64,000 nt of DNA from Minisyncoccota bacterium. Its GTDB lineage: Bacteria > Patescibacteriota > Minisyncoccia > Phycocordibacterales > UBA9973. The stretch lies in contig JAGOUX010000002.1 of NCBI GenBank assembly GCA_018061035.1, forward strand, positions 24,722 to 88,721. Reading direction: 5' to 3'. The notes below the pieces were generated by a model, which was not told where the DNA came from, did no database searches, and saw only the letters and a program-made list of their open reading frames with translations. Below, one piece after another: positions 1 to 64,000 of the stretch (positions are counted from its first letter, which is position 1; every line of letters starts with the position of its first letter). Position numbers and translations under genes: made by a program.

Positions 1-13
1 TACCGCCCTGGCT

Positions 14-1276
14 GTGTTTTTCGCTTATTTATTTATGACTCGTACGACGATAGATACTAGTACTACACCTGAAGAGAATTTGGGCTTCTTGTCGAGAATC
101 AATCCTTTCAACACTAGACCATCTAGCCAGACAAATAGTGGTGACAACAACCAGCCAAATGAGCCAGTAATTGAAGACGAGACACCGATCATCCCTGAAT
201 CTAATTTGAAACAAATATCTAGTATGCCAATAGCAGGGTACTCTATATTTCAAAAAGAAATACTACTAGAGACTCCAACACTAGAAACAAACACTACTGA
301 AGTAGCACCAGTTAAAACTTCAAAAAAAGTCACTCCGCCGAAGACAGAATTTGTGCCTATGGTTCGATATGTAGCTAAAGAAGACGGAAATATATTTCAG
401 AGTTTCCTAAAAAATGTAGAGGAACGCAGATTCTCAAATACTGTCATACCTAAAATTTACGAAGCATTTTTTGGTAATTCAGGCCAAACAGTATTAATGC
501 GATACTTAAAATCAGACGATAAAACCATAGAAACATTTGTCGGCAATTTACCAAAAGAAATATTAGGTCAGGAGCCGGTGCAAAACAATGAAGTTAAGGG
601 CACTTTTCTACCTGAGAATATTACAAGCATGAGTTTATCACAAGATAGTTCAAAACTATTCTATTTGTTTAATGTAGGTGAGGCAGGAATAGGTATTAAT
701 TACGATCTAGTTAGCAAAAAAACACAAATACTAAATTCTCCATTTACAGAATGGTTGTCACAATACCCAAATAGTAAAATGATCAGCCTTACAACCAAGC
801 CTTCTGGTTTGGTGCAAGGATATATGTACAAGCTAGATATAGGCACAAAGAGCTTAAACAGGGTATTGGGTGGAATAAATGGTTTAACCACACTCACAAG
901 TCCAAATGGTAAGCTAATTATTTTTGCCGACGCTAATCTTTCTTTGAATCTTTATAGTATTGAGACAGGGGAGACCAAATCACTGGGATTGAGAACTATA
1001 CCGGATAAATGTGTTTGGGGTAAAAATAGTGATATGGTTTATTGCGCGACACCAGTATCTATACCACAGGCCACATATCCTGATTCATGGTATATGGGGG
1101 AGACATCATTTAGAGACCAGATTTGGAGAATAGATATATCTACTATAAATACTGTTTTAATATCTAGCCTTTCTGATGCGACTGATGCTATTAATTTAAG
1201 TCTAGATCAAAACGAAGACTACCTTTTGTTTATAAACAAAAACAACTCCTTTTTATGGGAGCTGTCTTTGAAGTAA
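14..1276 (+). CDS. hypothetical protein with N-terminal hydrophobic anchor, Thr/Ser-rich linker and beta-propeller-like repeats; GTG start, may begin just upstream of the window
   Basis: 420-aa ORF. N-terminal LAVFFAYLF hydrophobic segment, low-complexity T/S/P linker, then repeated G-x-L/I-F hydrophobic blocks resembling TolB/PD40-type propeller blades. Confidence 0.4.
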   Translation: MFFAYLFMTRTTIDTSTTPEENLGFLSRINPFNTRPSSQTNSGDNNQPNEPVIEDETPIIPESNLKQISSMPIAGYSIFQKEILLETPTLETNTTEVAPVKTSKKVTPPKTEFVPMVRYVAKEDGNIFQSFLKNVEERRFSNTVIPKIYEAFFGNSGQTVLMRYLKSDDKTIETFVGNLPKEILGQEPVQNNEVKGTFLPENITSMSLSQDSSKLFYLFNVGEAGIGINYDLVSKKTQILNSPFTEWLSQYPNSKMISLTTKPSGLVQGYMYKLDIGTKSLNRVLGGINGLTTLTSPNGKLIIFADANLSLNLYSIETGETKSLGLRTIPDKCVWGKNSDMVYCATPVSIPQATYPDSWYMGETSFRDQIWRIDISTINTVLISSLSDATDAINLSLDQNEDYLLFINKNNSFLWELSLK

Positions 1277-1277
1277 A

Positions 1278-1754
1278 TTAAATAGTTCCTATATATTTTA
1301 TAATTACTCTTCTACTAGGACCGAAACCAGTGGACTCGGTTTTTATATCTATTTCATTTGCTAGAAATTCGTGTACAATCCGTCGTTCGAAAGGGGGCAT
1401 TGGTTCTACTTCCACTGAAGATTTAAAATATCTAGCTCTCTCCGCCATCATATGAGCCAATGCTCGAACACTATCTACCTTTTTCTTTTGAAAATCATTG
1501 ATGTCGATCAAAAACTGAATTCCATCTCTAGGTTCCTCTGACCTTGGTGTTTTGTTCTCAATCATTTTCTTTACTATGTGATTGAGAGCTGAGAGTGCTT
1601 CGCCTTCACGATTGGTGAAAAAGTGGGGCTCAGCAACTTCAACTCTAAACCAAGTATTTGCTGGCTCACTATCTAGAATCGAAACTTCTTTAACCTCGAT
1701 GGTTACTTTTTCAAGGACTTCCTTTATTAAGTTTTGGATTTGCTCTCTATCCAT
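1278..1754 (-). CDS. jag: Jag/KhpB-like RNA-binding protein (KH + R3H domains)
   Basis: C-terminal R3H-like motif RRIVHEFLA...GFGPSRRVII. Sits immediately downstream of yidC in the conserved rnpA-yidC-jag order. Confidence 0.7.
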   Translation of the reverse strand: MDREQIQNLIKEVLEKVTIEVKEVSILDSEPANTWFRVEVAEPHFFTNREGEALSALNHIVKKMIENKTPRSEEPRDGIQFLIDINDFQKKKVDSVRALAHMMAERARYFKSSVEVEPMPPFERRIVHEFLANEIDIKTESTGFGPSRRVIIKYIGTI

Positions 1755-1758
1755 ATTG

Positions 1759-2493
1759 TTATTTTACTACAACTTTTACAAAATTATCTTCTTTCTTCTT
1801 TGCATATATTTGCTGACCAACAGCAAAAGCATTGCTTGTAATCCAATACAAGGCGATTGCTCCGGAAATGTTATAGGAAATAAGAGCAACTATGAAAGGG
1901 AAGAAGTACTTCATTTGCATTTGCATGCTCTTAGCGAAGCTGTCTTGGAAGTTTGGGGTTTCACCACTTGGGGTTTCTGGTGGCTTAGACATGTAATGAG
2001 CTTGGAAATATTGAGAGACACCAGCCAAAATAGCTAAAATTAAGCTTTTACCAGCAATATCGATAGAACCCAAGAAAGACATGTTTAGATTCTCTGGTGT
2101 AGGGATAAAGGAGTATAGTATGCCACCATCGAAATGAATTCCACGAGAAAAAACATAATATAATGCGAAAATAATAGGTATTTGGATTAAAACCAACAAG
2201 CATCCAGAAAAAGGATTGGTTTTGTGTAGTTTGTATAATTCGAATGTCAGCCTAGCTTGCTCTTCTTTACTTGCACCACTTTTCTTTATCTCATTTAGAT
2301 GTGGGGCAAGCTTATTCATCTTGGCTTGGCTCTCAATACCCTTTTGAGATAGGGGGTAAAGTAGGGTTTTTACTATAATAGTCAATATTATAATGGCCAA
2401 ACCAACATCTCCGCCTGGAATAACGTTTACTAAAAAGGCTAAAAGGTTTACAAACGGTTGATATAAAACAGTGGTCCAAATGGTATGTAGCAT
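1759..2493 (-). CDS. yidC: membrane protein insertase YidC/Oxa1 family (short form)
   Basis: 244-aa polytopic membrane protein with YidC-like TM segments; synteny rnpA-yidD-yidC-jag. Confidence 0.85.
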   Translation of the reverse strand: MLHTIWTTVLYQPFVNLLAFLVNVIPGGDVGLAIIILTIIVKTLLYPLSQKGIESQAKMNKLAPHLNEIKKSGASKEEQARLTFELYKLHKTNPFSGCLLVLIQIPIIFALYYVFSRGIHFDGGILYSFIPTPENLNMSFLGSIDIAGKSLILAILAGVSQYFQAHYMSKPPETPSGETPNFQDSFAKSMQMQMKYFFPFIVALISYNISGAIALYWITSNAFAVGQQIYAKKKEDNFVKVVVK

Positions 2494-2543
2494 TCCATAA
2501 TTCTATATGAAATTAAGTAAAATTGCTAGAAATGTTTTAATTT

Positions 2544-2759
2544 TTACTTGAGCGGATCTATATGAACCTTTTGCCACGGGTGGCACCTTAAAATACGACG
2601 GCTTCCCAACAAAACCCCTTTGAAAACCCCATATTTAGCTATGGCTTGTTTGGTATACTCGGAACAAGTAGGGTAAAACACACAGCTTGGTTTAAATAAG
2701 TTAGATATATATCTTTGATAAAGATTAATTAATCTTATTGAGAATGTTTTTAATTTCAT
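2544..2759 (-). CDS. yidD: membrane protein insertion efficiency factor YidD
   Basis: 71 aa with conserved YidD motifs YQRYIS...CRFYPTCSEY (here CVFYPTCSEY) and RCHPW. Confidence 0.8.
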   Translation of the reverse strand: MKLKTFSIRLINLYQRYISNLFKPSCVFYPTCSEYTKQAIAKYGVFKGVLLGSRRILRCHPWQKVHIDPLK

Positions 2760-3087
2760 TATGTAAATATTGATTTATATCATTATTTTTACTTTTTCTC
2801 TGCCCAAATACTTGTAGTGAGTTTTTATTAAATATAAAAACACCTGTCATTGGGTGGGGGATTTGATCGAAATAGTTCTTAAGGACAACATACCCCCTCC
2901 TACGAAGCAAATTCCTTGAAACTGCCTTTTTACTGGTGGTTTTGGGAACAATAAAAGCTATTTTGGGAGTAGATTGGCCCTTTTGGATTATGTATTTAAA
3001 AGTTAGGTTGGGTGAATTAATAAAACGCCCATTTTTGAATATTAGGGCTATTTCATCTTTACTAACTCTACTTTTTTTAGGAAGCAT
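2725..3087 (-). CDS. rnpA: ribonuclease P protein component
   Basis: 120-aa basic protein between rpmH and yidD; RnpA-like KSRVSK...RNLLRRR motifs. Confidence 0.8.
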   Translation of the reverse strand: MLPKKSRVSKDEIALIFKNGRFINSPNLTFKYIIQKGQSTPKIAFIVPKTTSKKAVSRNLLRRRGYVVLKNYFDQIPHPMTGVFIFNKNSLQVFGQRKSKNNDINQYLHNEIKNILNKIN

Positions 3088-3094
3088 TGTTTAA

Positions 3095-3229
3095 CTAAAC
3101 AGTGAGTTTTGCTCGTCCTTTTTGGCGTCTTCGGGCAATAACTTTCTTGCCTGTCTTTGTTCGAGAGCGTACCAAAAACCCGTGAGACCGGGCTCGTTTT
3201 CGTTTCTTTGGTTGGTATGTGAATGACAT
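3095..3229 (-). CDS. rpmH: 50S ribosomal protein L34 (missed by the ORF track, found by hand translation)
   Basis: Reverse-strand translation gives [44 protein letters not shown] (44 aa), a canonical L34, directly upstream of rnpA. Confidence 0.85.
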
Positions 3230-3313
3230 ATAGTAGAGTCTATAATAAAACTACTAATAAATCAATCTCGGTTTATATATAGGGTAGGGCGTACTCAAAC
3301 AGCCCTAGATCTT

Positions 3314-3322
3314 TTATCCACA
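3314..3322 (+). promoter_or_regulatory. perfect DnaA box TTATCCACA in the rpmH-dnaA intergenic (oriC / dnaA promoter) region
   Basis: Exact 9-mer consensus read directly from the sequence. Confidence 0.5.
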
Positions 3323-3389
3323 CTTTATCAACATACTTAATAAGGTTTAACAAGTTCCGAGCAATCTATTAATAGTATAATATGGAGCA

Positions 3390-3462
3390 ATGAATCCCGT
3401 TAGAAGTCTTACAGCGGGAAAATTAGTCGGTACAATTAATATTAATTAACTTCTAACGGGAT
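3390..3462 (+). promoter_or_regulatory. structured 5' leader element with a 19-codon uORF (MNPVRSLTAGKLVGTININ) and a 13-bp inverted repeat whose distal arm covers the dnaA ATG
   Basis: IR arms ATCCCGTTAGAAG (3394-3406) and CTTCTAACGGGAT (3450-3462). TATAAT at 3376-3381 places the uORF ATG (3390) near the TSS. A homologous element precedes msrB at 59892-59965. Confidence 0.4.
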
Positions 3463-4804
3463 GAATACAAAACAGCTGTGGAAAAATTGTCTCGCGGATA
3501 TTGAGACAGGCCTATCTAAGGCAAATTTCAGTACCTGGTTCAAAAATACCTCGATTCTTAAAGAAGAAGCTGGAATAATCTTTATCGGAGTACCAAATGA
3601 ATTCGTTCGAGACTGGCTTAAAAACAAATACCATAAGTTAATCACCAAAACCATCGCAGATGCTTTTGAAAACATGCGTGCGGTAGAATACATCATCACT
3701 AAAACCGAAGTTGAAAAGGATGAACCAGAAAGAACAGAAGAGGTTTTTGCAAATAAAGAGCTTCCGCTTAAGGATCTTTATATTAGCCCAGAAGACAATC
3801 TAAATCCTCGCTATCAGTTTGATTCGTTTATCGTTGGAGGCTTCAATGAGCTTGCTTATGCGGCAGGACAAGCAATTATAGATAATCCTGGTACAAAATA
3901 TAACCCATTTTTTATATATGGTGGAACAGGTTTAGGTAAAACCCACCTTATCCAAGCAATAGGAAACACTATAAAGACTAGATATCCAAATAAAAAGGTT
4001 CATTATATGACTTTGGAGAAGTTTGCGACTGATTTTATCAACTCTCTTCAAAACAACAAAGCTAATTCATTCAAAGAAAAGTATCGTAAATATGATCTTT
4101 TAATCATTGATGATATTCAATTTATTGGTAAGATGGAAAAAATTCAAGAAGAATTATTCCATACTTTTAATACTTTTCATGAGGCCAATAAGCAAATAAT
4201 CTTTTCATCCGACAAACACCCAAACTATATTCCAGAACTTGCTGATAGATTAAAATCTCGTTTTGCTGCAGGTATGATAGTAGACATATCAGAACCAGAA
4301 TACGAATCTCGTTTAGCTATTTTAAAGGTTAAATTAAGAGACCAAAACTTGGACTTAGACCAAAGCGTCGTTGAATACATTGCTGGGGCTATACAAGGCA
4401 ATATACGCGAATTAGAGGGTAGTCTAAACTCAATAGTCATGCAGTATCGACTCAAAAACAGAGCATTAACTCTTCCTGAAGTAAAAAACCTCCTTAAAAA
4501 CAACATGAGGCCAAAGAAAAATATCGCTATTAAGGATGTTGTAAAAATAGTTAGCGAACATTACAAACTCGAAGAATCTTCTGTTTATGAAAAAACTCGA
4601 AAGAAAGAAATTGTTCGAGCTAGGCAGGTGGTGATGTATCTACTTCGAGAGGATTTTAATGTGTCATACCCATTGATAGGACAGAAGTTGGGAGGGAAGG
4701 ACCATACTACAGTCATACACTCTTGTCTCAAGATCAAAGCAGACCTAAAAAACGATCCCCAGCTGATGCAGGAGTTGGAACAGATAAGAGTTATGTTTAA
4801 ATAG
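3461..4804 (+). CDS. dnaA: chromosomal replication initiator protein DnaA
   Basis: 447 aa with AAA+ Walker A GGTGLGKTHL, sensor motifs and the C-terminal DnaA-box binding domain; followed by dnaN. Confidence 0.95.
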   Translation: MNTKQLWKNCLADIETGLSKANFSTWFKNTSILKEEAGIIFIGVPNEFVRDWLKNKYHKLITKTIADAFENMRAVEYIITKTEVEKDEPERTEEVFANKELPLKDLYISPEDNLNPRYQFDSFIVGGFNELAYAAGQAIIDNPGTKYNPFFIYGGTGLGKTHLIQAIGNTIKTRYPNKKVHYMTLEKFATDFINSLQNNKANSFKEKYRKYDLLIIDDIQFIGKMEKIQEELFHTFNTFHEANKQIIFSSDKHPNYIPELADRLKSRFAAGMIVDISEPEYESRLAILKVKLRDQNLDLDQSVVEYIAGAIQGNIRELEGSLNSIVMQYRLKNRALTLPEVKNLLKNNMRPKKNIAIKDVVKIVSEHYKLEESSVYEKTRKKEIVRARQVVMYLLREDFNVSYPLIGQKLGGKDHTTVIHSCLKIKADLKNDPQLMQELEQIRVMFK

Positions 4805-4969
4805 TTGGGGAAAAGTATGGGGAAAGGTATTAGTAAAAAAGGTTTGGGTGTTGATAAAAATTTACAAATTTCCACTTTTACACAGAAAAGTAAAAAGTAG
4901 TAAAAAGTTATTAGATTAAAGTTAGACGAGAAAACAGAGAATACTTATATAAACAAAGCATAGAAATAA

Positions 4970-4978
4970 TTATCCACA
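4970..4978 (+). promoter_or_regulatory. perfect DnaA box TTATCCACA in the AT-rich dnaA-dnaN spacer (candidate oriC/DUE side)
   Basis: Exact 9-mer; the surrounding 4805-5030 stretch is extremely AT-rich with GTAAAAAG-type short repeats. Confidence 0.45.
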
Positions 4979-5030
4979 TATTAACACTACTAATAGTATT
5001 AATAGATTAAATATATAAAGATATAAACAT

Positions 5031-6128
5031 ATGAAACTGGAATGCGGAATAGAAAAAATAAAAAATGGTATTTCTCAAACAGAAAGAATAACTGGTAAGA
5101 ATCTAACTCTTCCAATCTTAAACTCAATACTTTTAATTGCTTCTGGTAAATCTTTAAAACTTAGATCAACAAACTTAAGCCTTGGAATTGAAATAGAAAT
5201 CCCAGCCAAGATTGAGAAAGAGGGAATAGTCGCGGTTTCAGGAAGTGTTCTTTCAGGAGTATTTTCCAATATGAGCTCAAACGAGAATGTTATCCTTGAG
5301 AGTACTGATGGAAATCTGTTAATAAAGACAAATAAAAATAAAATAAAACTCAAAGGGCAACCACACGAGGATTTTCCAACAATTCCTCAAGTAGAAGGTG
5401 TTGAATTTGATATTGAGGCCAAGAAAATTGTTGAGGGGATAAAGTCTGTATATTACAGCTCTTCAGTCTCTGATATTAAACCCGAGATTTCAAGTGTTTA
5501 TATTTATACCAACGACGATAATCTTGTTTTTGTTTCAACCGATTCCTTTAGGCTTGCTGAGAAAAAAATTCGGGTTAAAAATATAGAGGAAATTAACGGA
5601 ATACTTATCCCTTTTAAAAATATTTCAGAAATATTAAGAATATTTGGAGACTTCGCCGGCTCATTGAAAGTAAAGTTTAGTAAAAACCAAATGTCGTTTT
5701 CTTCCGATAACATCTATCTAACTTCAAGGATAATAGACGGAGTTTTTCCAGATTATAGACAGATTATTCCCAAAGAGCCAAAAACCGAAGCTGTGGTGTT
5801 GAAACAAGACTTATTGAGTGCTCTAAAACTCTCAAATATCTTCTCAGACAAGTTTAATCAGGTTAGTCTAGCTATTAAGCTAAAAGAAAAACTATTTGAG
5901 CTGTCATCGTTAAACAACGATATTGGCGAAAACAAAACCTACTTAGATGCAGCTATAAAAGGAGAAGATGTAGAGCTTAGTTTTAATTATAAATACTTCT
6001 TAGACTGCTTCCAATCAATTAATTCAGATAGTGTTGTGATCAAAGTCACTGAGGCTACTAGACCTATAGTAGTATCACCTGTTTCTGATACTTCATTTAC
6101 ATATCTTATAATGCCAATGAATAGGTAA
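5031..6128 (+). CDS. dnaN: DNA polymerase III beta sliding clamp
   Basis: 365 aa with three-domain clamp architecture, directly after dnaA. Confidence 0.9.
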   Translation: MKLECGIEKIKNGISQTERITGKNLTLPILNSILLIASGKSLKLRSTNLSLGIEIEIPAKIEKEGIVAVSGSVLSGVFSNMSSNENVILESTDGNLLIKTNKNKIKLKGQPHEDFPTIPQVEGVEFDIEAKKIVEGIKSVYYSSSVSDIKPEISSVYIYTNDDNLVFVSTDSFRLAEKKIRVKNIEEINGILIPFKNISEILRIFGDFAGSLKVKFSKNQMSFSSDNIYLTSRIIDGVFPDYRQIIPKEPKTEAVVLKQDLLSALKLSNIFSDKFNQVSLAIKLKEKLFELSSLNNDIGENKTYLDAAIKGEDVELSFNYKYFLDCFQSINSDSVVIKVTEATRPIVVSPVSDTSFTYLIMPMNR

Positions 6129-6139
6129 TTAAGAATCGA

Positions 6140-6397
6140 ATGATTGAGATCAAAGATTTATTGTCCCGATTTAGAATAATACTTTCTTCTGATGATTCTA
6201 AAAAGGAGTCTATTATTTCAGCATTAAATAAAACAATAAAAATTTCCTTAAAAAAAGAAGATATCAAGATTAAGAATAATATAATTTACCTCAACATAAA
6301 ACCAATCTATAAAAATGAAATTCTAATCAAAAAAGAACAAATTTTTACCGAACTAAAAAAATCCTTTGGTGAAAAAACACCATCTGATATACGTTAA
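6140..6397 (+). CDS. small DUF721/DciA-like protein
   Basis: 85 aa basic protein immediately after dnaN. C-terminal pattern IYLNIKPIYKNEILIKKEQIFTELKKSFGEK resembles the DUF721 family commonly found at this locus. Confidence 0.35.
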   Translation: MIEIKDLLSRFRIILSSDDSKKESIISALNKTIKISLKKEDIKIKNNIIYLNIKPIYKNEILIKKEQIFTELKKSFGEKTPSDIR

Positions 6398-6399
6398 AG

Positions 6400-8925
6400 T
6401 TATTTAACTCTAAAAGTAGAAGAAACTTCTCCTATGTTATAAGCAGTGTCGTAAGCTATTATTTTCAGAGTGTTTATTGCGGCCAAATTATCTAATTCTC
6501 TCGGAGAGAAAGAGAAAACCAATCCCGAATCAGTCGTACCAAGGTATACATCGTTTATAAAAATATCAGCCTTCGATATTGGCATTGTTCCCATACTTGA
6601 AAGCTTAACTTGGATGTTTTGGTCGACAGGATAGGTGGTGGTGTTATCTGGCTGAAGTATTACCACCACAGGCTTCGAAGACTCTGTGTGGATGTCGTCT
6701 AACAAAACAGGCTTGTCATTTATAGTTATTATTGGATAGTTTTGTTTATTATTAGCCCACCAATTCTGTACCGGTATTTCCCAATGGTTAAACTGTGAGT
6801 TGTTTGCAGGGTTTGTTGGAGCTGGGCCAGTAATATCACTTCGATCAAGCCAATACAAGATTGAATGCACATTAGTAATAACTTTCTCCTGCCTTGTTTC
6901 TTTTGGGGTAAAAACTGTAGCTAGTTTTCCTGATATTTTATCAATAAAAAAATTATCATTTCCTGACCAATACCCTCTAAGAATTGGCTTTACAGTTAGT
7001 TCATCATAATCTAGATCTGGCGTCTCAAATTTTTCATTCGGCAAAGTTTTAAGTGCCTCGGTAATAACTTTATTCCAAATCGGTCCTGCCACAGTAGAAC
7101 CTCCCTTGGTCATTGGCTTATTGTCATTATTACCAGCCCAGACACCTACAACTATCGAAGGAGTGTAACCTATTGTCCAAGCGTCCTTATTGTTGTTTGT
7201 GGTACCGGTTTTAACAGCTACTTCGTGCCCAGCCACCTTAAGAATTGAATTAGCACCAAAGGTTGGGGTTCGAGCAACATTATCCTTTAGAATATCTGAA
7301 ACCATTAGAGCACTGTTTTTAGGTAGTACTTCTCGTGAGTTTGGTATGTATTCTTCTAATATATTGCCATTAGTATCCTCGATTTTTAAAACACCGGTGT
7401 AATTATTGCGAATACCATCATTAGCAAGCACACCATATGCAGAGGTAATATCTAAAAGCGATACTTCACCACCTCCGATAACAAGAGTAAGTCCATACTG
7501 GCCTATATCACCAAGTGTGGTTATACCCATTTTTTCTGCTACAGCGAGTGAGTCTTTTGGTGTAGTTAAATAAAATAGTTTTACTGCGGGAACGTTTATC
7601 GACTGAGCTAGAGCATCACGCAATTTCATTGGCCCTCTAAATTTTCCATCATAGTTGTCTGGCATATAACACTCGCTTTGTTTGTGGCCAGCAGTTGCTT
7701 GTCCATAAGCGTTACAAGTAGTCTGAAATTCAGTAGGTAGGTCAAACAGTACTGTGTCGGGTGTAAACCCCTTGCTGAAGGCTGTAGCGTAAATGAAGGG
7801 CTTAAAAGAGGATCCAGGTTGTCTGTTTGCTGTTGTGATGTTGAAGTTGCCGTCAATTTCTTTATCAAAATAATTCCTCGAGCCAACCATCGTTAGGATC
7901 TGGCCAGTTTTTGGATCAATAGCAATTACGCCAGTATTTTTTCCATTCCAATCCTTTTCATTTTGAAGAGCACCAACCTTTGCAAATTCTTCAGCTTTTG
8001 ATTGAAGATCATAATTTATAGTTGTTGTGACTTTTAGACCACCCTTTTCTATCATGTCAGCTCCATATTTTTGTTCGAGGTAGTCTTTGATGAAAAATAC
8101 AAAGTGAGGAGCTTTAATACCAGTAGTTGCTTGTGGTTGAAAAACCACCACTTCTGTTTTGGCCGCATCATACTCAGCCTGAGTTATAAATTTTAGCTCG
8201 AGTTCACGCGAAAGAACTAAATTTTTACGTGTTTCAAGTTTGTCTTTGTTTTTACCGTAAGGAGAAAGATATGTAGGGGATTGAGGTATGGCAGCCAAAT
8301 ACGCAGCTTCAGCTATTGTGAGATTGACGGCGTGTTTATTAAAATAAGTTTTACTTGCTTCCTCTATACCGTAGATAGTTCCACCGTACGGATTCTCATT
8401 GAGATAATATTCCAAGATTTTATCTTTAGGCATTGAGCCATCTATTTTTACAGCTAGAACCCACTCCTTCATTTTTCTTATAGGGCTTCGTTTTGGGGTA
8501 AGTAAGGTGTTTTTTACAAGCTGTTGAGTAATAGTCGAACCACCACCACCAATTCCAAAACCAAAAAGATTTGAAAGAATAGCTCGAGCTGTAGAAGTCA
8601 CACGAACACCATGATGGTTGTAAAATTCAGAGTCCTCGATAGCGATGGTAGCATTTTTAATATTTGGCCCCATCTGCTCAAAAGTGATATCAGTGCGTTT
8701 TGTGTCGTTGTGTATGTCGTAGAGGAGAATCTCACCAGTACGATCGTATATTTTAGTGGAATTTTCTACCTTGCGGTCGTTAAAAGAATTGAAATCAGGT
8801 ATTCGTAGCGAAGATAACCAGATTATTATGAGTCCTATGAATAAAATGGCTGCACTGACGCCAAAAATCAATACATTTTTCCAAAAGTGCTTGTTCTTTT
8901 TGAATCGTTTAAATATATTTAACAT
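6400..8925 (-). CDS. mrcA: class A penicillin-binding protein (transglycosylase GT51 + transpeptidase) with C-terminal extension
   Basis: GT51 motifs IEDSEFYNHHGV, RKMKE and transpeptidase SxxK/SxN-like regions. ATG at 8923-8925 is chosen because it precedes the TM anchor; the ORF track extends to a TTG at 9033. Confidence 0.85.
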   Translation of the reverse strand: MLNIFKRFKKNKHFWKNVLIFGVSAAILFIGLIIIWLSSLRIPDFNSFNDRKVENSTKIYDRTGEILLYDIHNDTKRTDITFEQMGPNIKNATIAIEDSEFYNHHGVRVTSTARAILSNLFGFGIGGGGSTITQQLVKNTLLTPKRSPIRKMKEWVLAVKIDGSMPKDKILEYYLNENPYGGTIYGIEEASKTYFNKHAVNLTIAEAAYLAAIPQSPTYLSPYGKNKDKLETRKNLVLSRELELKFITQAEYDAAKTEVVVFQPQATTGIKAPHFVFFIKDYLEQKYGADMIEKGGLKVTTTINYDLQSKAEEFAKVGALQNEKDWNGKNTGVIAIDPKTGQILTMVGSRNYFDKEIDGNFNITTANRQPGSSFKPFIYATAFSKGFTPDTVLFDLPTEFQTTCNAYGQATAGHKQSECYMPDNYDGKFRGPMKLRDALAQSINVPAVKLFYLTTPKDSLAVAEKMGITTLGDIGQYGLTLVIGGGEVSLLDITSAYGVLANDGIRNNYTGVLKIEDTNGNILEEYIPNSREVLPKNSALMVSDILKDNVARTPTFGANSILKVAGHEVAVKTGTTNNNKDAWTIGYTPSIVVGVWAGNNDNKPMTKGGSTVAGPIWNKVITEALKTLPNEKFETPDLDYDELTVKPILRGYWSGNDNFFIDKISGKLATVFTPKETRQEKVITNVHSILYWLDRSDITGPAPTNPANNSQFNHWEIPVQNWWANNKQNYPIITINDKPVLLDDIHTESSKPVVVILQPDNTTTYPVDQNIQVKLSSMGTMPISKADIFINDVYLGTTDSGLVFSFSPRELDNLAAINTLKIIAYDTAYNIGEVSSTFRVK

Positions 8926-8962
8926 TATTGGAATTATACCAGAAAATGCTATACTTTGGTTT

Positions 8963-10153
8963 ATGAAAGTCGTCACCGATCCCGTAATAATAGATGAGGT
9001 GTTGAGCCGCGGAGTACACGAAGTATTTACCAAAGAAGAACTCCGTAAAAAGCTATTGAGTGGACAACAACTTCATTTTAAGCTTGGTACGGATGTTACC
9101 GGGTCTTTTTTACACTTGGGTCACTCTGTAATTCATAGAAAGCTTCGAGACTTCCAAGAACTTGGGCACAAAGTTACTTTAATAATTGGAGACTTTACCA
9201 CACTAGTAGGAGACCACTCTGATAAGGTGGACATGAGAAAAGAAACCTCAGAAGAAGAAATTAAACAAAATGAGGAAAAATATAAAGATCAATTTTTTAA
9301 GACAGTGATAGAAGAACAAACCGAAATAAGACACAACTCAGAATGGCTTAAGAATTTAAATTTTAATGATGTTGTAAATCTTGCTAAACAGTTTTCACTT
9401 GCACAAATGCTTGATCGCCAGTCTTTCATGCTGAGATACAAAGCGGGTAATGAAATTGGACTGGATGAATTTATGTATCCTCTCATGCAAGGATATGACT
9501 CAGTTGCACTTAAGTGCGACGTAGAGCTTGGTGGCACAGACCAAACTTTTAACCTTCTTGCTGGTAGGCACATAATGCCATCTTTCGGACTAGAGGCACA
9601 GTGCGCGATAGCAATGAAGTTATTGCTTGGGTCTGATGGACGACCAATGGGTAAGAGCCTGAAGAATTTTATTCCCATAGCTGCTGAACCAAGTGATATG
9701 TATGGTGCAATTATGTCTATTGTAGACGATGTAATTTTTGATTACTTCGAACTAGTAACACGTATTCCGATGGCAGAAATCGCTGAGATGAAGAAGCAGA
9801 TTGAGAGCGGAGAAAACCCAATGCTATTCAAGAAAAAGTTGGCCCGAGAAGTAGTGTCCTTCTATCACAGCCCTGAAGATGCAATATCAGCAGAAGAAAG
9901 TTTTTCTAGTACATTCCAGAAAGGGGAGATACCAGAAGATATGGAGGAAGTAGAAAGCCTGGGTACTCTTATGGAAACCCTAGTAAAGAATAAAGTAGTG
10001 GCATCTAATAGTGAATTTAGGAGGCTGGTAGAAGAGAATGCGATTACCAATCTCGAGACTAACGAAAAAGTCACTGATGCTACATATAAGATAGAATCAG
10101 ATTTTAGATTCAAGATAGGTAAAAAGAGATTCGTGAAGATAATAAAAAAATAA
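8963..10153 (+). CDS. tyrS: tyrosine--tRNA ligase
   Basis: HIGH-type motif LHLGH in a context closely matching E. coli TyrRS ([20 protein letters not shown]), plus a KMGKS-like motif. Start set at ATG 8963 to avoid overlap with the divergent PBP gene. Confidence 0.85.
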   Translation: MKVVTDPVIIDEVLSRGVHEVFTKEELRKKLLSGQQLHFKLGTDVTGSFLHLGHSVIHRKLRDFQELGHKVTLIIGDFTTLVGDHSDKVDMRKETSEEEIKQNEEKYKDQFFKTVIEEQTEIRHNSEWLKNLNFNDVVNLAKQFSLAQMLDRQSFMLRYKAGNEIGLDEFMYPLMQGYDSVALKCDVELGGTDQTFNLLAGRHIMPSFGLEAQCAIAMKLLLGSDGRPMGKSLKNFIPIAAEPSDMYGAIMSIVDDVIFDYFELVTRIPMAEIAEMKKQIESGENPMLFKKKLAREVVSFYHSPEDAISAEESFSSTFQKGEIPEDMEEVESLGTLMETLVKNKVVASNSEFRRLVEENAITNLETNEKVTDATYKIESDFRFKIGKKRFVKIIKK

Positions 10154-10177
10154 CCCCAAACGGGGTTATTTTTTTAT
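10151..10177. terminator. rho-independent terminator (bidirectional) after tyrS
   Basis: Stem TAACCCC/GGGGTTA with AAAC loop followed by a T-tract, preceded by an A-tract. Confidence 0.5.
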
Positions 10178-10192
10178 CGGGTACTATTGATA

Positions 10193-10312
10193 TTATTTGT
10201 CCTTGTCGAAATTATCGTCTTCGTTGTCGTCAAAGGCAAAATCGAGATCAGCATCTACTGCTGCATCATCGTCAATTTTAAACTCATCTTCTGTTGTCTC
10301 TTCTTCTTCCAT
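10193..10312 (-). CDS. possible tiny acidic protein (MEEEETTEDEFKIDDDAAVDADLDFAFDDNEDDNFDKDK)
   Basis: 39-codon ORF convergent with tyrS and sharing its terminator. Composition-driven, so it may be spurious. Confidence 0.2.
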   Translation of the reverse strand: MEEEETTEDEFKIDDDAAVDADLDFAFDDNEDDNFDKDK

Positions 10313-10442
10313 GATTTTTTATTATTTTTTTAAAGCGACCTATTTTAAACTAAAATTATTTTTAATTTACTCTTTTGTACCAAAATGAAGTTACATTGGC
10401 AATAGGAAGATATTGATATATGTGGATAACCCGAAAGATTAA

Positions 10443-10922
10443 CTAATTTCTCATATGTGCAAATGCTGTAAGGGCGATCGCAATGGCATCTAGCTCGTCA
10501 TCTGAGTGTTTATTTTTGTCTATATCTACAAGCATTTTAACCATTTTCATTACTTGTTCTTTGTCTGAAGCTCCGTGTCCAGTCGTTGCCACCTTAATTT
10601 GGGGAGGAGTAGCTTCAAATATTTTTAAACTAGCACAAGCAGCTTCGTAGACAACTACACCACGTGCTTCAGCTACGTGCATTACAGTTTTTTGATTGTT
10701 GGTGGCGAAAAGAGTCTCGATAGATAGTGCTTCTGGTTTATATTCTTTAATTATTTCTCTTACCCGTGATCCGATCAATGCCAAGCGCTCGTGGAATTCC
10801 AATTTTGCGGAAGTTTTAAAGCATTCCGAGAAAAGCACCCGCTCTTTCTTGTCGCCTAGATTCTTTTCGAGTACCGCGACACCGAGCCGTTCAAAACCAG
10901 GGTCAATTCCTAAAATTCGCAT
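10443..10922 (-). CDS. ruvC: crossover junction endodeoxyribonuclease RuvC
   Basis: MRILGIDPG...acidic catalytic residues typical of RuvC; start set at ATG 10920-10922. Confidence 0.85.
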   Translation of the reverse strand: MRILGIDPGFERLGVAVLEKNLGDKKERVLFSECFKTSAKLEFHERLALIGSRVREIIKEYKPEALSIETLFATNNQKTVMHVAEARGVVVYEAACASLKIFEATPPQIKVATTGHGASDKEQVMKMVKMLVDIDKNKHSDDELDAIAIALTAFAHMRN

Positions 10923-10936
10923 ATCCAATTTTAGCA

Positions 10937-11473
10937 CTATTCCGCATTTGTATAAACATCTTGTACGTCGTCATTCTCTTCTAGTTCTTCCACGAGTTTG
11001 TCCAATAGCGCTAGTTCTTCATCTGACGGGGATACACTTGAAGTTGCCGTCCAGATTAATCCTTCCGGTGTTATTTCTTTTTTAAAAGCCCAAGCCGCCG
11101 AGCCGATAGCTCCAAGTGAAGTTCCATTTTCAGATAATATAAACTTTATTTCTTGAGCCGTTCTATTCCTGCTATCTGTGAGTGTATCAATGATTATTCC
11201 TACACCTCCTGGGCCATATGCTTCGTAGGTGATAGCGCTCATCTCTGCACCACCTTCACTAGCTTTTTTGATGGCCCGTTCGATATTATCAGAAGGCATA
11301 TTCACTTTGCGTGCCTTTTCTATCGCAGATCGTAGACCGGGAGATTCCTTTCCACCAGAGAGACGGGCTTCTGTGGCGATATAGCGCACTCTCTTCGAGA
11401 AGATCTTACTCTTCTTCGCATCAGTAATAGCCTTCTTGTGTTTGATTTGCGCCCATTTATTATGTCCTGCCAT
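10937..11473 (-). CDS. yebC: YebC/PmpR family DNA-binding regulator (short form)
   Basis: N-terminus MAGHNKWAQIKHKKA is the YebC signature; 178 aa is shorter than the usual roughly 240. Confidence 0.75.
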   Translation of the reverse strand: MAGHNKWAQIKHKKAITDAKKSKIFSKRVRYIATEARLSGGKESPGLRSAIEKARKVNMPSDNIERAIKKASEGGAEMSAITYEAYGPGGVGIIIDTLTDSRNRTAQEIKFILSENGTSLGAIGSAAWAFKKEITPEGLIWTATSSVSPSDEELALLDKLVEELEENDDVQDVYTNAE

Positions 11474-11476
11474 ATA

Positions 11477-12520
11477 TTACAAAAGTTTTTCTTGGAGATT
11501 TGTGGGTACATCAAAACCCAAATGCTCATATGCTTTCGCTGTAGCTACACGGCCACGAGCAGTGCGCTCGAGTAGACCGAGCTGGATTAGGTATGGCTCA
11601 ATAACTTCTTCAATAGTAGCTTCTTCTTCACTCATAGCTGCTCCAATGGTTTTCAAGCCCACCGGTCCGCCGTTAAATTTTTCTATAAGAACCTCTAAAA
11701 ACTTCCTGTCGGAAGAATTCAAACCGATCTCGTCGATCGCGAGCATATTGAGCGCTTCTTTTGCTGTCTTGTGGTCTAGATTCTTTTTACTTACCTGAGC
11801 AAAGTCGCGCACTCGTTTCAAAAAGTAGTTTGCTGTACGTGGTGTAAAGCGGCTACGCTTTGAGATTTCTTGCAATGCTTCTTCTTCAAGCTCAGTCTCG
11901 AGGAGCTTGCTACTACGGCGCACGATTTCAGCAATTTCTTCATTGGAATAAAATTCTAATCGAAATACTCCACCCGAGAATCTCGAGCGAAGGGGAGATG
12001 ATACAAGTGCTACACGAGTGGTTGCAGCGATAAGTGTAAAAGGTGGTAGGTCGAGTTGAATAGTTCGTGCAGAGGGACCTTTGCCGATGATGATGTCCAA
12101 TACGCCAGACTCCATAGCAGGATAGAGGATTTCCTCCACCATTTTGTTTAGTCTGTGGATTTCGTCTATGAAAAGGATATCTCCTGGAGCTAGGTTGGTT
12201 AGGATGGATGCTAGGTCGCCGACTTTTTCAATAGCTGGGCCAGAAGTGATCTTCATTTGACGTCCGGTTTCCTTGGCTATCAAGTGGGCTAGGGTAGTTT
12301 TCCCCAGGCCAGGAGGACCATAAAAGAGGATATGTTCGGGTATTTGGCCACGCTCCAAAGCAGCCCGTAAAAGGATTTTAACGTTGTCTTTTATGTGTTT
12401 TTGGCCGATATAGTCGTCCCATCTCGATGGACGGAGCGTAGCATCTAAATAGGTATCCCCAGAATTGGCCTTTTTATCCACATTGTCATTATTAAGTTCT
12501 TTATCGTTTTCGCTTGACAT
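11477..12520 (-). CDS. ruvB: Holliday junction branch migration ATPase RuvB
   Basis: Walker A GPPGLGKTTLA, RuvB sensor and winged-helix C-terminal regions. Confidence 0.9.
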   Translation of the reverse strand: MSSENDKELNNDNVDKKANSGDTYLDATLRPSRWDDYIGQKHIKDNVKILLRAALERGQIPEHILFYGPPGLGKTTLAHLIAKETGRQMKITSGPAIEKVGDLASILTNLAPGDILFIDEIHRLNKMVEEILYPAMESGVLDIIIGKGPSARTIQLDLPPFTLIAATTRVALVSSPLRSRFSGGVFRLEFYSNEEIAEIVRRSSKLLETELEEEALQEISKRSRFTPRTANYFLKRVRDFAQVSKKNLDHKTAKEALNMLAIDEIGLNSSDRKFLEVLIEKFNGGPVGLKTIGAAMSEEEATIEEVIEPYLIQLGLLERTARGRVATAKAYEHLGFDVPTNLQEKLL

Positions 12521-12972
12521 TACATTAAGAATATGCTATATTACCAAAGTAAGGGATTTATACACACTGTATACACAGGGCTATGCACAGTATAGCATTT
12601 CTTGTTTTTACAAAGTAGTATAATTTCTTGCAGAGTTCATTAAAGAAGAAGGCATTAATCTCTAAGCAATCAGCCATCGGTTATACGATTTTGCGTAGGA
12701 CGTTCTGGTTCTATTTATAGACCACTGGAGCCATCCTATAATAATTTGTTACTCTCGGGGCCCAGCCCTGAAAGGATTGTTTAGAGATTAGTGCTTTTTT
12801 TATGAAAGCATTACGAAAAGTATGAAAACAAATAAAATACATTTCAATATTAACGCGTATTACCAGTCTTCACATAGAAGGCTGATCTTTGCGTTGTAAA
12901 ATTTTTTATAAATTTACAAACACAACATAAACGTCGGCTTTCTATGAAAAGGGAAGCCGGCGTTTTCCGTTT

Positions 12973-13185
12973 GTGGAAAATGTGCTCTTTAAGGGGTTTA
13001 AGATGGGATACCTACCGCACGACTCGATCGACTCCACCCAGCCATCTGTGATGGAATTGGCAAAGAAAGTCCTCAAGAATGCCGAAGCGTCCGTCGAAGA
13101 AGCGAGAAAGACGCTCAAGAATGCGAGAAAGCATCTTTCGCGAGCACGGCGCTCGGTCGCGAAGCTGTCTTTGTTGAAGAAGTAG
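12973..13185 (+). CDS. small basic coiled-coil protein encoded on a G+C-rich insert
   Basis: 70-aa ORF (possibly starting at the internal M); local sequence is markedly G+C-richer than flanks; a hairpin lies at 12931-12970. Confidence 0.3.
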   Translation: MENVLFKGFKMGYLPHDSIDSTQPSVMELAKKVLKNAEASVEEARKTLKNARKHLSRARRSVAKLSLLKK

Positions 13186-13494
13186 CTTTTAACGCAATAC
13201 AGGTTGAGAATCCTGATCAACTCTCAAAAACCAGCAATACAATAAAATGTTTGCTGGTTTTTTACTTAATTTATAAATATTAAAAATACTGTACATTATA
13301 AGTTTTCAACAGAAAAACCGCCTTTTGGGCGGCCATCTGTTAGTGTACTTTATTGAGTGAACCATTAGAGAACCCCAATAAAACACGCTATTTCTCTGGT
13401 TTTAAGGCCAAAGCTTGGTTAATACCAAGACCTTCATAGGGTACCCAAAGTATACGCCACCGACACCGGTGAGGCAATAGCTAAATGTGGATTG

Positions 13495-13582
13495 CGGAAC
13501 CGAGGAGATTCGAACTCCTGAGACCCTATGAAGATCTTCCAATTTTGGAGATTGGCGCGATAGACCTCTCTGCCACGGTTCC
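13495..13582 (-). tRNA. tRNA with Trp-type anticodon loop CUCCAAA (anticodon CCA), G73 discriminator, but a long stem-loop variable arm (about 19 nt)
   Basis: Hand fold: acceptor GGAACCG/CGGTTCC, T-arm AGGAG-TTCGAAT-CTCCT, anticodon stem CCAAT/ATTGG. D-arm is non-canonical in my fold and needs tRNAscan-SE/ARAGORN. Confidence 0.6.
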
Positions 13583-13844
13583 GTGCTACTACATTTTTTC
13601 CGATAGATAGAAAAACGATGTAACTGTCTCATTCTACTCTCGCCAGAGGAATACTCGCAAGTTAATATCTCTAAAATTTTGTATTAGAAATGTCATTTAA
13701 AAAGCGTCAATATACACACTAGAAAATCCTTTAAAATTAACACACTTTATCCATATGTCTAGTCATATTTTGAGGCACATTCATTTTGGTTTTTGGAGAA
13801 ATTAGTATTTTAGCTAAAATAACAAGGATTATATAGAAAATTCT

Positions 13845-14504
13845 CTATTTCCCGTGCACAGATCTGTGTAAATTTGAGAATAGACTAACGGTTTTGGCAA
13901 AATCTTTTTCAGCTACTATGAAGATGAGCTCGGTAGGGGTAGAGATCAATTCTTCTATGTTGATTCGTGCGCGAGCGGTGACGGAGAGGAGAGAAAAGAA
14001 CACATTTGGCATACCGAAGACCTCGGATCCGTATGATACGCCTACGGCAGCCAAGCCGCGGTTTATTATTTTTGGCTTTACTTTAAAATGCTTTAATACT
14101 TTGTGCTCAATACTCGATGAGCAGATAATATCCACCTCTTTGGTGCCAAGTGTCACAGTGAAGAAATCCTCCTGTGATATTTTTATATTCTTATGGAGCG
14201 TCTCGAGCTCTCTGTTGAATTTCTCAGTATTCTCATAGGCAATTTCAGAGAGGGGAAGCTTGGTGGTGATGTTCTTGATCACCACGTCATGAATGAGCGG
14301 TTTTTCTTTTTTAAATTCTTTACCAAGGCGGGAGAGGGAAACGACGAGGCTAGTGATAGTGACCTGCTTTTTTGTAAGTTTCTCTACTTGTGGACGTATT
14401 CGCTCTGCGTAGCTACTCATATTCATATAGCCATTCGTGAGAGCAAAGGTGGCCTCCACTTCGGAGAGCACAATATCCCGTACGATAGGGTGGATTTTGA
14501 TCAT
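13845..14504 (-). CDS. hypothetical protein, possibly ACT-domain like
   Basis: 219 aa; the C-terminal half has beta-alpha-beta-beta-alpha-beta-like hydrophobic periodicity reminiscent of ACT domains. No firm match. Confidence 0.3.
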   Translation of the reverse strand: MIKIHPIVRDIVLSEVEATFALTNGYMNMSSYAERIRPQVEKLTKKQVTITSLVVSLSRLGKEFKKEKPLIHDVVIKNITTKLPLSEIAYENTEKFNRELETLHKNIKISQEDFFTVTLGTKEVDIICSSSIEHKVLKHFKVKPKIINRGLAAVGVSYGSEVFGMPNVFFSLLSVTARARINIEELISTPTELIFIVAEKDFAKTVSLFSNLHRSVHGK

Positions 14505-14592
14505 TTCTAAAATCTAACAGATTTAACAAAAAGTTACAAATATAAGATAAATACTTAAAAAATTCACTTATTAATCTAGAGTTAGTATCCTT

Positions 14593-14811
14593 ATGTTGGG
14601 AGATCAAATGGTGTCATACCCCCGTGCTCAAGAGATTAGGCAGATGACCCCGCAAGGGCGCGCGTGTGAAGCACGCGACCTCCTGCGCAACGCCCTGTCT
14701 GCGGGCGCTGGAATTTCAAAGATTGACGATCCATTTGTCCTTATCATGTTGGAGCTCGCCATCGCTGACTACATGGCCGGCTCTATGTTCAAGAGGGCAA
14801 AGACGGAGTAG
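14593..14811 (+). CDS. small hypothetical protein on a G+C-rich insert
   Basis: 72-aa ORF in a short, markedly G+C-rich segment (14.60-14.82 kb) within AT-rich intergenic DNA. Confidence 0.25.
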   Translation: MLGDQMVSYPRAQEIRQMTPQGRACEARDLLRNALSAGAGISKIDDPFVLIMLELAIADYMAGSMFKRAKTE

Positions 14812-14908
14812 TTCTTTCATTTACTGGGCGGTGATTCCCATTGATTTGAATTCACCAAAAAACCGGCCACGATCCCACAAGGAGAAAACGTTGCCGGTTT
14901 TTTAATTT

Positions 14909-16615
14909 TTATTCAGCGTTTAGGTCTACTACGCTCTGCACTTCTTCGATAGAAGTAACACCACTTAAGATTTTGATTATGCCGTCCTGGCGCATAGAAA
15001 GTATTCCTTGAGCGCGGGCAACTTTCTTGATTTCTCTTTCGCTTGGATTTTCTAGCATTACCTTTTCTATAGTCTCATCGGTGCGGATAGCTTCGAATAT
15101 TCCGATACGTCCCTTGTATCCGGTCATGTTGCACTTCTCGCAACCCTTAGGTTTCCATATTTTAATTGCTGCATCCTTATCTATGTTGTACTTTTTCGGA
15201 TCTTTACCATCTGTAACAATACTTTCTAATGCAGTTTTGATCAAAGCTATTTCTTTTTCAGTTCCTACGCCTTCAGTTTTACAGGCTGCACATAGTTTTC
15301 TAACCAATCTCTGAGCGATAGAAAGAGTTAGTGCAGATACTAAGATTTTAGGATTTACTCCGAGGTCTATAAGACGGGGAATAACCCCAGCTGCATTGTT
15401 AGTGTGAAGAGTAGAATACACCATGTGTCCAGTAAGAGCTGCTTGCACAGATATTTCCGCAGTATCGCCGTCACGAATTTCACCCACCATGATTACATCA
15501 GGGTCTTGGCGAAGAGCAGAATGAAGACCTTCTGGAAATGTGTATCCCTTTTCAGTATTCACCTGGGTCTGAGTTATGCCTCCGAGATGATATTCTACTG
15601 GATCTTCAATAGTAATTATATTTATCTCAGTAGAATATATTTTACGCAAAAAGGCGTATAAAGTTGTAGTTTTTCCACTACCTGTCGGACCAGTAACCAA
15701 AATCATTCCATTTGGTTTTATGATCTCTTCTTCAACTATTTTAAATAAATAAGGCTCAATTCCTAGCTCTTCGATTTTTACTTGAATTGCCTTAGGATCA
15801 AGAATACGCATAACAATCGATTCACCATAAGCTCCAGGGATAAGAGATGATCGAATACTTATTTCTTCATCACCCTCCATGATATTAAAGCGACCATCTT
15901 GAGCTATTTTCGAGGTAAGCTTCATTCCAGAAAGGAGTTTGATTCGCGAATTGAGGAGCTGATAAAGATCAAGATTGAAAAATATCACATCCTGAAGCAC
16001 TCCGTCGAGACGCAAGCGCAAGCGACCTTGATCCTTTTCAGGTTCGATGTGAATATCAGAAGCCTTAATAGCAATAGCCCCCGCTAAAATAATTTCGAGA
16101 ATACGAGAGATTTTATGAACTTTGTTTTCTTCAATTGCAGCCTTGATAAGTCTCTCGATGTCCTGCATTTTATTAATATCTTTTGCAGTATCACGAAGTA
16201 CTTCACCAGAAATATCTAGGCCTCCGATTTGAGAACTTTCAGCCATAGATATTTCTTTGTATCTGTCCCAAACTTTTTGCAGGCTAGCATTCGAGACCAT
16301 GTAAAATGTAGCAACCAAGTTTTTACGTGCCATCTCTTCTTTGATGGTAGTTAGTAAGGTAGGGTCAGGCGTGCGTACTCCAATAAAAATACTTTTACCA
16401 AGTAGTTTAAATGCTGCGATTTTTCTCTCAACTGCTTCTTTGAGTGGTATTGCACGCAAGGCTTCGTTGTCTACACCGAGGCGATACAGATTTACATAGG
16501 GTAGATTGTATTTAGATTCAGCGAGTGTTTGGATTAGTTGTTCCTCCTCTTCAATTCGTAGGTCGTCTAGTTGTTTCTTTTGTTTTTCTTCATCAAATAT
16601 GGCCATGTTACTCAA
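14909..16615 (-). CDS. pilB: type IV pilus assembly / type II secretion ATPase PilB/GspE family
   Basis: Walker A GPTGSGKTT, Asp/His boxes and a C-terminal tetracysteine-like CEKC...C motif. Confidence 0.85.
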   Translation of the reverse strand: MSNMAIFDEEKQKKQLDDLRIEEEEQLIQTLAESKYNLPYVNLYRLGVDNEALRAIPLKEAVERKIAAFKLLGKSIFIGVRTPDPTLLTTIKEEMARKNLVATFYMVSNASLQKVWDRYKEISMAESSQIGGLDISGEVLRDTAKDINKMQDIERLIKAAIEENKVHKISRILEIILAGAIAIKASDIHIEPEKDQGRLRLRLDGVLQDVIFFNLDLYQLLNSRIKLLSGMKLTSKIAQDGRFNIMEGDEEISIRSSLIPGAYGESIVMRILDPKAIQVKIEELGIEPYLFKIVEEEIIKPNGMILVTGPTGSGKTTTLYAFLRKIYSTEINIITIEDPVEYHLGGITQTQVNTEKGYTFPEGLHSALRQDPDVIMVGEIRDGDTAEISVQAALTGHMVYSTLHTNNAAGVIPRLIDLGVNPKILVSALTLSIAQRLVRKLCAACKTEGVGTEKEIALIKTALESIVTDGKDPKKYNIDKDAAIKIWKPKGCEKCNMTGYKGRIGIFEAIRTDETIEKVMLENPSEREIKKVARAQGILSMRQDGIIKILSGVTSIEEVQSVVDLNAE

Positions 16616-16663
16616 AGTATAACGTATTTACTTCGAAATGTGAAAATATGATAGTATCTCACT

Positions 16664-17170
16664 ATGGAAATCAAGAGAACAATCATATCCAAGAGCCTCA
16701 AAGAAAGTGCCAAATTCGCAGAAGCATTTGTTGGTAATCTTATAATCTCAAAGAATAAATTAAAATCTGCTACAGTTGTCGGTCTCTCTGGGGATTTGGG
16801 AACTGGAAAAACTGCCTTTACTAAAGCAGCAGCCAAACACTTAGGTATAAAATCAAAAGTAAATTCTCCAACTTTTGTTATTATGAAAAGATACCCCATC
16901 AGAGCTGGGAACACGCTGCGAGCTCTCGCGATATCTGACGGGGCAAGTCCCATCAAGCATCATCAGTTTAAGTTTCTATACCACTTAGATGCTTATCGAC
17001 TCAAAAATGCCAAGGAATTGCTCCATTTGGGATGGAGGGAGATGGTTAAAAATCCAGAAAATATTATCTTTATTGAATGGCCAGAGAATGTCAAAACAGT
17101 AATGCCTAAAAAATATCACAAAATACGAATCTCTCATACTAAAGAAGGATATCGAAACTTTAAAATATAA
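16664..17170 (+). CDS. tsaE: tRNA threonylcarbamoyladenosine biosynthesis protein TsaE
   Basis: P-loop GLSGDLGTGKT followed by the conserved SPTF motif (SPTFVIMKRY) typical of YjeE/TsaE. Confidence 0.75.
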   Translation: MEIKRTIISKSLKESAKFAEAFVGNLIISKNKLKSATVVGLSGDLGTGKTAFTKAAAKHLGIKSKVNSPTFVIMKRYPIRAGNTLRALAISDGASPIKHHQFKFLYHLDAYRLKNAKELLHLGWREMVKNPENIIFIEWPENVKTVMPKKYHKIRISHTKEGYRNFKI

Positions 17171-17196
17171 TATTCTGAAATGCTATAATTCTAGTA

Positions 17197-19635
17197 ATGC
17201 CTAAACAACCCACGCAGAAGACCAAAACGCTTGTTCTCCTAGACTCTCATGCGATAATCCATCGCGCGTATCATGCGTTGCCTGAATTTCTTTCCTCTTC
17301 TGGGGAGCCGACAGGTGCACTGTATGGACTTTCGACAATGATTATGAAGATCATTACCGACCTCAAGCCGGACTATATTGTGGCTTGTTACGATCTTCCT
17401 CAGAAAACATTTCGTCATGAAGCATACGATGCTTATAAGGCGGGCCGAGCGAAAACAGATGATGCTCTGATTGTACAGCTCAAAAAATCAAGGGAAATAT
17501 TCAATGCATTCAATATACCGATTTATGACGCACCCGGATTTGAGGCCGATGATGTGTTGGGAACAATTGTTTCTATACTAAAGAAAGATAAAAATGTAAA
17601 TATAATCATTGCTTCAGGTGATATGGACACCATGCAACTTGTCGACGGCAAGAAAGTGCAGATCTACACTCTTAAGAAGGGGATCAACGATACTATACTC
17701 TACGATGAAGATAAGGTAGTAGAACGTTTTGGGTTTAAGCCAATTCTTCTCCCAGACTACAAAGGCTTGCGAGGTGATCCATCCGACAACATTATCGGTA
17801 TCAAAGGCATAGGAGAGAAGACAGCCACGAACCTCATCACAACATTTGGCACTATTGAAGAAATATATAAAAAGTTGAAAAAAGATAGCACTGCGCTTAA
17901 GGCAGCCGGACTTACCCCACGATTAGCTGAGCTTATAAAAGAAAACGAAGAGGAGGCAATGTTTTCCAAAACTCTCGCGACGATTAGAAGGGACGCACCA
18001 GTGGATTTTTCTTTGCCCGAGAAAACTTTTTGGGAGAATTCTGATTTGAAAAAAATTGAGAAAGTTTTTATTCAATTCGAGTTTCGATCTTTATTTGCTC
18101 GATTAAAAAGTTTTTTTAGTAATGGAGAAGGAAAGACTGAGAAGGAGATAAAGAAAGAAATCACAGTGGCCGGAAGTGCCTCCTCAATGTTTGGTGATGG
18201 TACAAAAACTCCGGCTCCTGATAGTGTAAAATTACAAGAAGCGAGTATTGCATTATGGCTGGTTAATTCTGATATTAGTAATCCAACGATCGAAGACATT
18301 CTCATGTTTGGCAAAACAGCATCTTTCGACACAGCATATGACCTTATTTTTAAAAAACTTAAAGAAAGAAATCTCGAGAAAGTATACGAAGAAATTGAGA
18401 AGCCCATCATCATAATAGTCAAAGAAATGGAGGAACACGGTATTCTCATAGATCAGAAATATTTTGAAGATCTTTCCAAGGAGTATCACAAAGAACTAGA
18501 GAGTCTTACTAAGAAGATTTATGCGTATGCGGGGACAGAATTCAATATCAATTCTCCTAAACAACTCGGGGAAGTCTTATTTGGAACTATGGGTATTAAA
18601 ATGCCGGGTAAAATAGCCAAAAAGAACGCAAGTGGAAATTTCTCAACCAAAGTTTCTGTTCTCGAAGAACTCGAGGAAGGCAATCCGATTATCAAAGAAA
18701 TTATGTCTTATCGTGAACTTCAAAAACTGGTGTCTACATATATAGATGTTATCCCTAAAATGGTAGGCGAAGACGGGCGACTTCATTCTAGGTTTTTACA
18801 AAATGCCACAACTACTGGCAGATTTTCTTCTATTGATCCTAATTTACAAAATCTGCCAATAAAAACTGAGTCCGGTCGTCGTATTAGAAACGGCTTCATT
18901 GCAGCGAAAGGCTACAAACTTTCAGCTTTTGATTATAGTCAAATAGAGCTTCGTGTCGCTGCAATATTGTCCGGCGACAAGAAAATGACGGAGATCTTTC
19001 GCCAGAAGGAAGATATTCATGCCGGCGTGGCCTCAATTGTCTTTGGTGTACCTATAGACAAAGTGGATAGGGAAATGCGTCGAAAAGCCAAAGTCATAAA
19101 TTTCGGCATTATTTATGGAATGGGAGTTTCAGCTCTCCGAAAAAACCTCGGTGGTACACGCGAAGAAGCACAAAAATTTTATAATGATTATTTTGAACAA
19201 TTCTCAGGAGTGCGGGATTATTTAGAAAGTGTAAAAAGGTCAGCCGAAAAGAATACATATATCGAAACACTCTTTGGGAGACGAAGATATTTTCCGAATA
19301 TTAATTCGAGGATACCATTCTTGAAAAATATGGCCGAGCGTACCGCTATCAATGCTCCGATACAGGGAACAGCTACCGCAGACATTATCAAGCTTGCTAT
19401 CAGATATGCGGATGATGATATTAAAAAGGCTGGACTTTCGAATAAGGTCCATCTCGCGCTCCAAATCCACGATGAACTTGTGTATGAGATAGAAGAGTCT
19501 GTTTTAGAAAAGGCAAATAGTATTATACAAAAAGCGATGGAGGGAGTTTTAGAGCGTTCCTTTCTTAAATATAAGACCGAGATACCACTAATCGTTCACT
19601 TTGGCTCAGGAAATAATTTTGGCGAAGTGAAATAA
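17197..19635 (+). CDS. polA: DNA polymerase I (5'-3' exonuclease + polymerase domains)
   Basis: N-terminal FEN-like domain (LLDSHAIIHRAYHAL, GIGEKTA) and Pol A motifs A/B/C (RRKAKVINFGIIYG, LQIHDELV). Confidence 0.9.
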   Translation: MPKQPTQKTKTLVLLDSHAIIHRAYHALPEFLSSSGEPTGALYGLSTMIMKIITDLKPDYIVACYDLPQKTFRHEAYDAYKAGRAKTDDALIVQLKKSREIFNAFNIPIYDAPGFEADDVLGTIVSILKKDKNVNIIIASGDMDTMQLVDGKKVQIYTLKKGINDTILYDEDKVVERFGFKPILLPDYKGLRGDPSDNIIGIKGIGEKTATNLITTFGTIEEIYKKLKKDSTALKAAGLTPRLAELIKENEEEAMFSKTLATIRRDAPVDFSLPEKTFWENSDLKKIEKVFIQFEFRSLFARLKSFFSNGEGKTEKEIKKEITVAGSASSMFGDGTKTPAPDSVKLQEASIALWLVNSDISNPTIEDILMFGKTASFDTAYDLIFKKLKERNLEKVYEEIEKPIIIIVKEMEEHGILIDQKYFEDLSKEYHKELESLTKKIYAYAGTEFNINSPKQLGEVLFGTMGIKMPGKIAKKNASGNFSTKVSVLEELEEGNPIIKEIMSYRELQKLVSTYIDVIPKMVGEDGRLHSRFLQNATTTGRFSSIDPNLQNLPIKTESGRRIRNGFIAAKGYKLSAFDYSQIELRVAAILSGDKKMTEIFRQKEDIHAGVASIVFGVPIDKVDREMRRKAKVINFGIIYGMGVSALRKNLGGTREEAQKFYNDYFEQFSGVRDYLESVKRSAEKNTYIETLFGRRRYFPNINSRIPFLKNMAERTAINAPIQGTATADIIKLAIRYADDDIKKAGLSNKVHLALQIHDELVYEIEESVLEKANSIIQKAMEGVLERSFLKYKTEIPLIVHFGSGNNFGEVK

Positions 19636-19707
19636 ATGTGGTTTTTGGAAAGAATTTCAATCACAATAGCTTTTGCAAAGCCATAAAATTGGGAGTACAA
19701 TAAAGAG

Positions 19708-20196
19708 ATGTACAGTTATAGCAAAATCACCACTTCAGAGATCGACGCAGCTATTTCTAAGAACGTCCATAGGGTCTTAGCTAGCTCATATACCGTATAT
19801 TTGGTGCTTTTTTTAGCGGGAGTTATTCTGGATATTATTTACCAGATAAAAATATTTATAAACCCCAACATTGGAATAATAGGAACAGTGTTTTTGGCAT
19901 TTGCGACACTACTTATCGTTTGGGCTCAAAATACTTCACGCAATCTAGATACAAAGAATATTAGCAAAGAGACATTCTGCAAGGGACCATATTGTTTTAC
20001 TCGTAGCCCAACCCACTGGGGACTTTTTATTTTAATGCTTGGTTTTGGGATCATAGCCAATGCTTTTTTTGTCGTGTTATTTACTATGATATCTTTTATT
20101 GTTACTAAAATAGTTTTCCTTAAAAAAGAAGAGCAAATGCTTGCTAATAAATACGGCAATCCCTATCGAGAATATAAGAAAGCTGTTCGACTCTAA
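19708..20196 (+). CDS. isoprenylcysteine carboxyl methyltransferase (ICMT/PEMT) family membrane methyltransferase
   Basis: C-terminal motif TRSPTHWGL...EEQMLANKYGNPYREYKKAV matches the ICMT family signature (RHPxY...EE..L...FG..Y..Y). Confidence 0.6.
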   Translation: MYSYSKITTSEIDAAISKNVHRVLASSYTVYLVLFLAGVILDIIYQIKIFINPNIGIIGTVFLAFATLLIVWAQNTSRNLDTKNISKETFCKGPYCFTRSPTHWGLFILMLGFGIIANAFFVVLFTMISFIVTKIVFLKKEEQMLANKYGNPYREYKKAVRL

Positions 20197-20850
20197 GTGT
20201 CTATGATTTATCTTTTCTACGGCAACGATATAAAAGCCAAACAGCATGCGTATGAGAAGTTTGTTGCCGGTATTAAAAAGGGGATAGATGTTGTGCCTAT
20301 CACCAGAAATACATTCGACAAAATGTCTGTTGAGAGTCTGTATTCTTCCTCGTCATTATTTTCAGCTAGGTCTGCTGTGTTGTTCTCAGGTATTTTAGAG
20401 TACGAAGAGACTCGAGAATTTATTTTAGAAAAATTACCTCTTATCGTAGATTCAGATAATATATTTGTATTCTTGGAAACCAAGCTCGCGAAGCCTATTG
20501 TCGATGCTTTTAAAAAGGTGAAAGCGGAGATCAATGTTTTTGAGTTACCCAAAGCAAAACTCGAAAAATTTGATAACTTTCTGATTGCCAATGCATTTGC
20601 GAATCGAGATAAGCTTAATCTTTGGATATATTTCAGACAAGCTGTAGATGCCGGAGTTGCCATGGAAGAACTCTCTGGTGTACTGTTTTGGAAGTTAAAG
20701 GATATGTTGCTTAAGAAAAACTTCATTAAGTTTAAAGAAATAGAACTGAAAAATTATATAGTAAAGCTCTCATATATCCTGCCGGATGCTCGCCAAAATG
20801 GGGTAGATGCCGAAGCCGCCTTTGAACAGTTTTTGCTTGAGGCGTTCTAA
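20197..20850 (+). CDS. holA: DNA polymerase III delta subunit-like (HolA-like, short)
   Basis: N-terminal IYLFYGND and SLFSARSAVLF motifs parallel HolA YLLLGND / SLFASRQTLLL; 217 aa, shorter than canonical HolA. Confidence 0.45.
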   Translation: MSMIYLFYGNDIKAKQHAYEKFVAGIKKGIDVVPITRNTFDKMSVESLYSSSSLFSARSAVLFSGILEYEETREFILEKLPLIVDSDNIFVFLETKLAKPIVDAFKKVKAEINVFELPKAKLEKFDNFLIANAFANRDKLNLWIYFRQAVDAGVAMEELSGVLFWKLKDMLLKKNFIKFKEIELKNYIVKLSYILPDARQNGVDAEAAFEQFLLEAF

Positions 20851-20890
20851 AACCTTGATTTTTGGCCTTATTTCCTATATATTTTCAAGT

Positions 20891-21040
20891 AAGCGCCGAT
20901 AGCTGTTTTGGTAAGTCGTTAGATTGTAAGCGCTGATAGCTGTTTTGGTAAGTCGTTAGATTATATGCGCCCATAGCTGTTTTGGTAAGTCGTTAGATTA
21001 TATGCGCCCATAGCTGTTTTGGTAAGTCGTTAGATTATAT
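20891..21040 (+). repeat. four tandem 36-40 bp repeats, each a degenerate copy of a tRNA 5' half (acceptor + D-arm: GCGCC[CG]ATAGCTGTTTTGGTAAGTCG) plus TTAGATTATAT
   Basis: Units at 20891-20926, 20927-20966, 20967-21003 and 21004-21040; the last two are identical. The array abuts the genuine tRNA-Lys 5' end. Confidence 0.7.
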
Positions 21041-21113
21041 GCGCCCATAGCTCAGCTGGTAGAGCAGATCCCTTTTAAGGATAAGGTCGTTGGTTCGATT
21101 CCAACTGGGCGCA
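21041..21113 (+). tRNA. tRNA-Lys (anticodon TTT)
   Basis: Cloverleaf by hand: acceptor GCGCCCA/TGGGCGC, D-arm GCTC-AGCTGGTA-GAGC, anticodon loop CTTTTAA, T-loop TTCGATT, discriminator A. Confidence 0.85.
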
Positions 21114-21126
21114 CAGAAAGAAAAAA

Positions 21127-21147
21127 ATCTCCCTGCGGAGATTTTTT
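21127..21147 (+). terminator. rho-independent terminator after tRNA-Lys
   Basis: ATCTCC-CTGC-GGAGAT hairpin followed by TTTTTT. Confidence 0.5.
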
Positions 21148-21282
21148 CGTTTCTGTGCGGACCACAGCGATGTTTTGTGAGTAAACAAAACCGCGAGGGG
21201 TGGGCTGCGAAAATTTTGAGTGGCGACGAGAAATTATTTGTAGCCACAAAAAAACTATTCCTGACCACAAAGTGCGACTTAA

Positions 21283-22896
21283 TTATTTAATATTTTGAGA
21301 TTTATAGTTGATTAAAAATTCATCAACATCTTCGGTATTGTTGGGATATAAATATAGGAGCCAGTGTCGGGCCATTTCATAATTATCTTGTGCTAGATGC
21401 AATGCTGATAGATTTTCTGCGGCACCTTGGTAGGGGAATTCCTGTCTCAGTGCTTCTAGATATAATTCTCGGGCTTTGGCAAGATTACCTTGTTTGAAAT
21501 ATACTAAACCTAGATTATTTATACCTTTTGAATATGTAGGCCTTATATTCATGGCGTATATCAACTCTTCTTCTGCTTTTTCGAGATTACCTCTTAGTAA
21601 ATATATTGCGCCCATGTTTGATCTCGCGATAACACTTTTGGGAGCGCAAATACTAGCCGAAGTAAATAATCGTTCTTCAGTGAGCCAAACACTCTGTCTT
21701 TGAGTGCTTCGTATTGTATATATAACGATTATTATCCAAAAGACTGTTAGAATAATTTTTCTAGCATTTTCTTTTTTAAATATAATTATAGTTTTATAAA
21801 GTAAGTATCCAAATATTATCGAAAATCCAAATGAAGGATAAAAGAAAAGTCTTTCTCCGGCTATAGTCCCAGTCGGAAAAAAAATATTTGATACTGGTAG
21901 GAATGAAAATATGAAGATACTTAACCCGAAAGAAATTAGAGGTTTTTTATTGAGATAAAATACAACTAAGAAAATTGAGGATAGAAATATTAGCAATCCG
22001 AATACGGCCCCTATGTCAGATAGATTGTGAATTATAGGTATTTGGTTGAAAGAATAATCCGAGCACAAGTTGATCGGAAAGATCATTTTAGAGACGTACA
22101 TAGATAGAACTTTAAAAGCAGTAGCAATTCTGCTCCACATATCGGTGAACATAAGAGGGTTTTCTATTATTGTAGTCTTAACACCCAAAAAGTTTGCTGA
22201 TCCAAGTGAAAAAAATCTAAGGACTAAGTAGAACTCTATGGCGATAACCATAGATGCGAGCTCTCTGAAATATTTCTTGAGTACATTTATGGTCAAAGAC
22301 CGTTCTTTTATAAACATTACCAACAATACGAGTGGTAGTGTGGCGAGTCCGGTTTCTTTACTGCCTATAGATAATAGGGTCCAAATACCAAGAAGCCAGA
22401 ACTTTGGCTTTATTTGGGCCATTTCTAGTAAAGCCAAAAGAGAAAACATAAGAGCCAAAAGCTCACTTCTACCCGTTATGTTGGCCACTACTTCTGTGTG
22501 AATAGGTAATACAAGGAATATCAAAGCTACTGCAAAAGCGATGACTTCATTTTCAAATAATTTTTTAATTAGAAGATATATAAATAAACAGATAGAAATA
22601 TATAAAAGAATATTTATGAAATGGAATCCAAAAGAGGAATTTCCAAGTGTCATAAAATTAAATGCATAGCTAAGCACAGTCACTGGTCGGTATAAACCAG
22701 ATTCAGGTGTCCAAAACGGAGTGAGTACGGCCTGGCTTAATCCTTGCGGTGTCGAGAGCATCTCTCGGTTGTTTAATATTTCACGGTCATCGTAGACAAA
22801 ATCTCCACTGAGAGACGCACCATATATGATGGTTACAAGGACAACAAAAATAATTAAAACTGTTGAATTTTTTTGGACGAAATTCCAAGAGAACAT
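21283..22896 (-). CDS. integral membrane glycosyltransferase family 39 (PMT-like) protein with C-terminal TPR repeats
   Basis: About 12 TM segments followed by TPR-like repeats (YSKGINNLGLVYFKQGNLAKARELYLEAL); a common architecture in Patescibacteria. Confidence 0.6.
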   Translation of the reverse strand: MFSWNFVQKNSTVLIIFVVLVTIIYGASLSGDFVYDDREILNNREMLSTPQGLSQAVLTPFWTPESGLYRPVTVLSYAFNFMTLGNSSFGFHFINILLYISICLFIYLLIKKLFENEVIAFAVALIFLVLPIHTEVVANITGRSELLALMFSLLALLEMAQIKPKFWLLGIWTLLSIGSKETGLATLPLVLLVMFIKERSLTINVLKKYFRELASMVIAIEFYLVLRFFSLGSANFLGVKTTIIENPLMFTDMWSRIATAFKVLSMYVSKMIFPINLCSDYSFNQIPIIHNLSDIGAVFGLLIFLSSIFLVVFYLNKKPLISFGLSIFIFSFLPVSNIFFPTGTIAGERLFFYPSFGFSIIFGYLLYKTIIIFKKENARKIILTVFWIIIVIYTIRSTQRQSVWLTEERLFTSASICAPKSVIARSNMGAIYLLRGNLEKAEEELIYAMNIRPTYSKGINNLGLVYFKQGNLAKARELYLEALRQEFPYQGAAENLSALHLAQDNYEMARHWLLYLYPNNTEDVDEFLINYKSQNIK

Positions 22897-22937
22897 CTTT
22901 TTATAATACCATTAACTGTGGTATAACTTTAATATAC

Positions 22938-25055
22938 ATGGCACAAAATAAAGTTTTTAACTTAAAAGGGCACTTCAAACCGGCCGGAGACCAGCCGAAG
23001 GCTATTTCTGAGCTTTTGACGGGCTTAAATAAAGGTATGCGCAAGCAAACTCTACTTGGTGCAACAGGAACAGGAAAGACCTTTACTATGGCCAATGTTA
23101 TAGCAGAACACAATAAACCGACCTTGGTTATTGCTCACAACAAGACTTTAGCCGCCCAGTTAGCTCAAGAGTTCCGAGAGTTTTTTCCAGATGCTGCGGT
23201 ACATTATTTTGTTTCTTACTACGACTATTACCAGCCGGAAGCCTACATGCCTGCATCTGATACATACATAGAGAAGGATGCTCAGATCAACAAAGAGATT
23301 GATCGCTTAAGGCATGCCTCTACACAGGCACTTTTGACTCGCTCTGATGTCGTCATTGTCGCTTCTGTGTCTTGCATTTACGGTCTCGGTTCTCCTGAGG
23401 AATACCAGAAAGTAAATATGAAATTGGATGTGGGAATGAAGATGGACCGCATGACTTTAATGAAAAAGCTGATAGAGATTCATTTTGAACGCACCAATGC
23501 GGATCTCAATCCTGCACAATTTAGATCAATTGGTGCGCGAGTAGAATTTATGCCAGTATCTGAAACGATTATGTATCAAGTGGAGTTTGCAGGTGGAAAA
23601 GTAGATAAAATAACTAAAGTTGATCCGATATCATCGCAAATAATTAAGGAAGAAGAAAGCATCTTCATTTTCCCAGCAAAACATTTCATCACCGAGGATG
23701 CAAAGGTGAAAGTAGCTCTCACTAATATCAAAAAAGAACTCGGGGCCCAGCTTAAAAAATTTGAGAAAGAAGGCAAGCTTCTAGAAGCCGAGAGAATTAA
23801 ACGTCGCACTAGTTACGACCTCGCTATGATTAAAGAAGTTGGTTATTGTAATGGTATCGAAAACTATTCTCGCCATCTTTCAGGCAAGAGTGAAGGGGAG
23901 CCGCCAGAAACTCTCATGTCATATTTCCCACATAAGGCAGATGGCACCCCCGACTTTCTGACTATAATCGACGAATCCCATGTAACCCTACCCCAACTTC
24001 ACGGTATGTATGCTGGGGACGCATCTCGTAAAAATACCCTTGTGGAGTACGGCTTTCGTTTACCTTCTGCTAAGGACAATAGACCACTAAAGTATCCAGA
24101 ATTTGAGGAGAGAATTGGTCAGGTGATATATACTTCTGCAACACCATCTAAGCTAGAGCGCGAAGAAAGTGAACAGATAGTAGAGCAGATTATCCGTCCT
24201 ACCGGTTTGATCGATCCAGAGACAATAGTCCGACCCGTGAGTGAGAAAGGAAATTACAAAGGCCAGATCATTGATTTCATTGCTGAGACTGAAAATACTA
24301 TCAAACGAGGTTTTCGTGTGCTTGCTACTACATTGACCAAGAAGATGGCGGAAGATCTTTCGAATTATTTAAAAGAGAAAAAAATAAAAGCTGAATATTT
24401 GCATAGCGATATTAAAACCATAGAAAGAATTCAAATTCTTACAAAGTTCCGAAAGGGGGACTTTGATGTGCTTGTGGGAGTGAACCTGCTCCGTGAAGGA
24501 CTTGATCTTCCCGAGGTGGCGTTGATTGGAATCCTTGATGCTGATAAAGCAGGCTTCCTTCGTTCTGAGACCTCTCTCATCCAAACCATTGGCCGTGCTG
24601 CACGAAACAGCGAAGGAAAAGTTATTCTATATGCGGATATCATGACTGATGCTATGGATTATGCGCTTAGGGAGACAGCTCGCCGACGCGAGACACAGCT
24701 TGCTTACAATAAAAAACACGGCATTACTCCAAAGACTATTCTCAAACAGATCAAAGACATTACCGAAGAGCTTGAGAGCGAGCACGGCAAGGCAGTGAAT
24801 GCGGAACTCGCTCTTGATGTGGAACTTTTCAAAAAAGCTTTTGCGAAAGACAAGAGCAATAAAGGGAAAAACGAATCTGACTCTATAAAAAACCTTTCAC
24901 TATCTGATGAAGAAAGGAATCTTTTGGTTTACGATAAAATAATCAAGATTAAGGAAAAGGAAATGAATAAAGCAGTAAAAGAGCTAGACTTTGAGACCGC
25001 GGCGATACTCCGAGATGAGATTGTGGTGCTAAAGACTAAGCTCGAAGTAAAATAA
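22938..25055 (+). CDS. uvrB: excinuclease ABC subunit B
   Basis: Helicase motifs (GATGTGKT, DESH), beta-hairpin region and C-terminal UVR domain; ATG at 22938 chosen (the ORF track begins at an upstream TTG). Confidence 0.9.
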   Translation: MAQNKVFNLKGHFKPAGDQPKAISELLTGLNKGMRKQTLLGATGTGKTFTMANVIAEHNKPTLVIAHNKTLAAQLAQEFREFFPDAAVHYFVSYYDYYQPEAYMPASDTYIEKDAQINKEIDRLRHASTQALLTRSDVVIVASVSCIYGLGSPEEYQKVNMKLDVGMKMDRMTLMKKLIEIHFERTNADLNPAQFRSIGARVEFMPVSETIMYQVEFAGGKVDKITKVDPISSQIIKEEESIFIFPAKHFITEDAKVKVALTNIKKELGAQLKKFEKEGKLLEAERIKRRTSYDLAMIKEVGYCNGIENYSRHLSGKSEGEPPETLMSYFPHKADGTPDFLTIIDESHVTLPQLHGMYAGDASRKNTLVEYGFRLPSAKDNRPLKYPEFEERIGQVIYTSATPSKLEREESEQIVEQIIRPTGLIDPETIVRPVSEKGNYKGQIIDFIAETENTIKRGFRVLATTLTKKMAEDLSNYLKEKKIKAEYLHSDIKTIERIQILTKFRKGDFDVLVGVNLLREGLDLPEVALIGILDADKAGFLRSETSLIQTIGRAARNSEGKVILYADIMTDAMDYALRETARRRETQLAYNKKHGITPKTILKQIKDITEELESEHGKAVNAELALDVELFKKAFAKDKSNKGKNESDSIKNLSLSDEERNLLVYDKIIKIKEKEMNKAVKELDFETAAILRDEIVVLKTKLEVK

Positions 25056-25120
25056 AAGAGGAACGACCGGATGGAACGTTGGTCGTCCTCCGGCCGTTGA
25101 TTAGCCCTTGCGGTAATTCT

Positions 25121-25480
25121 TTATCCTGCGGGAAGCTTGAAGTTGACCTTGACTGTCGTGGTGAACGATACGGCAACTTTGTTGAGAAGGAGTGGAAGAT
25201 ACTTCCACTGCAGCACAGCTTCACGTGCGGCTTGATCGAGGAGAGGTACAGACTTGATGACCTTGGCTTTGGTTACGTGCCCATATTTATCAACCACGAT
25301 TTCGAGCCAGACCTGACCTTCGGCCTTCGCTTCAAGAGCGGCAGCCGGGTAGACCGGTCTGACGTCTTTCCATTTTGGCGGCACCTTTACCGAGCCACTG
25401 TTTTCTTTGATTGCGGCAGGCGCGGTGGTGTAGACCACGAAAGCAAAAACGGCGAGAAATACCAAGCGGGTTCGGTTCAT
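25121..25480 (-). CDS. TonB C-terminal-domain protein with N-terminal signal/anchor, on a G+C-rich insert
   Basis: KVPPKWKDVRPVYPAAALEAKAEGQVWLEIVVDKYGHVTKAKVIKS...LDQAAREAVLQWKYLP matches the TonB_C fold signature; composition is visibly G+C-richer than flanking uvrB/uvrA. Confidence 0.5.
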   Translation of the reverse strand: MNRTRLVFLAVFAFVVYTTAPAAIKENSGSVKVPPKWKDVRPVYPAAALEAKAEGQVWLEIVVDKYGHVTKAKVIKSVPLLDQAAREAVLQWKYLPLLLNKVAVSFTTTVKVNFKLPAG

Positions 25481-25738
25481 GTCAGCTCCTTAGAAGAACG
25501 GTTACCAATTAAAATTTATATTATACTTTTTCGCAAAATATGTAAATGTGGTTAAAATTGGATCCAATTGACAGAATTTCAAATTAACAGGAGAAGTTGT
25601 TAATTTCATGATGGTTTCATTATTAATTAATATAAATTGAGTTTCTGTTATTTTCTGGTATAATGTTGATAGCCTAATATAGATATACACCCCCATAGAA
25701 TGTGGCCGGGTGTCATTCTGACGTTAAGCCTAAAACCT

Positions 25739-28378
25739 ATGAAAACTGATAAAAATATAGATAAAATAGTCGTTAAGGGGGCTAGGACCCACAACCTCAA
25801 AAACATAAGTGTAGAGATGCCCCGCAATAAAATGGTGGTGATTACTGGTGTCTCCGGATCTGGAAAGTCATCACTGGCATTTGATACAATCTTCGCCGAA
25901 GGTCAGCGCAGATATGTGGAGTCTCTGTCTTCTTATGCACGACAATTTTTAAACCAAATGCCTAAGCCTGATGTGGACGAGATCACAGGTCTTTCACCTG
26001 CAATTTCTATCGACCAGAAATCTCGGTCAAACAATCCGCGCTCTACAGTAGCAACAATCACAGAGATCTACGACTATCTCCGTGTTATGTATGCACGTAT
26101 TGGCCACCCGCATTGTCCTGTCTGCGGAGAAGAGATCAAGAAGCTTTCCAATGAAGAGATTTTGAATTTTGTTTTGGATTCCATAAGAACTTACGAACTT
26201 AAAAGCTCTACTTCTAACGGAACAGGAAAAGGTAAAAAGAAAGTTATGGGAGTTGAATATAATGATACTGAAATTAGTATACTTTCGCCGATAGTCCGCG
26301 GACGAAAGGGGGAGTACTACCAGCTTCTATATGATTTACTCGGTAAAGGTTTTGCCGAGATACGACTTGATGGCTCAATGAAGAAACTTCGGGAATCTAT
26401 TACACTCTCCAAGAACAAAGCTCACAACATTGATATATTAGTGGACCATTTTGCTCTTCACGAATTTAAAGATGACAAGGATGCGAGTCGAATGAGATTA
26501 GCTGAAGCACTTGAGCGCGCATTAATTGAATCTGATGGACTGGTCACAATCAAGATCGGAGAAGAAGAATTCATCATGTCTGCAAAATTTGCGTGTAAGA
26601 ATGATGGATTTTCATTCCCAGAAGTTGAGCCGAGATTGTTCTCTTTCAACTCACCATACGGTGCGTGCCCAACCTGTAATGGTCTTGGAACTAAATACTT
26701 CGGAGGATTAGATGTGTGTGATGATTGTAAGGGTGCACGACTTCGTCCTGAAGCTCTAAATGTTTTCCTCACAGCCAATATGCCAGCAGGGAAGAAAAGT
26801 GCGCATAAGGGCCGAGTAAATATTCTCGACTTAGCAGACCTTTCTATTGCAGATGCTCATGAGTTCTTCAAGAACTTAAAACTTTCTGATCAAGAGAAAG
26901 ATATTTCTGTACCTGTAGTAAAGGAAATCGAAGCGCGACTTCAATTTATGCTCGACGTCGGATTAGATTATCTTCAGCTGTCTCGTAAGGCGAACACTCT
27001 CTCTGGAGGAGAAGCGCAAAGAATACGCCTGGCTTCTCAGCTCGGTTCTCGACTTGTGGGAGCACTGTATGTGCTCGATGAGCCTACTATTGGTCTTCAC
27101 CAGCGAGATAATGATAGACTCATAAAAACCCTATTAAACCTGCGTGATTTGGGTAATACTATATTGGTGGTAGAACACGACGAAGATACTATTTATGCAT
27201 CAGATTATATTGTGGATATTGGACCAAAGGCTGGAGTGCATGGAGGTAAAGTTATCGCCGCGGGTTATCTCGATGAATTTCTTACTGCTAAAAAAAATAC
27301 AACTGGTTCAAGAACCTTGGGATATTTGCGTGAAGAATTAAAGATTGAAATTCCTGAGAAAAGAAGGGAATCAAAAGGCGTACTACGTATTGCTGGCGGA
27401 AAAGTGTTTAACATTAACAACCTTAACGTTGAAGTACCGCTTGGTGTTATGACTTCCATCACTGGAGTTTCTGGTAGTGGTAAGAGTTCTTTCATGTATG
27501 AAATTCTGTATAAGAATCTCCAGGGAAGACTGGAAAGAAAATATCGTACGGCACAGATATTCAATTGTTCATCTTTTACTGGGACAGAATATATTTCTCG
27601 AGTGATACTGATTGATCAATCTCCGATTGGACGAACGCCCCGCTCAAACATCGCTACATACACTGGCACCTTTACTCACATCCGCGATATCTTTGCGACA
27701 ACAGAAGATGCACGATTACGAGGATGGAAGGCCAACAGATTTTCTTTCAATGTTAAGGGAGGACGATGTGAAGCTTGTGAGGGCAATGGTGAGATCGCAG
27801 TAGAGATGCATTTTTTGCCGACCGTATATGTGACCTGTGATGTCTGTGGTGGTAAGAGATTCGACAAAGAGACACTGACCGTAAAATACAAAAAGAAAAA
27901 TATCTACGAAGTCCTTAAAATGACAGTAGAGGAAGGACTGGAATTCTTTAAGGATATCCCAGCTATTTCTGATCGCTTAGAAACACTTCAGAATGTTGGT
28001 CTTGGATATCTCGAGCTTGGTCAGTCTGCCACAACACTTTCAGGTGGTGAGGCTCAGCGTGTAAAAATCTCTAGCGAGCTCTATCGTCCACACACAGAGA
28101 AGACCGTATACCTGCTCGATGAACCGACAGTGGGACTTCACTATGATGACGTGCATAAACTACTCGAAGTGCTTAATAAGCTTGTATCTAAAGGCAATAC
28201 CGTAGTTCTCATTGAGCACAACCTCGATATCATTAAATGTTCTGATTATATAATAGACATAGGACCTGAAGGAGGAGTAAATGGAGGTAATGTTGTAGCA
28301 AAGGGAACACCCGAAGAAGTTGCAGGTAATAGTAAGTCATATACTGGGAAATATCTAAAAAAGGTTTTGCGTAAATAA
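25739..28378 (+). CDS. uvrA: excinuclease ABC subunit A
   Basis: Two ABC ATPase modules (GVSGSGKSS twice), zinc-finger Cys clusters and LSGGE signatures. Confidence 0.9.
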
Positions 28379-28380
28379 GT

Positions 28381-29562
28381 ATGAAAATAGCTCACCTTAA
28401 AAAATTTAAACTTCCCAATAAACCCGGAGTATATTTTTTCTTAAAAGGGAAGGAGATTGTATATATCGGTAAGGCTACATCTCTGCGTGATAGGGTGAAA
28501 AGTTATTTCAGCAAAGATCTTATCGAGACTAGGGGTCCGATAATTTTGGATATGGTCTTTAAAGCAGATCAGATCAAATTTGAGGTGACCGATAGCGTCC
28601 TCGAAGCACTCATCCTTGAAGCCGAGCTGATAAAAAGGTATCAGCCAAAATCCAACACCAAAGAAAAGTCCGACAAAAGCTTCAATTATGTATTAATTAC
28701 AAAAGACGAGGTGCCAAAAGTATTGATTGTGCGAGGTAAAGATTTACCTAATCATAAAGGTCCGTCTTTTGGACCATATACCAATGGTGCACAACTGAAA
28801 ACAGCCTTGCAGATAATTCGTAAAATATTTCCTTTTGTAGATGAAGCTTCTAGCAAGAGAGCCAATGTGGAGTTTTACAAACAAATCCACCTCACTCCAG
28901 CAAACACTGAAGAGTATCTTAGAAATATCAAAAATCTCAAACTATTTTTGCATGGCAAGAAAAAAGATGTGCTTCGAAATCTTAAAAAGGAAATGAATGC
29001 ATATGCCAAGGTCAAAGCTTTCGAAAGGGCGGGCGAAGTCAAAAGGCAAATTTTTGCTCTGATGCATATCAACGATGTCGCCCTTCTCAAGGGAGACAAA
29101 GTATTTTCTAGGCACGCTGTCCGTATCGAAGCTTATGATATAGCCCACATGGGCGGCAAGAATATGGTGGGCGTTATGACTGTAGTAGAAAACGGGGAAG
29201 CAGTAAAAAGTGAATATAAGAAATTCAAGATACGGACTCAATCTGATGCCAATGACACAGGGGCATTGAAAGAGGTCCTTGAGAGGCGCCTGGGGCACCC
29301 TGAGTGGCCCGCACCAGCATTTATAGTGGTGGATGGCTCTACTGCGCAGATCAATACAGCTGAGGCTGTGATAGCCAAAATGGACCTTTCTGTGCCAGTA
29401 GTATCAGTGGTAAAGGATGACAAACACAAAGCCAAAGACATAATGGGGGACAAGACTTTGGCAGTGAAATACAAGAGGGAAATATTATTGGCCAATAGTG
29501 AAGCACATAGGTTTGCTATCAGTTATCACAAGAATATGCGTAATAAAAATTTCTTAAAATAG
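28381..29562 (+). CDS. uvrC: excinuclease ABC subunit C, short form lacking the C-terminal (HhH)2 domain
   Basis: GIY-YIG N-terminus (GVYFFLKGKEIVYIGKATSLRDRVKSYF), UvrB-interacting UVR-like segment and RNase H-like endonuclease region (FIVVDGSTAQ); ends at 393 aa. Confidence 0.75.
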   Translation: MKIAHLKKFKLPNKPGVYFFLKGKEIVYIGKATSLRDRVKSYFSKDLIETRGPIILDMVFKADQIKFEVTDSVLEALILEAELIKRYQPKSNTKEKSDKSFNYVLITKDEVPKVLIVRGKDLPNHKGPSFGPYTNGAQLKTALQIIRKIFPFVDEASSKRANVEFYKQIHLTPANTEEYLRNIKNLKLFLHGKKKDVLRNLKKEMNAYAKVKAFERAGEVKRQIFALMHINDVALLKGDKVFSRHAVRIEAYDIAHMGGKNMVGVMTVVENGEAVKSEYKKFKIRTQSDANDTGALKEVLERRLGHPEWPAPAFIVVDGSTAQINTAEAVIAKMDLSVPVVSVVKDDKHKAKDIMGDKTLAVKYKREILLANSEAHRFAISYHKNMRNKNFLK

Positions 29563-29571
29563 TGTATAATA

Positions 29572-30516
29572 TTGGATATGAATTTTGAACCTGATGTACC
29601 CAATTTAGTAAAAGGACCTGCTGTTAAATTTACTAGTCTTGTTATAGAGAGAGGTAAAACAGAATTATTCGACAATCTACCAGACAATAGCATTGCTCTT
29701 GATGGTTATGTCCAAGGACCAGAGTTTGATTTGGAGCGCAACAGATTTTCGTTTGACCATCACGATAGAGTAAATCGTCAGATTACACGCGCGAGTTGCC
29801 AGCAAGTGATGGACGCTATCCTCTTAGGATATGAACCAAAGGATGCCAGTATTCACATAAACGATATTGATGGTGATACCGTTCTGTCTGTTTGGCTTTT
29901 GCGTCATCCTGAAATGGCAAAGGATCCAAAAGTTAGAATGTTGGTGGAATCAGTGGGAGGTGTTGATGCTCATGGTCCCGCATATTTAGCCCTTGATCCA
30001 GAACTAGCTGAAAAGTTTTTTCAAGGAGTTATGAAACCAGAAGGCGACGCAAGGAGAAGCAGGACTTATGCTCAAGCTGACCTTGCTGTCTTATTAGAAC
30101 AATGTTTAAAAAACTTAGATGATCTAGTGTCCGGCAAGCTTGAATACACTAAAGTAGAAAATGAAAAAAGTTTTAAAGTCATAAAGGAAGGTTCAGGTTG
30201 GATTATGGCTGAGTCAGAGGATTTTGTTTTTGATCTTGTTTATAAAGCTGGTCATACTAGGGCAGTGGCAATACAAAGACAGCCAGACGGTAGTATTGCT
30301 TATACTGTTGCTAAAAAGTCCGAACTCGTGAGTAATTTTCCAGTTGGTCCAATGTCAAAAGAAGGTTCGATTCTTTATGAATTAAATAAAATTGAACCGG
30401 GTTGGGGCGGAGGTTCGACTATCGGAGGTGCGCCAAGAAATCCAGATGGTTCAAGGTCTAGATTATCACCAGAGCAAGTTTTTGAAGTGATTGAAAGAAT
30501 TGTAGGTAAAAAATAA
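29572..30516 (+). CDS. hypothetical protein with DHH-like (FDHHDR) and GGGS motifs; possible DHH/DHHA1-type phosphoesterase
   Basis: 314 aa (the NrnA size class), with motifs ALDGY, FDHHDRV, NDIDGD and GWGGGSTIGG; TTG start; moderately higher GC than the backbone. Confidence 0.35.
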   Translation: MDMNFEPDVPNLVKGPAVKFTSLVIERGKTELFDNLPDNSIALDGYVQGPEFDLERNRFSFDHHDRVNRQITRASCQQVMDAILLGYEPKDASIHINDIDGDTVLSVWLLRHPEMAKDPKVRMLVESVGGVDAHGPAYLALDPELAEKFFQGVMKPEGDARRSRTYAQADLAVLLEQCLKNLDDLVSGKLEYTKVENEKSFKVIKEGSGWIMAESEDFVFDLVYKAGHTRAVAIQRQPDGSIAYTVAKKSELVSNFPVGPMSKEGSILYELNKIEPGWGGGSTIGGAPRNPDGSRSRLSPEQVFEVIERIVGKK

Positions 30517-30524
30517 TCATTTTT

Positions 30525-31823
30525 ATGAAAACCCTCGACCAACAAGCACCAACACCACCACTTACAGGACGAGCCGGACTTGATCTCTTAAAAGCATCAT
30601 CTGCAAAAGTTGCAGGTATTCGTTTGGTTGATTTACTTAAAACCCCAGAAGGCAAAGAATTATTAAAAATAAAGAAGATTATTCTTGCTGGGCCACCTCG
30701 TTCAGGAAAATCCTGTCTACGACAAGGATTAAAAGATACTATTCGCACCATACCTGATGCTCCATATCCTCTTTTTATTACTGGTTGTCCAGATGGTGAA
30801 GGCGCGTGGTTTCAAGAGGCCATGAATAATGACCCAGCCCTAGCTGCTAAATTAAAAGCAGAATATAAATCTAAATTTACTCCAGAATTTGTATCGAGGG
30901 TCTCGGAAGGGGTAAAAAATCTATCCTTACCCCATAGTCCATTAAATTTTATAGATATAGGCGGAGTGACATCTCCAGAAAATGAAGAAATCTGCAAGTA
31001 TGCAAATGGTGCTGTTCTATTGTGCGGAGAAAGTGCCACAAAAAATGGAGCACCGGCAGAATGGAAAGCTTTTTTTGCAAAACTAGGTATTCCTGTTATT
31101 GCGGAAGTTTATTCAGATTATCATGGCAAGACTGATATTATTGATGGAGTGGGGGAGGATGGTGTTTTTAGGGGTTCTGTCCATCACCTTGAGCGTGGAG
31201 AGAATCTTTCAGGAAGAGAAGCAATTCAAGATTTGGCAAAATTTATTGTAAATTTAGGCGAGGAGCAAAGCAAAGAATCCAACTTGTCGCTAATGTCTAT
31301 TGAGCAAATAAAAGAAAGGGTCGATCTTCTAATTGAAGATTGGCAGAAGAAACTACCACAGACCCGAATCGTATTAGGCGGATCATTGGTGTCTGGATTG
31401 TTTATTTTAGATGAGCACACAAAATTGATTGATGTTGATGTAAGATTTCTGACTGATGGACAACCAAGTCAAGATTTAATAGAAAATATTGAAAATGTTA
31501 CAGGTTTGAAATATAGAAAAACAATAGCAGTGGAAGATTGGCCACAGGGTACGAGCGAAGGGTATATGATAGAAGGCCAAATTAAATTACCCGACTGCGA
31601 TTTGCCTTTAGACATAGAGGGTTGTTTGAGGAATAATAAGTATGTTGGCTGGGCAAGATTTTATCAACAAGTTTTGACACCCACAGAGCTGGTTGACTTC
31701 TTGGAAAAGAAGAAAAGTCTACGAGATCATAAGGTGGAATATAAAGCATTAAAAAAAGAAATGATAAAATTAGTTATTGGGCGGTGCATTGAGCGAGGTC
31801 TTGTTGATGCACCACAAGGCTAA
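30525..31823 (+). CDS. two-domain protein: N-terminal P-loop kinase-like NTPase (GPPRSGKS) fused to a C-terminal minimal nucleotidyltransferase-like domain (GGS...DxD)
   Basis: Walker A ILAGPPRSGKSCL; C-terminal IVLGGSLVSGLFILDEHTKLIDVDV fits the Pol-beta NTase hG[GS]x9-13Dh[DE]h pattern. Confidence 0.45.
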   Translation: MKTLDQQAPTPPLTGRAGLDLLKASSAKVAGIRLVDLLKTPEGKELLKIKKIILAGPPRSGKSCLRQGLKDTIRTIPDAPYPLFITGCPDGEGAWFQEAMNNDPALAAKLKAEYKSKFTPEFVSRVSEGVKNLSLPHSPLNFIDIGGVTSPENEEICKYANGAVLLCGESATKNGAPAEWKAFFAKLGIPVIAEVYSDYHGKTDIIDGVGEDGVFRGSVHHLERGENLSGREAIQDLAKFIVNLGEEQSKESNLSLMSIEQIKERVDLLIEDWQKKLPQTRIVLGGSLVSGLFILDEHTKLIDVDVRFLTDGQPSQDLIENIENVTGLKYRKTIAVEDWPQGTSEGYMIEGQIKLPDCDLPLDIEGCLRNNKYVGWARFYQQVLTPTELVDFLEKKKSLRDHKVEYKALKKEMIKLVIGRCIERGLVDAPQG

Positions 31824-32584
31824 TTATTTTCTGGATATTTATTCCACAGTGCGTCAAAAAGCATTTCAAAGGTTTTTGCTATGTTTACGTCTTCTATGAT
31901 TGTAGTAATAGAGCAATCTTTAAAAGAAGTTAGACCAACCTTGTCGCCGTATATAATAACCTGAGCTGGATTGTTTAATTCAATCCTAGGCACCCTTCTT
32001 CTTTCTATTAGGTACTTCTCGTCCTCCTCTTTGGTGACTGAGCTTGGTGTGTTTTTTATTGGAACAATTAGTTTTATTTTAATACCAGCTTCACGAAATA
32101 CCTCTCTATTTTTAGAGGTTATGGACTTCAAATCATCAGTGTTGTTATCAAGAGGGGAGCGAATCAGCTTTATATCTTTTCGTGTGTGTAGTATGTCTTT
32201 ATTCAAAATTTTAATTCCTTCCAGTCCTTCATAAAAACGTACTGTTGGTTTTCCACAAATAAGATTAAATTGTGCACCCATAGTACTTATAGCTTCATGA
32301 AGAGCTTGGTCTGCTAGTTTTAAGTCTTCTTCTTTTTTTTGTACCAATGTATGGAGCTTGGATGGATGCAGTGCTGAGAAGGTGCTTACAGATCCAGGTA
32401 CGGAATGCTCATTTATAAGCCCCAATTCTACAAGTTGCTTTAATATTTTATACACCAAACTACGATTAACCCTACTTTCCAGGGCAATTTTTCTGGCATG
32501 TAGTGTGCCCGTATTCACTAACGTAGAATATACTTTTGCCTGTTCCTCATTTAAGCCTATTTGCTCTAGTAATTTTATACTCAT
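31820..32584 (-). CDS. TrmB-family transcriptional regulator
   Basis: N-terminal wHTH LNEEQAKVYSTLVNTGTLHARKIALESRVNRSLVYKILKQLVELGLI and TrmB-like C-terminal domain; convergent with and overlapping the upstream module by 4 nt. Confidence 0.6.
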   Translation of the reverse strand: MSIKLLEQIGLNEEQAKVYSTLVNTGTLHARKIALESRVNRSLVYKILKQLVELGLINEHSVPGSVSTFSALHPSKLHTLVQKKEEDLKLADQALHEAISTMGAQFNLICGKPTVRFYEGLEGIKILNKDILHTRKDIKLIRSPLDNNTDDLKSITSKNREVFREAGIKIKLIVPIKNTPSSVTKEEDEKYLIERRRVPRIELNNPAQVIIYGDKVGLTSFKDCSITTIIEDVNIAKTFEMLFDALWNKYPENN

Positions 32585-32764
32585 AAATTGTTTTTTCTAT
32601 ATAACAATAATACCCTTATATTATCACGGTGGTATGCATGCTGTCAAATTTGTGTGAAAATATCCTTATTTATATAGATATATAATAAATTATGCTTGAC
32701 TTTAGACCCCTAATATGCTATACTTATATTAGTAAGGTTGGTTCTTTGAAAATAACCAGAGTCC

Positions 32765-32817
32765 TCGGCAGGTGAAGATAAACGTGAGAATTTTTCGTTT
32801 TTATCTTCACCTGCCGA
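32765..32817. other. perfect 18-bp-stem hairpin (TCGGCAGGTGAAGATAAA ... TTTATCTTCACCTGCCGA) bounding the left edge of a G+C-rich island
   Basis: Arms at 32765-32782 and 32800-32817 with a 17-nt loop; a possible terminator, insulator or att-associated structure. Confidence 0.45.
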
Positions 32818-32870
32818 CAAGCGGAGGGTGAAAAACAACCCGTCGGCGTAAAAGTCGACATTTTTGAGGA

Positions 32871-33176
32871 GTGATAATGACGACGACGTACAATGTTGTT
32901 CTCGAGGGTGGAAACACCCTCAAAATGTCATTCGGCGTTTCGGCGCAGAATGACGTGATTGTCCGCGACGCTGTCGCGGCGGTCAAGGCGCTCGAGCTGA
33001 CCGGTGGTAAGCTGGTCAAGCTCAACGGACCGGCGAGCCTGCCGGTCGCGTGCGCCATCGCGCACGAGGTCGGGCACCTTTACGGTGCCGTTGCCTGCTT
33101 CGACCCGAAGCTGGCAAAGTATGTCGTGGCAGTGAGCCACGACCCCGACTTCGCGGTCGGTGATCTCGTGGACTGA
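32871..33176 (+). CDS. small protein resembling Csx3/Crn3 (CRISPR-associated ring nuclease family), on a G+C-rich island
   Basis: About 100 aa with pattern GGKLVKLNGPASLPVACAIAHEVGHLYGAVACFDPKLAKYVVAVSHDPDFAVGDLV. This recalls the Csx3 core (GRAPIWLY..H..H..YDPRLG..VVVxRHHPDYPF) from memory only; strong RBS GAGGAG. Confidence 0.3.
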   Translation: MIMTTTYNVVLEGGNTLKMSFGVSAQNDVIVRDAVAAVKALELTGGKLVKLNGPASLPVACAIAHEVGHLYGAVACFDPKLAKYVVAVSHDPDFAVGDLVD

Positions 33177-33445
33177 AACATCAAATCCTGGACTCCCAAA
33201 AGGATCTAGGTCGGGTGATCATCGCATCACCCGTGCACTCGCAAGATGTGTATCTTGCCTGATGAGTCCAAAAGGACGAAAGTGTGGTTCTTTAAAAATA
33301 AAATATTCTGAAACTAGACAACTAGATTGTAAATCTATTTGTTGTTTGCTTGTCTGGTTTCAGACTAAAGGTGAAGTTGGCGACCTGAACTGCCAACATT
33401 TCACGCTCACGGCACAAGCCACGAGCACGAAAACGGGAGAGAAAA

Positions 33446-34942
33446 ATGAGAACGATCAGAATCGACACGACCAAGCGCGGTTTTGCAGCGATGTGGGAGT
33501 CGGGTGGAGGAATGACCTCCGGCGGTTCGGCTACCATCATCACTGGCAAGAATGGCGAAGCGCGGCGCCCGGTTTACATGCCACGTGGCGGGCATCTCGC
33601 CTGTGGCAATCACGCACTCATCACGGTTCACGAAGGTTTCTATGTCGTGCATGCCAGTGTGTCGCGCGGCACTCGTTCATCAGCCAGTATCTCCCGAATC
33701 GTCTCGGTGTCCGTGAAAGACATCGACGGCGAGAAGTGGGAAGCGAAGGCTGAAGTGGAGGAGGTTTATACCTTTTCCAAGGGCGAGTGGAACAAACCGC
33801 TCGAAGAGAAGTTCATCAAGGCAGTCGAGGCGGCCTTCCGTAAGGCAGGGGTGTATCACTGCCGGTCGGCCTACTACATCGACATTTCGGCGAAGCCGGA
33901 AGCCTCCGAGGCTGAGTTGACGAAACAAGCCGAAGAGACTCGCAGGCAGGACGAAGATCGTGCGCGTCTCCGGCAGGCCAAGGTTGACCGCGAAGCACAA
34001 GCCAAGGCGGAAGCCGAAGCTGCGAGCAAGGCGGCCAAGGAAGCCGGACTCGGTGCTCGTCTCGATGCGGTAAATGTTCGTCTGACGGCTCTCGGGCGCG
34101 AGCTTGTGGAGCAGGGTGAGGTTTCGTTCAAGTGGAGCTGGCAGAACCAGTACTACACTGAACAGGTCGTCGCCAACGTCGAGCGGAGCGTGACCCAGCT
34201 CGAGGCCGAGAAGATCGAGCAGGAACGCAAGCGCATCACGCGTGAAACGTTCCAGCCGAAGTTCGAGGTGTTCAAGCCCCGGATCGAAGCACTCAGTCTC
34301 ACGGTCGAGTTCGGAACGGACAGCGTCCGTCTCACTGGAGACTACTACGGGCAACCGTACTCCGATGAAGGTGTGGCGAAGTTCGCGGCCGAACTAGAAA
34401 AGCGGGAGCGGGACGCTGCCGAGGCGAGGGCAAAAGCCGACGCCGAAGCGAACTACCAACGGCGAAAGACGGAAGCGGTGGTCTTCGGGCTGCCGACCGA
34501 CATCCGCATCTGGCGTCGTCGCGGTGGTCGTACCAACGCGGGTGACGGGTGGGTCATCGGACCTAACGGCCAGGACCGTGCCAACACGGGTTGGTCGGAT
34601 CCGTACTCGCGTCGCCTTCAGCGCTACGGCGAGGGCGAGATGATCTGGGAGCAGGTGCTTCCGGGCGAGATCGTACTCAAGTGGTCGAAGTCGTCTTCGG
34701 CTGCCCCGCACGAGTTCGTGGTCGTCTACCACCCCACTGAGCCTCTCACCGAGGCTCAACTCGAGCGCATTCTGGAAATCGAGGATGAGCTGGAGAAGGA
34801 GTGGAAAAATGCTCGTGGTCTCGCTTCCGGCCTGTCGAGTCCGCCTGTCGGTGGTGGTTGGGGTCTTCTCCCGAAGTCCTCACCAAGCTCGAAAGGAGGC
34901 ACGGCGACGCTCGACGATCTCCGCTGCAAGTGGGGCGGGTGA
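33446..34942 (+). CDS. hypothetical 498-aa protein: N-terminal globular domain, Ala/Glu/Lys-rich coiled-coil (TolA-like AEAKAEAE repeats), C-terminal domain
   Basis: G+C-rich ORF with RBS GGGAGAG. It has no signal peptide or TM segment and no recognisable catalytic motif. Confidence 0.4.
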   Translation: MRTIRIDTTKRGFAAMWESGGGMTSGGSATIITGKNGEARRPVYMPRGGHLACGNHALITVHEGFYVVHASVSRGTRSSASISRIVSVSVKDIDGEKWEAKAEVEEVYTFSKGEWNKPLEEKFIKAVEAAFRKAGVYHCRSAYYIDISAKPEASEAELTKQAEETRRQDEDRARLRQAKVDREAQAKAEAEAASKAAKEAGLGARLDAVNVRLTALGRELVEQGEVSFKWSWQNQYYTEQVVANVERSVTQLEAEKIEQERKRITRETFQPKFEVFKPRIEALSLTVEFGTDSVRLTGDYYGQPYSDEGVAKFAAELEKRERDAAEARAKADAEANYQRRKTEAVVFGLPTDIRIWRRRGGRTNAGDGWVIGPNGQDRANTGWSDPYSRRLQRYGEGEMIWEQVLPGEIVLKWSKSSSAAPHEFVVVYHPTEPLTEAQLERILEIEDELEKEWKNARGLASGLSSPPVGGGWGLLPKSSPSSKGGTATLDDLRCKWGG

Positions 34943-34971
34943 TAAATTCCTTTCTGAAAGGAGGTGATAAA

Positions 34972-35115
34972 ATGTTGAAGTTCGTTGGCTTGGCCCTGTT
35001 GTTGGTGTGGGCCGGTGCGATCGCAATTACGCACAAGGCCCCCACAGAGCTCTTTTTTCTCGGCACCATCGCATTATTGGGTGGTGTTGTTGAGAACCAC
35101 TTCTCTCGCAAGTAG
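34972..35115 (+). CDS. 47-aa single-TM membrane peptide (MLKFVGLALLLVWAGAIAITHK...)
   Basis: Strong RBS GGAGGTG 7 nt upstream; G+C-rich; last gene of the island. Confidence 0.35.
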   Translation: MLKFVGLALLLVWAGAIAITHKAPTELFFLGTIALLGGVVENHFSRK

Positions 35116-35204
35116 AGAGAGTGAGGTTATAAAACATATCTGCCGAGCATGAAAATTGTTCGGCATTCTTGTTAAGTTTATAAGTTTCTTGTAGATTTAT
35201 AGGG

Positions 35205-35693
35205 ATGAAGAAAATGGAAAACACAAAAGAGAATATAGTCATACTAAACGACATCAGAAGCGTGGAGAATGTGGGTGCTATGTTTCGCACGGCTGATGCC
35301 GCGGGTATAGATAAGATTTACCTAGTTGGCACCAGCCCTTGCCCAATTGATAGATTTGGGCGAAAAAGAAATGATCTAGCTAAATCTGCTCTTGGTGCAG
35401 AGGAATTCGTGGCCTGGGAGTACAAAAAGACTATTTCACCGCTTTTAACTAAACTAAAAAAAGACGGCTATCAAATAATTGCGATAGAGCAAGATGAAAA
35501 ATCTGTAAATTATAAAAAAGTAAAAACAAAAAATAAAAATGCTTTTATTGTTGGCACTGAAGTCTCAGGCATACCAAAGAATATTTTGAATAAATGCGAT
35601 ATTATCTCCGAGATACCCATGAAGGGGAAGAAGGAATCTCTTAATGTTTCTGTGGCTTTGGGTGTGGTCTTGTTTCGGATACTTGGTATATAA
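35205..35693 (+). CDS. SpoU/TrmH-family RNA 2'-O-methyltransferase
   Basis: SPOUT motifs VENVGAMFRTADAAG, IVGTEVSGIP and SLNVSVALGVVL. Confidence 0.7.
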   Translation: MKKMENTKENIVILNDIRSVENVGAMFRTADAAGIDKIYLVGTSPCPIDRFGRKRNDLAKSALGAEEFVAWEYKKTISPLLTKLKKDGYQIIAIEQDEKSVNYKKVKTKNKNAFIVGTEVSGIPKNILNKCDIISEIPMKGKKESLNVSVALGVVLFRILGI

Positions 35694-35700
35694 TTGATTT

Positions 35701-36150
35701 ATGAACTTTAAAGAATCACTAAGATCAGCAAAGGATGACTTTCGTAGACTAAGGATCGAGGCTGGCGGAGAGAAAAAGTGTCTAGATAATAATTGTGTTG
35801 TTTACTGTGATAGGCCGTTTGAGGGAGTCTTAGAATTACACATAACACAGGGATTTACTAGGCAGGTATTGCGTGAAGTTCATACAAATTTGATTGAAAT
35901 TGTTAAAAACGATGTACACATACAAAAGATAAAAATGGTTTCTCCTGTTGTTTTAGAGCATCAAAATTTAATGGAAAGATTTGGATTTGAAGTTAATACA
36001 AGCCTGAGTGAAAAATCTAAAGCTGAGATATCAGCTGCGCTACCAAAAAATATGCAAGGCAAACCATTTATTGAGATGCAAATTTCTAGAGAAAAATTCC
36101 TTGAGATGAATAAAATCACTATTTCTGACACTTTGGACAAAAAATTGTAG
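35701..36150 (+). CDS. hypothetical protein
   Basis: 149-aa ORF with backbone-like composition. It has no recognisable motif. Confidence 0.35.
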   Translation: MNFKESLRSAKDDFRRLRIEAGGEKKCLDNNCVVYCDRPFEGVLELHITQGFTRQVLREVHTNLIEIVKNDVHIQKIKMVSPVVLEHQNLMERFGFEVNTSLSEKSKAEISAALPKNMQGKPFIEMQISREKFLEMNKITISDTLDKKL

Positions 36151-37084
36151 TGCGGTTTTGGATAAGCATTTTCTTTAGGGGAGTTTTGCAATTTGAACAA
36201 GGTTTACCTTCTTTGCCGTACACTTTGTGTTCACGAGCGTAATTACCGCGCGAGTCATCTATGAGCCTGTAGGTAGCCACAGATGAGCCTCCTACAGCTA
36301 TAGCCCTCTTTATTATCCGAACTATGGCTTTGTGGAGTCTAGCAACTTCATCTTTCTTTAGACTCATGCCTGTGCGGTCGGGGCGAATACCTGCCTCAAA
36401 AAGACTTTCATCCGCGTAAATATTCCCAACCCCGGTCACTATGTCTTGCCCCAAGAGCAGGGCCTTTATTTTACCCTTTTTGTTTTTGAGCATTTCTTCA
36501 AAATATTTTACCGTGAAAGATTTATCTAAGGGTTCAACACCTAGGTTGCCAAAGTGATTTTCAGCTTCGAATGATTCGAGGGTAGGGTAGTAGACCACAT
36601 AACCAAACATTCTAGTGTCATTGTAATACAGTGTGCCTTTCTCTAATTCAAAAATTATATGGCTGTGTTTGTTTGGCAAAGTGGTTTCAGATATTTCTAT
36701 TGGGTGGCCTCCGAAGACAGTCTCCACCGGGCTCGAATTTTTTCTCGTTCCTCGCGCAGTCACCATCTTGTCGCTCGAAAAATTCCGAGCCCGGTTTTGC
36801 TTGGGTAAATAGACGAACTGCCCAGTCATTTTTAGGTGACCCAATATAAGCTTTTCGTGGCTTAGTCTAAAAATTAGATTCTTTGCTCGTCTTTCTACCG
36901 CTATAAATTTTTCACCAGTTATTCCTTTGATAAACTCTGAAACTTTTTTAGGAGAGGCGACACGCAAAGTACCTTTACCAGAAACTATCTTTGGTTTGGT
37001 GACTTTTACATTTTTTATTTTTTGCTCAAGGATAAATTTCTCTAAACCTCGGCGCAAATTTTCAACTTCAGGCAATTCAGGCAT
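36119..37084 (-). CDS. mutM: formamidopyrimidine-DNA glycosylase (Fpg/MutM/Nei family)
   Basis: N-terminal MPELPEVE catalytic Pro2/Glu3, H2TH region and C-terminal zinc finger CSNCKTPL...CPKCQ. Confidence 0.85.
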   Translation of the reverse strand: MPELPEVENLRRGLEKFILEQKIKNVKVTKPKIVSGKGTLRVASPKKVSEFIKGITGEKFIAVERRAKNLIFRLSHEKLILGHLKMTGQFVYLPKQNRARNFSSDKMVTARGTRKNSSPVETVFGGHPIEISETTLPNKHSHIIFELEKGTLYYNDTRMFGYVVYYPTLESFEAENHFGNLGVEPLDKSFTVKYFEEMLKNKKGKIKALLLGQDIVTGVGNIYADESLFEAGIRPDRTGMSLKKDEVARLHKAIVRIIKRAIAVGGSSVATYRLIDDSRGNYAREHKVYGKEGKPCSNCKTPLKKMLIQNRTTIFCPKCQK

Positions 37085-37169
37085 CCAATTAAAAAATTAA
37101 AATTAATAATTATTATCTTTACGCATAAACCCGTAAATTTTCTAACGGGACGCGTGGTATAATTGTAGT

Positions 37170-38012
37170 ATGGATCGCATTAGAAACATATTAATACTCA
37201 CTCTTTTAACTTCAGGACTATTCTTTGCGCCATTGTACTCTTATGCTGCAACCCCGGTCAAGATTCTGCTTGTTCCTGGGCATGACAATGAAGTCTGGGG
37301 TGCTCAGTATGGCAATGTAAAAGAGGCAGCAATGAATCTAGCGGTGGCAAGCAGAATATACAATATCCTTAAAAAGGATAAGCATTTTGAGGTATATATT
37401 ACACGCGACATCTCAGGCTACACCAAAGAATTTTCCGATTTTTTAACTACCAAAAGAGAAGAAATAAATGCATTTAGAGCCGATCTCAAGAAAAATATGG
37501 TCGCTAAAATTGAAAGTGGTGAATTCATCCAAAAGGAAAATGTTCCTCACAACAACGCCGGAGAAGATGCTGCTGTTATGCTTTATGGAATTAATAAATG
37601 GGCCAACGAGAACAAGATGGATGCTGTGATCCACATTCACTTTAACGATTATCCCAGGAAGACTAGCTGGACTATAGGCAAGCACACAGGCTTTGCCATA
37701 TATATGCCCGATGGCGAGCTAGAGAATTGGTTTGAAAGTGGGCAATTGGCTGCAGATATATATACTCAGCTTCGAAAAAAGTATCAGACCAGCACCTACG
37801 AAGAAGAGCTCGGCGGGTTAGTTGCAGATCAAAAACTTATTGCAATTGGCGCCAATGGAAGCCTTTCTTCAAGCGTGCGGTCCGTTTTAGTAGAGTATGG
37901 ATATATGTACGAGAAGAAATTCCGTAATTACACAACTCGTCATCAAGCCTATGCTGATATGGCAAAGCTAACAGCTCAAGCTATAAAGAATTACTTTTCC
38001 CCAAAAAATTAG
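37170..38012 (+). CDS. N-acetylmuramoyl-L-alanine amidase (Amidase_3 family) with signal peptide
   Basis: ILLVPGHDNEVWGAQ, E-rich helix and DAVIHIHFND zinc-ligand pattern of Amidase_3; TGgTATAAT extended -10 at 37153-37161. Confidence 0.7.
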   Translation: MDRIRNILILTLLTSGLFFAPLYSYAATPVKILLVPGHDNEVWGAQYGNVKEAAMNLAVASRIYNILKKDKHFEVYITRDISGYTKEFSDFLTTKREEINAFRADLKKNMVAKIESGEFIQKENVPHNNAGEDAAVMLYGINKWANENKMDAVIHIHFNDYPRKTSWTIGKHTGFAIYMPDGELENWFESGQLAADIYTQLRKKYQTSTYEEELGGLVADQKLIAIGANGSLSSSVRSVLVEYGYMYEKKFRNYTTRHQAYADMAKLTAQAIKNYFSPKN

Positions 38013-38030
38013 TTTGTAAAGGACAGTCCT

Positions 38031-38600
38031 TTACAATTTTCCGCCAAGTATTTTGAGCGCTTCTTTTATTTTTTTGTTGGTGTCTAGATCAGGTGAAACT
38101 TTTTTAAGAGCATCGCGGGATTCGTTCTGAGAATATCCCAAGCTCTTTAATGCTTCGAGAGCGTCCAATTCGCCTTGTAGGGAAGTACTCATATCTTCCT
38201 TGCCCATCTTGTCTCGGAGTTCGATTACTATTTTCTCTGCTGTCTTTTTGCCAATACCAGAAATCTTAGTGAGGTATGATACATCTCCAGTGCCGATGGC
38301 CTTGCGAAGTGTTTCGATGGAAGCAATGCCAAGGATGGCTAGAGCGGACCGTGGACCAATACCAGATACATTGAGAAGCATTTCGAAAAACTCTAATTCT
38401 TGTTCTGCGAGAAAACCGTATAGATCAAAACTATCCTCGCGAACATGAGTGTGAATGAAAAAGAAAACCTCACCATCCTTCTTCTGGATTTTAGAGATGG
38501 TGTCGGGGGAGACGGCTACTTTATAGCCTACGCCACCTATTTCGACGAGGATGAATTTCTCTGTTTGGAGGGTTATTTTACCCCGAATGCTACCGATCAT
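38031..38600 (-). CDS. ruvA: Holliday junction DNA helicase RuvA
   Basis: OB-fold N-terminus MIGSIRGKI, tandem HhH motifs (GIGPRSA, GIGKKTA) and C-terminal domain III. Confidence 0.85.
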   Translation of the reverse strand: MIGSIRGKITLQTEKFILVEIGGVGYKVAVSPDTISKIQKKDGEVFFFIHTHVREDSFDLYGFLAEQELEFFEMLLNVSGIGPRSALAILGIASIETLRKAIGTGDVSYLTKISGIGKKTAEKIVIELRDKMGKEDMSTSLQGELDALEALKSLGYSQNESRDALKKVSPDLDTNKKIKEALKILGGKL

Positions 38601-38712
38601 GGGTTAATCATAACAATAATAGGCAGTATTCACACTTATTGACTTTTTGCATAAAAAGTGTATAATATAACGGTTAAAATGCTCTCTAGCGCTCTGAAAG
38701 GAGAAATAGATC

Positions 38713-39384
38713 ATGTCAAAGGACATGCTCGGCCCGCTGACCCGGGCGCTCGTCGGAGTTCCAGCAAAGATGCTGGGGCTCGTGCTCGATATCACCAACC
38801 GCCTCGGATCGGCGGACAGTGATACCTTCTACTCCGACCTCGCGAAGTTCGTGAGAGAGTGGAAGAAGGCAGTGGCGGTAATTCCGTCCCTGCTCGAGTT
38901 CGTCCGCACCACGACTGCGCCGGACACGAGCGAACCGTTCATCGCCAACGCTAAGTTCAAGCTGAAGAAGGACGGAGGAATCTGCTCCTACCTCGGCGAC
39001 AACTTCAATGCGTGGTTCCTCGCGGGCACCGGCAACATCGACGCTCCTGGCGGTGAGACGACGCTGACGATATCGCGGCTCACCAAGGCTTCGGTTGACC
39101 AGCCGATTCTGGACGAGCTCGGCGACAAGACCGATGTGGCACTCGTGGACATGTTTGCCAAGATGGAGGCACAGTCCAAAGGTCAGCCGGGTGAACTCCT
39201 CGTCGACGGTCGCGTGAACATCTTCTACGTTCGCGACCAGGACGGCGTCCTGCGCCCTGTCTACGTGCACTGGCTCGGCGACGGCTGGTGCGTCAACGCC
39301 TGCTCCACCGACTGCACTGCTCATTGGTATGCCGCTTACCAGGTCTTCTCTCGCAATTCTGCCCTCACATACTCGGCGCCTTAG
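38713..39384 (+). CDS. hypothetical protein on a G+C-rich insert
   Basis: 223 aa; own promoter TTGACT-16-TATAAT (38637-38664) and RBS AGGAG. It has no recognisable domain; a long antisense ORF is a composition artefact. Confidence 0.4.
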   Translation: MSKDMLGPLTRALVGVPAKMLGLVLDITNRLGSADSDTFYSDLAKFVREWKKAVAVIPSLLEFVRTTTAPDTSEPFIANAKFKLKKDGGICSYLGDNFNAWFLAGTGNIDAPGGETTLTISRLTKASVDQPILDELGDKTDVALVDMFAKMEAQSKGQPGELLVDGRVNIFYVRDQDGVLRPVYVHWLGDGWCVNACSTDCTAHWYAAYQVFSRNSALTYSAP

Positions 39385-39569
39385 GAATCAGCCGCAAGCT
39401 GAGCCTCAGACCCTGGGAATCTTGGACACTCGGTTCGCTTACGCGGGCCGGGTGTCTTTTTCGTTTTGTACAAAGTCTGTTTTATGAAGGAATATTGCTC
39501 TAAGGTACTCCTTTTAATTTTGAGGCGATGAAATTTGCATTTTAAGGCTATTTTTGCTACATTATCTCT

Positions 39570-39821
39570 ATGCCAATAACACAATCAGCTAAGAAAGCGA
39601 TCCGAGGATCCCTTCGCAAGAAGGCTGTTAATGATTCCCGAAAGCGCGCTATGAAAGAAATAATCAAGAAAATTGAGAAATCCGTTAAGGCTGACAAGGC
39701 CGAAGCTCTCAAGATGCTCTCTGGTGCCTTTGCAGCTATTGATAAAGCCGCTAAAAAAGGTGTTATCAAAAAGAATAATGCTTCTCGCAAGAAAGCTCGT
39801 CTTTCTCGCTTAACAAAATAA
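39570..39821 (+). CDS. rpsT: 30S ribosomal protein S20
   Basis: MPITQSAKKAIRGSLRKKAVNDSRKRAMKE... is a canonical S20. Confidence 0.85.
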   Translation: MPITQSAKKAIRGSLRKKAVNDSRKRAMKEIIKKIEKSVKADKAEALKMLSGAFAAIDKAAKKGVIKKNNASRKKARLSRLTK

Positions 39822-39931
39822 GCATTTCGGACTATAATTAATAAAAGCACGCATAAAATTCTACTGAATTTTTGCTCAAGACTACGGGCTGTCGCCCTCC
39901 GTATGGCTTTTATTAATAATAATCCTTCACT

Positions 39932-40195
39932 ATGAATCATCTACTTCATTTTTATGGTACCGAATGTCCTCACTGCGTGCATATGCATGAGTTAGTGGAG
40001 CGACTGGAAAAAGAAGAGGGGATCAAAATGGAATCCCTGGAAGTCTGGCACAACAAAGACAACGAAGCTAAATTACTTGAATTAGACAAAGATCTCTGTG
40101 GAGGAGTTCCTTTTTTCTACAATACTAAAACCAATAAATGGATTTGTGGGGAAGAGTCCTACGAGGCTCTTAAGGATTGGGCACAAGACAAATAG
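39932..40195 (+). CDS. small thioredoxin/glutaredoxin-like protein (CPHC active site)
   Basis: 87 aa with a YGTECPHC motif and a thioredoxin-fold length. Confidence 0.6.
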   Translation: MNHLLHFYGTECPHCVHMHELVERLEKEEGIKMESLEVWHNKDNEAKLLELDKDLCGGVPFFYNTKTNKWICGEESYEALKDWAQDK

Positions 40196-40221
40196 TCCAT
40201 ACTCTCGATTCTAAATTTAAT

Positions 40222-41961
40222 ATGGAAGAAAAAAAAGTACAATCGAATAAACCGAGTATTTTTACGCTCTTAAAACAATACCAAGGAATGATTATTTTCC
40301 TAGTAATTTTAGCACTTCTTAGCAACATCCTGACTCTTATATTACCTAAAGTCATTTCTCATAGTATCGATGCTTTTGTTCGTGGAAACTTTATATACAA
40401 AACTGCAATTATAGAATTCATTGTGCTAGCATTTGGTATACTTATTCTCACTTTTTTACAAAATATTATTCAAACATACGCCTCAGAAAAGGTCGCCTTA
40501 AATCTACGTACAGACCTAGCTGCTAAGGTCTCTAGAAGTAGCCATTTGTTTATTCAGAAGTCCAACCCTTCGACGCTTCTCACATATCTGACCTCGGATG
40601 TAGACTCAGTTAAGATGTTTGTAGCGCAAGCAGTATCCTCACTTATTTCATCCGTGGTGATCATATTCGGAGCTAGTATCATGCTGGTAACTATTAATTG
40701 GAGACTAGGATTGGCTGTCATGGCTATTATTCCGATTATAGCTTTTACTTTTTTTACAATCCTTAGCAAAGTGCGGGTGCTTTTTGTTAAGAGCCGAGAG
40801 ATCATAGATTGGCTGAATAAGGTCATCAATGAAAGTATACTCGGAGCGCTTTTGATCAGAGTTATTAATTCTAAAAATCTAGAACATCAGAAATTTGATC
40901 AAGCGAATAGTAATGCCCGTACACTAGGACTAAAAATCCTTGGATACTTTTCGCTCATGATTCCGATCATCACTTTCGTTGCGAACCTGGGCACACTTAT
41001 AATTCTTACCCTCGGCGGACATTTTGTCATAAATGGATCCATGTCTATCGGAGATTTCACTGCGTTCAATAGCTATGTCGCTATATTGATCTTCCCGATA
41101 TTCATTATCGGATTTATGATGAACATAATTTCTCAGGCTCAAGCTTCCTACGCTCGAATCTCAAATGTTCTAACTGCTCCGGAAATATTGGATGGAGGAA
41201 ATACAAAGAAGGAAATAAAAGGGGAGATAGAAGTAAAAGATGTATCTATAAATTATGGAGAGAAGGCTGCGCTCAAGCATGTATCATTTAGTGTAAAAGC
41301 AGGCACTCGTACGGCTATCATAGGGCCAACAGCGGCAGGAAAGTCTCAGCTCCTATATCTTCTCACTGGTCTTACTGTCCCTGATTCAGGTGTCGTAGAG
41401 TACGACCATCTGCCAGTGGAAGAATACGACAGCGAAAATCTCCATCGCCAGATAGGATTTGTATTTCAAGATAGTATTATGTTCAATCTAAGCATCCGCG
41501 AGAATATTGCCTTTAGTGATACGGTTACAGATAAATCTTTGCAAGGGGCGATCGATACAGCAGAACTCCAAGATTTCCTCGGATCATTGCCGGAGGGCCT
41601 TAATACTATCGTGTCAGAGCGCGGTTCTAGTCTCTCAGGGGGTCAGAAACAGCGTATCATGCTTGCTCGTGCGCTAGCACTTGATCCCAAGGTATTGCTC
41701 TTGGATGATTTCACTGCTCGCGTAGACACAAGTACTGAGCAAAGAATTCTCGCTAATATCACAAAGAATTACCCGAACATTACCCTTGTTTCTGTTACTC
41801 AGAAGATATCTTCGGTCGAGGATTATGATGAGATTATTCTTCTCATGGAAGGAGAGGTTTTAGCAAAGGGTACACACGCGGAGCTCATGGAATCATCAGC
41901 CGAGTATGTGCAGATTTACAATTCACAAAGAAGCACCAGCCATTATGAACTACAAGCTTAA
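40222..41961 (+). CDS. ABC transporter permease/ATP-binding protein (type I exporter half-transporter)
   Basis: Six TM helices, Walker A GPTAAGKSQ, signature LSGGQKQR and Walker B LLLDD. Confidence 0.8.
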   Translation: MEEKKVQSNKPSIFTLLKQYQGMIIFLVILALLSNILTLILPKVISHSIDAFVRGNFIYKTAIIEFIVLAFGILILTFLQNIIQTYASEKVALNLRTDLAAKVSRSSHLFIQKSNPSTLLTYLTSDVDSVKMFVAQAVSSLISSVVIIFGASIMLVTINWRLGLAVMAIIPIIAFTFFTILSKVRVLFVKSREIIDWLNKVINESILGALLIRVINSKNLEHQKFDQANSNARTLGLKILGYFSLMIPIITFVANLGTLIILTLGGHFVINGSMSIGDFTAFNSYVAILIFPIFIIGFMMNIISQAQASYARISNVLTAPEILDGGNTKKEIKGEIEVKDVSINYGEKAALKHVSFSVKAGTRTAIIGPTAAGKSQLLYLLTGLTVPDSGVVEYDHLPVEEYDSENLHRQIGFVFQDSIMFNLSIRENIAFSDTVTDKSLQGAIDTAELQDFLGSLPEGLNTIVSERGSSLSGGQKQRIMLARALALDPKVLLLDDFTARVDTSTEQRILANITKNYPNITLVSVTQKISSVEDYDEIILLMEGEVLAKGTHAELMESSAEYVQIYNSQRSTSHYELQA

Positions 41962-43720
41962 TACAACTGAAACAATAGGGGAGAAGAAGAAAAAGGTGGG
42001 TACCTTGCGTGCTGTTGCAAGTTTGTGGCCTCTACTTCATGGGGAAGAGAAAAATGTCTCTTGGGCTTTTGTTGCGATCATAATCAATTCGCTTGTGAAT
42101 CTATTTGGGCCGTTCTTGATCGGAAGAACTGTGGACCACTATGTCCTCACCAAGGACTATCATGGAGTTTTCGTTTTTTCAGGAATACTGCTCGGTATGT
42201 TTGCCGTAGGACTAGTGGCAAGCTATCTTCAGACAAAATGGATGGGGTCGGTGAGTCAGCGAGTCCTGTTCCGGCTAAGGGGCACGGTGTTCAATAAGCT
42301 TCAGGAGCTACCGGTGGCTTTTTTCAATCAGAATAAGGCAGGAGATCTTATTTCTCGTATCAACAACGACACAGATAAACTCAATCAATTCTTCTCTCAA
42401 TCTCTTATGCAGTTCATAGGAAGCGTGTTCATAATGATTGGCGCGGGAATATTCCTTGTTGTCATCAACTGGCAGCTTGGTGGAGCTGCTCTTATTCCAG
42501 CAGGAATAATTCTTATTCTGACCCAAATCATGTCGCCATGGATAAAGAGGAAGAATTCCGAAAATCTAAAGAGTACTGGAGACCTTTCTGCTGAAATTCA
42601 GGAGAGTCTGAATAATTTTAAAGTCATAGTAGCATTCAACCGCCGAGACTATTTCCGCAACAAATTCGAAGAGTCCAACAAGCAAAATTATAAAACTGCA
42701 GTAGGTGCTGGAATTGCCAACAATCTTTTTGTGCCGATTTATAGCTTTGCATCGACCATAGCTCAGCTTATTATAATTACATATAGTATTTATTTAATTA
42801 CACACGGACACTTCACCCTCGGTCTTCTTATTAGCTTCCTTTCATATGTAAATAATTTTTACAGTCCGCTTCGCCAGCTTGCTGCCTTGTGGGCAAATTT
42901 TCAGACAGCATTGGCTAGTTGGGATCGTATTAATGCAATTTTGCAAATGAAGAATGACCTAGTAACTATTCCAGATGGCTCAGTGGATAGAGAAGCAAAA
43001 GATGCAGTGCTATGTTTTAAAAATGTTAGTTTTGGTTACGAGGATGGCAAAGAAATTCTTCACAATATCAACTTCACTCTAAAGCAGGGCAAGACATACG
43101 CTCTCGTCGGTCCTACAGGTGGAGGCAAGACTACTACAGCATCACTCATGGCTCGCATCTTCGATCCGACCAAGGGTACTGTGCTGTTGGACGGTAAAGA
43201 TATTCGTTCGTACGATGAAGCTGAAAGAACCAAAAAGATAGGATTTATTTTACAGGAACCATTCCTATTCACTGGTACAGTCAAAGACAATATCATTTAT
43301 GGCAATGAAGAGTATAAGGATCTCTCTACTTCGGAATTAGAGAAAGTAATTAAAGAATCAAATCTCGACAGTCTGCTTTCTTGGTTTGATAAAGGGCTCG
43401 ACACTCCTGTCGCAACAGGAGGAGATACTATCTCTCTAGGTCAAAGGCAGCTTATCGCTTTTGTCCGCGCAGTATTGCGCAAGCCGGAGCTACTTATTCT
43501 AGACGAAGCAACTGCGAATATCGATACTGTGACTGAACAGCTTCTAGAAGAAATATTAAAAAAATTACCAAATACTACAACTCGAGTTATCATTGCCCAT
43601 CGATTGAATACTATCGAAAATGCGGATGACATATTCTTCGTCAACGCTGGTGAAGTGACTGAGGCGGGTTCTATGGAGCATGCAGTAGAAATGCTCCTTC
43701 ACGGCAAGCGCAAAAGTTAA
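41945..43720 (+). CDS. ABC transporter permease/ATP-binding protein (partner half-transporter)
   Basis: Six TM helices, Walker A GPTGGGKTT, Walker B ILDEAT and H-loop; overlaps the upstream gene by 17 nt, consistent with a heterodimeric exporter. Confidence 0.8.
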   Translation: MNYKLNTTETIGEKKKKVGTLRAVASLWPLLHGEEKNVSWAFVAIIINSLVNLFGPFLIGRTVDHYVLTKDYHGVFVFSGILLGMFAVGLVASYLQTKWMGSVSQRVLFRLRGTVFNKLQELPVAFFNQNKAGDLISRINNDTDKLNQFFSQSLMQFIGSVFIMIGAGIFLVVINWQLGGAALIPAGIILILTQIMSPWIKRKNSENLKSTGDLSAEIQESLNNFKVIVAFNRRDYFRNKFEESNKQNYKTAVGAGIANNLFVPIYSFASTIAQLIIITYSIYLITHGHFTLGLLISFLSYVNNFYSPLRQLAALWANFQTALASWDRINAILQMKNDLVTIPDGSVDREAKDAVLCFKNVSFGYEDGKEILHNINFTLKQGKTYALVGPTGGGKTTTASLMARIFDPTKGTVLLDGKDIRSYDEAERTKKIGFILQEPFLFTGTVKDNIIYGNEEYKDLSTSELEKVIKESNLDSLLSWFDKGLDTPVATGGDTISLGQRQLIAFVRAVLRKPELLILDEATANIDTVTEQLLEEILKKLPNTTTRVIIAHRLNTIENADDIFFVNAGEVTEAGSMEHAVEMLLHGKRKS

Positions 43721-43737
43721 TCGTGTGTCTCTCTTGC

Positions 43738-43763
43738 ACATTTACGCTATCGCGTATACATGC
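43738..43763. promoter_or_regulatory. operator-like site ACATTTACGCTATCGCGTATACATGC (copy 1), overlapping the cas2-like gene promoter
   Basis: Near-identical to the copy at 44178-44205; internal dyad symmetry (CAT...ATG ends); TATAAT at 43772-43777 just downstream. Confidence 0.45.
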
Positions 43764-43801
43764 AATGGGTGTATAATTTACACATGCCTTACTATAAGGG
43801 T

Positions 43802-44161
43802 ATGCGAGTAAATGGTTTCGGCTTGCCAACCTTTAAAGATAATAGTAAAAGCCGCGTAAAGCAGAAGAGTAGGAAAAGGAACATCTACCACACTACCTTT
43901 TCTTCTCCGTTTGAAAAGGATTCACCCAAGAACCTAATTTTGATGTATGACGTCGCTGAAGAGAAAAAGAAGGAGAGGGATTGGTTTCGTCGGCAACTCA
44001 AAAACTTTGGTTTTACAATGATCCAAAGAAGTGTCTGGGTCGGTCCTTCGCCTCTACCTACAGAGTTCCTAGACTATGTTAAAGTAATTGGCTTGAAAGA
44101 CAATCTTAAGACTTTCAAATTGGCTAAAGCTTATACAGGGAAGGAGAGCGTATTTAATTAA
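43802..44161 (+). CDS. Cas2-like small protein (solo, no cas1 or CRISPR array nearby)
   Basis: Core LILMYDVAEEKKKERDWFRRQLKNFGFTMIQRSVWV parallels the Cas2 N-terminal motif (ILMFDM...ER..FRKFL...GF.M.QFSV). ATG at 43802 chosen because earlier in-frame ATGs lie inside or upstream of the -10. Confidence 0.4.
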   Translation: MRVNGFGLPTFKDNSKSRVKQKSRKRNIYHTTFSSPFEKDSPKNLILMYDVAEEKKKERDWFRRQLKNFGFTMIQRSVWVGPSPLPTEFLDYVKVIGLKDNLKTFKLAKAYTGKESVFN

Positions 44162-44177
44162 ACATAAAATCTGAATT

Positions 44178-44205
44178 ACATATTTACGCTATCGCGCATA
44201 TATGC
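44178..44205. promoter_or_regulatory. operator-like site ACATATTTACGCTATCGCGCATATATGC (copy 2), upstream of the 44281 gene promoter
   Basis: Direct repeat of 43738-43763 with a 2-nt insertion; TTGACG-18-TACTAT promoter-like hexamers follow at 44229-44252. Confidence 0.45.
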
Positions 44206-44280
44206 TTTTTATTGTTCTTGCTTGACGGAAGGTATCAGGGGGGGGTACTATTAGGTTGTTATTAATTAACTAATAAAAAT

Positions 44281-44706
44281 ATGTCTACAGGAAACCCAAG
44301 TTTTCCCAATCCACAAGATGGAAAAAATCGTGCAGAAACAGAAAAGAAGCAGCCAGATAGTCAAGTCGAAAAAATAAGAGAATATAATGCAGTTGTTAGG
44401 GAGCTTAATCCTTTAATTATTCAAATTAAAGAACTTGATGCCGCTCGAGAGCTTTACCTGGACGCTGTGGGTGGTACTTGGTCTAAGCCACTACCTCCTG
44501 GTCTCGTGGGGGAGGACTGGTCTCATGTATCTACTGGAAACTTGCCTAATGATATTAAAACTGCAGTATTACATGGACTCGAAACAACTTTCGAAGACCT
44601 GGTTAATAGAAATAGTGAGCAAAAAGTTGAAGTGAGAGCCAGAGAGCTTGCTGCTAAGGCACAAAAGCTTTTACAAGAAGCTGGTATGGATAGAAAATCT
44701 ATTTAG
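44281..44706 (+). CDS. hypothetical protein
   Basis: 141-aa ORF followed by a strong terminator. It has no recognisable motif. Confidence 0.35.
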   Translation: MSTGNPSFPNPQDGKNRAETEKKQPDSQVEKIREYNAVVRELNPLIIQIKELDAARELYLDAVGGTWSKPLPPGLVGEDWSHVSTGNLPNDIKTAVLHGLETTFEDLVNRNSEQKVEVRARELAAKAQKLLQEAGMDRKSI

Positions 44707-44716
44707 GATGAGCTAA

Positions 44717-44750
44717 AACAAAAAACCACCCGCGAGGGTGGTTTTTTATT
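44717..44750. terminator. bidirectional rho-independent terminator shared by the 44281 gene and the convergent csp gene
   Basis: AAAACCACCC-GCGA-GGGTGGTTTT with flanking A- and T-tracts. Confidence 0.55.
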
Positions 44751-44757
44751 TGATAGC

Positions 44758-44955
44758 TTACGCGCGTTGTACGTTTGTAGCGTTCAAGCCTTTTGGAGAT
44801 TCCTCAGTTTCGAAAGAAACTGCGTCACCTTCCTTAAGCTCATCAAAGGTTACTCCTACTAGATTGTTTGAGTGAAAGAATAAATCCTTCGCTAGACCCT
44901 CTCCAGTTATGAAGCCGAAACCTTTATCAGTGATTCTTTTTATAGTACCAGTCAT
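44758..44955 (-). CDS. cspA: cold-shock protein (CspA family)
   Basis: MTGTIKRITDKGFGFITGEG... RNP1/RNP2 motifs; 65 aa. Confidence 0.85.
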   Translation of the reverse strand: MTGTIKRITDKGFGFITGEGLAKDLFFHSNNLVGVTFDELKEGDAVSFETEESPKGLNATNVQRA

Positions 44956-45129
44956 GATTTTGATTGTTTAAGTTGTTAAATACAAACGGGCTGTACTTTT
45001 AGAAGTCGACGATTCCGCACCCGTTCTGTATATCAAGTATAGCATTTATGAATCTAAAAGTCAAGCACTTGGGGTGTCAAAATCAAATAAACCTTGCAAA
45101 TTCAAGCTAAAATGTTATAGTCTCTCTAC

Positions 45130-46611
45130 ATGGCAGACAATAGCAATAAGGAAACAATAGTCCGTTTTGATGATGTCTCATTTGAATGGGGAGTAAACAA
45201 ACCTATCTTGGATGAGGTGTCTTTTTCTATTAGACGAGGGGCAAAGCTTACCGTCATGGGCCAAAATGGAGCAGGCAAAAGCACTATTTTTGGTCTTATT
45301 CGAGGTGCATTTACTCCTGAATCCGGTACTATCAATATAGTTAAAGGCCTCACTATCGCAACGTCACTTCAGGTGATACCGAGAGATCAACTCGACCTCA
45401 CAGTCCGAGAATTTTTTGAAAAATCATTTAAACACAAAGTATACGATATAGATCCACGGATAGATGAAGTACTCGAAGTAGTAAATCTTAAAAATCACAC
45501 CAAGATCCACGACAAGAAAATAAATACATTTTCTGGTGGTCAGCAAGCGAGATTGCTCCTTGCTTCTGCTATTATTCAAGACCCCGACTTACTTTTGCTA
45601 GATGAGCCAACCAACAATCTCGACAAAGCCGGAATAGCCCACCTGACTAAATTTCTAATCAATTATAAAAAGACGGTTTTGGTGATTTCTCACGAAGCAG
45701 AATTTCTAAATGCCTTTACTGAAGGAGTTTTGTATCTTGATGTATACACTAAGAAGATCGAGCAATATGTCGGTAACTATTTCAACGTGGTAAAAGATAT
45801 CACTGCCAGAGTGGAGAAAGAGAATATGAAGAATGCCCAGCTTGAAAAAGAGATCCAAGCAAAGAAGGATCAAGCAAACGTTTTTGCTCACAAAGGAGGC
45901 CGTCTTCGATTGGTTGCTAGGCGAATGCGTGAAAAGGCAGAAGAACTCGAAGAGGAGATAGTGGAAGTGCGTAAAGAAGACAAAGCCATTCGACCATTCG
46001 TTATACCATCCCAGCCAGATATGATCGGAGAAATCTTAAACATCTCGTCCTTTACCACCATGAAAAACGGAAAGATCGTGAAGCACAAGGCTGCCATATC
46101 ACTTAATAAAAATACTCACTTACAGCTACAAGGCCCAAACGGCATCGGCAAAACCACACTACTCGAGCGTCTTGCTTCTGGTCATGCCGAAGGAGAAAAA
46201 GTGAAAGAAGGAATTCGAATAGGGTATTATCGTCAGGATTTTTCTACCCTTAACTTCGAGGACACTGTTTACCAGTCATTAGCTGAAGCAATGCTTTTGG
46301 GAGGAGAGAGACTCGACGAAGAGAAAATGCGATCTATTGCCGCAGGATTTCTGATCACGGGAGAGTTTATTCGTACCAAAATCGGAAGTCTGTCGGAAGG
46401 GCAGAAAGGGCTTGTGGCTTTTGCGCGATTGGTACTTCAAAAGCCGGGTCTACTCATACTCGATGAGCCGACCAACCATATAAACTTCCGCCACTTGCCG
46501 ATAATAGCAAAAGCTCTCGATGAATATAAAGGCGCTATGATACTCGTATCTCACGTGCCCGAATTCGTAAAGCAGATCAGGATTGATGAAGTACTTGATC
46601 TAGAAAAGTAG
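45130..46611 (+). CDS. ABC-F family ATPase (tandem ABC domains, no TM; translation-factor-like)
   Basis: Two NBDs (GQNGAGKST / GPNGIGKTT, LSGGQ / LSEGQ) joined by a charged linker. Confidence 0.8.
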   Translation: MADNSNKETIVRFDDVSFEWGVNKPILDEVSFSIRRGAKLTVMGQNGAGKSTIFGLIRGAFTPESGTINIVKGLTIATSLQVIPRDQLDLTVREFFEKSFKHKVYDIDPRIDEVLEVVNLKNHTKIHDKKINTFSGGQQARLLLASAIIQDPDLLLLDEPTNNLDKAGIAHLTKFLINYKKTVLVISHEAEFLNAFTEGVLYLDVYTKKIEQYVGNYFNVVKDITARVEKENMKNAQLEKEIQAKKDQANVFAHKGGRLRLVARRMREKAEELEEEIVEVRKEDKAIRPFVIPSQPDMIGEILNISSFTTMKNGKIVKHKAAISLNKNTHLQLQGPNGIGKTTLLERLASGHAEGEKVKEGIRIGYYRQDFSTLNFEDTVYQSLAEAMLLGGERLDEEKMRSIAAGFLITGEFIRTKIGSLSEGQKGLVAFARLVLQKPGLLILDEPTNHINFRHLPIIAKALDEYKGAMILVSHVPEFVKQIRIDEVLDLEK

Positions 46612-47227
46612 AAAGCTCCTTGCCTTTTATTTGTCTTAGAGAGTTGGGTTTCATTTTACCGAGCTCAATATTCATGATTCTGGTGCGTTTTAATTCTTGT
46701 ACCTCTTGAAAGAGAGCAGAACACATACGACGGATCTGGTGTTTCTTGCCCTCAGTTAGGACGATGTTGAAAGTGTTGTCGTTCAATATTTTAACTTTAC
46801 ATTTTTTAGTGAGATAGCCTTCGATATTTACGCCTGCCTCCATCTTTGTTTTAAAATTATTTCGAAGTTTTTCTTTGGTTCGTACTACATATTCTTTTTC
46901 GTGGAAATATTTTGGATTAAGTAGCGAGTCGGTGATACGTCCGTCGTTGGTGACAATGAGAAGCCCGTGAGAGGCCTTATCGAGCCGGCCGAGAGGGAAG
47001 AGACCTTCGCGTGGAGAATCGGTTTCTACGCCAGCTGGTTTGTTATAAGCAAAATACACATACTTCTTTTCTTCAGCGCCCCTTACTTCAACTTTATCCT
47101 TTTCATTTACCTTGCTTCCAAGTAGGGCCAATTTGCCATTAATAAAAACCTTTTTATTGGTTATAAGCTCGTCTGCGCCTCTTCTTGTAGAGATCTTTTG
47201 CAAGGCGAGGTATTTATTTATCCTCAT
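46577..47227 (-). CDS. rRNA pseudouridine synthase, RsuA/RluB family (S4 domain + catalytic domain)
   Basis: S4-like N-terminus MRINKYLALQKISTRRGADELI and catalytic GRLDKASHGLLIVTNDG with Asp. Confidence 0.7.
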   Translation of the reverse strand: MRINKYLALQKISTRRGADELITNKKVFINGKLALLGSKVNEKDKVEVRGAEEKKYVYFAYNKPAGVETDSPREGLFPLGRLDKASHGLLIVTNDGRITDSLLNPKYFHEKEYVVRTKEKLRNNFKTKMEAGVNIEGYLTKKCKVKILNDNTFNIVLTEGKKHQIRRMCSALFQEVQELKRTRIMNIELGKMKPNSLRQIKGKELSTFLDQVLHQS

Positions 47228-47364
47228 TGGATATGAGTTTTCTTCTTTTAACATGTACTTACTCTAGCACATATTGTATAAGAAGCACCTGTTTGAAATT
47301 TATCCCAAAATCAAATACACCACAGTTGCCTGTGGTGTATTTGATTTCATTATTTTATTACCAA

Positions 47365-49293
47365 TTAATGATGCGCAGTATGATTGTCGTGTCCATCTAG
47401 TGGATGAGAATCATATGAAGTTGGTGGTACTGGTGCGGCTAAGTATCGCTCTACGTATCGTGGTCGAGTCTGGTCGTACAAGTATCGTCCAAGGGCGATA
47501 AGTATGAGCACGAGCACGATTAGTAGTAACCAGCCGAAGATATTTGAAGGAAGGAAAAATCCTGATCCAAAAGCATTGGCTCCAAAGAATCCCACTTCAT
47601 TACCATCTCTCCATACCTGAGCTGAAACATTTGCGCTCACGGTTTGAGTCTGACCATTCACATCAGTGTATGAAAGAATTGCAGGGAAGTTTAGAACTGT
47701 TCCAGGATTGATATTCTCTCGTACTTTGACGCGGATAGTTATAGAACCTTGAGCTCCAGCTCGTAGAGTTCCGAGATTGAAGGTTAGATTATTTCCATTT
47801 CGGAAAGGGTTATTGGGATTAGAGAACATATAATCAACCTCTGATGGAAGAGATATCTGAAGAGTAAGATTTGTGACAGAAGTAGTACCTACGTTCTGAT
47901 AGCTCACTGTGTAGGTGATCTCGTCTCCTGGTCGTGGGTTGGTGTTATCAAGAGTAGGAACGATAGGCTGATTGCGATCTACAGAAGAAGAAACGATCAC
48001 AAGAGAGCTTGCTAGGGTTTTTACTGTTGTAGACTGACCTCGTACATTTACAGTTGCAGAATTACTGATAGAACCATAACCATTTGTACAAGTGATACTA
48101 TATGTTCGGCTTGATGTTAGAGAACCAGTATAGAAAGATGCAGGACCAATGCTTTTTGTACCAGCCCATCCTACAGATCCGCCGGTGCCGTAACAAGAAG
48201 TAGCATTTGCTGTGCTCCATCTTATGAAGGTAGCGCCATTGTAGGCTACTGAAGTGTCGTCAGCATAGATAGTGACTGTGGGCTGATTGTTTATGACAGT
48301 ATTGTATCTGCAAGGAAGTACGCCTCGGTAGTTGATAGCGCTGACATCGTTACAGATTTGAAGTTGTGGGTACTGACATGGAAGAGCACCTCGGTAGTTG
48401 GTAGCTGAGGGGTCATTACATAGTAGTACTTGGTAGTACTGACAAGGCAATGCACCACGATAATTAGTTGCTGATGGATCATTACATACCTGTACTTGAT
48501 AGTACTGACATGGAAGAGCACCTCGGTAGTTGGTAGCTGTAGGATCATTACATACTTGCTGTTGATAATACTGACATGGCAGTGTGCCGTGATAGTTGGT
48601 AGCAGAAGGATCCTGACAAAGCTGAGGTGGGTAAGTACATGGAAGACTTCCTCCATAGTTGCTTGCAGTTGTATCCTGACAAGTTTGGTTGCTTACATAT
48701 ACGATAGCAGATGCGTTGGCAGAGCCAGCACTATTTGTACAGGTGATATTGTAAGGAGTTGTACCGGTAAGGACGCCGGTAGGGAATGTGCCAGAAGTAT
48801 TCTTTCCTCCTGACCATCCGAATGCACCAGCGCTTCCCACACAAGAAGTTGCGTTGGTTGAAGACCAGATAACAGTACTAGATCCTCCATAGCTAATACT
48901 GCTTGGATTCGCAGAGATGGTAACTGTTGGAAGCTGGGTTGGGCCTGTACAAGAACCACCACTCATAACTGTTCCTGTTACGTAAGCAGTGGCCACTACT
49001 CCTGAAGAATTTGTTCCAGTAATAGTGAAAGTTGTTGTTTGATTCAAAGTTACATCTCGTTCACCTGTAGGAGGGACAGATCCAACATTGGTTATGTTAA
49101 CCACTGTAGCGTCTGTTGATGACCAGATTAAATGAATCTGCTGTCCTGCGCAAACAGTGCTAGGAGATGCAGATATGCTTACTGAGGGAACTCCATTTTC
49201 AGCCTTAGCTTGAGATAGGGGAAATAAAAAGGCCCCTAGGACAATTACTAGCGACATGAAAACATTGATAATGGCGTTTTGTGTGTGTTTCAT
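47365..49293 (-). CDS. secreted cell-surface repeat protein with DUF11-like domain and C-terminal TM anchor
   Basis: Signal peptide and Thr/Ser/Gly-rich Ig-like modules. Five or so tandem 22-aa repeats CNDPSATNYRGALPCQYYQVQV (66-bp DNA repeats at about 48306-48690), a DUF11-like segment and a C-terminal hydrophobic anchor. Confidence 0.6.
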   Translation of the reverse strand: MKHTQNAIINVFMSLVIVLGAFLFPLSQAKAENGVPSVSISASPSTVCAGQQIHLIWSSTDATVVNITNVGSVPPTGERDVTLNQTTTFTITGTNSSGVVATAYVTGTVMSGGSCTGPTQLPTVTISANPSSISYGGSSTVIWSSTNATSCVGSAGAFGWSGGKNTSGTFPTGVLTGTTPYNITCTNSAGSANASAIVYVSNQTCQDTTASNYGGSLPCTYPPQLCQDPSATNYHGTLPCQYYQQQVCNDPTATNYRGALPCQYYQVQVCNDPSATNYRGALPCQYYQVLLCNDPSATNYRGALPCQYPQLQICNDVSAINYRGVLPCRYNTVINNQPTVTIYADDTSVAYNGATFIRWSTANATSCYGTGGSVGWAGTKSIGPASFYTGSLTSSRTYSITCTNGYGSISNSATVNVRGQSTTVKTLASSLVIVSSSVDRNQPIVPTLDNTNPRPGDEITYTVSYQNVGTTSVTNLTLQISLPSEVDYMFSNPNNPFRNGNNLTFNLGTLRAGAQGSITIRVKVRENINPGTVLNFPAILSYTDVNGQTQTVSANVSAQVWRDGNEVGFFGANAFGSGFFLPSNIFGWLLLIVLVLILIALGRYLYDQTRPRYVERYLAAPVPPTSYDSHPLDGHDNHTAHH

Positions 49294-49513
49294 AAAATTT
49301 CTATTAATTTAATAAATCCTTAATAATATACCTATTGTATCATAAAGAAAATTAATGTCAAGGGTTAGCAGAAAATCCTCAAACTTGACATTGCGTATAA
49401 TATCTGATACAATACTTAATGAGATTTTAATATGAGGTGCAAGGTGCGCCTCATGTAGTTCGTCGAAAGCTTAATGACCTCATCCGTTAGGATAGAGGTT
49501 CGAAGGAGAGGTC

Positions 49514-50833
49514 ATGAACAAATTCAAGTTTTTTGCAGTCCTCGTGTTGTTCTCGGTTTTCTCAGCAGCTTGTCCGGAGAAGTTCAAGCGTCCGTGCAGC
49601 GACGATGAGTGTAAGACCACATCGTCGCCACTCGCGCCTACTACTGCTGTTTTGGTGGAAGTTTGCGTTTCGGCAAATGCCAGCGCTTCCGCAATGGCAG
49701 TGTGTACGTATGGTGTTGCAACCGGTACCGGTAGCGGTTCGGCTAAAGTTTGTGCAATGGTCTCTCCAGAGAATCACGAGGCGTGGAAGAAGGAGAACCT
49801 GGCTGTCGCGCAAAAGGACGCGAATGCTCAAGCCACAGCAACTGCTGTTTGTCTTGCGCCACCTGTTGTTCCTCCGACAGCTCCACCCACCGCTCCGCCA
49901 CCCACATCGCCACCACCCGCAATCGACGTGTGCCCGAACATCTCGGGCGTGCAGGAAACCATTCCTTCGGGAATGATCAAGGATGGGAACGGTAATTGCG
50001 TGGTTCCGCCAGTAATCACTGCTCCTACGTGCTCAGCACAGGGGAGCGTCCAGGCAGGTAATGCTGCAGTTTTCACCGCAACGGGAGGGAATGGTACATA
50101 CACTTGGTTTGGCAACGGTTCGCCGTCGTCAGCAAGTGGCTCTGTGTTCTCAACAACATACGCGAGCGCTGGCACTTACTCGGTGACGGTCAGCTCAGCA
50201 GGAATGAGTAATACCTGCAGTGTCGTTGTCACCACAGTTCCGCCGCCGGCGTGTGTTTGGTCGGTTGATCCGGTGATTCACTTCACCGCATCGGGCGGCC
50301 AAGGTTCGGCATCAGTTATTCCGAATCGGTCGGACTGTCCACAACCGACGTGGACTTCAAGCGGTTACCCAAGCTGGGTGACAGTGAATAGATCGTCTGG
50401 ATCGGGAGCTGGCTCTATTGGAGTCACTGCTCCATCAAACCCGACGACCTCGATTCGCAGCCAGGTCGTCACAGTGACGGCTTCGGATGGCAACCACACG
50501 GTGACCATTACCCAGGATGCAGGCGTGGCAAGCTGCACTTGGGCAGTGGAAAATGCCACGATCGGCTGGCAGGGGGGCGAAGTTAGCGCCTCGGTCACAC
50601 CAGGCATCGGTTGTTCTGGTAACTGGTCGGCAACGACCAACAACCCTCAACAGCTTGACCTTTTGACTACAGGCGGTTCGCCGGTGATTACAATCAACGG
50701 CATAAACGCAGGGACCGTCAGGGGGTCGGTGTCGACTAATAACACCACAATCATTCGGACCTTTACCATCACGTGGACTGGTCCGGGTGGAATTTCTAAG
50801 ACTATTACGGTTACGCAAGCCGCGCATCCGTAA
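49514..50833 (+). CDS. secreted Pro/Thr/Ser/Gly-rich protein with Ig/PKD-like repeats, on a G+C-rich insert
   Basis: Signal peptide MNKFKFFAVLVLFSVFSAAC, PPTAPPTAPPPTSPPP linker and repeated Cys-containing beta-rich modules; RBS GGAGAGG; conspicuously G+C-rich. Confidence 0.5.
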   Translation: MNKFKFFAVLVLFSVFSAACPEKFKRPCSDDECKTTSSPLAPTTAVLVEVCVSANASASAMAVCTYGVATGTGSGSAKVCAMVSPENHEAWKKENLAVAQKDANAQATATAVCLAPPVVPPTAPPTAPPPTSPPPAIDVCPNISGVQETIPSGMIKDGNGNCVVPPVITAPTCSAQGSVQAGNAAVFTATGGNGTYTWFGNGSPSSASGSVFSTTYASAGTYSVTVSSAGMSNTCSVVVTTVPPPACVWSVDPVIHFTASGGQGSASVIPNRSDCPQPTWTSSGYPSWVTVNRSSGSGAGSIGVTAPSNPTTSIRSQVVTVTASDGNHTVTITQDAGVASCTWAVENATIGWQGGEVSASVTPGIGCSGNWSATTNNPQQLDLLTTGGSPVITINGINAGTVRGSVSTNNTTIIRTFTITWTGPGGISKTITVTQAAHP

Positions 50834-51137
50834 CTCCAGTTCTTTCACATCAAGTCCTCAGAAAGGAGGCACATCAAAGGGCCCTATCGCTATCGCGAAG
50901 GGCCCTTTAATAATTTAGGTACAGATTTTTAATACTCGTAAAGTTTTAGTGATAAGAAATTACTAATTTTCCAATTAAACATAATTTTAATATTCAAATA
51001 AAAAACCATTAAAAAATTTTCTAATGGTTTTTTATTTCTTATCATCCACTCTACAAAATCATAACGTTTTATTTATAACTTTGTAGAGTGGAGAAGAGGG
51101 AGGGGTTGACCTCGCATCTTCTCCGATAGATCTTGCA

Positions 51138-51800
51138 TCAGCGCTTAGCGCGAATGCAATTGGCGTACCAGTAGTAGGTGCTACCTGCTCCTACCACAAG
51201 GCTGCCGGCTACCCATTTCCATGGAAAGCCTTTACCCTTTTTTTCTGGGAGGACGGCGTCTTTGCCGTCGCGACCATCTCGGCCGGGAGGTCCAGGAGGA
51301 CCAGGGATTCCTTCCGGGCCTTGCGGTCCAGCGGGACCCACGTCTCCTTTGGGGCCGGCTGGTTTTTCCAGCGGCACCCACTCTCGAATCGTGTTCCAGC
51401 ACGACGCGTCCAAGTACGGGACACCGTTGATGTCAAATACGAGATTGTCTCCAATTTCGTGGATGACCCAGGTGTATTCGCCGGCCTTTGTGATCTTGGA
51501 CTCACGGACCGACTCGAAGGCACAACCCGCTGTGGGTGAGCCCTTGGCGTTGGGGTGCCGTGGCTTGTCGTACTTCGGATGGTTCCTGTAAGAGCGGTAG
51601 TTTCCGCTTTTGTACGCGGCGACGCATGACTCTTTCGAGTCGAAGAAGGTCATCGTCTCGATGGCCTCCGGCGTGTGCTGGGCCGCGACGGCCTTCTGTG
51701 CGGCATCGACGAAGTCCTTCTTGGTCAATGTTGACGCGGTGAGGGTGTTCATCGTGCCCGTGAGGCACAGGACCAGCATCAGTGCAAAAAACTTCTTCAT
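51138..51800 (-). CDS. secreted collagen-like (G-X-Y)n repeat protein with C-terminal TM anchor, G+C-rich
   Basis: Signal peptide; GPKGDVGPAGPQGPEGIPGPPGPPGRDGRDGKD gives 11 consecutive GXY triplets; C-terminal WKWVAGSLVVGAGSTYYW hydrophobic segment. Confidence 0.55.
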   Translation of the reverse strand: MKKFFALMLVLCLTGTMNTLTASTLTKKDFVDAAQKAVAAQHTPEAIETMTFFDSKESCVAAYKSGNYRSYRNHPKYDKPRHPNAKGSPTAGCAFESVRESKITKAGEYTWVIHEIGDNLVFDINGVPYLDASCWNTIREWVPLEKPAGPKGDVGPAGPQGPEGIPGPPGPPGRDGRDGKDAVLPEKKGKGFPWKWVAGSLVVGAGSTYYWYANCIRAKR

Positions 51801-51995
51801 TTCCGGACTCCTTGAATTGTGGGGAACAGGGGACGGGCGGGCGGAATGCCAGCCACACTCCTAATAATTATATCACTTTATATTAAAATGTCAATGTTAA
51901 ATTTGTATTATTTACATATCTAAAAAATGGGTGTTTTGGCTCAAAAAAACAAAAAAGAATACCGCAGACGGTACTCCTTTTTGTTTCCACACATT

Positions 51996-52013
51996 GTGCC
52001 CTCACCAGGAATC
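51996..52013. repeat. 18-bp duplicate of the tRNA-Arg 3' end (GTGCCCTCACCAGGAATC), att-like direct repeat
   Basis: Identical to 52083-52100 within the tRNA 87 bp away; the flanking pseudo-T-arm is degenerate. Confidence 0.5.
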
Positions 52014-52080
52014 TTTCCTTACAGGAACAGTATACCTTTTCGCTTCCTCTACGAAGCCAAGCAGTTGGCTTCTTTCGGTC

Positions 52081-52155
52081 TGGTGCCCTCACCAGGAATC
52101 GAACCTGGATCGCAAACTCCGCAAGCTCGCATTCTATCCATTAAACTATGAGGGC
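52081..52155 (-). tRNA. tRNA-Arg (anticodon GCG by hand fold; CCA encoded)
   Basis: Acceptor GCCCTCA/TGAGGGC, D-loop AATGGATA, anticodon loop TTGCGGA, T-arm CCAGG-TTCGATT-CCTGG, discriminator A. Confidence 0.7.
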
Positions 52156-52194
52156 AGTTGTTTCTAGACTATCAGTTTTTTACGAAAAGTCCAT

Positions 52195-52671
52195 TTAGAA
52201 ACCCAGCACATCCATTATTTTCTCTGATGGATGCTCTTTCATCTCTTCTTCTATTACTTCACTCTCTAGAAAAATTTGGTGAATTCTTTCCATCATATCT
52301 TCTTCGATTGGGATATTTACTACAGGCATAAACACTCGGCGAGTTTTTACAAAAAGAATTGGCTTCGGTTCCTTTTGTACAAAAAACGATTTCACTTCTT
52401 TGAAAGGGAAGAGTCGGCTATTGATCACGATGCCTTTGTCGACAATCTCATATCTCACCATGTCGGGCTCGCGAGTAGCATAAAAGCCCAGAAGTGCACC
52501 GCTTATGATTATCAAAATCGCAAAAAAATAATTTCCATAAATAAGTGCCGCCGCAGAAACTGCAAAGACAATCACACCAAGAGCCCAAAACCAATCCTTA
52601 CTTCTTTCCTTTGTTTCATATTCAAGTACGGACCAAGATAATTCTGTATTTGAGTTTTCTTCTTCGTTCAT
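52195..52671 (-). CDS. hypothetical membrane protein (two TM helices, acidic N-terminus)
   Basis: 158-aa ORF with hydrophobic segments WFWALGVIVFAVSAAALIY and FFAILIIISGALLGFY. Confidence 0.4.
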   Translation of the reverse strand: MNEEENSNTELSWSVLEYETKERSKDWFWALGVIVFAVSAAALIYGNYFFAILIIISGALLGFYATREPDMVRYEIVDKGIVINSRLFPFKEVKSFFVQKEPKPILFVKTRRVFMPVVNIPIEEDMMERIHQIFLESEVIEEEMKEHPSEKIMDVLGF

Positions 52672-52721
52672 GGATTAATTATAACAGTAATGCAATCCTA
52701 ATAACAAATTTATATCTAAAT

Positions 52722-53690
52722 TTAAGCGTCATTTTTTAAATTTTGTGGGCTTAAAAGCACAGGTATCTCTTTTTCTAGATTGATTAGACTTGTTATTCTG
52801 TCGATTGAAGTATTTGAATTCCAATGTAAGAGTCGAATTATTGCAATTACATAATTTCTAAATAAAACCACATTAGATAGGGTGAGATATTCAAGGGGTG
52901 TAATCGGTCGAATATCCACATATGCTTTTAGATATATTTTAGCTGAAGCTATTCCTTCGTCGTCTAATATGTTCCAAATGCTATAACCAAGACACACAAT
53001 TAATGGGGAGTATTTGAGGTCGTCAAAATCAATGATACCGGCGATTTTGTCATTATTGGTAATAACATTTCCATCTAAGTCTATATCAAGGTGGTTGTAA
53101 CCATGCGGAAGATCAGAACTCAGAAAATAATTATATTTTTTAATTCTTTCAATTAGGTTTTGCACTTCCTGTCCGCCAATTTCCGAGCGGTCAATCTTTG
53201 AAGCCAGAGTGTCACGTAATGCAACCCATGATTTTTTTGGTCCATCTGTGATTTTAGAGAATTCAATACCAAGTAAGTGCATTTTAGCCTGTAGTGTTGC
53301 TAGGTTCACTATCAGCTCTTTGGAAGGTTTAGTTGTTCTGCTTTGTCCTTCTACCAAGTCCATAAGAATTGTTTGCCAGCGCTTACCTGAAATTTCCACA
53401 ATGTTTAATTTCTCTCCTTTTGTGTTTGGATGAATTATCGGTATGGGTATATTATGGTGACGCAAGTAATCTTGGAAGTTAATTTCAAGAAGAATATCGC
53501 TGTCATTTTTTCCTTGCGCGTATACACGAAGTACGTATTTTTTATCAGCTAAGAATATTCGGAATGACGAATTTTCTATTCCTTGATTTATTGTTTCAAA
53601 ATCAAAGTGCAAAATACCATATGATTTACATATGGTATCCATAATCTCATTGTTAATAACAATTTGATTTTCGGGTTTTAATTTTACCAT
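52722..53690 (-). CDS. phosphotransferase-family protein (APH / choline-kinase-like fold)
   Basis: Brenner-type motif HGYNHLDIDLDGNVI and downstream IIDFDD, typical of the aminoglycoside phosphotransferase superfamily. Confidence 0.5.
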   Translation of the reverse strand: MVKLKPENQIVINNEIMDTICKSYGILHFDFETINQGIENSSFRIFLADKKYVLRVYAQGKNDSDILLEINFQDYLRHHNIPIPIIHPNTKGEKLNIVEISGKRWQTILMDLVEGQSRTTKPSKELIVNLATLQAKMHLLGIEFSKITDGPKKSWVALRDTLASKIDRSEIGGQEVQNLIERIKKYNYFLSSDLPHGYNHLDIDLDGNVITNNDKIAGIIDFDDLKYSPLIVCLGYSIWNILDDEGIASAKIYLKAYVDIRPITPLEYLTLSNVVLFRNYVIAIIRLLHWNSNTSIDRITSLINLEKEIPVLLSPQNLKNDA

Positions 53691-53714
53691 TTATTAATAT
53701 CCTTACTTATTATG

Positions 53715-53801
53715 CGGAGGCGGTGAGATTCGAACTCACGGACCCCGTAAAGAGTCTCCTGTTTTCAAGACAGGTGCCTTCAACCACTCAGCCACGCCTC
53801 C
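53715..53801 (-). tRNA. tRNA-Ser (anticodon TGA), class II
   Basis: Acceptor GGAGGCG/CGCCTCC, anticodon loop CTTGAAA, long variable arm, T-arm GTGAG-TTCGAAT-CTCAC, discriminator G. Confidence 0.8.
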
Positions 53802-53858
53802 TTGTCTCCGCTTTTCGATATTACCAAAAAAGTACTTTTTATGCTAGTCTTCATGCAT

Positions 53859-54296
53859 ATGAAGACTCTAGGCATAGACTATGGTACCAAACGTATTGGC
53901 GTGGCGATTTCTGATGAGAACAATATCTTGGCTTTTCCCAAGGAGATCGTTTTAAATAATAACGATACATTTAAACGAATCGGGGATATAATAAAGGAGG
54001 AGGGGGTTGGTCATATTGTCGTAGGAGAGTCTGTGGACTTTTCGGGCAAGTTGAACGCTCTCACAGCGAGAATCGACGTTTTCAGTCTTGAGCTCGGAGA
54101 GACGTTTGGCTTACCGATACATAAACAGAAAGAATTTCTAACTTCAGTTGAGGCTCGAAAGGGAGGAAGTAGTAAAAAAGATTTAAGTCCATCTCAGGCT
54201 CATAGCAAAGTAAAGCAGATCAAAAGTGGCCGTATTGATGCGTCAGCCGCAGCTCTTATACTTCAGAGATATTTGGATAAAGTAAATAAAAAATAA
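53859..54296 (+). CDS. ruvX: Holliday junction resolvase-like protein YqgF/RuvX
   Basis: MKTLGIDYGTKRIGVAISD motif; ATG at 53859 chosen (the ORF track starts at a TTG abutting the tRNA). Confidence 0.8.
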   Translation: MKTLGIDYGTKRIGVAISDENNILAFPKEIVLNNNDTFKRIGDIIKEEGVGHIVVGESVDFSGKLNALTARIDVFSLELGETFGLPIHKQKEFLTSVEARKGGSSKKDLSPSQAHSKVKQIKSGRIDASAAALILQRYLDKVNKK

Positions 54297-54298
54297 TT

Positions 54299-54679
54299 AT
54301 GTCAGAAGAAAATACAACAACCCCAATAGTAGAAGCAAAAAAGCCAACAATGGTCACCTTTGACGAATTCAAAAAAATAGAGATACGAGTCGGCAAAATT
54401 TTGTCTGCCGAAAAAATTCCCGAAACAGATAAACTACTCAAACTAGCAGTTGATATGGGGGAATCTTCACCGAGACAGATTGTGTCTGGTATCTCTATGT
54501 ATTTTCCTGATCCTATGCTACTCGTTGGCAAGAAATGCATGTTTGTTGCTAATCTTGAGCCACGTACTATCAAAGGCTTCGAAAGCCAAGGTATGATATT
54601 TGCAGTCTCTACCGATGATGGCAAATTCTCATTACTAGAACCAAGCGTGGATCTACCACCTGGAACACTCGCTAAATAA
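54299..54679 (+). CDS. tRNA-binding protein (CsaA/Trbp111/EMAP-like OB fold)
   Basis: EIRVGKILSAEKIPETDKLLKLAVDMGE...RQIVSGI is the classic tRNA-binding OB-fold signature. Confidence 0.7.
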   Translation: MSEENTTTPIVEAKKPTMVTFDEFKKIEIRVGKILSAEKIPETDKLLKLAVDMGESSPRQIVSGISMYFPDPMLLVGKKCMFVANLEPRTIKGFESQGMIFAVSTDDGKFSLLEPSVDLPPGTLAK

Positions 54680-54683
54680 TTCG

Positions 54684-55286
54684 GTGATATTACCTATCAT
54701 ACAAACAATCGGTATTATCGGAATATTTCTTTTTGTATTCGCTGAGAGTGGTCTTTTCTTCGGGTTCTTCTTGCCTGGTGATTCACTGCTTTTTACTGCG
54801 GGAATTCTCGCGGCAGCCGGACATTTCAATTTGTGGCTTCTATTTATAGGATGTTTTTTTGCCGCAATCTTGGGTGATACAGTGGGATATTGGTTTGGAT
54901 ACAAAATAGGACCAAAGATATTTTCTCGGGAAGATTCTTTTTTTTGGAATAAAAAAAATATTGATAAAACAAGTCTTTTCTACCAAAAATATGGCAACAA
55001 GACTATCGTGCTGGCACGCTTTGTGCCAGTGGTGAGGACATTTGCGCCGATTATGGCTGGAGTAGGTAAGATGAATTATCAAATTTTTCTTTTCTGGAAT
55101 ATTATCGGTGGCTTAGTATGGACAGGGGGAATGATTTTCGGAGGATATTTCTTGGGTAGTAAGGTGAAAAATATTGATAATTATATATTGCCGATAGTGG
55201 TGGCAATTATTTTCCTTTCATTTGTGCCGATATTTATCGAATATATAAAAAACAAAAGAGAGAATACGAAAAAGATCGAAAACTAA
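54684..55286 (+). CDS. DedA-family membrane protein
   Basis: Conserved GFFLPGDSLLFTAG motif and multi-TM topology. Confidence 0.7.
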   Translation: MILPIIQTIGIIGIFLFVFAESGLFFGFFLPGDSLLFTAGILAAAGHFNLWLLFIGCFFAAILGDTVGYWFGYKIGPKIFSREDSFFWNKKNIDKTSLFYQKYGNKTIVLARFVPVVRTFAPIMAGVGKMNYQIFLFWNIIGGLVWTGGMIFGGYFLGSKVKNIDNYILPIVVAIIFLSFVPIFIEYIKNKRENTKKIEN

Positions 55287-55324
55287 TAGCACTAAAACGA
55301 ACGACAAGGTATAATATTATTACA

Positions 55325-56407
55325 ATGTTCAGGAATTCATTTCGTAGATTTTTTCCAACGCCAACTTTTTTATCCATGCCATCTTTCGGTTTGGATATTT
55401 CCGATGAATCGATAAAATTCGTCGAGCTCAATGTCACCAAGGAAGGCATACGCTTGGGCAAATATGGCGAGCGGCCCATAGCTCCTGGAATCATAGAATC
55501 AGGAAAAATTATTGATCCTAAAAAACTTAGCGACCTACTTCAAAATTTGCGTATGACCGAGGGCCTACGTTCTGTGCGTGTGTCTTTGCCCGAAGAACAA
55601 ATATATTTATTTAATCTCAGACTAGAAAAGTCTGGTTTGAAAAGTGTACGTGAGGGAATAGAGCTTTCACTCGAAGAACATATTCCGATACCTGCGCCAG
55701 ATGCTATTTTTGATTACGAATTGCTCGGCGAAGATGCAAAGAGTTTCAACCTTCAGGTGGCGGCTATTCCCAAAAACATAATCGAAGGATATTTATCTGT
55801 ATTTCAGACTGCAGGCATTCGAGTTCAGTCATTTGAATTGGAAGCTCAAGCTATCACACGGGCAGTAATAGAAAAAGGAGATCTGGACACATATATGATA
55901 GTTGATTTTGGAGAGAAACGTACGGGAATATTTATTGTATCGAGGGGTGTGGTGATGTTCACATCCACACTCGATGTGGGCGGAATCATGCTGACTTCTG
56001 TGATTGAAAAGAGTTTCAACGTAAGTTTTGAGGAAGCGGAAAAAATGAAAAAAGAATATGGATTGCAACGCAATGTAGCCAACAAAGAAATTTTCGCTGT
56101 ACTTTTAAATAGTGTATCTATTTTGCGTGATGAAATCGTAAAACATTTCTTATACTGGCACACTCACAAAGATGAAGAGGGGAGGAATAATCAACCAATC
56201 AAAAAGATTATTTTGTGTGGGGGAGATTCGAATCTTATAGGCTTGTCTGATTATTTTTCTGTGAGCATGAAAACAAAGGTCGATATGGCAAATGTCTGGG
56301 TGAATATAGTGGAGACTAGCAAATCTGTGCCCGAAATAAATTTTAAACAAGCACTATCGTTCGCAGCTGCTATCGGATTGGCCTTGGGGGATTTTGAAAA
56401 TAACTAA
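55325..56407 (+). CDS. pilM: type IV pilus assembly protein PilM
   Basis: Actin-like ATPase fold with N-terminal FGLDISDESIKFVEL; followed by pilN/pilO-like genes. Confidence 0.75.
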   Translation: MFRNSFRRFFPTPTFLSMPSFGLDISDESIKFVELNVTKEGIRLGKYGERPIAPGIIESGKIIDPKKLSDLLQNLRMTEGLRSVRVSLPEEQIYLFNLRLEKSGLKSVREGIELSLEEHIPIPAPDAIFDYELLGEDAKSFNLQVAAIPKNIIEGYLSVFQTAGIRVQSFELEAQAITRAVIEKGDLDTYMIVDFGEKRTGIFIVSRGVVMFTSTLDVGGIMLTSVIEKSFNVSFEEAEKMKKEYGLQRNVANKEIFAVLLNSVSILRDEIVKHFLYWHTHKDEEGRNNQPIKKIILCGGDSNLIGLSDYFSVSMKTKVDMANVWVNIVETSKSVPEINFKQALSFAAAIGLALGDFENN

Positions 56408-56408
56408 T

Positions 56409-56951
56409 ATGATCAACTTAATTCCAAATGAAGAAAAGAAAAGAATGCGCCGAGATTTCTATTATCGGCTTACTGTGCTATTTTTATTGGCACTCGGATC
56501 CTCGATCTTTATCGGTGTGGCGGTGATGGTGCCTTCGTATTTTGTTTCAAAGGTGAAGCTAAATGTAGCTGAGAGCAAACTCGCAGCACAGAAAATAGAG
56601 CCTGTACCACTGCCAGATCAAAAAACTCTGGTAATGATCAAGGACTTGGATAATAAACTCACAGTCGTAGAAAAGGCAGAAAAGAATCGTTTTAATGTTT
56701 CTGAAAAGATAATAAATTCAATTTTGGTGAATAAAATGCCAGATATAAAAATTTATGAAATATCTTATGACAATGATTCGACCAAAGGTAAGACGGTAAA
56801 CATACGCGGAGTTGCGCCTTCGAGAGATAGATTATTGTTGTTTCGTTTGGCATTGGAAGGCGACCCAACATGGAAGTCGGTAAATTTGCCAATATCAAAT
56901 TTTATCAAAGGGTCGAACATTCAATTTTCGCTCAGTCTAATTCCATCATAA
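56409..56951 (+). CDS. pilN: type IV pilus assembly protein PilN-like
   Basis: N-terminal INLIPNEEKKR motif plus a single TM and a periplasmic domain. Confidence 0.6.
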   Translation: MINLIPNEEKKRMRRDFYYRLTVLFLLALGSSIFIGVAVMVPSYFVSKVKLNVAESKLAAQKIEPVPLPDQKTLVMIKDLDNKLTVVEKAEKNRFNVSEKIINSILVNKMPDIKIYEISYDNDSTKGKTVNIRGVAPSRDRLLLFRLALEGDPTWKSVNLPISNFIKGSNIQFSLSLIPS

Positions 56952-56952
56952 A

Positions 56953-57492
56953 ATGAAAATCAATTTTCAAAAAATTCCATTTGTACTTTCGATTGTATTT
57001 TTGCTCAGTGCTTGTTTTGCATTTATTTTTCTGTATGGACAAATAATTAATAACAATTCTCAGGCTGAGGTGGTAAATAAAGAATGGGGTTCAGAATTTG
57101 CTAGAAGAGAGGAAATTAAATCTCTCGACAGATCTTTGCGGGCTGTAGATGCTGGTAAGGTTGCCCTCGAATCACACTTTGCCAAGAGCACAGATGCAGT
57201 ACCTTTTTTGGATACAATAGAGTCGTTGGCTGTGGTAGCTGGTGCTCAGTTTGAAATAATATCTGTTGAAGAAGCTGGAACATCAGGGATCTTGGTGCTT
57301 GATGTCAAATCAAAAGGAAGTTTTGAGTCAATATATAAATTTTTAACACTACTTGAAAATTCACCATATGAAATCGAGTTTACTTCAGTAAATGTCACCA
57401 AACCTTTGCCTCAGGGTGGAGTGAATACGAATACCAAGAATGCTGATTGGGAGGGATTGCTCACTATGCGTTTACTAACCTATGTTAAATAG
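56953..57492 (+). CDS. pilO: PilO-like pilus assembly protein
   Basis: N-terminal TM, coiled-coil and C-terminal domain; positioned after pilN. Confidence 0.5.
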   Translation: MKINFQKIPFVLSIVFLLSACFAFIFLYGQIINNNSQAEVVNKEWGSEFARREEIKSLDRSLRAVDAGKVALESHFAKSTDAVPFLDTIESLAVVAGAQFEIISVEEAGTSGILVLDVKSKGSFESIYKFLTLLENSPYEIEFTSVNVTKPLPQGGVNTNTKNADWEGLLTMRLLTYVK

Positions 57493-57503
57493 ATTTCAAA
57501 ATT

Positions 57504-57812
57504 ATGAAAATAGAACTTTTAAAATCAAAGAATCAAATCAAGAAATCTAGGAATAATATAAACCCTGATTTTTATTGGGCAATGGTTTTTGGTGGGGGGT
57601 TGATCGCTACACTAGTTGTTTTTGCATTTGGTTTATATGTTTTCACTAAAACCAATCAGGAATTTGAGTTTACAGACGAGGCCTCGATTAATCAGATCGG
57701 AAATATTAGAAAAGAACGTATAGATAAAGCCCTCTCTTATTTTGAGCGTAATAAGGTCCGGTCAGCTGAAATAATTTCTAATTCATCGCCAGTCGTTGAC
57801 CCATCGCTTTAA
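57504..57812 (+). CDS. small single-TM protein, possibly pilus-associated
   Basis: 102 aa with TM WAMVFGGGLIATLVVFAFGLYVF; last gene of the pilMNO cluster. Confidence 0.3.
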   Translation: MKIELLKSKNQIKKSRNNINPDFYWAMVFGGGLIATLVVFAFGLYVFTKTNQEFEFTDEASINQIGNIRKERIDKALSYFERNKVRSAEIISNSSPVVDPSL

Positions 57813-57845
57813 ACGTGTTAATTTAGATAGGTTAGTCAAATATTT

Positions 57846-57874
57846 ATGCGCTTTAGCTGTTTTGGTAAGTCGTT
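57846..57874 (+). repeat. degenerate tRNA 5'-half-like motif ATGCGCTTTAGCTGTTTTGGTAAGTCGTT upstream of tRNA-Val (same family as the 20891-21040 repeats)
   Basis: Shares TAGCTGTTTTGGTAAGTCGTT with each unit of the tRNA-Lys-proximal array; followed by TTGACT and an AT-rich stretch. Confidence 0.55.
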
Positions 57875-57916
57875 GACTTGTTTTGTAAATATAGTTCTTT
57901 TGTTACTTTAATATAT

Positions 57917-57992
57917 GCGCGGTTAGCTCAGTTGGTAGAGCAACCCGTTTACACCGGGAAGGTCGTAGGTTCGAGTCCTACACCGCGCACCA
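57917..57992 (+). tRNA. tRNA-Val (anticodon TAC), CCA encoded
   Basis: Acceptor GCGCGGT/ACCGCGC, D-arm GCTC-AGTTGGTA-GAGC, anticodon loop TTTACAC, T-loop TTCGAGT. Confidence 0.85.
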
Positions 57993-58001
57993 GCCATCCA
58001 T

Positions 58002-58073
58002 GCCTTCGTAGTTCAATGGATAGAACAGGGCTCTTCTAAGGCCTTGATGTAGGTTCGATTCCTGCCGAAGGCA
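58002..58073 (+). tRNA. tRNA-Arg (anticodon TCT)
   Basis: Acceptor GCCTTCG/CGAAGGC, anticodon loop CTTCTAA (matches E. coli tRNA-Arg-UCU CCUUCUAAG), T-loop TTCGATT. Confidence 0.8.
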
Positions 58074-58075
58074 CA

Positions 58076-58801
58076 ATGAACAAAATAAAAGTTTTATACG
58101 AAGACTCCAATATTCTTGCCATAGACAAACCCTATGGTATTTCAGTGCACCCAGATGGCCGTACCAAAGAGAAGACTATTACAGATTGGGTCATCAAGAA
58201 CTACCCACGAATGAAGAATGTCGGCGAGCCGATGTTTGTGGAAAATAAGGGTAAGAAGATCGAGATCAAGCGTCCAGGAGTAGTGCATCGACTTGATCGT
58301 GATACTTCCGGGGTAATGCTTTTGGCAAAAACTCAAAAAGCGCATGAATTTCTAAAGGAACAATTTCAAAATAGAGAGGTGAAAAAAACATACCAAGCGA
58401 TCGTTTCTGGTTGGTTCAAGGATGAGCGGGGAGTGATCAACAAAAAGATCGGACGAAGCCCGACAGATTTTCGTAAATATTCTGCGAGTCGTGGTGCGCG
58501 AGGGGAGATGCGCGATGCTGTCACCCAGTACAAGGTTCTCAAAAGATTCGAGTCTCCAACAAAATTTACATACCTCGAGATATATCCCAAGACCGGGCGT
58601 ACTCATCAGATTCGAGTGCATATGAAGTCTGTGGACCATCCTGTGGCCTGTGATGCACTTTATAATGCTGGATCTGTGTGCCCTAAGGGATTAAAACGAA
58701 TGGCTCTCCACGCGCTCAAAATTGAATTCAAAGACCTAAAAGGTAAAACTGTAAAAATAGAGTCACCATTACCGTCTGATATCAAAAAATTCATAATTTA
58801 G
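58076..58801 (+). CDS. RluA-family pseudouridine synthase
   Basis: Catalytic HRLDRDTSGVMLLAKT motif; 241 aa. Confidence 0.8.
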   Translation: MNKIKVLYEDSNILAIDKPYGISVHPDGRTKEKTITDWVIKNYPRMKNVGEPMFVENKGKKIEIKRPGVVHRLDRDTSGVMLLAKTQKAHEFLKEQFQNREVKKTYQAIVSGWFKDERGVINKKIGRSPTDFRKYSASRGARGEMRDAVTQYKVLKRFESPTKFTYLEIYPKTGRTHQIRVHMKSVDHPVACDALYNAGSVCPKGLKRMALHALKIEFKDLKGKTVKIESPLPSDIKKFII

Positions 58802-58858
58802 CTGGTCTTTCTGGCTCTGTTTGCCTTTAAAAATATTTTATGCTAAAGTATTTTGGCA

Positions 58859-59260
58859 ATGAAAGTGAATACATTTAAATTCAGCCCAGTAGATATTGAG
58901 GAAAGAAAGAAGTTGGACTTCCAGTCTGGCGACACTATCCGTGTTTGGTCTAAGATTTTGGACGAAAAGGGTAAGTCTCGAACCCAGGCTTTTGAGGGTA
59001 CAGTGCTTGCACGCAAGCATGGCACAGAAGCAGGAGCTACTTTTACTGTTCGACGTATCGCTTCTGGTGTTGGAGTAGAGCGTATCTTCCCATTATATTC
59101 TCCTATGGTAGACAAGGTAGAGATCGTAAAGAAATCTCGAGCCCGCCGATCAAAGTTGTACTACATTCGTACTAAAGCCGTGAAGGATGTTCGACGCAAG
59201 ATGCGAACAAGCACCAATCAGCCTGAAGCTGAGGTGGAGGCGGAAGCAAAGGCAGAATAA
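58859..59260 (+). CDS. rplS: 50S ribosomal protein L19
   Basis: FSPVDIEE...FQSGDTIRV...RTQAFEGTVLARKHG is a canonical L19; basic C-terminal extension. Confidence 0.85.
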   Translation: MKVNTFKFSPVDIEERKKLDFQSGDTIRVWSKILDEKGKSRTQAFEGTVLARKHGTEAGATFTVRRIASGVGVERIFPLYSPMVDKVEIVKKSRARRSKLYYIRTKAVKDVRRKMRTSTNQPEAEVEAEAKAE

Positions 59261-59293
59261 TATTCTGCCTTTTGTTATAATAGAATAGTTTGA

Positions 59294-59357
59294 TTTGCCC
59301 CCGATCGCCTGCTCGTAGACTCGCAACGGCGATTCTGTAAGACAGATTGGGGGCAAA
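59294..59357 (+). other. long imperfect hairpin (TTTGCCCCC.GATCGCC ... GGCGAT ... GGGGGCAAA) between rplS and tRNA-Leu
   Basis: Nested inverted repeats read directly from the sequence; a possible rplS terminator or tRNA-processing structure. Confidence 0.35.
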
Positions 59358-59374
59358 GTAAAGCAGTTTACTTT

Positions 59375-59461
59375 GCCCAGGTGGCGAAACTGGTAGACGT
59401 ACTACCTTGAGGTGGTAGCGCCCGCAAGGGCATGGGAGTTCGAGTCTCCCCCTGGGCACCA
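59375..59461 (+). tRNA. tRNA-Leu (anticodon GAG), class II, CCA encoded
   Basis: Acceptor GCCCAGG/CCTGGGC, anticodon loop TTGAGGT, long variable arm, T-loop TTCGAGT, discriminator A. Confidence 0.85.
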
Positions 59462-59464
59462 ACG

Positions 59465-59492
59465 AAAAATCTAGCACAAGCTAGATTTTTTT
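59465..59492 (+). terminator. rho-independent terminator after tRNA-Leu
   Basis: AAATCTAGC-ACAA-GCTAGATTT followed by TTTT. Confidence 0.55.
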
Positions 59493-59588
59493 GTGGGTAG
59501 GGAGTTCGAAAGACGTAGGTTGTGAGTTGATTTTCTGGCTTAAAATGGTAAAGTCTTTGATAGTTTCACTCGGTCACCTGTTCTTTTT

Positions 59589-59783
59589 TTGGGGAGAAAA
59601 ATGGGACGAAACCTGACACCAGCTTACCTCGCGCCAACGAGCATCATCGACAAGCGTTTGGCGGAAGCACGCGACCGCGCTGCAAAAACGGCAGCACCTG
59701 AAGCCGGCAGCAAGCCAGCCAATCCGGAAGGGACGTACACCCGTCTCGACCATCCGGACGAGACTCCCATCGGCCACGCTTAG
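59589..59783 (+). CDS. small hypothetical protein on a short G+C-rich insert
   Basis: 64-aa ORF; G+C-rich against AT-rich flanks; followed by hairpin CGCCACAAAGAGAAATCTTGTGGCG. Confidence 0.2.
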   Translation: MGRKMGRNLTPAYLAPTSIIDKRLAEARDRAAKTAAPEAGSKPANPEGTYTRLDHPDETPIGHA

Positions 59784-59891
59784 TCGAGCCGCACCAGCCA
59801 CAGTATCACAATAGGTGCAATCAACACCGCCACAAAGAGAAATCTTGTGGCGATTTCTCTTTTAAATGTACAAATGAGTTATAATAATTAT

Positions 59892-59965
59892 ATGGATCCC
59901 GTTGGAAATTCGAAAACGGGAAGTTTTAAGATTAATTATTACTAAGTAAAATTTCTACGGGATGG
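59892..59965 (+). promoter_or_regulatory. second copy of the structured leader element: 17-codon uORF (MDPVGNSKTGSFKINYY) plus inverted repeat whose distal arm covers the msrB ATG
   Basis: Homologous to 3390-3462 along its length (GGATCCCGTTGGAA ... CGGGAA ... ATTAATTA ... TTCTACGGGATGG); TATAAT at 59880-59885 is about 7 nt upstream of the uORF ATG. Confidence 0.4.
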
Positions 59966-60351
59966 ATATAAACGAAGAAGAATTGAAAAATAAATTAACT
60001 CCTGAAGAATATGCAGTGTTGCGCCAGAAGGGAACCGAGGCTCCTGGCACAGGTAAGTATCTGCATGAAAAAAGGCAAGGAACATACGCGTGTAAAGTCT
60101 GTGGGGCAGAACTTTTTCCCTCAGACACCAAATTTGATTCCGGAACAGGATGGCCATCTTTCGATCAGGCTATCCCAGGAGCAGTAAAAGAGATCACTGA
60201 TGATTCCCATGGCATGAGTCGCACCGAAGTGGTGTGCGCGAATTGCGGTTCGCATCTCGGCCATGTATTTGATGATGGCCCTACCGAGACAGGTAAGAGA
60301 TATTGCATGAATTCTGTTTGTTTAGATTTGAAAGCAAAGGACGGAGAGTAA
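59962..60351 (+). CDS. msrB: peptide-methionine (R)-S-oxide reductase MsrB
   Basis: Two CxxC zinc motifs ([21 protein letters not shown]) and catalytic region GTGWPSF. Confidence 0.85.
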
Positions 60352-60388
60352 TATTGTTTTCGAAGTCCGGAATTGTTAGAATTAGTTT

Positions 60389-60847
60389 ATGATTATCACA
60401 GATGAAGTTGTGCTTCGAGGTATTATTTTTATTCTAACCGTTTGCGGTTTTTTTATTTCTAAACACATTCATACGGGGAAGCAAAAAGCAGAGCCACTTG
60501 TCTGCCCAATGAATTTTAATTGTCATGCCGTAGTGCATAGTGAATACTCAAGCTTCTTTGGAATAAATCTCGAGGTTTTCGGTATGATCTATTACGCGCT
60601 CGTAGCACTGCTATATCTCGCGCTTATGTTTGTCGTTGCTCCATTGCCTTTCTTCCTCAGCATCTCGCTTGTAGTGCTTGCAACTGGGGCATTCTTGTTT
60701 TCCATTTATCTTACTCTGGTACAGCTTGTTATCCTCAAGGAAGGCTGTTTCTGGTGTTTCGTTTCAGCATTCATCTCTCTCATTGTTTTCGTTATCGCTG
60801 TCTTCTTGTACGACCTCGGACCTATCATCCGCACTCTATTAAGCTAA
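60389..60847 (+). CDS. vitamin K epoxide reductase (VKOR) family membrane protein
   Basis: Loop cysteine pair C-x6-C (LVCPMNFNCH), conserved SEYSSFFG segment and TM CxxC (CFWC). Confidence 0.55.
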   Translation: MIITDEVVLRGIIFILTVCGFFISKHIHTGKQKAEPLVCPMNFNCHAVVHSEYSSFFGINLEVFGMIYYALVALLYLALMFVVAPLPFFLSISLVVLATGAFLFSIYLTLVQLVILKEGCFWCFVSAFISLIVFVIAVFLYDLGPIIRTLLS

Positions 60848-60893
60848 GCATATAGCATTTCTCAGTAATTTTTGCTAAAGTACCTCTACACAT

Positions 60894-60969
60894 GGTGCCT
60901 ATGGTGTAATGGTTAGCACTAGAGCTTGTGGAGCTCTTAGTCAGGGTTCGAATCCCTGTAGGCACCCCA
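60894..60969 (+). tRNA. tRNA-His (anticodon GTG) with encoded G-1 and CCA
   Basis: G-1 + GTGCCTA/TAGGCAC acceptor, anticodon loop TTGTGGA, T-loop TTCGAAT, discriminator C. Confidence 0.85.
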
Positions 60970-61051
60970 GTATTTTAAATATGATTAACAAGGGTTAAAA
61001 TTTGACACCCTACAAGGAATCGAACTTTTGTAAATAATTTCGTGTTAAAAT

Positions 61052-62149
61052 ATGACTATGACAAAATTCATACCAGGAATGAAATTGAGTAAGTTGTATT
61101 ACGAAAAAGAAGTAAGACCTATTTTAGATAAAAGCTTCCCTGATCTCAAATACTCGGCTGGTCTATTTGGCTGGGGTTCAGAGGTTTTAGGTTATGACAC
61201 AGAAATCTCAAGAGATCATAATTGGGGGCCACGAGTATTTATATTTCTTGGAGAAAAGGATTACTCAAAATTAAAAGATAAAATTGATAAACTCTTAGCT
61301 GAAAAATTATCCTACAATTTTATGGGGTATTCAACTAACTACAGCAAATCAGCTTTAAACGGTGTAAAACACCCTGTAAAAATAACTTCAGGAAGAGTGA
61401 ATCATATGGTTGGTGTTTATACAATAAAATCCTTTTTTGAAATGCGCCTGAAGTTTAACCCCGAGAAAAAAATAACAGCATCTAATTGGTTAAGTTTTCC
61501 ACAACAAAGATTATTAGAAATAATCAGTGGGGAAGTTTTTCATGACGGATTAGGTAAGTTAAAAAAAGCTAGGGAAAAGTTCGAGTATTATCCAAAAGAT
61601 ATTTGGTTATATATATTAGCTTCTCAATGGACTAGAATTTCTCAAGAAGAAGCTTTTGTGGGTCGCACAGGACATGCAGGGGATGAATTAGGTTCGCAGG
61701 TCGTGGCCTGTAGAATTGTCCGAGACATAATGAAATTATGTTTTTTAATGGAGAAAAAATACTATCCTTACAGTAAGTGGTTTGGCACCGCGTTTAGTAA
61801 ATTGAAAGTGGCTAAGCAACTTTCTCCATTACTTAGAAAAGTTTTATTATCTCAATCCTGGGAACAAAGAGAGAGGGAGCTTTCTAAGGCATACAAAATA
61901 ATTATTAAAGCGCATAATTCCTTAAAAATAACGCAGCCGTTCCCAGTAAAAGTATCTAAATACTATGGTAGGCCATACCTTGTAATTCATGGGGAAGGAT
62001 TCGCTAAGGCAATAAAAGGAGAAATTAAAGACTCAGAAGTAAAGAAAATAAAAACAAATATAGGTTCCGTGGATCAATTTACAGATAGTACAGACATAAC
62101 GGAAAACCTTAATATTTGCCATCAATTAAGTTTACTTCATAAGAATTAA
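61052..62149 (+). CDS. hypothetical protein (possibly nucleotidyltransferase-associated / DUF4037-like)
   Basis: 365-aa ORF downstream of tRNA-His. There is no clear catalytic motif, so the family call is weak. Confidence 0.35.
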   Translation: MTMTKFIPGMKLSKLYYEKEVRPILDKSFPDLKYSAGLFGWGSEVLGYDTEISRDHNWGPRVFIFLGEKDYSKLKDKIDKLLAEKLSYNFMGYSTNYSKSALNGVKHPVKITSGRVNHMVGVYTIKSFFEMRLKFNPEKKITASNWLSFPQQRLLEIISGEVFHDGLGKLKKAREKFEYYPKDIWLYILASQWTRISQEEAFVGRTGHAGDELGSQVVACRIVRDIMKLCFLMEKKYYPYSKWFGTAFSKLKVAKQLSPLLRKVLLSQSWEQRERELSKAYKIIIKAHNSLKITQPFPVKVSKYYGRPYLVIHGEGFAKAIKGEIKDSEVKKIKTNIGSVDQFTDSTDITENLNICHQLSLLHKN

Positions 62150-62433
62150 TGTGGTCCTTGATACTAGCGATTTTCGTGTATAATGACTCCATGTATTCGG
62201 CATCTTCCATTATTCGTATAATAGTGTTTGGATACTGACCCAAATAATCGGAGATTTTTGGGTGCCTAAGCGTGCAAACTACTTTGCACGCGACAGGGAT
62301 GAGAAAAGCTTTTCGTTATGGGCGAGCGATTTATCGCGAATCCATCGAAAAGGTATACTGGTCATGTAATGACCGAAATTCCCTGTAGGCCTAAAAAATA
62401 AAAAGGGAACCGAGTTATCCCCAGGTGATATTG

Positions 62434-62462
62434 TTGACAGTGAACGCTCGTTCACTTATACT
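62434..62462 (+). promoter_or_regulatory. sigma70-type promoter TTGACA-17-TATACT whose spacer carries a Gram-positive-type SOS (Cheo) box GAACGCTCGTTC
   Basis: Hexamers at 62434-62439 and 62457-62462; GAAC-N4-GTTC at 62442-62453; upstream of the small ORF and lexA. Confidence 0.6.
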
Positions 62463-62503
62463 AATTAAGTAGTAAGTTATTAGTATTTAATCAATAAAAT
62501 CAC

Positions 62504-62698
62504 ATGTCACAATCACAATATTTAAAAATGTTAGAGAGGGAAATCCAAAAGATCAACAAGATAATAGATATGAAGATCATGCGAGGGGAGGTATACTTCA
62601 AAGAGGCGAGAGACCATAAGCTAATGCTTCGAAAGGTTCGATACCACGCACGACAGAATTTCTTTCGGAAATTTTTTCCAACACTTTTCGCTTACTAA
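62504..62698 (+). CDS. small basic protein co-transcribed upstream of lexA (SOS-regulated, function unknown)
   Basis: 64-aa ORF ending 3 nt before the lexA ATG, downstream of the SOS-box promoter. Confidence 0.35.
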   Translation: MSQSQYLKMLEREIQKINKIIDMKIMRGEVYFKEARDHKLMLRKVRYHARQNFFRKFFPTLFAY

Positions 62699-62701
62699 TA
62701 T

Positions 62702-63268
62702 ATGCAGAATATTTATCAAGAAAAAATAGAATCATTCTACAAGGGGAATAAGCGCATGCCGACATATACCGAGATGATGCAAATGTTCGGTTTTAAGTCT
62801 AAGAATGCGATTGCCCGAATAGTAGCCAAGCTCATCGAAGGTGGAATCGTTGCGAAGGATCATCTCGGTAGATTGATACCAACCGAATCATTCAACGAAG
62901 TGCCAATGCTCGGATTTGTAACTGCGGGCCTGCCTGCTGCTGTGGAGGAAGAAATGACCGATCGGATAAACTTAGAAGATTTTTTAATACAAAAGAAAGC
63001 TTTTACATACATGCTGGAAGTTGATGGCGATTCTATGATCGACGCTCACATTGAGAAAGGGGACATGGTCCTCGTAGAGCGGGCAAATCAGGCAAAAGAC
63101 ATGCAGATAGTTATTGCAGAAGTCGATGGAGAATTCACAATGAAATATTTTAGAAAAAAAGGAGAGAAAGTATGGCTTGAGCCCGCGAATAAGAATTATA
63201 AGCCCATCTATCCAGAGCATTCGCTGAACATAACTGCAGTAGTCAAGGCGGTTATTAGAAAGTATTAA
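62702..63268 (+). CDS. lexA: LexA repressor (S24 peptidase)
   Basis: N-terminal wHTH; cleavage-site region VTAGLPAA; catalytic Ser in DGDSMID and Lys in VLVERANQAKD-type segment. Confidence 0.8.
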   Translation: MQNIYQEKIESFYKGNKRMPTYTEMMQMFGFKSKNAIARIVAKLIEGGIVAKDHLGRLIPTESFNEVPMLGFVTAGLPAAVEEEMTDRINLEDFLIQKKAFTYMLEVDGDSMIDAHIEKGDMVLVERANQAKDMQIVIAEVDGEFTMKYFRKKGEKVWLEPANKNYKPIYPEHSLNITAVVKAVIRKY

Positions 63269-63657
63269 TTCTTTCCTTCTATCTCCTCATCCATGTGTTC
63301 GAGTTTCTTCTCGAGTCTCTCCAGAGTATGCTGGAGATTTTTTAGTTGATTTTCTTCCGTCTCTATTTCTTCTTTTGCTTTTTCTGATATTTTCTTTTCG
63401 CCGATGAGTCCTGAGATGATGAGTCTATTTCCGATAAATTCGGCAACGAATACTCCAGTCATGAGAAGGATTACCGATCCTGCAACAAGCGATACAAAGC
63501 TACCCATTCCAAAATCGTCTGCTATGTGCCAAACTCCACGCCAAAATAGCACAAGTCCAAATCCGCCTATAAAAGCATATAAAATAGGATAATGGCTCAA
63601 TTTGCCACGAACTCGATCTTCTAATTTGTCGAAAAATCTGATTACATTCTTGATCAT
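63265..63657 (-). CDS. hypothetical membrane protein with C-terminal coiled coil
   Basis: 130 aa with two TM helices followed by EEIETEENQLKNLQHTLERLEKKLEHMDEE. Confidence 0.35.
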   Translation of the reverse strand: MIKNVIRFFDKLEDRVRGKLSHYPILYAFIGGFGLVLFWRGVWHIADDFGMGSFVSLVAGSVILLMTGVFVAEFIGNRLIISGLIGEKKISEKAKEEIETEENQLKNLQHTLERLEKKLEHMDEEIEGKN

Positions 63658-63720
63658 AATGATTTAATCATACACTAAGTATTTGATTTACAAAAGTTAC
63701 CAATCTGATATAAATACTCT

Positions 63721-64000
63721 ATGAACGAAGCGATATGGACAGATGCACACCTAATTAAAACTCTCCAGGGGGGAGGAGTAGCAGTTATGCCTACAGATAC
63801 CTTGTATGGAATAGTTGGGCAGGCACTAAATAAAGAAACATTCGAGAGATTGTATGCCGTCCGTAAACGCCCTCCACAGAAACCCTCAATAGTGCTCATT
63901 GGCGACATGTCTGAACTCGAAAAATTTGGAGTCGAGTTGAGTCTGGCGCAAAAGGAAAAGCTTGCAGAATACTGGCCTGGCCCGGTAAGTGTTGTGCTTG
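63721..64000 (+). CDS. tsaC: L-threonylcarbamoyladenylate synthase TsaC/YrdC/Sua5 (3'-truncated by the window end)
   Basis: VAVMPTDTLYGIVGQALNKETFERLYAVRKRPPQKP is the YrdC-domain signature. Confidence 0.7.
   Translation, partial: MNEAIWTDAHLIKTLQGGGVAVMPTDTLYGIVGQALNKETFERLYAVRKRPPQKPSIVLIGDMSELEKFGVELSLAQKEKLAEYWPGPVSVVL

Follow-up and report, generated by a model that had tools for sequence, protein, structure and literature searches.

In phage lambda, the operators OR and OL bracket the cI region, and LacI has the three operators O1, O2, and O3, with looping between distant operators being a known way to tighten autoregulation. Small genes are also found between short palindromes in REP elements with their RAYT genes and in the pdif modules of Acinetobacter; the RAYT proteins are HUH-tyrosine (Y1) transposase-like, and REP copies number hundreds per genome. 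In the case of PaaX, a dimeric repressor binds inverted repeats and occludes RNA polymerase at its own promoter (PMC9493321). Here, we describe a gene lying between two dyad-symmetric sites, called O1 and O2 in Table 1, in the window, by which we mean the whole 64-kb stretch of DNA analysed. Most likely, its 125-aa product binds DNA and regulates its own gene, with its predicted binding sites on both sides of that gene, and we give a probability of roughly 55% to the reading that it is a dimeric autoregulator of the Cas2/PaaX_M fold that binds the palindromes on both sides of its gene and may control the next promoter as well.

Table 1. Positions of the site-gene-site unit and of the features that follow it in the window.
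Feature	Position	Strand	Basis
O1, upstream dyad-symmetric site	43734..43763	.	axis 43749/43750; same position in relatives
-10 element, TATAAT at 43772-43777 with TG directly 5'	43770..43777	+	sequence
Gene for the 125-aa protein (stop included)	43784..44161	+	ORF list, homologue lengths
N-terminal segment, residues 1-48	43784..43927	+	alignment with ~160-aa relatives; pLDDT 56-67
Cas2-fold/PaaX_M domain	43928..44134	+	Pfam, NCBIfam, and PADLOC matches; AlphaFold2 pLDDT 84-90
O2, downstream dyad-symmetric site	44176..44205	.	axis 44191/44192
P2, promoter-like site TTGACG-18-TACTAT	44222..44251	+	sequence; arrangement recurs in relatives
141-aa ORF, possible regulated target	44281..44706	+	downstream of P2
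Canonical two-way intrinsic terminator	44716..44751	.	G+C-rich stem, A and T runs; closes the module

The earlier note had reported two direct-repeat copies with operator-like ends around a solo cas2-like gene, and both copies are real: by ungapped extension they reach 30 nt with 26 of 30 positions identical, and the 22-nt core TTACGCTATCGCGYATAYATGC has exactly two matches in the 64 kb, even with three mismatches allowed, against a chance expectation of zero in 100 shuffles. Both are imperfect palindromes, a single site on each side of the gene, about 442 bp apart, and no compositional anomaly was found when the site-gene-site unit was searched for one. O2 lies 30 nt past the stop codon and 30 nt ahead of the next -35 box, and it is an asymmetric variant, TACGC TATC GCGCA, a form kept across the lineage of the window.

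The open reading frame at 43760-44161 is present and annotated as 133 aa with its start at 43760. Very probably, the true start is the ATG at 43784, because the homologues are 119–128 aa long and a perfect TATAAT lies inside the first codons of the annotated frame. The mRNA is probably leaderless. No -35 hexamer is recognisable in this promoter, and O1 fills that position, with its centre 22 nt before the -10 hexamer and at about -34.5 relative to the start of the leaderless transcript, so that the upstream repeat does overlap the promoter as had been proposed. In the homologous loci, the TATAAT is perfect in 38 of 52 and ends 6 nt ahead of the ATG in 32, while the dyad centre lies 22–23 nt ahead of the hexamer in 43, and the O1-type sites precede a perfect or near-perfect TATAAT that ends 6–9 nt before the ATG. 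The gene itself is under purifying selection, with a pN of 0.10–0.15 versus a pS of 0.77–0.96 in comparison with its relatives.

Regarding the protein, the Cas2-like motif recognised earlier holds for the Cas2-family fold but not for a CRISPR-type Cas2, given that the Pfam model PaaX_M (PF20803) scores better, at 54 bits (E 1.8e-14, cut-off 24), than CRISPR_Cas2 (PF09827; 31.5 bits, E 2e-7, cut-off 23.8; model positions 3–42 of 74 matched) or TIGR01573 (31.1 bits, cut-off 24.5; positions 3–40 of 96 matched), and the full-length PaaX equivalog TIGR02277 reaches 22 bits versus a cut-off of 264.55. Similarity to Cas2 by profile and by fold had been set beforehand as the test of the idea, and both were found, with PF09827 above its cut-off over the first ~40 model positions and with Cas2, VapD, and PaaX (8a39) as the best Foldseek matches. 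AlphaFold2 predicts strands at residues 49–55, 78–81, 84–87, and 108–117 and helices at 59–74 and 93–102, as in the Cas2-type fold; Y55-D56, which includes the aspartate of the Cas2 catalytic position, is invariant and aligns with the YD of SSO8090. This domain is the probable dimerisation module, and the protein ends a few residues past it, with the C-terminal ligand domain PF08223 absent.

A stand-alone Cas2 or VapD-like nuclease, whether a CRISPR remnant or an addiction or defence toxin with the repeats as incidental regulatory sequences, would fit the Cas2 models above threshold and the first rank of Cas2 and VapD in Foldseek, and also the variable presence of the unit together with a RelE/ParE-like toxin-antitoxin pair at the equivalent place in L095, the latter judged from its translation and not by a domain-library scan. 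We regard it as very improbable, since the match to the Cas2 models is confined to their first ~40 positions and is far outscored by PaaX_M, a conserved partner gene is lacking, and the family descends from winged-helix regulators. Moreover, as the earlier note had stated, the gene is free-standing: Cas1 had no match among the 20 larger window ORFs tested, no CRISPR-like array occurs in the 64-kb window, nor does an array occur in the 969 kb of related loci that were scanned, and a CRISPR remnant was therefore rejected. In one related locus, L135, the neighbours are ribosomal and translation genes. The family is commonly annotated as “CRISPR-associated endonuclease Cas2”, and this mis-annotation inflates CRISPR counts in CPR/Patescibacteria lineages.

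Ahead of the Cas2-fold domain, residues 1–48, modelled with low confidence, carry the conserved motif YKGxxVNxFGLP and the basic stretch SRVKQKSRKRN, and Pfam gives no match to the PaaX N-terminal winged helix anywhere in the 125-aa protein. Judging from alignment, this protein is a shortened relative of ~160-aa proteins that combine a winged helix, weakly matched by Pfam, with PaaX_M, and in which helix 1, the recognition helix, and the wing are present where the 125-aa form has them deleted. The segment is thus the remainder of the winged helix-turn-helix and the candidate DNA-reading part, although, with the recognition helix and wing lost, DNA reading by this protein would need a non-canonical mode. 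The same deletion would favour another protein as the binder of the palindromes, for instance a full-length winged-helix and PaaX_M paralogue, with the 125-aa form working as a headless modulating partner through the shared Cas2-fold dimer interface; indeed, some genomes with the short form also encode the long form 2–3 kb away (L099, L089, L117, and L146). This alternative seems to us unlikely, because the ~160-aa relatives sit in the same bracket but with their own, different palindromes, short-form paralogues within one genome also bear a different site type each, and the 64-kb window contains no second family member. In addition, the two copies of one locus match each other at 23.4 of 28 positions versus 17.5 of 28 for other loci, and site divergence tracks the N-terminal segment of the short protein itself (partial r 0.58, p about 5e-4; partial r 0.19 for the Cas2 domain), which points to the short protein as the one reading the sites.

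The symmetry of the sites was followed across 53 GTDB loci or related genomes (protein identity 41–82%), which gave 104 aligned sites, 52 upstream and 52 downstream. Nearly all of the 53 loci have the same layout, with a ~28-bp palindrome on the promoter and a second copy just past the stop codon, and the operator-like ends noted in the window proved to belong to conserved palindromes with compensatory changes: mirrored positions are complementary in 83% versus 66% in shuffles, with 341 double changes versus 135, and none of 500 shuffles reached the observed values. The four central bases are self-complementary in 38 of the 52 upstream and 32 of the 52 downstream sites, and they switch symmetrically among TATA, CATG, CTAG, and GATC. 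Where synonymous change has reached saturation, these non-coding sites are still 85–95% identical. In some palindromes, the symmetry is perfect for 40–50 bp, which is longer than a small dimer needs. The family is large, with the short form alone making up more than 1,500 database clusters, and with ~1,200 clusters at 50% identity when the longer relatives are included.

Palindromes of this kind could also work as RNA or single-stranded DNA hairpins, that is, as terminators, transcript stabilisers, or REP-like elements, with the protein being unrelated or hairpin-binding, and some copies do have very stable predicted stems (-19 to -29 kcal/mol, z -10 to -12), besides many of them lying shortly behind stop codons, also where two genes converge. 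We nevertheless hold hairpins to be improbable. The symmetric centre counts against them because its four bases could not pair in a hairpin, and the wobble pairs show no consistent strand bias (G.T versus A.C mismatches, 21 versus 12 upstream and 25 versus 25 downstream). Folding is weak for the window copies, at -6.9 kcal/mol for the first and -3.9 kcal/mol (z -0.9) for the second, an A.C mismatch that is destabilising on the mRNA strand has been retained in the conserved downstream variant, site orientation flips between close relatives, and O1 lies upstream of the transcription start. Moreover, an Rfam search gave no family match, a terminator scan found no terminator at the window copies, and the genome of the window has ordinary G+C-rich terminators with T runs.

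The idea that the repeats delimit a tiny insertion was half borne out. At the corresponding place, the S7/EF-G junction, the unit is absent from 10 of the 10 distinct close-relative loci sampled via a nearly identical S7 (92–97%), and in five of these the two genes lie 6–14 nt from each other without any palindrome. The repeats do not represent target-site duplications, because the same palindrome brackets the gene in unrelated genomic contexts. The further site copies that were to be looked for exist elsewhere, whereas the 64-kb window has only its two: 27 well-covered copies lie in 22 contexts not adjoining a homologue, mostly directly behind a stop codon or within a coding sequence (reverse transcriptase, RsmI, ComF-like). 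Such copies were also considered as promoter operators and rejected as such, since a good -10 hexamer spaced as at O1 was present in none of the 22.

A role in recombination or mobility may be possible because of the loss of the recognition helix, the stray palindromes, and the absence of the unit from these ten relatives. The gene and its sites would then be a small cassette with dif/pdif- or REP/RAYT-like ends, and the protein a nuclease or accessory factor, a reading that the invariant aspartate at the Cas2 catalytic position would fit. Some segments end exactly at palindromes, among them a duplication within one genome whose two copies share homology up to the outer edge of the downstream palindrome, and a two-gene insert in L084 between identical 34-nt copies of the site; palindromes also occur in frame within unrelated genes and within the gene itself, and the site can be laid out as 11-6-11, with copies following a xerC/D-like gene in two contexts. 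Even so, we find this rather unlikely. With centres mostly symmetric (70 of 104 sites), recombination at these sites would be without direction; different site types coexist within one genome; the strict placement at -34.5 is unexpected for the ends of an element; and copy number is low, with contigs of 307 and 354 kb matching only at the gene's own two sites. An empty site keeping a single palindrome was not seen in the five compact junctions, and Pfam, NCBIfam, and PADLOC gave neither a HUH motif nor any other recognised recombinase signature, nor do the conserved columns include an invariant histidine pair. The xerC/D-like gene adjoins the site in those two contexts only, a weak link to Xer/dif; a phage origin was rejected, with no homologue on viral contigs.

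A more specific form of this thought, doubtful in our opinion, gives the Cas2-fold protein, deprived of the canonical DNA-reading helix, the role of specificity factor for a system of palindrome-bounded cassettes in CPR bacteria. Each small unit would have cognate palindromes as its ends and would be inserted, duplicated, or exchanged at hotspots, rpsG/fusA being one, and the palindromes would occasionally land in frame inside genes; in a weaker form, the truncated winged helix and the Cas2-fold dimer would be a new way to read long palindromes. If true, this would be a counterpart of REP/RAYT or dif built on the Cas2 fold and not on a transposase or recombinase fold.

Coming back to the autoregulator that we favour, a target beyond its own gene is suggested by what follows O2. 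As the earlier note had it, the second copy lies just upstream of a TTGACG promoter, P2, whose 18-nt spacer holds a run of eight G (44238-44245), and the same arrangement of -35, G-run, and -10 after the downstream site is found in L002, L004, L007, L008, L021, and L095, while in L022 the -35 and -10 are kept with the G-run not intact. The distance from O2 to TTGAC is 30–32 nt in 10 of 50 distinct contexts, with the spacer sequence diverged, and it is also 30–32 nt to the -35 in L031, which has another palindrome type, so that this spacing is conserved only in a subset of lineages, that of the window among them. The proposed co-regulation of the next gene gains from the spacing, at 30–32 bp in at least ten distinct contexts. 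The 141-aa gene itself is not a conserved partner: of its sequence, just the first 11 residues (MSTGNPSFP) come back, in the ORFs that L011 and L139 have at this position, the protein has no other match in the protein database, and a conserved partner gene was rejected, with the ORFs immediately downstream across loci not being homologous to each other. The terminator that closes the module is an example of the ordinary terminators in the genome of the window. On the upstream side, the ORFs at 40177-41961 and 41906-43720 are taken as an ABC exporter pair, and the same upstream gene on the public contig L134 has Pfam ABC_membrane and ABC_tran on record. The gene does come directly after this pair, as had been observed, but these neighbours are incidental: a conserved ABC exporter context was searched for and not found, and the usual context of the homologues is rpsL-rpsG-gene-fusA.

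We infer from all this the following mechanism. The unit would be a regulatory module complete in itself and variable in its presence among Paceibacteria/Nomurabacteria-type bacteria (CPR), and its protein would consist of a PaaX-type Cas2-fold dimerisation domain and a basic segment of ~48 residues of winged-helix origin. This protein would bind, as a symmetric dimer, the ~28-bp palindrome, with a core of ACGC-YATR-GCGT and lineage-specific arms. With O1 in the -35 position of a leaderless, -10-only promoter, the bound dimer would control the access of RNA polymerase, and the simplest outcome there would be autorepression, as with PaaX at its own promoter. At O2, 30 bp ahead of the next -35, the same protein probably modulates the next promoter, forms a loop with O1, or does both. 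In CPR/Patescibacteria, organisms that cannot be cultivated on their own, the regulators that are understood are very few, and here a single 470-bp piece holds the regulator, its predicted binding sequence, and the promoter, and can be tested in vitro or in E. coli. Should the protein truly read DNA without a recognition helix, the Cas2/PaaX_M fold would gain a new mode of recognition. In addition, a variable unit in the otherwise invariant rpsL-rpsG-fusA operon marks the rpsG/fusA junction as an insertion hotspot.

Compared with the known systems, the window protein resembles VapD (HP0315, PDB 3UI3), a Cas2-like endoribonuclease, with a Foldseek probability of 0.95 but a TM-score of only 0.35–0.38, and it has neither a match to that family model nor a VapX-like partner at its locus. 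Unlike CRISPR Cas2 (PF09827, TIGR01573), it lacks any cas1, array, or spacer-acquisition context around its gene, and it has an extra N-terminal segment of 48 residues, a putative DNA-binding remnant. With REP/RAYT and pdif it shares a small gene flanked by short palindromes, with each paralogue having its own type, further intergenic copies after genes, and some segments bounded by sites; in contrast to these two, its family has no HUH-tyrosine transposase or adjacent recombinase, the copies per genome are few and not hundreds, its site centres are symmetric, and one site is fixed on the promoter. As in lambda CI, a putative repressor gene lies between copies of its own predicted palindromic operator, of which one falls on the promoter of the gene, whereas the fold is unrelated to that of CI or LacI and there is one site per side, separated by the length of the gene unit. 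Finally, the phenylacetyl-CoA-responsive PaaX of E. coli and Pseudomonas (PF07848, PF20803, and PF08223; PDB 8A39 and 3L09) shares the Cas2-like middle domain, while the window protein is without its N-terminal winged helix and C-terminal ligand domain (125 versus ~300 aa) and its locus without a paa operon. Its sites are contiguous 28-bp palindromes and those of PaaX are TGATTC-N27-GAATCA, and, as far as can be read from sequence, the architecture of the window sites is consistent with PaaX-like inverted-repeat binding and autorepression.

The earlier note had claimed that a Cas2-like gene lies between two copies of a repeat, and this observation is confirmed and proves much stronger than could be known at that stage: the two copies (O1, the upstream dyad-symmetric site, and O2, the downstream one) lie at the positions the note gave, span 30 nt each in ungapped alignment, are identical at 26/30 positions, and are both imperfect palindromes; the 64-kb window contains their 22-nt core twice with up to 3 mismatches allowed, and none of 100 shuffles contains it. 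Given that the homologues are 119–128 aa long, that a perfect TATAAT stands upstream, and that the ATG behind it aligns with the homologue starts, the Cas2-fold gene very probably begins at this ATG, codes for 125 aa, and is read from a leaderless mRNA. The leaderless layout, in which a TATAAT-like hexamer stands 6–7 nt ahead of the ATG and a ribosome-binding site is lacking, seems common in the window's lineage and is also seen at gatC downstream of the unit (the gene plus its palindromes) in L028, L039, and L052. The G+C content of the unit shows no anomaly; elsewhere in the window, which has ~39% G+C, three richer islands may come from foreign DNA or from chimeric assembly. The genome is of Paceibacteria type, NCBI giving “Candidatus Pacebacteria bacterium” as the source of the neighbouring gene. 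With dnaA and dnaN preceded by yidC, the window probably adjoins the replication origin, ~40 kb from the unit.

Features of the window (positions in nt)
Feature	Position	Length	Remarks
dnaA and dnaN	3461-6128		yidC upstream
Tandem array	20893-21052		four 37-nt units, ending in the real tRNA
tRNA gene	21041-21113
G+C-rich island	33000-35000		55-61% G+C
G+C-rich island	38700-39400		~47% G+C; long ORFs on both strands, no Pfam match
O1, upstream site	43734-43763	30 nt	axis 43749/43750
ORF between the repeats, as listed	43760-44161	133 aa
Perfect TATAAT	43772-43777
Leaderless layout	43772-43786
Cas2-fold gene, very probable extent	43784-44161	125 aa	ATG at 43784
O2, downstream site	44176-44205	30 nt	axis 44191/44192
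P2, promoter-like site	44222-44251		TTGACG-18-TACTAT, run of eight G
141-aa ORF	44281-44706	141 aa	after P2
Ordinary two-way terminator	44716-44751
ORF before hairpin	49514-50833
G+C-rich island	50000-52000		51-52% G+C
Hairpin	50880-50913		AAAGGGCCC...GGGCCCTTT, loop contains CGCTATCGCG

The encoded protein matches Pfam PaaX_M (the Cas2-like domain in the middle of PaaX) with 54 bits (E 1.8e-14) and CRISPR_Cas2 with 31.5 bits (E 2e-7), the match to the Cas2 models of NCBIfam and PADLOC being limited to the first ~40 positions and the full-length PaaX model giving 22 bits vs. a cut-off of 264.55. For an AlphaFold2 model made from 55 homologues (mean pLDDT 77.8), the top Foldseek ranks were Cas2, VapD, and E. 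coli PaaX, with probabilities up to 0.99 but E-values of only 0.02–0.07, and a PDB sequence search gave marginal Cas2 matches. No CRISPR array was found in the window or in 969 kb of related loci, no Cas1 match among the 20 larger window ORFs tested, and no second family member in the window (count = 1). The protein has the Cas2 fold and is not a CRISPR Cas2, this identity being rejected with neither array nor Cas1 among the ORFs tested; with Cas2 and VapD ranked beside PaaX, the rival identity of a Cas2/VapD-type nuclease or toxin remains. The 37-nt tandem array of the window, in which each unit repeats 12 nt from the start of the neighbouring tRNA gene together with 25 nt of upstream sequence, was rejected as a CRISPR array because it has no spacers.

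The short form of the family (the window protein and like-sized relatives) fills >1,500 database clusters, mostly Nomurabacteria, Paceibacterota, and Parcubacteria, and is named “CRISPR-associated endonuclease Cas2” or “PaaX” by annotation pipelines. At 50% identity, an exhaustive search gave 1,224 clusters; lengths of 155–200 aa are common among the stronger ones, and these longer relatives have weak winged-helix matches ahead of PaaX_M. Aligned with them, the 125-aa form proves to have lost helix 1 and ~30 residues matching the recognition helix and wing, and retains the motif YKGxxVNxFGLP and a basic stretch. It stands outside PaaX proper and is a new shortened variant among PaaX_M-containing regulators with an unusual site-gene-site layout; no published description of such a system with the short form was found in the literature searched. 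The gene is under purifying selection (pN 0.10–0.15), with saturated synonymous sites (pS 0.77–0.96).

Nearly all of 53 GTDB loci compared (protein identity 41–82%) have one palindrome immediately ahead of the -10 box and another copy after the stop codon, 9–69 nt past it and sometimes overlapping it. The core is ACGC-YATR-GCGT, and the arms are lineage-specific, both sides changing together (examples are ACATATTTACGCTATAGCGTAAATATGT, CCCCATATACGCCATGGCGTATATGGGG, CCAAGTTCGCCATGGCGAACTTGG, and ACATCTACGCTATAGCGTAGATGT). In an ungapped alignment of 104 sites, mirrored positions are complementary in 83.4% of cases vs. 65.6% after shuffling, double changes occur in 14/16 mirrored pairs, and double-change cells number 341 vs. 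135, the observed values being reached in 0/500 shuffles. The TATAAT is perfect in 38/52 loci and ends 6 nt before the ATG in 32/52 (6–9 nt in 48/52), and the dyad centre lies 22–23 nt upstream of the hexamer in 43/52, i.e., at about -34.5. Even relatives at synonymous saturation share nearly identical palindromic sites with the window, so these sites are under selection.

That the palindromes act as hairpins remains a rival explanation, against which several features of the sites speak. The four central bases, which a hairpin would leave unpaired in its loop, are self-complementary in 38/52 copies of the upstream site and 32/52 of the downstream one (6% expected) and switch symmetrically among TATA, CATG, CTAG, and GATC; G.T mismatches outnumber A.C by 21 to 12 upstream and equal them at 25 each downstream, with no consistent strand bias of the kind expected of an RNA stem; and the predicted folding of the window copies is weak (-6.9 kcal/mol, z -3.5, and -3.9 kcal/mol, z -0.9). 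In addition, the conserved downstream variant retains an A.C mismatch on the mRNA strand, and the asymmetric form of the site occurs in either orientation among close relatives. Taken together, these features point to recognition of the sites as duplex DNA by a symmetric dimer, with the caveat that some copies are perfect over 40–50 bp, more than a small dimer should need. The ordinary terminators of the window's genome look quite unlike the palindromes. A separate hairpin, ~50 nt past the stop of its preceding ORF, has the 10-nt core of the dyad site in its loop and may be a chance occurrence or a degenerate relative of the site.

As to the binder, the two copies within one locus agree at 23.4/28 positions vs. 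17.5/28 for copies elsewhere, and lineage oddities are present in both copies (CTAG in L044, TGACC in L043, non-palindromic arms in L049). Paralogues in the same genome have different palindromes (L004/L027, L023/L026, L025/L029, L011/L041), and long-form paralogues (~160 aa, winged helix plus PaaX_M) are bracketed alike by a palindrome of their own (L040, L045, L049–L051, L099:7346-7828). Site divergence correlates with N-terminal divergence of the protein at r 0.68, the partial r being 0.58 once the Cas2 domain is accounted for (p ~5e-4 by permutation), and only weakly with divergence of the Cas2 domain (partial r 0.19). From the matched copies, the paralogue-specific palindromes, and the N-terminal correlation, we infer that the encoded protein is the natural candidate for binding the palindromes. 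The main reason for caution is the loss of the recognition helix, and a rival remains in which another protein binds the palindromes and is modulated by the Cas2-fold protein. The 160-aa paralogue of L099 (also in L089, L117, and L146) is separated from the short form by 2–3 kb and lies close to the L28 gene, with palindrome CCACTTTCAGACGGCCGTCTGAAAGTGG after its stop codon and a related sequence before its -10 box.

The further claim that the next gene is co-regulated held in part. The protein database contains no homologue of the 141-aa ORF, and the ORFs following the unit in other genomes are mutually unrelated. Of the 141-aa ORF, only the opening 11 residues (MSTGNPSFP) reappear in the equivalent place, in L011 and L139, the latter having site, promoter, and MSTGNPSF-type ORF without the Cas2-like gene. 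What is conserved after the downstream site is the promoter itself, with a G-run of 8–10 between -35 and -10 in the window and in L002, L004, L007, L008, L021, and L095; L022 keeps both boxes, its G-run not being intact, and in relatives this promoter lies upstream of a small variable ORF and fusA. The distance from site centre to TTGAC is 30–32 nt in 10/50 distinct contexts, with diverged spacer sequences, and L031, with a different palindrome type, falls in the same class (31 nt); in the gatC group, the site lies 46–48 nt before the gatC -10 box in three loci. The conserved promoter and spacing give some support, in the window's lineage, to co-regulation of the next promoter by the downstream site, which would act from roughly -66 and might do so by activation, interference, or looping to O1.

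The commonest context of the unit is rpsL-rpsG-unit-(small ORF)-fusA, in 11/53 GTDB loci and many metagenome loci; another recurrent one is upstream of gatC, and in the window, as in L068 and L030, the unit lies upstream of cspA (opposite strand) and an ABC-F gene. Among loci found through S7 proteins 92–97% identical to that of L004, the unit was absent in 10/10 distinct loci: five have an rpsG-fusA gap of 6–14 nt and no palindrome, and in the rest the gap is taken up by small unrelated ORFs or a beta-lactamase, with a lone downstream-type site in L139. By this sample, the unit is an accessory insertion, or often lost, at a hotspot, and no fixed operon part. This rpsG/fusA (S7/EF-G) junction is an insertion hotspot (L136–L148, L095, L147) that in close relatives holds nothing, unrelated small ORFs, a beta-lactamase, a Cas2-fold unit, or two small genes resembling, by eye, a RelE/ParE-type toxin-antitoxin pair.

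Scanning metagenomes for the 22-nt motif of the lineage gave 93 sites, 46 of them adjoining a homologue and 27, in 22 contexts, with at least 600 nt on each side and no homologue. No separate copy has a -10 box at the O1 spacing. In 7 loci (L064, L072, L080, L090, L094, L103, L118) such copies directly follow or separate genes that code for ~590-aa zinc-ribbon proteins of unknown function; others lie between uvrC and a SpoU methylase gene in 4 loci and after a xerC/D-like gene in 2 contexts. The ~590-aa family, often in tandem pairs, matches no Pfam model and has CxxC motifs of zinc-ribbon type at each end. The 28-bp palindrome also lies in frame within reverse transcriptase, RsmI, and ComF-like genes (L075:860, L077:1197, L108:2247, L130:2238, L079:628), the reverse transcriptase having a DGR-like motif as judged by eye, and a third copy of a locus's own palindrome, within the unit gene's coding sequence (L024:4071, L029:4080, L033:4080), encodes SEVRHGEL in the variable linker. 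Copy number is low, with 307- and 354-kb contigs matching the motif only at the gene's own two sites. The rival view that the palindromes are recombination or mobility ends remains, given that in one genome with two unit copies the shared homology extends no further than the outer edge of the downstream palindrome, and that L084 carries a two-gene insert between identical 34-nt site copies, both being compatible with recombination at the palindromes.

In summary, our reading, at slightly better than even odds (about 0.55), is that the Cas2-fold protein binds specific DNA sequences as a dimer, using O1 to regulate the leaderless promoter of its own gene and probably O2 to act on the next promoter. 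Its N-terminal segment would read the DNA and its Cas2-fold domain would dimerise, so that the dimer at O1 would control its own promoter, and the same dimer at O2 would probably act on the next one. The known repressor PaaX, likewise a reader joined to a dimeriser, works as proposed here for the window protein, and it represses its own promoter by occluding it (PMC9493321).

Follow-up and report, generated by a model that had tools for sequence, protein, structure and literature searches.

A repeat that rebuilds the start codons of dnaA and msrB in a Minisyncoccota bacterium is very probably a non-autonomous DNA transposon (MITE)

The window considered here, a stretch of 64,000 nucleotides of contig JAGOUX010000002.1 from a Minisyncoccota bacterium, contains the genes dnaA and msrB, and the sequences lying directly upstream of them (window 3390–3466 and 59892–59967, respectively) were found to be homologous by sequence comparison. 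The layout common to both consists of TATAAT, 6–8 nt, ATGRAT, CCCG…CGGG, a second ATGRAT and the gene (Table 1). Upstream of msrB the sequence is TATAAT, a 6-nt spacer and ATGGAT-CCCGTTGGAAAT…ATTTCTACGGG-ATGGAT-ATA…; upstream of dnaA it is TATAAT, an 8-nt spacer and ATGAAT-CCCGTTAGAAGT…ACTTCTAACGGG-ATGAAT-ACA…, the repeated unit being bordered on each side by ATGGAT in the first case and by ATGAAT in the second. The unit at dnaA has a perfect 14-bp inverted repeat (3394–3407/3449–3462), and the predicted RNA fold of this leader (−20.9 kcal/mol, z = −3.5) has a stem that takes in A and U of the dnaA ATG. In the msrB leader, the left arm ATCCCGTTGGAAAT (59896–59909) pairs with ATTTCTACGGGAT (59951–59963) with one bulge and one G.U pair. 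The distal arm overlaps the msrB ATG, as the initial annotation had stated, and A and T of this codon lie inside the stem (RNA fold −16.4 kcal/mol, z = −1.7).

Table 1. Coordinates of the features discussed (window positions, unless a locus of a relative is named)
Feature	Position	Strand	Basis or remark
-10 hexamer TATAAT, dnaA promoter	3376–3381	+	8 nt before first ATG; most of 80 orthologues keep TAGTATAAT-N7-8-ATG
Short ORF MNPVRSLTAGKLVGTININ*, probably original dnaA start and read-in to element	3390–3449	+	Sequence
Left target-site duplication TGAA at dnaA	3391–3394	+	Empty sites are ATGAATACAAAA in orthologues
dnaA, 447 aa	3461–4804	+	Start ATG 3461
Probable MITE copy at dnaA, 67 bp, T-CCCGTTAGAAGT…ACTTCTAACGGG-A, intact repeats	3395–3461	+	Sequence, inverted repeat, fold
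Right target-site duplication TGAA at dnaA	3462–3465	+	Flank statistics
Probable relic of the family, 20 nt, CCCGTAAATTTTCTAACGGG	37131–37150	+	Exact 11-mer match to right terminal repeat; less certain than the remaining features
-10 hexamer TATAAT, msrB promoter	59880–59885	+	6 nt before first ATG; sequence
Short ORF, 17 codons and TAA, MDPVGNSKTGSFKINYY*	59892–59945	+	Stop codon at 59943–59945
Left copy of 4-bp target-site duplication, TGGA	59893–59896	+	Flank statistics, 168 copies; L206 empty site ATGGAC
Probable MITE copy at msrB, 66 bp, T-CCCGTTGGAAAT…ATTTCTACGGG-A	59897–59962	+	Family definition
Right copy of target-site duplication, TGGA	59963–59966	+	With the last A of the element rebuilds ATG-GA..
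msrB, 129 aa, PF01641 SelR	59962–60351	+	Start ATG 59962
Terminal repeat pair of the family, other written form: YCCCGTTAGAAG … CTTCTAACGGGR			
yidD copies in relatives	L017 9246–9314, L022 9281–9349, L027 7441–7509, L035 324–400, L044 9193–9269		

The block-by-block alignment of the two leaders, described in the initial annotation, was borne out. The two copies match at 44 of 62 aligned positions, and the alignment score of 18 should be compared with −8 ± 4, maximum 6, in 1000 shuffles; restricted to the interiors, the agreement is 23 of 37 positions (p ~0.02). The short ORF starting with M-[DN]-P-V after TATAAT was likewise found at both genes. Consensus scans for internal promoters gave only CTTACA-17-TACAAT, weak and non-significant, in the dnaA copy and none in the msrB copy. 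No other full copies occur within the window, and a search for further ones there added only a probable 20-nt relic. It contains the exact TTCTAACGGGA 11-mer (chance expectation about 0.03 exact matches), shows no target duplication that could be recognised and is located just upstream of the -10 hexamer (37157–37162) of the gene at 37170. At 15 of 18 positions, the initial codons of this gene (ATGGATCGCATTAGAAAC) agree with ATGGAT followed by the left terminal repeat. Judging from its sequence, the region 37131–37188 may be an old insertion, the left end of which was turned into the N-terminus of a signal-peptide protein.

Outside the window, the element is abundant. Searching for CCCG…CGGG inverted repeats in fetched loci and scanning metagenomes with CCCGTTAGAAG-N40-70-CTTCTAACGGG, which matched at least 120 stretches, gave at least 169 unique copies from related Paceibacteria/Nomurabacteria-like genomes and metagenomes; the pooled set of 169 unique copies is limited to lengths of up to 130 bp. 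One locus of a relative, L017, carries at least 5 copies in 21 kb. The case considered in the initial annotation, that only two copies exist, is set aside by a count of more than 170.

The termini are 13-bp inverted repeats, Y-CCCGTTAGAAG…CTTCTAACGGG-R, placed around a variable interior, and co-varying variants of them occur (CCCGTACGAAG/CTTCGTACGGG and CCCGTTAGAGA/TCTCTAACGGG). Repeat positions 1–12 pair in more than 97% of copies; position 12 is paired in 81 of 83 copies, and pairing decays beyond it. The bases next to CCCG and CGGG are complementary (T…A or C…G) in 97% of 168 copies, and the terminal Y…R therefore belongs to the element. Flank positions 2–5 form a direct repeat matching at 77–84% per position in the same 168 copies, and this 4-bp duplication of the target is perfect in 111 of them against 13.2 expected with shuffled partners. 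Its consensus is TNNA, varying among copies and matching within a copy; the most frequent forms are TGAA/TTCA (44), TCAA/TTGA (23), TCCA/TGGA (11) and TAAA/TTTA (10). At the two ends of the apparent 6-nt repeat, matching drops to 47–57% of copies. Models with a duplication of 6 bp or 2 bp were rejected, the per-position statistics favouring 4 bp with an element-borne terminal Y…R. Correspondingly, the dnaA site is parsed as A-[TGAA]-(T CCCG…CGGG A)-[TGAA]-T and the msrB site as A-[TGGA]-(T CCCG…CGGG A)-[TGGA]-T.

The size of copies is 45–276 bp, usually 63–79 bp (modes); beside the class of 45–130 bp there are forms of 274–276 bp and minimal forms of 26–27 bp. The latter are composed of two repeats with a loop of 3–5 nt and code for PVRSxASNG inside proteins. 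Some arrangements are unusual (L135 11109–11240, L154 5198–5314, L149 4800–4825, L157 6089–6115 and 8424–8450, L187 2615–2641), such as an in-frame tandem double copy in an ORF of 1258 aa and a copy nested within another copy. A GC-rich 69-nt subfamily (yidD of L022, L027 and L017; L099, L109, L127, L146) has two internal hairpins, which change in a compensatory manner between genomes (CACTCAC…GTGAG and CACTCGC…GCGAG), and the interior structure is thus maintained in this subfamily.

None of the copies contains a transposase gene, and their interiors are too short for a protein. An autonomous partner or a transposase with matching ends was not found in 2.3 Mb, in which repeat pairs 300–6000 bp apart and solo repeats were inspected. 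Long-range pairs with matching duplications proved to be separate short copies around ordinary genes, and the solo repeats turned out to be relics or minimal forms. Terminal inverted repeats, a copy-specific target duplication, small size without transposase, and dispersed copies together with empty sites were all observed, so that the element passes as a MITE in every testable respect except for an identified autonomous partner. In our opinion, it is very probable that both elements of the window are copies of a non-autonomous DNA transposon (MITE) widespread among Paceibacteria/Nomurabacteria-like bacteria of the candidate phyla radiation (CPR). The terminal repeats of the msrB copy have decayed by one substitution and a 1-nt deletion, as expected of an ageing, immobile copy.

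Orthologous loci provide the filled and the empty sites. Many proteins under the names Candidatus Paceibacterota, Nomurabacteria or Minisyncoccia share 84–92% identity with DnaA of the window, which therefore comes from a CPR bacterium, and 80 orthologous dnaA loci from species-representative genomes were compared by reading 160 nt upstream of each; the same-strain contigs L001–L004 have leaders identical to that of the window and are for this reason uninformative. About 71 of the 80 orthologues carry no element and have the structure TAGTATAAT-N7-8-ATGRATACAAAA, i.e. TAGTATAAT, 7–8 nt and ATG(A/G)ATACAAAA. These plain sites, also written TAGTATAAT-N7-8-ATGAATACAAAA, look leaderless, and with a -10 box only 7–8 nt from the ATG the mRNA must be leaderless or nearly so. 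Nine dnaA sites are filled (L017, L028, L035, L038, L044, L064, L066, L069 and the window), all at one identical point, ATGRAT/CCCG…CGGG/ATGRAT, with interiors of 64 to ~150 nt that are strongly divergent between genomes. On the DnaA neighbour-joining tree the genomes with filled sites are scattered and have empty sister taxa, which indicates several independent gains; different subfamilies of the element are present in these sites.

The msrB orthologue of L206 is 88% identical and syntenic (L19–hypothetical–msrB), and its site is empty, TAGAAT-ATTTTT-ATGGACATAAACGAAGAAGAA. The empty dnaA and msrB sites show that both copies of the window are lineage-specific insertions and not conserved leaders. 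Of the two explanations offered in the initial annotation, the small mobile cassette is therefore upheld by the terminal inverted repeats, the target duplication, the many copies at unrelated genes and these empty sites. The shared post-transcriptional control element is not supported, in view of the same ~71 of 80 dnaA orthologues and the syntenic msrB orthologue, as well as of a variable uORF, no G.U excess in the stem and no Rfam match.

The reverse situation was found at yidD, where the site of the window is empty and those of L017, L022 and L027 are filled. The reading frame continues across these 69-nt copies (…IN-PVRSRSPQGDRST.LL.RAASNG-INFYQ…). L035 and L044 have 77-nt copies, which include a stop codon yet provide an ATG in frame. 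In the window, the rnpA stop overlaps the yidD start (~2725–2760, minus strand), and the element in the yidD 5′ end of relatives gives either an in-frame read-through adding 25 aa or a new in-frame ATG. Another feature of this region is a pair of DnaA-box-like 9-mers (TTATCCACA…TTATCAACA, window 3285–3305), found at the same position in L005–L085 and kept ~90–110 nt upstream of dnaA in nearly all 80 orthologues; it probably serves autoregulation or belongs to an origin-proximal box cluster. In two close relatives, L005 (1–7900) and the P0002 contig, a T4SS-like cluster (PrgI, TraC-like, TraG P-loop, T4SS pilin) lies just upstream of jag-yidC-rnpA-dnaA, and several T4SS-cluster genes of L017, L018 and L027 have the element at their start codons.

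The flanks show the course of insertion. The element landed in A/TGGA/T at msrB and in A/TGAA/T at dnaA, i.e. in the start and second codons of genes transcribed from a -10 box 6–8 nt upstream of the original ATG. The TATAAT of msrB is predicted to be the original leaderless-type promoter, on the basis of TAGAAT-N6-ATGGACATAAAC without insertion in the L206 orthologue. Duplication of the target together with the final A of the element, which in the msrB copy is the A of the msrB ATG, rebuilt an intact ATG-RA. ahead of each ORF. The original ATG stayed beside the promoter, now opening a short ORF into the element; at msrB this ORF is the original start and second codon followed by read-in, in other words a by-product of insertion. 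The terminal base and the TG.. duplication explain the doubled ATGRAT and the M-[DN]-P-V peptide, and the hairpin and the arm overlapping the gene ATG likewise follow from the geometry of insertion. As to the conservation of the peptide start, stressed in the initial annotation, M-[DN]-P-V is indeed shared; it is forced by the target (ATG-RA.) and the element end (T-CCCGTT), and the rest of the peptides differs.

Transcription probably still proceeds from the old promoter, and dnaA and msrB are probably translated from the rebuilt, now internal, Shine-Dalgarno-less ATG, either by direct internal initiation or by re-initiation after the uORF, the stop of which is 11 nt (dnaA) or 16 nt (msrB) from the gene start. 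Of 58 ORFs in the window, 18 have a -10-like hexamer 4–11 nt before the start and only 10 have an SD-like motif; ORFs at 17197, 35701, 37170, 52671(-) and 60389 may serve as examples of leaderless or SD-less genes. The host genome thus appears to use leaderless or SD-less initiation widely, and in a largely SD-less genome initiation at an internal SD-less AUG would be routine. In a study with Caulobacter reporters (PMC8459731), the accessibility of the start codon controls leaderless initiation, from which it follows that the stem probably costs some expression; the hairpin would lower expression rather than act as a switch.

Copies inside genes are another part of the family. Among the 169 copies, 28 are intragenic with the frame left open, a further 12 being ambiguous, and the inserted length is a multiple of three in 27 of the 28. 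Only two phases are used by in-frame copies, PVRS…SNG (28 copies) or PLE…LTG (12 copies), the third being unused because the repeat has TAG there. Such frame-preserving, stop-free copies bear a signature of selection typical of selfish insertion. The two copies of the window add 70 and 71 nt and contain stop codons, and they do not belong to this in-frame type.

The most frequent location is a start codon, a copy being assigned to this class when it stands directly before the start codon of an ORF of at least 60 aa. The class includes 83 of the 169 copies (71 and 12 ambiguous) against roughly 5% expected, and 58 copies lie elsewhere. The start-codon copies precede 72 distinct N-termini, including those of dnaA, dnaN, ruvC, a penicillin-binding protein (PBP), jag, an aminoacyl-tRNA synthetase and T4SS genes. 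The last base of the element (A or G) and a duplication starting with TG rebuild ATG or GTG; many copies read …ATGAAC/element/GTGAAA…. The availability of sites was estimated in 1.48 Mb of related sequence, where 18,406 TNNA sites in non-ORF DNA were counted vs 605 on start codons (3.2%); this share rises to 5.2% when R…Y flanks are required and to 19% when only TGAA sites are considered. The observed split of 83 at starts vs 58 elsewhere is more than 10-fold above site availability (3–5%), and TGAA duplications are found 39 times at starts and 5 times elsewhere (p ~6e-23).

The orientation of these copies is not random. In pairs of start-codon copies with similar interiors, many of them at different genes, one orientation relative to the gene was found in 20 of 20 cases, and the interiors are A-rich on the sense strand (0.37 A vs 0.29 T; A exceeds T in 58 of 83). 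The repeated insertions at dnaA fit the same pattern. Given the excess at start codons and the uniform orientation, neutral insertion followed by purifying selection may be an incomplete account. Purifying selection in a compact genome explains part of the bias, as start codons are presumably among the few places where an insertion spares the gene. Trapping may add to this, since only exact excision could remove a copy that is lodged between promoter and essential ORF. A transposon specialised for translation starts is a further proposal, in which either the transposase recognises start regions or the start-codon copies are retained for converting leaderless or tightly coupled genes, such as dnaA, to uORF/hairpin control; it is conceivable, and we regard it as rather unlikely.

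It may also be supposed that the insertions, although derived from a MITE, were co-opted and that the hairpin and the uORF provide translational control at dnaA and msrB. The stem would be opened by ribosomes that initiate at the leaderless 5′ AUG, and the gene AUG would become accessible, which would couple expression to the capacity for leaderless initiation. The burial of A and U of the gene ATG in the stem agrees with this, as do the over-representation of start codons among the copies, their uniform orientation (20/20 pairs), the A-rich sense-strand interiors and the role of start-codon accessibility seen with Caulobacter reporters (PMC8459731). Stops of uORFs 11–16 nt before the gene at the two window copies and 4 nt before it in 12 others, where the uORF ends at TAA of the right repeat, would also fit. 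The remaining uORFs stop anywhere from 11 to 90 nt upstream of the gene start, and frame, length and stop position vary freely among the 83 start-codon copies, against what co-option would lead one to expect. In fact, the upstream start codon is kept in 66 of 83 and absent in 17; it is in frame with the gene in 26 of the 66, and 12 of these 26 are open and give an N-terminal extension. TATAAT is present close upstream in only 12 of 83 copies, so a leaderless promoter is not required and most copies are not at leaderless promoters. Stem mismatches on the sense strand comprise 4 G.T vs 8 A.C, i.e. no excess of G.U over A.C that would speak for selection at the RNA level. Together with the decaying repeats of the msrB copy and the empty state of most orthologous dnaA and msrB loci, these data make co-option improbable; a regulatory side effect of the insertions may exist.

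Spread of a REP/REPIN-like palindrome through a single-strand transposase of the RAYT/IS200 type, or through another mechanism without target duplication, could account for the minimal hairpin forms of 26–27 nt, and the orientation bias is reminiscent of strand-specific single-stranded-DNA elements. Such a mechanism is very unlikely in view of the 4-bp direct repeat, which is copy-specific yet matched within the copy (111/168 vs 13 expected) and takes the form of TGAA, TCAA, TCCA, TAAA and others. This is the signature of insertion at a staggered cut and not of insertion beside a fixed tetranucleotide. The use of TTCTAACGGGA as one half of an operator pair, i.e. a protein-binding site, was also considered and dropped given the target duplications and empty sites.

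A vertically inherited cis-regulatory leader RNA before dnaA and msrB, of the type of a uORF attenuator or a riboswitch, would explain why the copies of the window have the same succession of blocks and similarly starting short ORFs. Known uORF/hairpin leaders and attenuators also have a short ORF followed by a stem overlapping the downstream start codon. Unlike them, the element is not conserved at orthologous loci, nor in its peptide or frame, and has target duplications in its flanks; it occurs at no fewer than 72 unrelated genes and inside ORFs. The Rfam search of the window at the gathering threshold gave tRNAs only, and permissive scans of both leaders (E ≤ 1) gave no match, and a known RNA family was rejected. 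An inherited leader is hardly tenable, and the empty orthologous sites and target duplications already refute it. Programmed translational bypass, with a start at the first ATG-RAT, a hop over the hairpin and landing on the second ATG-RAT, to be compared with T4 gene 60 and mitochondrial byp elements, can practically be dismissed despite the identical ATGRAT flanking the hairpin in both window copies, for the repeat is accounted for by target duplication, the second codon often differs (ATGAAT/ATGAAA, ATGAAC/GTGAAA) and leaves take-off and landing codons unmatched, no stop codon follows the putative take-off codon and 17 of 83 copies are without any upstream start codon.

The reading of both elements as MITE copies can be placed among known systems. 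Rickettsia palindromic elements (RPEs), the behaviour of which inside protein-coding genes is summarised in PMC10969869, are also short palindromic mobile repeats of a reduced genome that survive in genes as in-frame stop-free insertions and add a segment of peptide. Their hosts are Alphaproteobacteria and not Patescibacteria, and they measure ~100–150 bp vs mostly 63–79 bp. The likeness is one of behaviour and concerns the intragenic copies of the family, the two window copies being not in frame and containing stops. Unlike RPEs, the family has a clear 4-bp target duplication and is most commonly sited exactly on the start codon, which the element rebuilds. Classical MITEs (Correia/CREE of Neisseria, RUP/BOX, ERIC, MITEAba12) share with it terminal inverted repeats, a short target duplication, the lack of transposase and many copies, as well as hairpin-forming transcripts and frequent proximity to genes, the 5′ leaders of which they alter. 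They are overwhelmingly intergenic, in contrast to the family, and a cognate insertion sequence is known for several of them, whereas none was found for the family (2.3 Mb). By analogy, the in-frame copies may be said to resemble RPEs in function and the leader-forming copies to resemble Correia-type MITEs. No classical MITE was found described in the literature as regenerating a start codon or occupying starts in about half of its copies, and the term 'start codon' is absent from a MITE review of 2024 (PMC10969869). Within an incomplete coverage of the literature, neither this family, nor MITEs in CPR bacteria, nor a start-codon-regenerating MITE was met with, and an abundant and previously undescribed MITE family appears to exist in Patescibacteria.

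Summarizing these data, it may be concluded that the apparent shared regulatory leader of dnaA and msrB was a false lead, which is now removed. Doubled start codons, short 'conserved' uORFs and inserts of 20–25 aa of the PVRS…SNG type should be treated with caution in the annotation of CPR genomes as footprints of a transposon. How SD-less and leaderless translation tolerates a 5′ hairpin, and whether gene expression in CPR bacteria is shaped by mobile DNA, can be tested on the basis of the 10-fold start-codon excess, the constant orientation and the repeated insertions at dnaA. If a transposon specialised for translation starts were real, CPR bacteria would be using a portable start-codon cassette to change, time and again, how essential genes are expressed. 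In ultra-small genomes the family persists on start codons that it rebuilds or within genes without breaking the frame, and dnaA, dnaN and ruvC show that essential genes are among its sites.
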